A DNA stretch of 63,859 bases, counting the filler, from Olpidium bornovanus S191 (Eukaryota > Fungi > Olpidiomycota), in assembly GCA_017911155.1 (NCBI GenBank). It is 29 parts of 29 records of this genome, joined end to end, with 100 filler letters (N's around TTAATTAATTAA, not from the genome) between each part and the next. Parts side by side here need not be neighbours in the genome. Positions count along the whole stretch, not along the records: positions 22,745 to 25,236 come from JAEFCI010003223.1; 28 more parts are not named here. One strand, 5' to 3'. The position numbers and the translations under genes were made by a program. Positions 1 to 63,859 of this stretch are shown piece by piece. How positions within the stretch are numbered: position 1 is the first letter of the stretch; every line of letters begins with the position of its first letter. The notes beneath the pieces were generated by a model. The model saw nothing but the letters and a program-made list of their open reading frames with translations, was not told the DNA's origin and did no database searches.

Positions 1-12724: not shown

Positions 12725-15209
12725 CTACTGGGGAATCTCGGACAACGGCGCGAGGGGCGGCGCCTCGCGCGGCGAACTGACCTGTTGCGCCCCCGCCGTT
12801 TGCGGCGGGGGCGGCAGCGGCAGTTGCGGTTGCTGCTGCGTCGATGGCGGTGGCTGCCCCTGCTCCTGCGGCAGCAGCTGCTGATGTTGCTGAGATTGAT
12901 CGTCCGCCGGAGGTGCGTTTGCCAACTTCTGATCGGTAGCGGCAGCCGCCTGGGTTTGTGACGGCGACTCTCGCGGCAGCAGCGGAGGGACAGCAGCCGC
13001 GTTCCCCAACGCGAGTGGCTGGTTCCCCGCGGTGCCGAAGCCGGACTGGCTCCGCTCGAGCTCGCGCCGGAGGGAGGCGTTCTCGCACCGGAGAGCGTCG
13101 TTCTCCCGCATTAACTCCTGAACCTGGCGATCAAGGGTCACCTGGGAAAACCCGTGATGCCCGAGATTAGGCAAAAGATCCCGGAACTGGGGGAACAACG
13201 CTGCACGGCAAAAGCAAACAACTCGGCATACCAAAGTTGCGGAGACATCTCCATATAAAGCTCGAGGCGCCGACGCCCCCCCGTGCGCATCTCTCGGCAT
13301 CACCTTCAACCCCGGAGGGAAGCCCGTGGTTCCGACTCCAAGCTGATACCCTTCGGGCTTCGACTTCGACTGGGATATGCCGAGGGAATTCGTGAATTCG
13401 TTCAGCGCCGCTCGCTGAGCGTCGCTTACCCGCAAAAGATTTTCCAGGTGAGACAGCAGCACGCCCGCCGCGACTGCCACGTCGAATTTCGGCACAGCTG
13501 TCCCGGGCTGCGACCGCAAGGAGGTCGGCGGGCCCGGGAGTGACGACAGGGGGGTGCTCGCGTCGTTATTCAGAGCTGCGTTGAAAACGGTAAAAGAGAA
13601 GTTTTAAGAGCGTGGTCGGAAACACGCTGAGGAGAAACGAACCCAGCCGTACCGCTTGCCTGGTGACCGTCAGTGATAGTGTTTCGCGGCTCGATTCTGG
13701 AATCCACGCTGGACACGGAAAACCGACCCCTTTTCTCCTCGCTCTGATGACCCTGCCCGCCAGTTGTCTCCTGCAACCCGCTACCGGGCCCGGCGGCGGA
13801 CTCCACCGCGAACCTCCCCGTTCGCCCTATTGACGTCTCGTGAGAGAGATTACCTGTTCCGGTGGCCGAGAGTATCGCCCGATTTAGGGGTAAAGCGGGA
13901 CTGCCTGCGCCGCCGCCAGTCTGACATTCCCCGCCGCTGGAGATTTGGCCCAAAACTGGTTCAATCTGGAAACGCGATTTCCTCTCTATAAATCCAGAAA
14001 TAATGAAAGACACAGTCAGGGTCGAGGAGGTGGGCAAGGAGCGGGGGGGGGGGGGGACAGGGGGGGGGGGGGGGGGGGGCAAGGGGCGGGGGGGGGGGGA
14101 GACAGGAGGGGAGGGAAGCGGCAGGAATACGGGCCCTGTTCGTACCTGGGCACTCGGCATCGGAGCGATTACCAACAGAGTCCCAACTGTCCGCCCTTTC
14201 CCGCCGACTTCCGTACTGGCTGTGCAAAGACGAAGTGCAGGGCGAAGTCTGAGTTGTCCCAGGCGTGGAATCAGACGATCCGGTTGTCGCGGACCCCTGC
14301 TGAACCCCGGTAGCAGGTCCTACGCAAAATCTTCCCTTGCGGATTTCGCCATGCGGAGGCTGTTGTTGGCTGACTGGGGATGATGGCGCAGCGTCGGCGT
14401 TTCCCAAGACCGATCCGACTAACTGTTCCTGCTGAGAGATTTTGACTTGAGTCTTCCGTACCGGGCAGCCAGTGGCGGAAGTCACAGTTGATGGCTCCCC
14501 ACATGTGAGTGGTACACCGGAGCCCGCGTCTGTAACGGTGGACTCGGCACCATTGACCATAAATCTGCCCCTCTTCTGCTGAGCCTGGCCCTCGTGCTGT
14601 GCTGACTGCTTCAGTTGGAAAGAGGAGAGTTCTTGACCCGGCGACAATGACCGCGAAGGGTCGGGATCCCCACGTGGTTCATGTCGGAACAAAAATTTTC
14701 GCTCTTGACGGCTTTTCTCAGAAGAAGCGTCTTCATTCCCCTCAGCGCGCTCCGATGTTCGTCCATCGCTCCCATCAGCTGACGTCACTGACAATACCGA
14801 CCCGTCACTCTTGTAGTCATCGTCCTCATCCACGCTGCTGAAATCCCAGGACACCCCTTTTGCGAACGATGCGGAATTTGAATGCTGCTCTGGAACGGAA
14901 AGAGTTAAAACATGGAACATCGACGTCTCTCTGGGCGGATGCCGAATCGCAACTGGGTGGTCAACCTACTCTTCAAGGGACGGTCCTGAATCGGCGGCAG
15001 ATTCTGGATGAGGCTGACTAGATGACGACGTTTCTTCGCTTGCTTAAAAAAAGGATGCTGCAACAATTTTTCGGCCGTTGGCCTGTTCCGTTTACGGGCG
15101 GGATGTCAGAGCGCCTCGAGGCCGACGCAGGACAAAACGCCCAGAAAAGCGGGCCGTTGATGCGTTTCCTTTGCTGCACCTCTTTGACGGGTCTTTCTGC
15201 AAACACATG
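12725..15209 (-). CDS. Ste20-family Fray/OSR1/SPAK-like kinase: end of catalytic domain plus long regulatory tail; 5' truncated
   Basis: Segment end reads MCLQKDPSKR|PTAEKLLQHPFFKQAKK (subdomain XI). It is followed by a KGVSWDF motif, a low-complexity tail, LLSHLENLLRVSDAQRAAL and the coiled coil LDRQVQELMRENDALRCENASLRRELE. From recall, the layout resembles plant and amoebozoan OSR1/Fray-like kinases. Confidence 0.72.
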
Positions 15210-15309
15210 NNNNNNNNNNNNNNNNNNNNNNNNNNNNNNNNNNNNNNNNNNNNTTAATTAATTAANNNNNNNNNNNNNNNNNNNNNNNNNNNNNNNNNNN
15301 NNNNNNNNN

Positions 15310-16323
15310 CATGCTGATAATCTGCCCCGTATCCGTGCCCCCGATCAAGTAGAAACGGTATTTCCCGGATTTTAGTACGGGCTCGCCGTACAGCTCCAGC
15401 GTGGTTAAGTGATTGCACCTTTCCTGCAATCCTTTTCAAAGATCGGACGGGTCGGGACGCGTGAATTTGAAGATCAGTAGACGCGTACACCCCTTCTCGC
15501 CCTCTCGCTTCAAACAGCAAAAACAAAACGTGGCGTTCGGCACCTGTCGGCTCCCAGACTTCTTCGACCTTGCAAGGATTCAAACTCGCGTTGTATTTCA
15601 CGATGTCCCCGTTGGAATTCAGCCCGTAAATGCGTTCTGCGGTTCGGGCCGCGTTGCGTGAGAAAGTTCAAGAAAAATATCTCATCCCGCAAACAGGCAT
15701 TTTTTTTTACTAAAAAAAAAAAAACCAAAAAAAAAACCAAAAAAAAAAACCAAAAAAAAAACCAAAAAAAAAACCAAAAAAAAACCAAAAAAAAAGAAAA
15801 AGAAAAAAGAAAAAGAAAGGAAAAAAGCCCGTACCGTCCTCGATGTTGTAAAACACGTCCTGGACCGCCACGTCTTTGAAGACGGGAAACCCGGTCACGA
15901 GGACGTTGCCGGTCACGGGGCTGATCAGGCGCACGCTGCCGTCTTCCGTCGCGCAGACGATGCGCGGCGGCACCTTCGGGTGCGAGACCCTGCGCATGCG
16001 CGTCACGCGCGACCGGAGGTAGCAGAAGACGAACTGGTAGCGGTTCAGGCTCCAGATGTACACGTTGCGCTTGCTGAAGTGGAGGAACATGTCTCCCTGC
16101 ACGTAGCTCAGGCCCGCGCACTCCTGCTGGGTGTCCAGCCGGTACACGCACTGCAGGGTCTCGAGGTTGTACATCCGGATCGTCCCGTCCATGCAGCCGG
16201 AGAGAACCGCGGGGGGCGGCGGCACCGCGGGCGACGCGGACGGCAGGAGCATCAGGCCGGTGATGACGTTGAGGTTGTCTCGAAACTCGTGCACCAGGTA
16301 GTACTGCGAGTTCCATATCTTGA
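15310..16323 (-). CDS. WD40-repeat protein, WDR87/WDR97-like; internal fragment
   Basis: VKIWNSQYYLVHEFRDN...LSGCMDGTIRMYNLETLQCVYRLDT...RIVCATEDGSVRLISPVTG...FYLIGGTDTGQIISM contains WD40 blades. Family assignment is from recall. Confidence 0.65.
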
Positions 16324-16500
16324 CTGCGGGGGGGAGAAGAAAACAAAATACGAAACAAAATTAATGACCACCACGTGCCAAGCTGCATGCCAACGGCGGG
16401 NNNNNNNNNNNNNNNNNNNNNNNNNNNNNNNNNNNNNNNNNNNNTTAATTAATTAANNNNNNNNNNNNNNNNNNNNNNNNNNNNNNNNNNNNNNNNNNNN

Positions 16501-17325
16501 CCCCGCGACCAGGTCGCCGTTTTCGTCGTCTTCCGGGCCGATCCCGGTGTACTCGGTCGTCATCTGCTCGAGGACTTCTCCGGGGGCGTTGACGAACCGC
16601 GCGAGGCACGCCTTTTGCATGCTGCGGATTGATTTCCTCGTGAACCGGGGGTTGTGGCCGTGCACGCTCACTTCCGTGAGCGCCGGCCACCACGTCATGG
16701 CCTCCAGGCTCGTCTTCGTCAGCTCGAGGCAGCGGTCGATGCAGAGGACGCGGAGCACGGGCGGGGTCCCCGGCGGCGCGGACCCGTTCTTGGGCGCGCA
16801 CATGCGCAGGATGCCGCGGTCGGAGACGCAGGAGCCGGCGATGTTCAGCTCCTGGAGCCGGTCGACGCAGATGGCCGCGGCGACGGAGTCATCCACGGCG
16901 CGGCCCAGGTCGGGCAGGCGCAGGCGCTCGATCTTCGGCGACCTGCTGAGCACGCTGCTCAGGGCCCTTCGAAGGCTGCGGAGCTGCGCCACCTGGGGCC
17001 GGACGACGCAGCCGCCGCCGGCGGCGGCGGCGAAGGCGTGACTTTCGCCGGCGGACACGCCGGACAGGTCGAGCTCGCGCACGTCGAAGGCGAAAGCGGC
17101 GAACTTGACGAACTGCTCGAGGGTGCGGAAGGAGCCGGAGGCCTGCTGGTACAGGACCTCGCGCGCGGGCTCGTACCAGATGCGGCACACCATGGTGCAC
17201 GCGACCTGGGACTGGCGGGGCAGGCGGCGGAAGACGTTGGGCAGGAGCTCGACGGGGAGGTGGTGGTGACGCGGCCTCTGCGCGGGGAACGCGGGGGCGG
17301 GGTGCTGGGAAGCGCGCCGGCCCAT
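16501..17325 (-). CDS. F-box / RNI-like leucine-rich-repeat protein; 3' truncated
   Basis: F-box HHLPVELLPNVFRRLPRQSQVACTMVCRIWYEPAREVLY, then LRRs (VRELDLSG, IERLRLPD, LQELNIAGSCVSDRGI, LRVLCIDRCLELTKTSL). Confidence 0.85.
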
Positions 17326-17904
17326 GGCTTTTGTTTTTTTTTTTTTTTTTTTTTTTTTTTTTGTTTTTTTTTTTTTTTTTTGTCGTCTTCTTTTCTTTCT
17401 CAGTTCTCTCTCTCTCTCTATCTTTCTCGCTGGACCGCCGCGCGGAGGAGGAGGAGGAGGACGCGGGGGGGGGAAGGGAGGGCGGAGAGGGGAGAGGAAG
17501 AGTGTGGCGCGGAGGGGGCGCCCCCCGGTTTCCTTCTTTATTTTTAATTTTTGTTTTGTTTTTTTTTTTTCTTCTCTCTCTCAGCTCTTTCTCTCTCTCT
17601 CTCTTTACCTCTCAGCCCGCGCAGCCGCAGCAGCCCCTTCCCCTCCCCGCGCGCGCAGCCCCTCCCCCTCTTCCCCGTTGGGGGCTCCCCCCCCCCCCCC
17701 CNNNNNNNNNNNNNNNNNNNNNNNNNNNNNNNNNNNNNNNNNNNNTTAATTAATTAANNNNNNNNNNNNNNNNNNNNNNNNNNNNNNNNNNNNNNNNNNN
17801 NACGCCAGACGCATAGATACGGCTTTCCTTCTCGGAAAGTCTCCCGCTGCCCTCCGTAAACATTACTACGAATCTCAATTGCAAATCGTATTATGTTGTC
17901 GCAT

Positions 17905-20117
17905 TTATTGTATAATACATGAACCCCGTCGAATTCGCGGGATTCTCGTGTTTCGGAAGGGATTCTCAGAAGGGGCGCAGTTGATCTCTCTATCTTGCGC
18001 GGTGCCTGAAAAGCCTGCGGGAATCATCAGCACCCGGAAGTCATCAGCGCTCGAGGCTCCTGGCGCGGCTGCTGAGGCGCCGGCACCGGCGCGGTTCGGC
18101 GCTCGCCGCTTTTTGCAGGGCGGGGAGGGGAGGGGGCGTCGCCCCGCCGGGGACCTGCTGCGGCGCCCGCGCGCCCGCGGCGTCGGGTCCGGCGCACGGT
18201 CGCTTCCGCGGGACGAGCACCCGCGCCGGGCCGCCGGCGGGGGCCTCGCCGCCGCCCGCGGCCCGGGCGCGGAGGCCGGGGCCGTGTCCGCTTCCGGCCG
18301 GCGTCGGCGGTTCCGCGCGCGCCGGATCCACGCGCGCCCGCGCGGCTGGGCGGCGGCGCCGGGAAGGAGGCGACCCCCGCCGCCGCCGATGCCGCCGCCG
18401 CCGGTGAAATCCTTCTGGCGGAAGCCGAGGACTCGGCCGCGCCACCCGCACACGGGACAAGGGTGCGACGGCGCCCTCCAGCCTGTCCGCGCGCCGGGGT
18501 CCCGGCCGCGCGCCGCCGCCGCCGCCGCCGCCGCCGCGTTCTCCCGGCAGGACTTGCAGAGCACGCGGCGGCACCCGCCGCACCGGTCCAGCCGCGGGAA
18601 AAACGTGATCATGCGGCCGGGGGCGTCGTACGGGTCGATGTCGCAGTTCGTGACGTCGCCGCAGCCCTGGCACACCTGCTTCGCGCAGATGGCGCAGCGG
18701 TCCAGGAGCGGGCGGTGGAGGGGGTTGCTGCAGCTGCGCGGGCACGCCGGGTCCGCAAAGTGGCCCCGCCCGTCGGCGCAGTGCCGGCAGTACTCCGCGC
18801 CGCAAGTCTCGCAGCGGACGTGGTTGACGTAGCTCGGCGCCTCCAGGTACGACCCGCCTTCGCTTTCTTCCGACGACGAGCCTGTGAGGAGGTTTTGATG
18901 TTCCGGGTTTCCTCTTGGGCACGCTGCGCCAACGACCACCCCGCTCGGCGAGCACACGGAGCACCGGGCGTGCGCGATGTGCCCGACGCACTCCTCGCAG
19001 AAGTCCCGGGTGCACGGCTCGCGACCGGAATTGACCGGGCACACGACCGTGAAGTCCACGGGGCGGCACCTGTTGGGCGAGCTTCTGCAGTACACGGCGC
19101 CCCGGCACAGGGGCCCCGGACACGAGTCGATCAGGTGCCGCAGGTCGTCGCCGGTCTGTGCGAACCGCACGGAGCCGCAGTCGGCGCAGACGGCCGAGTA
19201 GGCGCAGAACTGGCAGTACCAGCTGTTCGACGACCGCGCGGGGTTCCGCGAGTGCGTCGCCGGCGCGGCGCATTTGTAAAGGCGGCAGTCGCGGCACACG
19301 GCGGCGCCGCAGTGGCAAACGGCAGCGTCCGCCCGCCGGCACGCCCGGCACAGGTCCAGGTCCTTCCGCCTGCAGATGCAGCACTCGCGGTCCAGCACGA
19401 ACCTGGCTCCGCACCGCGCGCAGGGGAAAAGGTCGAGTTCCACTCTCGCGTCGAACAGGAGCGGGGATCCAAGCAGCCCCTGCAGCCGCAAAGCCGCGAC
19501 GCTCGTCGGGCTGTCCATCCCGTCCTCCACCGGCGACCACGCCGTCGCCGGAACTGCCGTGATGTCCAGCGATCTCAGCGCACAGATCCCGGTCCGCGTG
19601 CTGCCGGCTTCCTGGCGCGTCTGCAGCAGCGCCGCAAACTCCTGCTCAAGCTCGTCCAGGTAGATCTTCTTGGCGTTCCTCAGGGACATGTGCCGCAAGG
19701 CGAGACACTGGGTGGTGGCTTTCGTCACGTCGTACGAGCTGGCAGACGACCAGGCCAGGTCCAGTGTCACCAGCTTGTTCCAACTCTGCCTGGTCTCGTC
19801 GATCGACAGCAGGTAGTCTGGCGGCTTCGACTCCCAACCCGTGCTCCACGGCGTCGCGAGGTCGTCGTTGGGCAGGTTACCCGAGAGGGAAACTGTCAAC
19901 GATTCGCACCGCCGGACGCGCAGCTCGTGCAGGTGGGGGAAAAGCCGCAGCGGCAGCTCCGGTGTGAAGTGGCAGTTCTCGATCCACAGCGACCATACTG
20001 AATTGCAGAACCACCCATTCGCCAGCACCAGCACCGCCGGCACCGCCAGCACCAGCACCGCCGGCACCGCCAGCACCAGCACCGCCGGCACCGCCAGCAC
20101 CAGCACCAGCACCACCA
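17905..20117 (-). CDS. LRR-like protein with extended Cys-rich (multi-CxxC) C-terminal array; 5' truncated, uninterrupted 736-codon ORF
   Basis: LRR-type strands (LHELRVRRCESL, LVTLDLAWS, LRHMSLRNA, LRSLDIT), then 44 Cys including 15 CxxC pairs between 18448 and 19422. Confidence 0.75.
20021..20117. repeat. 24-bp tandem repeat, three copies plus a partial
   Basis: (gccagcaccagcaccgccggcacc)x3, then agcacc reiterations up to the segment end. Confidence 0.9.
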
Positions 20118-20332
20118 NNNNNNNNNNNNNNNNNNNNNNNNNNNNNNNNNNNNNNNNNNNNTTAATTAATTAANNNNNNNNNNNNNNNNNNNNNNNNNNN
20201 NNNNNNNNNNNNNNNNNACGCCGAAGAGCCGTACAAGGACGCCGGGGCAGGCGAATCACCCCGCCGATTTCGGGCGCCATTTCTGGGCGACGCGCTGAAG
20301 AAGATTGACCGAACGACGTCGAAGAGAGTGGG

Positions 20333-20376
<44 letters not shown>

Positions 20377-20384
20377 AGGGGGGG

Positions 20385-20419
<35 letters not shown>

Positions 20420-20448
20420 AAAAGCATAAACGCCAAAAGCAAACGGCT

Positions 20449-21682
20449 ATGCCGGCTCGCCCGAGCCGCGACGTTTCGGTGAAGCTGCGCTCGCCGACCG
20501 ACCAGTCCGCCCCCGCCGCCACGATCCGGCGCATGGCCGTCCGCGAGCCCGAAGTGGTGGGGGTGCCGGTCCAGCTCCAGCCCGTGCAGCTCCCGCAGAA
20601 AAAGCCGCCGCCGCAGCACCAGGCCGCCGCCGCCGCAAAGCAGCAGCAGCAGCACCAGCACCAGCAGCACCAGCACCAGCAGCTCCTGCAGGGCCCGCAC
20701 GATCAGCCGCAGAGGCTCCTCCGCTGCGACCAGCTTCAGCACCCGCCGCACGCAGGGGACCACGCCAGGCAGCGCGCCGCCGGCAGGTCCGGTAACGTCG
20801 CCGTCGACGGCGGGCACATGTCGGTCGGCCTCATTTCGAGGAAACCGCGGTCGGTCGCCTACTTCCTGGACATGGAGGGCCCCGAGGAAAGGAAACGGAG
20901 GCTGGCCGCCGCGCTCGCCGCCGCGGCCGCGGGCGCGCCCCCCGGGAAGTTCTGCCACCCTCGACTGTCCGCCGCGCCCCTCCCGTCGCTGCGGTCCCCC
21001 ACGACCTCCTCTTTCGAGGCGTCGTCGACCGCCGTGACGGCCCGGTTGGCCCGCACCGTGGTGGCGCCGCCGAGGCCCTCCGACGCCCAGCCGCAGTTCC
21101 GAAACTGCCCGGTCCCTTCGCCGCACCCTCCCCAGCCGCGGGCCATCGGCCAAACCGACCAGGACCTCGCTGCGGCGCTCGAGGCTAAATGCTCCCGCGC
21201 CAGCGCCCGCCGCGCCGCGCTCCTCCGGGAGAGGAGCCAGGCCCTCCGGAGGCGCTTCGAGATGGTGCGCCACCGCGCGCTCCTCCAGCAGCACAGGCGC
21301 CACATCACGGCCGTGCGCTTCCGCGCCTACCACGAGTTCTCCATGTCCGCCGCGTTCCTGAAGCGCCAGCTCCTGATCCGGCAGCGGGCAACCATCTGCG
21401 GCGCCGCGGTCGAGCGGGCCCACGGCATCGCGCTGCTCAGCCGCCTGCGGAAGGAAGTGAAACTCCGCCGGGCGTACTCCGAGTCGCTCGCCGGTCGCCT
21501 CCGGGATTCCGCGGGCGTCGACGCGCCGGCGCGCGCCGCCCGGGGCCGGAGCGCCAGCGTTTCCGCGAACGCCGTCTCTTCCGACCGGTACCTGTCGTCT
21601 AGCGGCGCTCAAACGCGCAGTCGTTCTGCCACCATCAGCCACGTGCGCATGGCGTCGCACCCCGCTCACCAGAAGCATACTT

Positions 21683-21719
<37 letters not shown>

Positions 21720-22602
21720 CAACCGTCTCGCGTCGTCCTCCGATGCCGAGGAGCCCGCGGGCGAGGAGGACCTGCGGTCGCGCCGGAACAGCGTGCTTCT
21801 CTCCTCGGCGGGCTCGCACGTCCCGGAGGGGACGCTGGAGTGGGAGCAGTGGCTGCAGAACGCGCGCGAATCGGTTCAAGAGCCGCTGTTGTCTGCCACG
21901 CCGCTTAGCCGGCGGGGATCGCTCGCCTCCGCCGCGTGCTCGGACCCGGGGCCCGACAAGGACGTGCTGCGGCTGTCGTCGATTTTGTCCTCGGTGCAGG
22001 AAGTCGCGGGCGAGGACCTCAGGTCGTGGGACGAGGAACTGGCGCTGGCCAGGCGAATCAAAGAGCTGCGTCCGCCCATCACCCGGACGACGCTGGCGGA
22101 GCTGGACCTGGAGGAGATGGAGCAGAACGCGCAGCTGCGCCACGACCTGGTGTTTGACCCCAAGCTCGAGTTCCGCCCGAACCTCGCCGGCGAAGCCGGG
22201 GCGGCGAAGAGGGCGCGGTGGGAAAGCTACTGGAGCGCGCTGCGGCTGGAGCTCGAAGGTTCCGAAGGCGCCGGCGGCGGCGACCACGTCCCCTGCACGA
22301 CCCGCGTGCCGGTCCTCGTGTTCGAGATACGCCAGATCCTCGAGATGGTTCTCGACTGCGACTCCCTGGCCGACCTTCGCCAGGAGATCAGGTCCCGGAC
22401 CGACGTCGGCCTCATCGCCCAGGAGCTCGCCCACGGCGCCTTCGACATCCCGGCCTTCGTCGGCTGGCTGGCGTCCATCCTACGCAGCCACTGCCGCCCG
22501 GAGCGCGTCGCCAAAGTCGACCGCATGGTCGAAGCAGCCGACCAGGGGAGATACGCGGAAGCCTTCAAGGTCGTTTTTGAGGTGTTGGAGCTGATGAAAC
22601 TC
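20449..22602 (+). CDS. SOK1: Tcp11/Sok1-family protein; first large exon, 3' truncated
   Basis: RPPITRTTLAELDL...QLRHDLVFDPKLEFRPNLAGEAG...YWSAL...HCRPERVAKVDRMV is the fungal Sok1/Tcp11 signature. Donor GTGAGT at 22603. Confidence 0.88.
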
Positions 22603-23160
22603 GTGAGTCACGTTCGGCTCCCGCCGCCCCTACTCCATTACCTGNNNNNNNNNNNNNNNNNNNNNNNNNNNNNNNNNNNNNNNNNNNNTTAATTAATTAA
22701 NNNNNNNNNNNNNNNNNNNNNNNNNNNNNNNNNNNNNNNNNNNNCATGTATAGACGATGATACGGACGTCCAAGTATGCGATTGAAAAACGGCACATTTA
22801 AAACTTCACAAAATAAAACGGACACGAAGAGATACGGAAGGTCAAACCAGCAGTTGTATTGTCGTTATCACAAATTTTCAAAGAGCAAAGTGAGAATACA
22901 TTCAGACCTCGACGGCTGTGCGCGGCTTGCGCAAACGGACGGTGCGGCTGCGCTTTTCTCGCGGCGCTACGGGCGAACGATGATTACACGTGCGGCCGGC
23001 GTTCAGCAGCGATCATGGGCCGGGGGGAGTCCCGTCGGGCGTCTCACTTTTGGCGATTCTTTTTCGCGCGCAGGAGAGCTGATTTGAAAATCGGAGATAG
23101 AACAATATCCTACCTTGTCCCCTTCGTCTGGATGCTGGGACTTCCTTTGAATAGACAATT

Positions 23161-23654
23161 TTACCTGCCAGGCCTACAAAGAAAGGTGTTATTTAAAGTG
23201 ATGTAGCACATAAAATCTAGCCCCTGGCCATTTACATTGTCAAGAACTTCATTTCTCCATTTCATCACTTCGTCAGACTCTTCTACTTTCCATCCTTTAG
23301 GAAAAACGTGAGAAGGTGCAAGCTTTTTCACCGAGTTTCTCACTCTCTTGTTCTTCCTTTTAGAAGACTAAAATGCAAAAATTAAGGTGAAAATATTGAA
23401 GAAGGTTATATATTGGAAATTCTAATTTCACCTTATCAACAGAGGCAGCAGCTGTGGAGAAAGCTTTAAAATTGGGAGAAAAAAAATAGATTAACAACAG
23501 GTAGGGCTAGTACAGTTTGCTTAATGAAATTATTCATAGCCAACCAGTTTTTGAGCTCACTGCTGGTTTCTTTCTCCAGTCCATTTTCCAAGGCAATCTC
23601 GAGAAATGTTCCGGCAATATGGGTACAATCTTCCAGGGAAGGAGAAGGATACAT
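23161..23654 (-). CDS. Putative small spliced gene of unknown function, head-to-head with PRP38, in a lower-GC stretch
   Basis: Open segments MYPSPSLEDCTHIAGTFLEIALENGLEKETSSELKNWLAMNNFIKQ and RKNKRVRNSVKKLAPSHVFPKGWKVEESDEVMKWRNEVLDNV are separated by T-rich intron-like DNA. No family recognised. Confidence 0.3.
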
Positions 23655-23812
23655 TACCCAGGGGGACAGGACGGCGGGCCGGTAACGTAAGAGGGGCCAC
23701 GTGACCTCACTGTTTCTGGCGCCTCTCAACAAAAACGACCGTTCGTGGCCGTCGAGAACCCAAAAAAAAAGAAGGAACCCATTCGCACTTGCCAGCGCCG
23801 TCGACGCCCACC

Positions 23813-25003
23813 ATGTAAGCAGCGTCAGAAACCAAGACAGTCCCGGAGAGGCGAGCTTCGACTGAGTTTGACGACCGACCGAGCTGGCGAACCGGCACCG
23901 CTGTGCTCAGCATTTCGGTCGTGGCGCTAATCTCTGCTTGGTCCCCCCCCCGGGGTTCCAGGGCAAACCGCACCGCTGTGGACGCAATAGCCGTCCACGG
24001 GACCAACCCGCAGTTCCTAATCGAGAAGATAATGCGCACGAGGATCTATGACTCCATGTACTGGAAAGAGGAGTGCTTTGGCCTCACTGGTGAGCGGACG
24101 CCTGCGCGACCAGACTTGTCGGAGAGGCGAACATCGCGGCGTCCGTCGTCCTGCCGCGTTTCGTGCGGCGTTAGTCACCTTCCCGCCTTTAGTGTTGGAG
24201 CGTGTTTCGCGCCCTTGACGGGGCATGGCAAGCTGTCGGGGGAAGCCAATCCCTCGTTCCCTCGTTCCTTCGCGCCGTCTGATAGGGGACTATCCCGTTT
24301 GCGAAATTCCTGCGAAGCGGAAAGTCTTATCGACAAAGCCGTGGCACTTACGGAAATCGGCGGCATGTACGGCAACCAGAAGCCGGTGAAGTTCCTCTGC
24401 CTCTTGCTGAAGCTGCTGCAACTGCAGCCGGGGAAGGACATAATATACCAGTACATCCTCAACGAGGACTACAAGTACGTTTTTCCGCCGTCGCCCGGCC
24501 GGCGTGCCCCTTTTTCGGAGGACGTCCAGTCAGCTGAGATTCACCCTGCGAGCTTTCAGGTATCTGCGCGCACTTGGAGCTTTTTATTTGAGACTGGTTG
24601 GGACGGCGCGGGAGACGTACGAGTACCTGGAGCCGCTCTACATCGACTACCGGAAACTCCGAAGACGGCTGCCCGGTGAGTTCGCTTCCAGGTGCAGCAG
24701 CGGCCAATGCACGGCACCGCGTGCGGCTTCGTGCGCGCCGGCCGGGCCTGTTCTAAACGAGACACCCTCAACCGGCGTCGCCGCACACTCCATCTTCCCG
24801 CAGACGGCAGCTGCGACATCCGCCATATGGACGAATTCATCGATGATCTCCTCCGCGAGGAACGCGTATGTGACACCATCCTCCCGCGGTTGACGAAACG
24901 GGAGGTGCTGGAGGAGACGGAGGACCTGCCTCCAAGGGTCAGCGTCCTCGAGGAGGAGGACGACGATGACGAGATCGAGGAGGGATCGAAACCGAAACAA
25001 TAA
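23813..25003 (+). CDS. PRP38: Pre-mRNA splicing factor PRP38 (PRPF38A ortholog), five exons, complete
   Basis: Spliced product MANRTAVDAIAVHGTNPQFLIEKIMRTRIYDSMYWKEECFGLTAESLIDKA...KFLCLLLKLLQLQP...YLRALGAFYLRL...YLEPLYIDYRKLR...HMDEFIDDLLREERVCDTILPRL closely matches PRPF38A. Stop TAA at 25001-25003. Confidence 0.95.
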
Positions 25004-25803
25004 TTGAAATAGGAGAGAGGCCGAGGGCCGTTCAGCCGTTTTTTTTTTTTGTTGTGATGTGGACGTCGGCCATCGTCTCTGTGTTTTGCGTAGTCGGCCA
25101 TCGCCTGACCGCCGCAGGACGGAGTTTTTCGGCGCGGCGGGAGGCGCGGCTCCTGCCCGTGTTAGGCGTTGCGTACACCCCATTCGCAACGGGCGGCTCG
25201 CCGGCGGCGTGGACGGGAAGCGGAAATAGCAACATGNNNNNNNNNNNNNNNNNNNNNNNNNNNNNNNNNNNNNNNNNNNNTTAATTAATTAANNNNNNNN
25301 NNNNNNNNNNNNNNNNNNNNNNNNNNNNNNNNNNNNCATGCCGGAAACGGTTTCACGCCCAAAACAAATAAAACTCTCGCGCGACGACGGAAGGCGGCCA
25401 AATCTGCGTTTCATTTCGCTTCCGGATCTGCTTCATATTCTATTTTTGAAATCCGCACGGGATTCTCGAAGAAATGGCACCGAGAAATGGGGCTCTGACT
25501 AAACAAAAATATGCAACACCAATTCTTGCAATATCACTGCAGATATAAATACTCGAACCTAAATTAAAAATTCACAGTCTGCAGGGGTAACCGTGGCGCT
25601 GTCTCGGTGGGAACAGAGTTCACCAAATGTGTGTGTGGTAAATACAAAACAATAAAACTTTCCGCCCGGACGCCACACTCCCTCTTCCTTTCCCCCCCTT
25701 AAGCACTTCCTCAACACTCTCGCTCGGTCCGGGCCCGCCGTGAAGTCGGCTTACCCAACTCACAGAAAAAAAAAGTGAACTCTTGTTTCTGCAGCAAGCA
25801 GCC

Positions 25804-28532
25804 ATGGACTTCTCGGATCTCTTCAAGGTCAGCAAAATCACACGTTGGCGGGTGACGGAGGGCGCCCATAATCATACTTTGGCGGTTGGCGGAGGGCGCC
25901 TGGCACCGGGCGCACGCGTGCATTTCACCCCCTCGCGGTGCCCAGCGCGGCCTGTGCGTCAAGACGGGCTTTTGCTTTTTTTGGGAAGTTCAGACGCGAC
26001 CCGGCAAAGCGCACACGCGCCCACGGGGTGCCTACAGTGGGGTCGGTGAGATTCACGGTGGAAGCGCGAAAGCATCCTGGCACGCACGGAGATTCGCGGG
26101 CTTTCTGGCTGCCGGTCGCCCTCCCCCTCCCCCCCGCTTACACTTCGGACTGATCTTACTTCGTCCGGGCTTTCGCGGCCAGCAGTTGTGGTGCGCAGGG
26201 TGCGACCTCCAAACTCAATTCTTTCGTTCTTTGTTTCTTATCCCCGCTAGCGTCCGGCAGCGCCAGTTGCCAAGTCCGGCGAAGGGAACAAGCGCAAACT
26301 TCCCGAGCACCCGGACGCCGTCTACGCCAAGGAGTCCCGGCACCAGACTTACGAAGAAATCACCGGGCGGGAAGATGTCTCTGACGTTGGAAGGCGTGCC
26401 AAAGCCGCGAGGACGGACGATGGTCTCGCCGCTGGCGACCCCGTTTCGCAGGAAGGGGAGGCCCCGAACTTCGGTGCGGATCAGGACGAGGAAGGCGGCC
26501 GGTTTTTCGGTGACGGCCTAACGGACCACCACCGCCGTATTCTTGAGCTGGTGGACGCGGCGGAAGAGCTGCAGGTGGGACGTGGATCCGCCGCACCGAG
26601 GGGAGAGGGCGGGAGGAAGGAGGCCGGGGCAAGGTGGGTGGGTCTATTCAACTCCGGAAGAGCTGGAGTTAATTTGCCCCGTGTTTATCACCCTGTGTTG
26701 ACAGACGGAGACACTGGATGTCCCCGGTGTCAAGCGCATGCTGCTACGATTCGAAAAGGCGTTGAGCAGGAACACCGAACTGCGTGTCAAGTATGCACAT
26801 GACCCGACAAAGTGAGTCGATCGTACTGGCAGTTGTTGCGTTTGTCTCGACGGTCTACCAAGCGCAGACTTAATGCCTATGTTGATGTTACTTTAGGTTC
26901 ATGGAGTCTGAAGCTGATCTGGATGAGGAAATAAAGGCCCTAATGTCGCTCACTCAAGCGCCGCAGCACTATCCAACTATTGTCCAGCTGAATTGCGATG
27001 CATCCATCGTGTCGCTCCTGAGTCACGAAAATACGGACATCGCCGTCGGGGCCGTGGAGGTACTTAAGGAGCTCACCGACGAGGACGTGCTTCCGGAAGA
27101 CGAGGAAGGGGAAAAGGCTGTCCGCGCCTTTGTGGACTCTTTGGTGGGGTCTCTGTGATTTCTTTTTATACTACTTTTGTGCTGGAGATCTGGCATTCTG
27201 TCGTTTTCGGAATCTGGCGCGCACTGGTCTCTGAAACCTTGCCAAAACCGAAGGTCAATAATCAAGTCCTTGTGCTCCTGGAGCAGAACATGCAGCGCCT
27301 GGATGAGAGTGTACCCGCCGACTACGAGGGTATTTTCAATTCACTAGGTATATACTCGTTACAAACTCGGATTGTGGAGGTTGAATCTAATTGCAGGTGT
27401 TTTAATTGGCGGTTTTTCAGGCGTGGTCGAAAATCTCACGTCTTTTGAGCCTAAGTTGGCTGAAACACTCGTCGAGCGAACGGAAATGTTGGCATGGCTT
27501 CTCCGACGAATGCAGGGAAAACCCTTTGACTCGAACAAGCAGTACGCAAGCGAGATACTTTCAATTTTATTGCAGACCAGCAGATGTACGTACAATTGTA
27601 TCATCACCGATGCATATATCATGCTAATAATACGTCAACGCTATGTGCAGCCAACAGATTGAAACTCCTGCACCTTGGCGGAATTGACATCCTCCTCCAG
27701 GTCCTGTTTGTGAGTCAAACGTTTTCGAGTCTTGCTGGGAGGCGAAAATTTGGGAGAACCAGTCGCTTATCTACAGATTAACAGCCTTACAGACGAAAAG
27801 ACCCGAACGACGATAATGAGGTCGAGTTTATGGAGAACCTGTTCGACGCTCTCTGCTCAGTACTTGGGGAACCCGAGGGCAAAGAACAGTTCGTGAAAGC
27901 GGAAGGCATCGAATTGATGCTTATCATGCTGAAGTGCGTCGCCTGCGGCTGTCTCCAAAAACGACAAGCCGCTTTTGCTGTGTTGTTTGTTTTCTTACGT
28001 CCGATTTTACATTCTTGGTGATGCACAGAGAGAAGAAGTTGAGTCGGATGAGGGCATTCAAGGTGTTGGATTTTGCTTGCAGTACAAGAGCGGGCGTGGC
28101 TTGTTGCGAGCGGCTAGTCGACTCTCTTGGCCTGAAGACCGTTTTTGCGGCGTTGATGGGGAAGGTCAGCTGGGTGTCCTTCAGTCAACGCATAATTGTA
28201 CTTTCTGGTAACCTACAATCTCATTATACCTTCACAGGGCGGCAAGAAGCTGAAAAAGGAGTACAAGTCATTTTCCGAGTCGGAGCAGGACGAGCACATA
28301 ATAGGGTTGGTGGGTTCGCTGCTGCGGAACTTGCCGCACAACTCCGAGAGGCGGCGGCGGCTCTTGGCCAAGTTCACGGAGAACGAACACGAGAAGGTTG
28401 ATCGCCTGCTGGAGCTGCGAGAGGCACTTTCGGCAAGGGTGGCGGACGCGGATCTCGCCATTGCCCGGCGCACCGCTGCTCAGGATGATGAGGCCGCCGA
28501 GGAGGCCGATTACCTTACACGCCTCGAACATG
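25804..28532 (+). CDS. CTNNBL1: Beta-catenin-like protein 1 (Prp19/CDC5L complex), multi-exon; 3' truncated
   Basis: DEEGGRFFGDG, KRMLLRFEKA...NTELRVKYAHDPTKFMESEADLD, LLSHENTDIA, NKQYASEILSILLQ, EFMENLFDALCS, GIELM, KFTENEHEKVDRLLEL. Confidence 0.95.
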
Positions 28533-28656
28533 NNNNNNNNNNNNNNNNNNNNNNNNNNNNNNNNNNNNNNNNNNNNTTAATTAATTAANNNNNNNNNNNN
28601 NNNNNNNNNNNNNNNNNNNNNNNNNNNNNNNNAGGTCAGGTGAATTCTCTCCCGTT

Positions 28657-30000
28657 TTAAACCACGGTCCCCTCGGCGAACCGCGCCGTTTCGACTCCTC
28701 CTCCTCGTCCTCCTTCTGCAGAGTCGTCGGCCGGCGGCTCGAAGCCGAGCATGCCGGTCACGAACGTTCGCAGGTCGAACGTGGCGGAGATGTTCCCCTC
28801 GAGCTTCGTGCCCTTGACCAGGCCCTCCAGCAAGCTGTCGAGCTCGCTGGCCGACATGGCCTCGCCGTACTGCTCCAGGAGTTCCGAGAGCGCCTTCCGC
28901 GAGTACAGCTCCGGGTTCTCTCTGTCCCGCGCGAAGCGGAGCGAGGCGGCGATGTCCTCTTCGGTCGGCGGGACGACCGGGCGGTGGTTCAGGTACACTG
29001 CGGGGAGCCCGCGGCGGCGGCGGCGGCGGCGGCGGGCAGTTACGAGGGGGGAGGGGGGCGGAGGGAAGGAGGGGCGGGCCGCGGCGTCCGCGGGCACGCG
29101 TTCGGGCGGAATCGGATGCCACGTGGCGAGATCCCCGGAATCCGCGAGGGGGGCAACGGGGGTGCGGCGGGGGGCGGGACGGAAGGTTAAAAAAAAAAAA
29201 GAAAGAGACATCCCGCGCGCGGGAAACCCCCCCCCCCCCCCCCCACCCAGCTCACGTCGGATCAGCTCGTCGAAAGTGACGGTCTCGACCTCTTCCACCG
29301 AGTTCGCCAGGTTCGTGAACCGGATCTCGTTGAGCATGTCGAAGGTCTCTCTCTGCGACGGGTAGAACCCGACGGCCTGCATTATGGGCGCGACCTGGTC
29401 GACGGTCAGCCGGTGGCCGATCCTGCGCTCCTCCGTGCTGTCTTCGCCCTGGACGCGCAGCTGCGCGTAGAAGAAGTGGTCTTCCATCTCGCGGTACGCC
29501 GCGCCTTCCCTGCCTCCCGGGCCCAGCATGTCCAGGAACGGCTCCATGCCCTCGCGCCCCAGGAGCGCCTGCGCCTCGAGGGCCCCCGTGTTCAGCTCCC
29601 AGCACTGCACCGTCGCGTCGTGCCGCCCGGCGGTGAGGAGGTACCTGCCGTCGTGCGTGCAGGCGATCGCGGAGATCTGGGTGGGAAGGGGGGGGGGGAT
29701 GCGTTACTTTTCCGTCAGGGCGCGGGCGCGGGGGAGGGGGGGGGGGGGGGGAAGGAAGGGCCCCGGTCCCGCGCGCGGAGCCGCGGGCTTGGTCGGGCGC
29801 AACTCACTTCGCCGGGATGCGCGATCAACCCCATCGCCTTGTGCGGGTTGCCGTCCAGCGGGAGCTTGACGAGCCCCGCGACCTTATCCTTCGACGCGTA
29901 CGCCAGGTACGACAGATCGCTCTTGGGGTCGGCCTTTGGCAGGACCTGCAGGCTGCGCGCGGGGCCGAGGAGGAGGTGCCGGCCGCGCGGCACCATGGCT
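28657..30000 (-). CDS. CFAP251: Cilia- and flagella-associated protein 251 (WDR66), C-terminal part; 5' truncated
   Basis: YLAYASKDKVAGLVKLPLDGNPHKAMGLIAHPGE|ISAIACTHDGRYLLTAG...EMEDHFFYAQLRVQG...IMQAVGFYPSQRETFDMLNEIRF...VYLNHRPV, with an EF-hand-like tail. Confidence 0.88.
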
Positions 30001-30175
30001 TTCTTTTCTCTTTCTGCGAAATGGCCATCAAGACTTTTGATAACGGCGCGCGGATCAGTCGCAAAAGACGTCTTANNNNNNNNNNNNNNNNNNNNNNNNN
30101 NNNNNNNNNNNNNNNNNNNTTAATTAATTAANNNNNNNNNNNNNNNNNNNNNNNNNNNNNNNNNNNNNNNNNNNN

Positions 30176-30218
<43 letters not shown>

Positions 30219-30269
30219 GCCGCCGGGAAACTACCGGCCCGGAGCGCGCCTTCCGGAAACGCAAAAACC

Positions 30270-31326
30270 ATGGGAATCTCAGGGCTGACGAAGGCAAGCC
30301 AGAAAGAAACGACAGGCAAAAAACAAAAAAAAGAATAAAAAAAGAAGAAGAAAGGACAACTGCAACGCCTTCTCCGTCCCGGGCCGTTGCCCGCTGTGGC
30401 GTGTTTTCGGGAATTCCCTCCCGTCCCGACACCTTCACCGCCCCAGCGCGCCTTCTCCGAACAGTCTCCTTACTTACGCAGTGGCTCGTTCGTTCGTTGA
30501 CGCGACCTACGCGCGTTGTCTGCCGGCACGGTGCCTAAGCAGGTGATCAGCGACGGCGCGCCGTCTGCAATCTTGAACAAGGAGATCAAGCACTACTTCG
30601 GCAGGAAGGTCGCTATTGATGCGTCCATGTCTATATACCAGTTTCTCATCGCCGGTCAGCACCGCGATTCCGTCCCTGGGGTCTACTCCGTTCTGTTTTT
30701 GACAGTGCAGCGGGCGCGGCGAGTTCCGGCGATACTGACAGCCTATGTGGTATCCTCGTGGGGCAGTCCGCCAGCAGGACGGTCAGGTACTCACGAACGA
30801 GGATGGCGCGATCACCAGGTTAGGACAAATTGAACTCCTGAGGGTCTACGCGGGCCGCCTGGCTTAGGCTGACGGACGGGCCCACGGGAAGCCACCTCAT
30901 GGGCCTGTTCTACCGCACGCTCCGCATGGTGGACAACGGGATTAAGCCAGTATATGTTTTCGATGGCAAGCCCCCTTCCCTCAAAACCGACGAGGTGACA
31001 TTTTCTTCGGCAACGCCGAGGACGCACGAGAGCCGTGGTGGTCGCTGACAAAGCCCCTCCGCGGTACGCAGCTTGCCAAACGGCTCGCAAAGCGAGACGA
31101 AGCCACGGCGGAGTTGGAGAAGGCAACCGAAACTGGTAAGTGCGTGCTGACCGAACCCACTAGCCCTCGAAGACTTTCTTTACCGTTCCGGATCTTACCC
31201 GCGTGGCGTGACACAGGGAACGTTGCCGACATGGACAAGTTCGGCCGCCGTACGGTGAAAGTTACCAAGGAGCACAACGACGAGTGCAAAAGGCTTCTCC
31301 GATATCTTGGGATCCCATACGTCGAG
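30270..31326 (+). CDS. FEN1: Flap endonuclease 1, N-terminal exons; 3' truncated
   Basis: MGISGLTK|[10 protein letters not shown]...[68 protein letters not shown]...[27 protein letters not shown]. Confidence 0.97.
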
Positions 31327-31450
31327 GTGTGTCAAGCGTAGTCAAGCGTANNNNNNNNNNNNNNNNNNNNNNNNNNNNNNNNNNNNNNNNNNNNTTAATT
31401 AATTAANNNNNNNNNNNNNNNNNNNNNNNNNNNNNNNNNNNNNNNNNNNN

Positions 31451-32942
31451 CATGGTCGCCACTTCTACCAGGATCGTCCTGGGGGACGCCACTCCGGGCT
31501 CCGAAGTCTTGTGGAGGGATTTTGAAACCTGGGAACCGGTGTTTGGGGACGTTCGCGACCTCATTGCCGAGTCACAGGGGCGCGTCGAGCTTGCCATCTC
31601 TGGCAACGCTTTCAGGGAACTGCTCAGGACGGGGATTATCCGGGATATCTTGCTTGGTACGCGGCGGTGACCCATTCCGCTCGTCATTGTGAAGGACTTC
31701 CAGTGTGCCGAACTCATTTTGCGAAACAAACTTGGCGGCCTTAGACACCCGGATTTTCGCGAGAATGGCGCCTGACGACAAGGTCACTAGTGTGAAGCTG
31801 CACATGGAGCGGGGCGTCACGGCGATGTGCGGGGACGGCGGCAACGACTGCGGTGCGCTTCGCGCCGCCCACGTCGGAATCGCTCTTTCTGAGGCGGAGG
31901 CGTCCATCGTGTCGCCGTTCAGTACCAGCAACCGGTCGATCTTTTCTTGTGTCGAGTTGCTGAAGCAGGGTCGCGCAGCGCTCGCTACCTCTTTTGCCGG
32001 GTACAAGTACCTCATGATGTACGGGGCCACGATGGCCTGGCTCGAACTCGTCCAGGTACGGACATGTTTTGGGGTTTCTGGGCAAATCCCGAGAACGAGG
32101 CTTACTTTTTTATTGTCTTTCGTTTAGTACTACTTCTCCGTCATTGCCTCTCAATGGCTCTGGATCATGTACGACGGTTTTGTCACAGTCGGCCTCAGCT
32201 TCGCTCTTACCCTTGCCAAGCCAGCGCCAAACCTGGCCCGCCTTCGCCCGACGGCCAGGTTGCTAGGCCCACAGACGTTGGCTTCGGCCATCGGACCGAT
32301 CTTTATCAACCTGGCGTTCTTCGTCGGCGCGGTGGCAATGCTGTTCCGAGAATCGTTCTTCAAGTGCCGCGAGTTCGACGCCGCGTCCATCAACACCGCA
32401 TATTGGTGGCTGCTCGGCGACAACTTCGAGGCAGAGGTGATCGGCCTGGTGGCACTCTTCCAGTTCATCAATTCGTCCATCCCCTTCTCCTTCGGCTACA
32501 GGTTCCGCGCCGCGTTCTACCGCAATTGGGTCCACTTGGCGATGTACACGGGGATGATGGGATTCGCCAGCTTCCTGGTGCTTGCGGGGCCCAACCGCCT
32601 GTCGTGTGTTTTCCGCGTCAACTGCGGGTCCGCAAAGTACCTCGAAGCCAACGGGTACGGTGGCGGGTGGGACGAGGCCGTCAACGGCGTGTACAACAAT
32701 CCTTGGGAGCACAATGTTCGTGCGGCTGCCTCCCTTTCACGTCTTCGGAGAAGACGCGCCGTTCACGGGTCGGCGAACGCCGAAGGCTGACGCCACCTTG
32801 CCTTTGCCGCCGCCGTTAGATCATGCCCGTAAACTTCCGGATCAAGCTATTCGTCTATATCCTGGCCAACTGCGCCGCCAACATTTTGTACGAGCGGTTC
32901 GTCGTCCTCGGCCGCTTCTTCGGTTGCTTCTCTCCGAAATAG
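31451..32942 (+). CDS. P5B-type ATPase (ATP13A/Ypk9-like), C-terminal part; 5' truncated
   Basis: IFARMAPDDK...MCGDGGNDCGALRAAHVGIALSEAEASIVSPFST...LKQGRAALATSFAGYKYL, followed by C-terminal TM helices. Stop at 32940-32942. Confidence 0.9.
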
Positions 32943-33406
32943 CGCCCTGGAAGCCGACTCAAAATTCGAAGGCCGAGTCGGGCCGGTTGCCAGATGCACC
33001 AAACTGTACCACACGGCCCGGCGCCCCAAATTTTCCGCGGCATATCTCCCCCCACTTCCCCCTCCTCCCCCCGGCGGGGCGATCTTTAAGAAAAAAAAAT
33101 TATTGCTAAATACTGACCGACCTTGTACACGATAACCGGCGTGATCACGTCAGTGATTCTTTTCCTCGACGCCTAATAGAGTGCGCTTTTGCTAGAAATT
33201 TTTTCTGGTTTCTCGCATAATGCACTTTAACATCACGGTTTCATAGATCCCACTGAGTGATGTCGTTTCCCACCCCCCCCCCCCCCCCCCCCACCCCCCC
33301 ACCACCNNNNNNNNNNNNNNNNNNNNNNNNNNNNNNNNNNNNNNNNNNNNTTAATTAATTAANNNNNNNNNNNNNNNNNNNNNNNNNNNNNNNNNNNNNN
33401 NNNNNN

Positions 33407-34311
33407 CATGCTGTCGGCGCGGCGGAGGAGGTCGTCGCCGCGAGGATCGCGACTCTGTCCTCGATCTCGTCCCCTGCGCGCACAATGTTCGCCTTCCCCG
33501 CTCCGTCATCCGTCTCCTTCTTCTTCTCCTCTTTGCCCTTGTCCTTGCCCCCTCGGCGTCCGCGCCTGCGGCCGCTGCGGCATTCAGCCGCGAAATGGCC
33601 CGGCTTCCCGCAGTTGAAACACTTGAACTTCTTCTTCTACTCATCGGTAGGCTTGCCTTTCTCCTTCTTCGATGCCAACGTGTTCTTGACGACGAGCGCT
33701 CCGTCGCCCGAAGATCCAGCACGACGACGCCGAGAGTCGGCTTCCCGAAGAATCGTTTCCTTAGGTGTGGGCACGGTCCAGGCCTTAGTGTCCGGATCAC
33801 GGCGGGTGCGACCCTCCAACGCGCCAATCGTCAGCTGGAACAGGTGTAGACTGCCCATGAGGAGAATATCACGGAGCTCGCGCTCCCAATCGCGTACGTT
33901 GTCTTCTCCCATGTCTTGGAAATGCCGAACCTGCTCCTTTGTCCGCAGGAGGAAGTGGTCGAAGGGCTCCGAGGCTTCCAATTTGCTGGCGTGCAAGGTG
34001 GCCTTGATGTTAAGCCTGGCGCTCGGCCCGACGTCCTCAAAATGCTTACGGAGCGTGTCCCAGGCTGCTCCCAAGCTCTGGCAACCATCCAAAAGGTGCT
34101 TGTAGAGGTCTGATACGTGTAGGTAGATTTCCCCAAAAGCCTTGCTGTCGAAGCGCACCCATTCACGCTGCGCGTGTGCGGGGCTGTTTACTGGACGGGG
34201 TTCATCTCCCATCACGACGAGCCAAAGGCCCTTCTGCAGGAGGACGGCCCGCATGTTTGCCTTCCATGAAGGCCAGTTCCTTTCGTCGAGGGGCGATCGT
34301 AAGGCGGGCAC
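33407..34311 (-). mobile_element. Ty1/copia gag (UBN2-type plus CCHC zinc knuckle) with one in-frame TAG; truncated by segment end
   Basis: LDERNWPSWKANMRAVLLQKGLWLVVMG...AWDTLRKHFE is the copia gag N-terminus. After TAG (33637-33639) the same frame continues KKKFKCFNCGKPGHFAAECR (CX2CX4HX4C). Confidence 0.92.
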
Positions 34312-34888
34312 CCCGCAGGACGGAAGTCACGGCGTCGGCGTTGGGCGCGGTGGTTCCGTAGCCTGTTACTTTTAGGTTTTCTACGTTTGGGCCGTAACGG
34401 AATCTCAGAAACGTGGAAAAAAAANNNNNNNNNNNNNNNNNNNNNNNNNNNNNNNNNNNNNNNNNNNNTTAATTAATTAANNNNNNNNNNNNNNNNNNNN
34501 NNNNNNNNNNNNNNNNNNNNNNNNCGCAATTTGGCGCAATCCCCAGACCAGCAAAGGCGCAATCCCCAGACCGCGGAGGGGGGTTTCCGATCAGCAGCGA
34601 AAGTGTCCAGCCTTGCTCCCTCATATAAATTACATTAGATACATGTGGAGGCGATGAGTTCTATGTGGGTTACTCGGACAGGCCTCGCAGTCCGTAGAGG
34701 GGAGAGGAGGAAGGGGGGGGGGAGGGGCGGTCCGGGTCTATATCACGGATGATGTCAAGGGTAAGGATAAGGCTGGCAACGCGCGGCCAGCTGCAGCGGG
34801 AAAAGAGAGGAGGTCCGGTCGGGACTCGCGATTAGGGGGGAGGGGGAGGGATGGAGGGGGACAGGGGGAAGAAGAAAAAAAACCGGTT

Positions 34889-45612: not shown

Positions 45613-48441
45613 CAACAAGCCACCAACGGGAGACAGGGCCAAGCGGCGAGACGCCCCTCCAACTCGTCAGCGCCCGCTCCGCAGAAGTCCCCGCTCCGAC
45701 CGCGCGCGCAAAGGACCGCGCGAGGGATGGGAACGGGAACCCGTTTGCTGGGGGTATGGCTGGCAGTGAAGAGCGGAGTCTTTAACGTCAGCCTGTACGC
45801 TGCGCGGAAGTTACGCGGTCTTTCGCCGGAAAGGGACGCGGCCGTAACCACCCCTTTGCCGCAAATCCGCACCGCGGGCCGTTTCTGACCGCCTTTCGAA
45901 CAGACGCGTAGAGGGCACTCGGTAGGAGCTACCCGGTGCTCACGGTGAGCAAGGTACGCAGAGGGAGAAAACTGGCGGGCTCGTCCAGCCTTGCGACGAG
46001 ATGACAGTACCTGCATTTTGTTTGACTTGACAGTTCCCCTGCTCCTTACCGTCAGTACACCTCTTCCTTCTTTTTTCCCGTTGAATCCGACGCCAGCTTA
46101 AAGTGCTGGACAATTGGCTCGCCTGTCAATGGTGCCGGCCGGCGTGGCCTCAGTTTTTAGGGATCTAAAGACTAAATAAACCTCTGGATAATTCTTGCGG
46201 CAATCGGCGCGATCGGCATTTTGCCATCACGCCGATCCGCCTTCTCGGCTTTTTCAGCCATCACGATCGACGTGCCGTCGTTGATTTTGACAATCCTGGC
46301 GCTGCCCCTAGGTAGAATCTTGTCGGCGATTGAGACTCAACAGCATTTACCTCTGCCTGTTTGGCATTTGCACCTGCAAGATTGGAAACCTCCAACGACC
46401 TCCACTGGAGCTGCATTACAGGAGCGGCCTCACGCAGATTGAAAAATATTACTATGAAATAATTTCAACACCACTGATGTTGTCCCCTCAGGTCCAGCTT
46501 GACCTATTTCCTAAGCAAAAGCTCCTTCCCCTCCTCTTCCACCACCGCGGCCGCTGCCCGTGGATGGACGCTGGGGGATTCCGCCATACCATCGGTGGGC
46601 CTGTCACCGCTGACGACGCCGCGAGGCCCGCCACTCTTTAAACAGTGTCCGGATTCCCGGACACCCGTCCTTGGGGCTATCGGGAGCCCAGCCTCTTCCT
46701 TATCCTCCGGGTTCTCTGTAGCCTGTGCAGCGGCGGCCCGACGAACACCCTGGTCGCAGGTCGGCACCGGCGCCATCTTGGACTGGGGGCATGTAGGGGC
46801 GGCTTTTACGGCAACAGCAGCGCTCTTCAAGCTCGAACGGGCAGAGCGGATCCGCCTTTACAACCTCTCGGCAGTGCACTTTTCGCTTGTGTGTGTTATG
46901 ATAACATGTNNNNNNNNNNNNNNNNNNNNNNNNNNNNNNNNNNNNNNNNNNNNTTAATTAATTAANNNNNNNNNNNNNNNNNNNNNNNNNNNNNNNNNNN
47001 NNNNNNNNNCATGAATGAATGGATACGTTTGTCCCGTCAGGTTAATAGGAGTACCTTCTGCCTTTCCAGGGGGCGAAAAACAGTTTTGTTGGCCGATTTA
47101 AGATGCTTGGTACACCTGGACGAAGCGGTTGACACTTCAGGCGCGTTGATCAGCACAGAAAGACACCACTCTCGTGTTTGACCGTCGCAGTGACCGGACT
47201 GAAGGTGAATGTCATTCGTCAACTAAGCGCTTCCTGAAAAACGCGTAAGGGCTGCGGACCCGTGAAAACGAGGACCAGCGGAATCGCTACGGCGAAACTG
47301 CTGGCAAGGACAGCGCGCGCGCCCGCCTCTTGAAGCTGAAAGCATCTCATACGGCACTACCACAGCTATAATGTTGCCGGGCGGCACAACGGTGAAACAG
47401 GGGATCGGGTCTGTCGGAAAGATGGGGCGACATTATTTCGCCAAAAGAGCAGGTCGGACGGACAGGTTGCGGGTTACGGCGACCTGAAAAGGCAGAACGA
47501 GCCGAGTGGAAATCGCTGGCCGCAAAGGACGCTCGGCGAGGGCTTCAAATACTTTTCCTCGGGCGGGATAACCTGAGACTGCACAAGCTATGACAAGCAT
47601 CACCAGGCGCCTGATGTAGAGTAGAAGTTGCGTGCAGCAAACGAGCCAATTATTGCTGCGTTCATATCAAGCCCAGGCCCATTTAGGTGGGCGACGGCCA
47701 TTGAATTTAACCTACCAATTTGTATAACAAAATGTACCCGCGCCGTTTAACGTTGGCCAACCTGAAAGCAAACCGCATCTGGAATGTAAAGTAGCCGTTT
47801 TGCGCCTCCCGTGCTGCTTGGATACTCAGTTGAAACATATTTGGCGCTAGGATCAAGTCAAAGGGCATAGAGTTCTTTCCTTTGTGTCTCAAATACAGAG
47901 TGCATTCCACCCGTACGAGCGGAATTTTCCAAAAACGCCACGTCGAATCAACGCAAAATGCTCTGGGCACCATTAAGAACGAATATGGTTGAACAGACCC
48001 GCTTGTTCGAATTCAGCCGGAACGAAGCGGAATTCTGGTGGCGCCGTTCATGACGCCGTTTGCGGCGTTCGCTCCCCTCTGGCCAACCGGAAGAAAGCGC
48101 CGCCGACCGTTGTTTGTCAGAACGTTCTTTCTTTCATTTCGTCGTTGTCCGCGATCGTAGAGAGACCCGTCGTTTTCGCGGAACTCGGAATAGCGGAGGG
48201 AACCCTCGGAAAAGATAAAGCGGGGTCGGCAACGCACGGCCGAATAGGGAGCCTGTCGAACCGTGCGCTTGCAGGATCCGGCTCCAGGCGTTTACTATGA
48301 GCGACACGTTCTCTCCTCCCTTTGCCCTTTTCCCTTTCCCAACCCCCGTACCGCAACCGAAAGCGAACTGTCATGCGTTTTTCTCGACCTGCGCTCCCAG
48401 CTTAAGTGTCCGATAAAATGTTCGTTGCCCCTGGGGACATC

Positions 48442-49118
48442 ATGTCCACCGCCTTAATCATTGTGGCCTTCGGCTTGCCCGCCGCTGCCAACTCCGCGCA
48501 GCTACCCCGCCGCCGTGAGGCATCAGAGTCTCAGTTGAGCGCAATCTTGCCAGATGGTGGTAAAGTGGCATATACCCGGGCGGGGACGGAAAGGGAGGGG
48601 GATAATGTGTTTTTGACAAAAAGTGACCGGGAAAGCAGGCTGGGCTCACTGCCCGCCCGTCACCGACTTCCAGCGCCGCAGCCATTTGAGTGTCGCCCGC
48701 CGTGCTCCACCGCCGGCGCCTGCGTCCTCAACGGCACCTCCTCCTTGGCGCACTGCGCCTGCCGCCCCGGATTCGGCGGGTCCGCCTGCGAGCAGTGCCT
48801 TCCGGGCTTTTTCGGACGAGACTGCACGCGTGCGTGATGGTGGCGCGAGGGGGTTGTCAGCGGGAGTTTTAATTTTTTGCCCGGAAAAGAAAAAATAAAA
48901 ATAAAATAAAAATTAAGAAAAAAAACCACCGACCATCGCCGCAGCGTGCCAGACCAAGTGCAACCCGACGAACGACGCAAACGCGCACTTCGAATGCGAC
49001 GACGGGATAGGGAGCACCGGGGACTGCCGCTGCGTCAGGGCCTACGCGGGAGAACGCTGCGACAAGTGTGCCGCCGGATACGTAGGCACCAGGCCTGCCG
49101 GAATTTTGGTCTGCGAAG
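48442..49118 (+). CDS. Probably secreted EGF/laminin-EGF-repeat protein (stabilin/fasciclin-EGF-like N-terminus); 3' truncated, first exon uncertain
   Basis: CRPPCSTAGACVLNGTSSLAHCACRPGFGGSACEQCLPGFFGRDCT|PCQTKC...CDDGIGSTGDCRCVRAYAGERCDKCAAGYVG. Hydrophobic MSTALIIVAFGLPAAANS lies upstream. Confidence 0.7.
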
Positions 49119-49249
49119 GTGAGCCCAGCAGCAGACACGGCCTACATGANNNNNNNNNNNNNNNNNNNNNNNNNNNNNNNNNNNNNNNNNNNNTTAATTA
49201 ATTAANNNNNNNNNNNNNNNNNNNNNNNNNNNNNNNNNNNNNNNNNNNN

Positions 49250-50389
49250 ACCTGGGCGAAAGCGAAGCTCAAGTTGATGAGGGTCCACGCAATGATGCCA
49301 GGGCGCCCGTTGTGAAAGAGCTTGAAGTCCCAAAGCTCGCCGAAGCGCGGGTTGAATTCCACGCCCATGAAGACGTCATAAACTACGCTGCCGGAGAACT
49401 TCCGGTCCTCGGGATGGGAAGGGAACAGGTGCGCTTTGGCGTAAACGAAGAATGTGAGGAAGTAGCCGTAAACGTTGGTGGCGACCAGTAGGGCGCCCCA
49501 GTTGTCGTGGATGATGGAGCCCGGATACAGCTTGAAGAGCAGGCAGCCAGCAAGGAAAAACGTGAGGCTTACGGTCCAGGCGAGCAAGCCGTTGACCTGT
49601 CAAACCAGAAGCCGCGAAGTGCACTTAAGGATACGATGTGTACGCTCCATTAAATGGTCTCGACTGTCGATATCCTGAGCACGCACTTTGTATGGAAGGA
49701 TGTGCCCGGCAGGAGTCCGCTGTCCGTACCCAATTACCGCAGGCAGGAAAGCGTAGCAAAGACCTTGGAACACCAGCCAGCCGGCGTAGAGGACGAATCC
49801 GTACAGGGTAGGCCGCGGAAGCTCGTCCTCAGCAAACCCCACGAGCGCCTCTTTGAGAGAGTTCGTAAGAATGTACCGCAATTGCAGGTCGTGGAAAGGC
49901 CCGAGAAGGGCGCAACGGTAGCTATTGCAGGAGACCCAGAAATACACGACCATCAACGGGCACAGAAGGAAAATGGCGGAGCATCCCAAGACCGTGAGGT
50001 TGGAGATATCTGGAGGTGACACGTGGGAAAAGTGATTCGCGAGGCCGCGGCGGTCGGTACAGCCGCTCTCAAGCGCAGGCGAATTTCGCACACTGTCTAC
50101 TGCCCGTTTCGGCTGTCATCTGAAAAATGGCCAACCATCCTGTACAGGTGTGATGGCACCGCCGCCGGGGCGGGTTCGCGGTGCGGGCGCCATGCGCGCG
50201 GCAGAGGGGGAAAAAGCGCCCGCCGCGTTTCGGGTGAAAAGCCAAGCAACTCGCACCTTTGTCTCTGCCCCACGTCGGTGTGATCTGAGGCTTCTTCGCC
50301 CGGATGCTGTCCGGTTTCGGAGGGACGCGCGGCGGGACGGCGGCCTCCGCGCGGCGCTGGCGCGCGTCTCGTTCTCCGAGAATTGACAT
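49250..50389 (-). CDS. DHCR7: 7-dehydrocholesterol (sterol Delta-7) reductase; 3' truncated
   Basis: GYGQRTPAGHILPYKVNGLLAW...IIHDNWGALL..NVYGY...[60 protein letters not shown] closely follows animal/plant DHCR7 (TPAG..[45 protein letters not shown]). Confidence 0.85.
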
Positions 50390-51277
50390 GGCGGCGGGCA
50401 ACCGCCGCCGGGGAAGTTTTTTTCCGGCGTCTCCCGGTTCCCACCCGGGCTTTTGGTTGTTTCCGTCACGCGCAAACACGCGAGCCGCCGGTTTTTTTTT
50501 TTTTTTTTTTTTTTTATGGAAAACGGTTGGAAAAACAAAAAAAAAAAAACATGTCACGTATGAGTCGTTTTATTCTGGATTTCTTCGCCTAACCGGTTTC
50601 AGCAGCCGCTAACCGGTTCGACGCGCATATTGGCAAAAATTCAATGTCCCTCCGCGTCGATATGGTANNNNNNNNNNNNNNNNNNNNNNNNNNNNNNNNN
50701 NNNNNNNNNNNTTAATTAATTAANNNNNNNNNNNNNNNNNNNNNNNNNNNNNNNNNNNNNNNNNNNNCATGCCGCCGTCCGTCGCACCTCCTCTCCCAGC
50801 GGGGTTAAAATGCGCAGTCACCCAATAAGTGGAAAGCCGCGGAACCTGTGCGAAACACCCCGTCGTCTTCGGCCTTCTATGAGCGCACCGCCGCGCTTCC
50901 CAAATATCGCCGTCTTCGGCCTTCCGAACGCCCCGCCGCGCTTCCCCACCGCGCATCACCAAAACACGACCAGACAATGGGGAAGGCTGTCGCTGTGGCG
51001 TGCGGCATACTTGGAAAGGTCCATGGTGGCGCAGCGAGTGACCGGAAACGGCGGAGATGGCGCGGCGAGCGGCCGAAGGCGGCGGAGGCGGCGCGGCGAG
51101 CGGCCGGAGGCGGCGGAGAGCGACCGGAGGCGGCGTAGATGGCGCGGCGAGCAACCGGAGGCGGCAAGCAAGCTTTTGTTGTGGTGTTCGGGTAAGGGCG
51201 AAGCACGAATTCGCCTGTGGGTGCACTCCCCGGGGGGAAGGGTTTCTATACCCCCCCCCCCCCCCCCCGGGGAAGCC

Positions 51278-51349
51278 GTCCAGCCCACCGGGGCCGGCGC
51301 TTCGATGTGCCCTGTCCAGCCCACCGGGGCGGGCGCTTCGATGGGCACA
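51278..51349. repeat. 36-bp imperfect tandem duplication within a GC-rich degenerate repeat zone (about 50860-51350)
   Basis: gtccagcccaccggggccggcgcttcgatgtgccct followed by gtccagcccaccggggcgggcgcttcgatgggcaca. Confidence 0.85.
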
Positions 51350-52042
51350 TCGAAGCGAAGTCGTTACAGGCGCTACAGAGAGCGCATGGGTATAAAGTTG
51401 GTACGGGCGATATGGGCGCTACAGAGAGCGCGTCGGTTGTCACCAGCCAATCCCTTGAAGAGCATTTCAACGGGCTCTTCAAGGAAAAGCGTGTAAGGTA
51501 TGGTGTCAAGACAACGTGTGTTGAGACGACAGGCAGCACTACCTCTACGTTTAACCTTCGCTACGCAGTGCGTCCCCCACCATATTACTCAAAACATCAC
51601 TCACTACGATGACGAAATGCCGCACCGTGTTTGGTTCCCGGGCCGCAAAGGGCCACGTTGGCACGCTGCATTCATACATGGATGCCTGCAATGAACTGTC
51701 GACTTCTGAGGACAGCGCAATCAACCGTGTGGCCGGAGAGGAGTGTAAGGAGCAGGAGGTTATCGAGAGGCAGTCAAAAGAAGTTCGCGTTCTTTTATTG
51801 TGTATGAGAGTTTGTGAGGGGAGAGATAGAGAAGAGCACAGCGCTGGGCGTAATAACTCCTAATCAATTAATTATAAGTCGCCCTCTCGGACAGTGCGTG
51901 CGTAAAAGGGAAAGAACATAAAGAGAATGGAGCGGAAACATGAGTGAGGAGAGGGGGAATATATTGAGAAAACTAAAATCGCCCTCTCATGAAAATGGAA
52001 GGTAAAATACCGCGAGGGGTGAATTGCAAAAATCGTTACATG

Positions 52043-52318
52043 CTACGCTGGAATGGGTTCAACGTCAAGCTCAACACGACAGGCCTCAAAACGTGGGCGA
52101 GGAAGCGCTTTCGTTAAAGTGTCGGCAGTATTAGAGGTACCGGGCACATGCATGAGGTGAATGATCCTGTCGCCGACGCCTTGATGGATGAAATGGGCAT
52201 GAACGTCGATATGCTTCGTTTGCTGTGTTGGGACAGCTGCAGCAAGTCCCAAGGCGCCAGCACTGTCAGTACATATAGGAATTGGGGAGTCCGGCGAGAG
52301 GATGCCGAACTCGATGGC
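52043..52318 (-). mobile_element. Ty1/copia pol C-terminus (RNase H end), degenerate
   Basis: PTQQTKHIDVHAHFIHQGVGDRIIHLMHVPGTSNTADTLTKALPRPRFEACRVEL*. Confidence 0.9.
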
Positions 52319-52481
52319 NNNNNNNNNNNNNNNNNNNNNNNNNNNNNNNNNNNNNNNNNNNNTTAATTAATTAANNNNNNNNNNNNNNNNNNNNNNNNNN
52401 NNNNNNNNNNNNNNNNNNAGCAGCTGCAAGACTCCTAGAGTTTCCTCGGATAAATCTCGCTGAAATTTCTACAAATTATTT

Positions 52482-52545
52482 GAGGATATAACTTAACCGA
52501 ATTCATATATGGGCAGGATAAAACTTGGCCGAATTCATGTATGGG
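52482..52545. repeat. 32-bp imperfect tandem duplication
   Basis: gaggatataacttaaccgaattcatatatggg followed by caggataaaacttggccgaattcatgtatggg. Confidence 0.8.
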
Positions 52546-55354
52546 CAGTTTTTTTTTAGCGACCCAGATTCAATGCATGTGTTCTCTTTGAGTACAGCCT
52601 GGTTTATGAAAAGTAAAGCAGACCTTTTATGCGAAAAGCTCCGCACCGGTCGGCGGCTGCGGTTCCGGACTCGGTCAAAGGGGCTCTCTTGGGCTTCTAT
52701 TGTACTTTGCCAAATCCACGCTCGCACTTTGTGTTCACGGATCGCCTCAATTTCGTCTTGCTCAGCTTGCTCTGTAGCTCGAGCGCATGCACAACCTCCT
52801 CCCGCAGTACCGGGTGTTCAAGCGGCACCGAGCTTAATTATCCTTCGTTTGGCTGACCTTCTTCTCCGACGTGATCGTCGGCACGCCGTCGAGTCTGGCC
52901 CCCTTTCCACCTGCTCGCGATACCGGCACCGTCGCTTTCGCGGTGCCGTCACCGATCACAGCTGCGATTCCCGATATTTCCCCCCCCCGTGCGGCTTTAA
53001 TGCGGCGATACGCGTCTGCTGGTAGCTCTGCAGCCACAGGCCGAACTTCTTTACCACCATTTTTTACATCGTTGAAACTTTAAAGAACTCAATTCGGTTT
53101 TTGCCGAAATGGCAGCCATTTGAATCGAATAACAAAATTTTTCCTGCAGTGCTTTGCAGTCCTAAAGGCAACAAAATCTCCTTACCTCTCCATGATTTGC
53201 TCACATGGCATGTAACAAAACTACATGCAGATTTTCTTCAGCTATTTCAAAATCAACGCCTGAAACTTTGTCAGTCGGTTTCAATATTTCCTTCGCCCAG
53301 CGCGCACCTACACTTGTTTCCACCATGTGCATTTGGGGCTCATTGTACGGCCAACGGTAAAATCATCACATTTACTCCGCCGGGATCTGGCAGAAATTGC
53401 GCTGCACTGGGGATATGAAGGTTTTGCTTTTCCATGAAACCCCTCTCAGCATTACAGACTGTAAGATCCTCCTCGGCCGATCCCCCCTCCACCCGTGCTT
53501 CTCGGCGTGCCCCTTCCGGGACGCGTAAATGGCCCTAATTTATCACGTAGTGGTGATGATTCATTTCCGACACATGGCACTTCCAGGATATTCCGCCCAT
53601 CAGCAGATCGAATCGTTGCTGCCTCAGAACCATCAGAATTGCACTTCAGCTCATTCCGTATTTGGGTTCGCCAGTTCTGGCTGAGGAAAATGTCATGGAT
53701 ATATTCTCCTGGACAAACTTGGGTAGCGATGTCGCCGGCGATCAATTCCACTCTTAAACATGCCGCCTTCAACAGCGCAGAACCGGTAGCTTTCTGGTGA
53801 GACAGCGACATGGTCGTCGTCGTGGCCGTCATTGAAAGGCAGGAAGGGCGGAGCAAGGCAGAGCAATGCGGAGCAAAGTGTGGTTTGTTTCGGTCTAGTA
53901 AAGGTCGGCGTGAATTCACCCGTGGGCACACCGGCCTGGAAGGGTTATGCCCCGGGGGGGTCGCCCAGCCAACGGGCGAGGGGCTTATCGAAGAGCACAT
54001 CAGAGAGCATGCCAATGGGTACATCTGCAAGCGCACTGGCAAACGTGGCAGCGGCCGGACCGTTGACGGTGACCGGACCGGCGATCGCGCCGGAGGTCCG
54101 ACCGTCGAAGACGCCGGCGCTTACCGGTGCACCGACGAGCACATAGAGGAACATTTTGAAGAGTGGTGGTTGATATTTTCAGGCTCGGATTAACAACGAC
54201 AACGACCTCGGGCGTATAGGCAGGTCATGTGGGGGAAGAGGCGGAAGATGCGACAGGACAAAAAGGAAGATAGCGGTGCGGACACACGAGGGAACAGGCA
54301 GGAAATAACGTGCAGTTTCACGGAGGAAGCAAGACGCGCAGACGAAATAACGCGTGGAATGCGGAGGGGAAGAATTAACTGAGAAGCGTGGGCCTCGAGA
54401 AACGAGCAATGCCGAGGCGGCCTGCGGGGCAAAAAGAGTCTTGCTCCCCCTTGATCGTTTCTAGTCCCCCCCCCCCCTCCGAAAGTAGAAGACCCCAGAG
54501 TAGCGAGCATTTTTGAGGAGTACGTCGATGCGGTGCGACGAGTCGTCGCGGACCCCTGTGAAGAGAGTGAATCCCGAAAGCGAGCTTAAGGGGAAACACT
54601 ACGTGATCCGCGACGATCTCTTCTTCTACGCAAAACTGGGAAGCCTTAAATACCTGTAATTCTTGTGTTTGATTTCAAAGGGACTGACAAAGTTTGACGT
54701 CGCACTAGCTCAAAGAACACTTACCTTGCTTCTTGCGTAACCAATTGCATTGCGGTTTCATTATACAATAATATTATTTTAAATATCTACAAGCTCATAG
54801 TTGCACGCTGTTCCGGTTGATGAATTCTACGCAGCTCTTGGTTAACTGGTTCAGTTAATGAAAAAATATCATAGTTCTTGGTCTGAAGAGGTTCTTCGTT
54901 CCGCTATTTCAGGCAACAACTGTTTTGTCGGACTTGAAGCGCGTGACGGCACCTGCTGGTGAGGGGTCCGCACGTGGCGAACTTTCTTCGGGCGGAGGCT
55001 GGGGCGGATAATTTTAGGGCGTGAGTTTTGATCCTTTTTTTTTTTTTTTTTTTTTTTGTTTATCCGTGTTTTTTTCGGGAAGCCAGAGGCCGGCCAACCG
55101 CCCCCCCCCCCCGCGCCCCTTCGCCGCCCCCCCTCCCCCCCATTGGGCTCCTCCCGCTTTGGCTTTCCACCCGCGCGGGCTGTGGTCCGCTGCCTCTTCC
55201 CTGCCGAGGTTGATAAACCCGCTGCGGGTCACGCTGTCCGCGAGCGCCACGTTCCGCGTCGGCAAAAACGGTCATGGCAGCCCTACCGGAAGCAGGGAGC
55301 GCTGCGGGGTGGAGAGAAGGCGGACTGCAGAGGAGGCCGTCCAAGGCGGCAGAG

Positions 55355-56130
55355 ATGTCCATCGACGCCCTGAGGAGCCGTTTCGCGGCGGTTGCCCTCA
55401 CGCGTGACCTTGATATTGCGGAAATCCAGCGTGTCCGTCCGGAGGCGGCCGAGAAGAAGCTGCTTGTTGCTAACAGGGGGGTGCGTACACACGACCGGCA
55501 TGGCTAGCAATACGCGGACGGCGGGCTCTCGAGGATGTTCTTGCGGGTCGTGGAGGATCGGCAGCCACACGACGAGCCGCGTGTTCAAGCAATCGGCGGC
55601 GGCTGCCCAAGCGGTGTACGGCGCAGCAGTGAGGGAGCTGTCACGACAGTCCGGTCGGAGTACAGCGGCCGCCCAATAATCGCAGTGCGATTTGGCCTTG
55701 CGCGGGAAGCTCGTAAAGCAATAAAGTTTTGGTTCCCCAATTCGACGTTGACAACGTTGTCTCGTGCAACGCTTTTCAATTCCACAGGAAATCGCAATCC
55801 GTGTCTTTCGTACTGCCCACGAGCTCGGGATCCGCACCATAGGCGTATATTCGCACGAAGACCGCCTCTCAATGCACGTATACAAGGCAGACGAGGCCTA
55901 CCAGATCGGTAGCCCGGGGCAATTCTCGCCCGTGAGCGCGTACCTTGCCATGGACGAGATTGTCAGGATTGCGAAGCAGAGAGGCGCTACGTTTATACAC
56001 CCAGGGGACGGTTTCCTCAGCGAGAACGCCGAGTTCGCGAGGAAAGTTGAGGCAGCAGGACTGAGTTTTGTTGGGCCCACATCCGAGACCATCGGCCTGC
56101 TTGGGGACAAGACGAGCGCGAGGAAAATTG
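55355..56130 (+). CDS. PYC: Pyruvate carboxylase, first two exons (biotin carboxylase N-terminus); 3' truncated
   Basis: KKLLVANRG|EIAIRVFRTAHELGIRTIGVYSHEDRLSMHVYKADEAYQIG...AYLAMDEIVRIAK...HPGDGFLSENAEFARKVEAAGLSFVGP...LGDKTSAR. Confidence 0.93.
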
Positions 56131-56287
56131 GTACGGAGAATTTGAGACGAACGGCCTTGTTCGGTTAAAACATGNNNNNNNNNNNNNNNNNNNNNNNNNN
56201 NNNNNNNNNNNNNNNNNNTTAATTAATTAANNNNNNNNNNNNNNNNNNNNNNNNNNNNNNNNNNNNNNNNNNNNGGGGCCGGGGGAG

Positions 56288-56320
<33 letters not shown>

Positions 56321-56458
56321 CTGAGGCTCCCCCCGCTCCCTCCGCCGCCCCCCCCCCCGCCCGCGCCCCCCTTCTCGTTCGTCCGCCCGCTCGTCCATCG
56401 CCGTCGCCCCCTGCTCTCCACGACGACGACGACGACGACGACGACCACGCTTCATCAC

Positions 56459-57226
56459 ATGCTCCGCCGCCTCCCCCCGCCCGTCCGCGCCCTCGCCGAG
56501 GAGACCGCCGTCGCCCTGCGCGATCCCGACCTGCCGCCGGCCCTCCTGGGCGTCGCCCTCGCCCTGGCCGCGTGCCTCGGCCTGCTGTGCCTGCGCCGCG
56601 CCCTCCGCCCCGCGCCGCCGTCGCTCGCCATCCCCCCGCCGCTGCCGTCTCCCGTCACCGCTCCGCGCCGGCGCTCGTCGCCCGACTTCTTCTGGCCGGC
56701 GCCGCGCGCGTCCACGCCGGGAGGTCCCTCCGAGGTCACGCCGCTGGTGCGCTCGGACGCCGTCTCCGCGTCTTCCCCCTCCCCCTCATCTTCCTCGTCC
56801 TCGTCCTCTTCCTTGGCGTCCGCCTCCGCATCCCCCCCTGCCGCCGCCGCCGCCGCCGCCCGGAACGGCTCGCCCGGAGGAGAGGGAAAACGAGGACGCG
56901 GAGGAGAAGCGGGAGCGGACGGCGGGCGAGGAGGAGCAGGAGGAGGAGGAGGAGGAGGAGGAGAACGGGGAGGAGAACGGGGAGGACGCGGAGTCGCCCT
57001 GAGCAGCTACCGGACGTCCTACGACCCGCTGGGCTCGTTCTGGAGCACCACGTCCAGCGTCGGCGTCAACGTCAACACGTGCGAGAGCCACCGGTGCGAC
57101 GGCCCCGACTGGCGCGAGGTGCTCGACCGGCGGGAGCGCGAGCGGAGCACCCGCGCGGAGCTGCTGCTGAGGTACGCCCGCGAGCAGGCCTCACCCGCGG
57201 CCGCGCCATCGCCGCCGACGACCTGA
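56459..57226 (+). CDS. Hypothetical protein with one N-terminal TM helix and Ser/Gly-rich low complexity
   Basis: Intact 255-codon ORF with GC3-rich codons. Hydrophobic ALLGVALALAACLGLLCL. Higher-complexity C-terminal block SYDPLGSFWSTTSSVGVNVNTCESHRCDGPDWREVL. Confidence 0.5.
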   Translation: MLRRLPPPVRALAEETAVALRDPDLPPALLGVALALAACLGLLCLRRALRPAPPSLAIPPPLPSPVTAPRRRSSPDFFWPAPRASTPGGPSEVTPLVRSDAVSASSPSPSSSSSSSSSLASASASPPAAAAAAARNGSPGGEGKRGRGGEAGADGGRGGAGGGGGGGGERGGERGGRGVALSSYRTSYDPLGSFWSTTSSVGVNVNTCESHRCDGPDWREVLDRRERERSTRAELLLRYAREQASPAAAPSPPTT

Positions 57227-58071
57227 GGGGTCCCGGAACGCGCGCCGCCCCCGCCCCGCCTCCGCCCCGAGGGGTTGAGACTTCTTCGACGGCGGCGGGA
57301 AAGATTCGTTACGCGCCTCCCCCCGCCGGTCGAGATACTCTGGGGCGCTGGAGATTTTCAGAACGCACGCGAAAAAAAACGGCGGTCACCCCACGCCGAG
57401 AGCGGGGAGCGAAGGATCCTCTCCCCCGCCCCAGTATTTTATTCCCTCTCCGTTCCGGCCGGCAAAACACTTGCCCTGCTTCTAATAGACGCACCGAAAA
57501 CCAACCCCTGCCGGCCCCCTCCCAGCACCACCTTTTTTTTCCGCCTCCTTTCCGGCAGCCGTCAAAAAGTCCTAATTTATTTTCCTGCTCTTCGGTGCCC
57601 GTTTGCTTCCCTGACGATGGCGGCAATTTCGAAGAAGGCTGTTTTGACATTTTGGTTTGCGCCCGCGATGTATGTATTACATATATATATATCTGAGAAC
57701 AAGTTGCGACATCACTTGGCCCTTTCTGCGTCGATTTTTTTTTGCGCGAGGGCGGGAGGAAAGAGGAAGGGGATCTCGCGCGTGGGTGGGGGGGAGGGAA
57801 GGAAAGGGGGAAGGCTGTGGCGTTTTAGTGGTCGCAAAAAATGGCGGGCGTTACGCGGCTGTGCGTCGTGTGAGGGGCCGTGCGAGGCGGGGTAGCAATG
57901 GTTTTAGGTGCGTGCGTGCGTTCTGGGTCTTGTACAAGGTGTTGGAAGAATTACAAGGGGGAAAAACGAGAGGGGTGCGTGCGGGGAGGGGAGGGAGGGA
58001 TCGGGTCGGAGCAGTCGTTTGACTGGGAAAGGGGAGAAGTCTGCGCGACCCAGGCGAGGAGGCCAAAAACA

Positions 58072-58104
<33 letters not shown>

Positions 58105-59824
58105 AAAAAAAAAAACGGGGGGAAAAGGGGGGGGGGGAAAAGAAGACCGCGTGCCGCGCGTCCGCCAGACCGCGGGCGGCCCAGGGGCCGTCCGTCGCCA
58201 GGCCGAACACGGTTCCCGCGGGACACGCCCCGTCGTCACGTAAAGCTCACCGGACAGACACGTACGCCGACGTTTGCTGGACGCCCGACGAACAGAGCCG
58301 GGCGCGAGAGCCCGGCCTGCCCCGTCCCGGACACGCTCGTGCGCGGCCAGGGACGGCCCCGCCCGGAGCCCGGCGTTCGTACGAAACGTGACGCGTAAGC
58401 CCTGCTGGCGGCCGCGAAAAAGACGGCTCAGGGAGAAAAAAAAAAAAAATGCGGGACGCCGCGGGAATTCCGTCCGGTTCCCCGAACGCCGGAAGCGACC
58501 GCGGACGCTCCTTGTGGCCAGAGCGGACGCACCGGCCTCGGCTCCTGTTTCGGCCCACGCGGATTGCTCGCGCAATGTACCGTACGTCTTAGCTGATGTC
58601 ACAACGACCAGCCGAGTTTGAGAAAGCCAACGGTGTCATAGACAAATTTTTTTTTATCGTGCCAGCGAGGAAATGGCCGCTTGCGAGTCATGGANNNNNN
58701 NNNNNNNNNNNNNNNNNNNNNNNNNNNNNNNNNNNNNNTTAATTAATTAANNNNNNNNNNNNNNNNNNNNNNNNNNNNNNNNNNNNNNNNNNNNCATGAA
58801 GGTTCTTCCAGTTCTTGCCGAGGTGTGGAAGAGTTTCCACTACTACCAAAACTGGCTACGATAAGATCAGCGAATACAACAAGGGCACAAGGGATCGACA
58901 ACGCGATTCGGAGAAGGGGGCACTTCGCCGAGGAAGCAAGGTGGGGAACGAAATAACGCGCGAGAGGACGACGCGGGAAAGGGGGGGGGGTATTTACTGG
59001 GACACATCAGCTAGGGGAGGCTAAATAGAAAGTGGAACGAAATGGAAATCAGGAGGACACGGGGAGCACGACCTCACAGAGATGACCGCGGCGTCCACCT
59101 CGTTGGCCGTGAGATGCGTTTCCCGTCCACGGCCCACTGAAGGTAGTTAGTTCCGTGGATGGCGCGCTGCGTGAAAAGTCGAGAGCAGCGAGGTGTCTGT
59201 CGGCGCCAACTCTGGCAGACATAACAAAGCAGGGTGGGAAAGGGGGGACTGAAACGAGGGTGGGTGTCTTCGGCGTTGCACGCAATATGACGAAAAAGGG
59301 TAAAGGAGGAGGAGGGGAGGGAGGCCAACGAGAAACACGGGGAGGTTCGGGATCGCGCGCGCAGCACGACGGCGGGGGAGAAAGACCGGTTTGGCGTAGG
59401 TGCCGCAAACGAAGCGGCGTCAGGAAGCGCGAACGGCAAGGCGTCCCCTTTGGCGGGGGCGGCGGCGGCCCGGGGCCGGGGATGGCGGCGATCAACCGGG
59501 GGGACGCGGCGGACGAACGCGGCGAGCAAACGAGCGAACGCTTTGCAGGCCGCCGCGGCGCCGGTGGCAAAACGAAGTGAAGCAGAGGAGCAGGCGGGAG
59601 CCACGGCTCGGGGAGAGCCCCTGACGGTGCTGGATCACGTGTCGCATGACGGCTGTCAGCTCCAAAAGCCATTCTTCTCTCATCTTCGTTGGTCACGTGA
59701 CGCGGCAAAGCGCCCCCCCAGCCGCAACCCTCATCAAAAGCTTTCATTCAGAAAACGGGGGCAGAGGCCGTTTTGTTCGCGCGAGCGGCTTAAACTGCGC
59801 CCGGCCGCGTCTTGGGCGCCGCTG

Positions 59825-61575
59825 ATGGATCTGTCAAAGCTCACCGTTCTCCGGCTGCGGCAGGAGTGCAAGCAGGCGGGGCTGCGTGAGTGGCGAGCAG
59901 GCGCCTCCCGGTCGCGGGACCCGCAGGGCGAGGCGTTCCCGGCGCCTCCCGCGTATTGCGACGGCTCTCCACGCAGACCGTCCGGCTGGCTGACTTTTGA
60001 GGCCTTGTTGCTCCTAGCCTCCAGCGGCGTTAAAGCTGTCCTTATCGCCAGGCTCACGGCTGCTGCCGCAGGGAACGAGAACCACTCGTCCGCTCCGGCT
60101 GCGCCCGAGATCTGTCCGCCGCCTAGCCGAAATGTGCAAAAGGTGCGACGCTCGGCGCTTCAACGCTGCTGAACGACGTGAGCGGCATTTTGGAGTCAGT
60201 CGCCCGGTGCCCTTATGCTCTGCCCCGCCCTCCGAACGCGTTGCACCGTGCACCAGTCGTCTGCGACCCCCCCAGCCGAGCCACCCGCGCCTTGTCCCAA
60301 TCACGAGCCGGGCGCGGGCGTTTCCGTCGATCATCACGTGAAGGTAGGACGCCGCCGGCAGGCCACGACGCAAAGTAAGCGCTCAACGCTGTGACGGCCG
60401 TTTCAGGAATTTTCGATGGTAATTCTTCGCACAATTGAATCCCGTTGCACGGGAACCCGCTGTCACCATCCGCGGGACGTCGGCAGAGGCCTACAAGCAG
60501 CGATCTGCCTGCCAGCAGAATTTCAGCGCCGCGCTCCCGTCTCCGCCGGAAGCCGGCGGCCCGGCACGTACGGCCTCGAATAGTGCATATTCGCCCGCCG
60601 GGCTGAAATTATCGAAGCGGACGCATGGGGAAATGGTTGCCGGCGCAGCGTCGTGTGAGGTTCAAGACAGACCGGCAGTCGAGGCGCCGTCGACGGCGGC
60701 CTGCGCAGAAAAAACCGCAAAGCGAGCAAACCTGCAGCCGTCGGCGGCTTCGCCGCGCTTCCCGCTTTCCGGCGAAAACCGCTGTCGGCCGTTCTCCGAA
60801 AACTCATCGATGCGGAGGACGAGGCCTGCGGCTGCGACACGTCCTGCCGGAGTAAGATTTCGCTCTGCACAGTCCGCGCGGCCGGCTCGCGATGCGGGCG
60901 CGCCGACCAAGTATCGGACGCCGGGGGAAAGCGTGCAGGCCGTCCGAAAGGCCGATCACGAGACTCAAGCGCATGAATGGCCACCGTCGGCTGCGCAGCG
61001 TTTAACACAACAACCACTCGGCGGCGCCGTTGGGCCTACTCGCGACGAAACGGGGATGACCTCTGATGCAACTGAAAAACAGCCGTCAGCTCCCATCCGT
61101 TTGCAAGCTGGGGGGGAAGCCTACGTGCGGCTTGCCTTGGAGGTGTTGCGAACTAACGAGACGAAGGCAATTAAGCCAAAGACCCAAGGAAACGGCATAA
61201 TTTCGAAGCTTTCCGCACTAGGCGGCAAATCTTCGGGCCGCATTTCCCTTGGGACTCAAAGGCTGCCCAACTTTACGAGTCCGCTGACTGCAATTCAGCG
61301 TGTGCCACTTCCTAAATCCTTAGCACCAGCCCAACCAACGTCGATAGGCGGTGGCCAGGCTGTACAACGCACTATGGCGAATCTATCGAAAAGCACGCCT
61401 TCGCAGAAAGTGGACTTACTCGGTGTCAGGCCGCCTGTCGTCCAGCAACCTGATGAAGCCGCGGGCGCCTTCTGGATTCGTTTACCATCGGGCAGTTGTC
61501 CAGCGAGGACGGTACTTGAGGGGGTTGACATATGGCTGTCGGACCCGAAATTTCTCTCTGTCGCGTTGGTCATGG
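59825..61575 (+). CDS. SAP-domain protein; N-terminal SAP, disordered middle, 3' truncated
   Basis: MDLSKLTVLRLRQECKQAGL|PSSGVKAVLIARL is a SAP motif split by a GTGAGT..TAG intron. A long downstream open frame at 60435-61575 is assumed to belong to the same gene. Confidence 0.65.
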
Positions 61576-61675
61576 NNNNNNNNNNNNNNNNNNNNNNNNN
61601 NNNNNNNNNNNNNNNNNNNTTAATTAATTAANNNNNNNNNNNNNNNNNNNNNNNNNNNNNNNNNNNNNNNNNNNN

Positions 61676-62140
61676 ACTTGAGTGGTACCATCATTCCGCG
61701 CTGGGACTAGCCGGACAAGCTTGGTGAGCCGATCTATGATCAGCAGGATGCTGTCATATCTGTGGGAAGGGTACGGGGCCTCAAATGCGTCCATGGCAAG
61801 GTTGGTGAATCTGGCATAGGCAGCGGGTGTAGCATGCCTGGCTGACGGCCTCCATTCTTGTACCTCTGGCAGGTATCGCACGATGCGCACCAGGCGCGGG
61901 CGTTCTAGCAAGGCTTGGCTAGAAATACTTCTTGGAGAGGGAGCCGATCAGACGTGCCGTGCCAGGGTGGTGCGTGTCATGGGCGCTGGCGAGGAGCTGT
62001 TGGCGTAGCTCGCAGTCGGGTATGTACAGCCAATCTCCGTGGTATAGGAGATCGTCTCTTAGCACGAATTGTGGCGCTCTGCGTGAATTCGGCTGGTGCG
62101 ACACATTTTGACAGGCGAATTTGGCATATTCGTCATCTTC
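61676..62140 (-). mobile_element. Ty3/gypsy integrase remnant (zinc-binding region plus start of core), pseudogenised
   Basis: FVLRDDLLYHGDWLYIPDCELRQQLLASAHDTHHPGTARLIGSLSKKYF*PSL (YFWP motif with W to stop), then a frameshift to MDAFEAPYPSHRYDSILLIIDRLTKLVRLVP. Confidence 0.88.
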
Positions 62141-62840
62141 TATTTGTTGACGCACAGCGTCACGGATGTCGCCTATCTCGATGATGTCGGGGGCCGGCTC
62201 ATGCTCGGGGATCTTGGCGCGGCATTTCGGACAGTTCGGACAGTTCGTTTTTCTCGGAGCAAACAGGCGCTTAATGAGTCCCCGCGCCGACATTGTGCGG
62301 GAAGAGGGAAGATGTGTGTGTGTGTGCGTGCGAACCAAAACGGTGGGGGTGTACGGGAGTGAGTGAGTGAGTGTATGAGCGGATGCAGCATGACGCCGAT
62401 TCGCCCTCGCCAAAACGCCTCTGGAAAAATTCAAAAACGAAAAACGTATTGTCGGCGATCCCGCCTTGCGGGGCGGCCAATGTTAAGATTTTTCACGTTC
62501 GGCTCAGCGGGCACCTATTCGACGGGTCAGCCCGCTCGGCGCACCTGGCGGATGAGCCTCCGTCACCTAACTGTGCGGGACCCTCGTGCGCGCGCCCACC
62601 TGGTAGTAGTCACGCCGCGCCGCTCGCTGCCGCTTCCCCGCCGGCGGCGTTGGGTCGGGCGACGCGGAAGAGAAGCGAGTGTTTTTCCCTTCCGTGACGC
62701 GCGGCCGCAGGGGCCGAAGCGGGTGGGGGGCGGGTTGTTAGTCGAGGGCCTCTCTCTTCTCTCTCTCTCCCTCGCACGCGGAATTTCCCATCCTTCCCGC
62801 CGATTCGTACTCCGCGTTCGCCTCCCCCCTCCCCACCGCC

Positions 62841-63768
62841 ATGGCCGCCCTGGACTTCCAGGACGGTCTGCTCGAGAAGGTGGGCCCATCCGCGCTCGCT
62901 GCTTACCCGAAGGGGGCCCCGCTGCCGCTCGGGCGCGCAGGTACCCGCTCGGAAAAAGACGCCCGCTGAATTTCTGCCGCATCTCAACCCCCCCCCTTCT
63001 CCCCCCCCCGCCTCCCTCGGTTTCGCGCAGCTGAATAAGTTCCGGTTCCAGACGAAGAACAAGGGTTCAACGTGGGAGGGGCGCGGGGTTGGGAAGGGAG
63101 AGGGGGAGAGGGACGGGGAGGGTTCTGTCGCCTGAAAACCGAGTGCTTTGTTGCCTCGTCTGACCGCCGTTCGTCCTCTGCCCTGCGCGATGTTGCACTC
63201 CTTGCCCACTTGTGCAGAGCATTCGTCATCAAGGTCGACCGGGAGAAGCTGGAGATCGAGGAAGTGAGTGCTCCCAAAGAAAAAACGGGCCGGCGGATTT
63301 GGCCGACTCGCGCAGCGCTCAACTGCGCGACGCGCTCCACGGACCACCCCCCGTCGGCCTTCCGCTCAAAAAGGACGAGATCTACGAAAACATCAGGTGC
63401 AGAAGAGCGGGCTTTCCTGGACCTGGTGCCGAGAAAAGTGCGGAACATTGAGCCCTTTGTTCGGATGTTCATGCCCGGTTCTTCCCGTCCTTCCACCGTG
63501 ACATCCTCAAACAGCCTTGACGATCTAAGAGAAGAACTGCCGGAATCACGCCCACGATACATCGTTTTGTCGTACGGTGAGCGAACGCTTTGAGAAGGAT
63601 CCCGCAGGGGCCGCCCAGCAGGGAAATACTTTTCGGACGAGAAAATATTTTGCCGCGGGGCTGATACTAGAAACGGCACCTTGCCGCGGGGCCGGGACTT
63701 CGTAGAATTCAAGCACGCCGACGGTCGTGTCTCGTACCCTCTTGTGCTGATATACTATTCGCCCACGA
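62841..63768 (+). CDS. GMF: Glia maturation factor (ADF-H family, Aim7/GMF), multi-exon; 3' truncated
   Basis: Exons join to MAALDFQDGLLEK|LNKFRFQTKNKGST|AFVIKVDREKLEIEE|DEIYENIS|LDDLREELPESRPRYIVLSY|EFKHADGRVSYPLVLIYYSPT. Confidence 0.9.
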
Positions 63769-63859
63769 GTAAGTGCGACTCGAGTAAACTTGTATCGATA
63801 CGTCGTCGCGGCGCGCCATTAAACGAACCTGTGCAGCGGCGAAGACAGAAGAGAACATG

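Follow-up and report, generated by a model that had tools for sequence, protein, structure and literature searches.

Introduction

Introns that disrupt the start codon form a relatively rare class (PMC1626468). The RPL19 genes of the microsporidia Nosema ceranae and Encephalitozoon cuniculi carry such an intron (PMC2685015), and in a report on Yarrowia lipolytica a figure legend covers 42 'start codon' introns, the accompanying schematic placing 'TRR' (stop codons) directly behind the ATG (PMC13309789). Two further kinds of system touch on this layout: start-stop elements, in which an AUG is followed at once by a stop codon, are established repressors (PMC13338717, PMC11915504), and many splicing factors autoregulate via unproductive splicing (PMC5737846, PMC6547761).

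Here we describe an intron that lies inside the initiation codon of PRP38, a gene for a spliceosomal B-complex/activation factor, in Olpidium bornovanus S191. O. bornovanus is a root-parasitic fungus. The gene occupies the + strand of contig JAEFCI010003223.1 (2492 bp), which makes up positions 22745-25236 of the window, that is, of the whole stretch of DNA that was analysed (63,859 nucleotides) and to which all coordinates below refer. JAEFCI designates the assembly of O. bornovanus S191, which was obtained by binning sequence from non-axenic zoospores that had been washed off cucumber roots (PMC7865070). An earlier note, made from the sequence alone, had proposed the split start codon, its possible conservation and a regulatory role for it; these proposals are taken up below where the evidence bears on them.

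Results

Structure and identity of the PRP38 gene

Direct reading and exon-by-exon translation yield a gene of five exons with 200 codons and a stop. Exon 1 (minimum extent 23763-23814) is a 5′ leader that ends in CCACC-AT (23808-23814), so that its last two bases are the first two of the start codon. Intron 1 (23815-23961; 147 nt, a multiple of three, GC 0.63) interrupts codon 1 in phase 2, opening with the donor GTAAGC (23815-23820) and closing with the acceptor CCAG (23958-23961), after which the sequence continues as G-GCA-AAC-CGC-ACC from 23962. The CTAAT branch motif named in the earlier note is present (23927-23931), but the distance of about 35 nt given for it needs correction, as the putative branch A at 23930 lies 31 nt before the 3′ splice site. 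Exon 2 (23962-24089) contributes the last base of the start codon (G), all of codons 2-43 (ANRT...CFGLT) and base 1 of codon 44, and opens with ANRTAVDAIAVHGTNPQ. It is followed by intron 2 (24090-24317; 228 nt, phase 1 after GLT), exon 3 (24318-24474), intron 3 (24475-24559; 85 nt, GTACGT..CAG, phase 2), exon 4 (24560-24675), intron 4 (24676-24803; 128 nt, GTGAGT..CAG, phase 1) and the coding part of exon 5 (24804-25003), in which the stop codon TAA occupies 25001-25003; the ends of the transcript contigs fall at about 25012-25037.

Protein searches used either single exons or the natural read-through ORF 23903-24676 as query. Exons 2-5 each score above the gathering cut-off of Pfam PF03371 (45.3, 50.1, 44 and 40.3 bits, respectively, against 22.4 bits) and match profile positions 2-34, 36-88, 91-126 and 137-172 of 173. 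This match over most of the profile, together with the conserved MANRT...HGTNPQ N-terminus, places the protein in the PRP38 family. Summed over exons, its identity is 72% to the PRP38 of Spizellomyces and 70% to those of Rhizophlyctis and Rhizophagus, and the protein collection has no relative closer than about 72%; such values for a chytrid and a glomeromycote fit the position expected for Olpidium. HGTNPQ is invariant in the N-terminal PRP38 alignment, and M-A-N-(R/T)-T stands at or near the start in nearly all of the 120 homologues listed. Since the MANRT start is conserved in this way, the methionine missing from exon 2 must be put together from the AT at 23813-23814 and the G at 23962.

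This five-exon gene is unannotated in the public collection. The public gene calls on the contig are prokaryote-style: one gives a 215-residue product (24032-24679; L087:1288-1935) that begins with Met25 and treats introns 2 and 3 as coding sequence, and a second gives a 98-residue product over exon 5 (24707-25003; L087:1963-2259). As the former starts at Met25 and reads through introns, the five-exon structure corrects the public model.

RNA evidence for the split initiation codon

Twenty public runs contain part of the stretch, and four of these (X1, X2, X3 and X19) were compared in detail. Their types are guesses ('RNA?'), and the assembled contigs keep the major path only and give neither strand nor amount. 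A 662-nt contig of X2, which begins at 23763, consists of 23763-23814, 23962-24088, 24317-24474, 24560-24674 and 24803-25012. Its first joint is of the GT..AG type, skips the 147 nt between 23814 and 23962 and lies within a fully spliced transcript, the mRNA of which reads CCACC-AUG-GCA-AAC-CGC-ACC (MANRT). The joint carries a one-base ambiguity (the G at 23815 equals the G at 23962) that leaves the mRNA sequence unchanged. The junction that had been predicted between 23814 and 23962 is thus present in RNA, in one assembled contig that is the only one to hold the full-length AT/G joint, and with it both the intron within the PRP38 start codon (AT/GTAAGC...CCAG/G) and the dependence of the conserved N-terminus on its removal are borne out. 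In X3, from a study other than that of X2, the three downstream joints are found (24088>24317 for intron 2, as in X2, and those of introns 3 and 4), and its contig extends a few bases past 23962 that mismatch the intron, an overhang that fits the AT/G junction. The joint of intron 3 is assembled in X1, X2 and X3 and that of intron 4 in these three and X19. An alternative start further upstream, which would have undone the proposal, was looked for: positions 23655-23812 contain no ATG, and a stop interrupts the frame ahead of the start codon. Canonical splice sites, a junction inside the ATG that is seen in a transcript, recreation of the homologous AUG and the lack of another upstream AUG in that region together define a start-codon-disrupting spliceosomal intron.

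It is conceivable that this structure is an artefact, through mis-assembly, a contaminant contig or a true start at Met25 as in the database call. The assembly is a binned, metagenome-style one from non-axenic zoospores (PMC7865070), the automatic gene call begins at Met25 and reads through introns, and the PRP38 gene is GC-rich where the region next to it is AT-rich. However, independent runs from three studies have identical sequence across the PRP38 gene, with joints that coincide precisely with the predicted GT..AG sites, the invariant HGTNPQ lies within the 24 residues that precede Met25, the identities to chytrid and Rhizophagus PRP38 are those expected for Olpidium, and the database call is of the prokaryote style. 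An artefact or wrong model is therefore very improbable, and this reading is already largely refuted.

A contig of X2 carries a G>C difference at 22924, so that the strain of the study that produced it is not identical to S191.

The start-stop in unspliced RNA follows from the splice donor

As the earlier note had it, the unspliced PRP38 RNA reads AUG-UAA (23813-23818), and this TAA is the sole in-frame stop of the 147-nt intron 1. The hexamer is a start-stop in the unspliced isoform only, and the one contig that covers the unspliced exon 1/intron 1 boundary comes from X19, a run of unknown type. Behind the AUG-UAA the next AUG is the in-frame Met25 (24032-24034), a possible reinitiation start in intron-1-retaining RNA, and a protein begun there would drop the invariant HGTNPQ.

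The Met-stop does not survive as a feature independent of splicing. An intron in phase 2 of codon 1 begins with G-T, and the codon after the ATG consequently consists of that T followed by the bases at donor positions +3 and +4; a GTRAGT consensus turns it into TAA or TGA, which makes the start-stop a by-product of the splice site. Three of the gene's four donors would have the same effect in an AT/G context. Judged from the donor consensus, the AUG-UAA arises directly from the GTAAG donor and is not an element that evolved separately. The 'TRR' in the Yarrowia legend points to the same donor-derived effect in the 42 start-codon introns that the legend covers (PMC13309789).

The split start is confined to Olpidium among the sampled loci, and intron 2 is widespread

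The earlier note had suggested looking for a conserved phase-2 intron in codon 1 across fungal PRP38 genes. The sample for this comparison was made up of six named genomes (Paraphysoderma, Fimicolochytrium, Basidiobolus, Rhizophagus, Spizellomyces and Rhizophlyctis) and of metagenome contigs, against which the N-terminal alignment was scanned and which gave 80 PRP38 loci; close relatives of Olpidium lie outside it. Conservation of the split is contradicted by both parts of the sample, as all six named loci have an uninterrupted ATG-GCN-AAY and the ATG stands directly before the Ala codon in 79/80 metagenome loci. The exception, L026 (basidiomycete-like, ANTTARGALSI), is a contig cut 14 nt upstream in which ...ttggtag precedes the GCA of the Ala codon, and a phase-0 intron may follow its ATG directly. 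With the ATG uninterrupted in all the other sampled PRP38 genes, the AT/G intron is, as far as this sample reaches, lineage-specific and would have been gained or shifted on the Olpidium branch. The absence of the split from the sampled loci also means that there is no sign of selection for it.

A phase-1 intron after GLT, equivalent to intron 2 of Olpidium, is found in 33/86 other loci, which belong to widely differing lineages (L001, L003, L004 and 30 metagenome loci); the presence of this intron makes these 33 loci demonstrably genomic. Its distribution indicates that the intron position after CFGLT is clearly ancient. In Rhizophlyctis rosea PRP38 (L006:1501-1590) an intron is seen after codon 5 (ACAG/GTACGC).

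Unproductive forms of the two 5′ introns differ between samples

In X1 the assembled forms are different from those of X2. One contig (23822-24090) runs from the eighth base of intron 1 through exon 2, another (24061-24314) retains intron 2, and a joint 24088>24285 uses an alternative acceptor of intron 2 with the exon start at 24286, which adds 24286-24317 (+32 nt), shifts the frame and leads to a stop 34 codons on; the canonical joint of intron 2 was not assembled in this run. Introns 3 and 4 are spliced (24285-24474, 24560-24674 and 24803-25037) and have zero coverage, and the depths of contig records 1 (28), 2 and 3 (10.8 + 16.4) and 4 (29.4) add up. This additivity and the lack of coverage in introns 3 and 4 make DNA contamination unlikely, and the X1 contigs are RNA in which the assembled forms are non-coding. 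As the intron-1 contig starts at 23822, and hence without the AUG-UAA, it may reflect an internal transcription start instead of retention.

In X19 (2012) a contig spanning 23762-24675 follows the genome without a break across introns 1-3, while intron 4 occurs in both forms. Contig ends with poly(A) tails, a minus-strand splice and the lack of coverage of 23417-23752 (a hole that proves little alone) indicate that X19 is at least partly cDNA; the colinear contig could include antisense RNA or DNA. Unproductive isoforms of the gene thus exist beside the coding one, through retention of introns 1 and 2 and the alternative acceptor in X1 and through the colinear introns 1-3 in X19, with the spliced form carried by X2 and X3. 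The cautious statement is that such intron-1 and intron-2 forms occur, and that which form dominates varies from sample to sample. In some samples (X1, and X19 only partly) the splicing of introns 1 and 2 is less complete than that of introns 3 and 4, as read from the presence of contigs alone.

These observations raise the alternative of a regulated switch, in which introns 1 and 2 are detained and the PRP38 mRNA is kept untranslatable until they are removed according to life stage (dormant zoospore versus root growth), spliceosome capacity or the level of Prp38. Such a switch would account for X1, and probably X19, keeping intron 1 and an unproductive intron 2 where X2 and X3 show the fully spliced form, and for only the two 5′ introns being affected in X1 (X19 also keeps intron 3); the repressor role of start-stops and the autoregulation of other splicing factors lend it precedent. 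X1 and X2 come from the same study, and variation of unproductive forms between samples of one study could be real regulation that a neutral reading understates. Yet contigs show presence only, the split start is unconserved in 85 other PRP38 loci, and our literature search for PRP38/PRPF38A autoregulation found nothing specific. The conserved element that accompanies autoregulatory unproductive splicing is likewise missing, with at most 1/80 metagenome loci and 0/6 genomes being without a contiguous ATG.

The introns themselves offer little that would speak for such regulation. Introns 1 and 2 are both multiples of three and free of in-frame stops except for the TAA of the first donor, a pattern that introns 3 and 4, whose lengths are not multiples of three, do not share and that would suit a switch. 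In shuffled sequences, however, freedom from stops is unremarkable at 63% GC (P = 0.27 and 0.13 for introns 1 and 2, respectively). As a sign of selection, the combination in the two 5′ introns has a chance of ∼0.004, including the 1/9 chance that both are multiples of three, but this figure is post hoc and we do not rely on it. Folded with their flanks, introns 1 and 2 are no stabler than shuffles (z = -0.15 and +0.83), which leaves a structure-gated splice site in either of them unsupported. An Rfam scan of the piece gave no match inside the gene or its introns, and no intronic H/ACA snoRNA of the plant type, as is present in plant PRP38 (PMC12218528), was seen in the Olpidium PRP38 introns. 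Weighing both sides, we consider a regulated switch, and with it a regulatory use of intron 1/2 splicing, unlikely.

Transcription around the gene

The 3′ end of an upstream, highly represented + strand transcript lies at 22745-22822 (X19 contig depth 1134-2648), with poly(A) added after 22822 and an AATAAA hexamer at 22812-22817. In this poly(A)-signal region an Rfam match to DGCR5, a vertebrate lncRNA motif (22800-22831), stays below threshold (31.9 versus 50 bits) and is probably due to chance. The upstream transcript overlaps by ∼30 nt the 3′ end of a spliced minus-strand transcript (22793-23404) that is divergent from PRP38 and has a 62-nt intron at 23174-23235 (CT..AC on the + strand). 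The region of the latter is AT-rich (30-44% GC compared with 55-69% in PRP38), its ORFs match no Pfam family and have no convincing Atlas match, and the transcript may code for a small protein specific to the lineage, or for none. X19 leaves uncovered the ∼357 nt (23405-23761) that separate it from the PRP38 leader, and this gap between divergent transcripts suggests a bidirectional promoter. At the other end X19 contigs go on at similar depth past the apparent PRP38 3′ end (∼25037), through 25038-25236 and off the piece; neither Pfam nor Atlas gave a family for ORFs in this segment, and the signal may come from a downstream or antisense transcript.

Discussion

We assign a probability of roughly 80% to the reading that an ordinary U2-type GT-AG intron happens to fall in codon 1 of Olpidium PRP38, as a lineage-specific and neutral or mildly useful quirk that comes with somewhat inefficient splicing of the 5′ introns. 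The initiator AUG (CCACC-AUG-G) exists only once intron 1 has been removed. Unspliced or mis-spliced RNA would accordingly give no full-length Prp38; the unspliced form would lead to a Met-stop and then at best to a truncated product from Met25, or to decay, and Prp38 output would depend on how efficiently the 5′ introns are spliced. The idea that PRP38 translation is gated on splicing holds to the extent that the conserved start needs splicing, but it is not distinctive, as the same is true of any intron-containing gene.

The direction of any feedback also matters. Splicing needs Prp38, so a mere dependence of PRP38 on splicing amounts to a positive loop and not to a homeostat, which is a point against the regulated switch. 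For homeostatic autoregulation excess Prp38 would have to favour retention or the acceptor at 24286. In a bolder version the two 5′ introns, the first with its AUG-UAA and the second, stop-free and a multiple of three in length, with its frameshifting alternative acceptor, would be detained; dormant zoospores, or cells of low splicing capacity, would keep PRP38 as RNA that is not translatable, and the completion of splicing would make the AUG and turn on Prp38 synthesis, giving a bistable, splicing-gated commitment switch. We regard this version as speculative and quite unlikely.

On our preferred reading, an ordinary intron that happens to lie in codon 1, the split PRP38 start is, as the evidence stands, a curiosity of gene structure whose eye-catching Met-stop comes automatically from the donor consensus. 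What is gained is an RNA-verified instance of a start codon split by an intron, from an early-diverging fungus with a genome that lacks gene models, and a case that shows the kind of split start that annotators will miss. If the sample-dependent retention of introns 1 and 2 were regulated, it would be a very compact coupling of the translation of a spliceosome factor to splicing.

Among known systems the PRP38/PRPF38A family itself (PF03371) has several features in common with the Olpidium gene: the complete PRP38 domain, an N-terminus of the form MANRT...HGTNPQ and, after GLT, the conserved phase-1 intron. The Olpidium gene differs in that the protein is short (200 residues) and has an acidic tail, in that it is without the RS/HIND region, and in its split start codon.

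With the autoregulated splicing factors, RBM10 and the SR proteins with their AS-NMD, it has in common that a splicing-factor gene makes non-coding isoforms, by retention or a frameshifting alternative 3′ splice site, beside the coding one. In those systems, however, unproductive splicing of the pre-mRNA is promoted by the very protein that it encodes, and the element shows conservation that often amounts to ultraconservation (PMC5737846, PMC6547761), whereas the split start of PRP38 is unconserved in the sampled loci. The comparison with the start-stop of Arabidopsis NIP5;1 is similarly limited. The AUGUAA is identical, has a good initiation context and lies upstream of the main frame, in PRP38 in the unspliced isoform only. 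Start-stops of the NIP5;1 type sit in mature 5′ UTRs and act on exported mRNA (PMC13338717, PMC11915504), while that of PRP38 lasts only until its intron is spliced out and arises as a by-product of the consensus for 5′ splice sites; by this comparison the resemblance is one of sequence only.

The layout of PRP38 belongs to the known class of start-codon-disrupting introns. As in microsporidian RPL19 and the Yarrowia genes, the ATG has a GT-AG intron within it or directly adjoining it, only splicing completes the AUG or the ORF, and the donor gives ATG-TRR in the unspliced RNA, for Yarrowia as drawn in the schematic (PMC13309789, PMC2685015). Most known cases are genes for ribosomal proteins or genes with high expression, and their splicing is efficient. 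In contrast, the host gene here is a core spliceosome factor of an early-diverging zoosporic fungus, and its AT/G intron is absent from all other sampled PRP38 genes.
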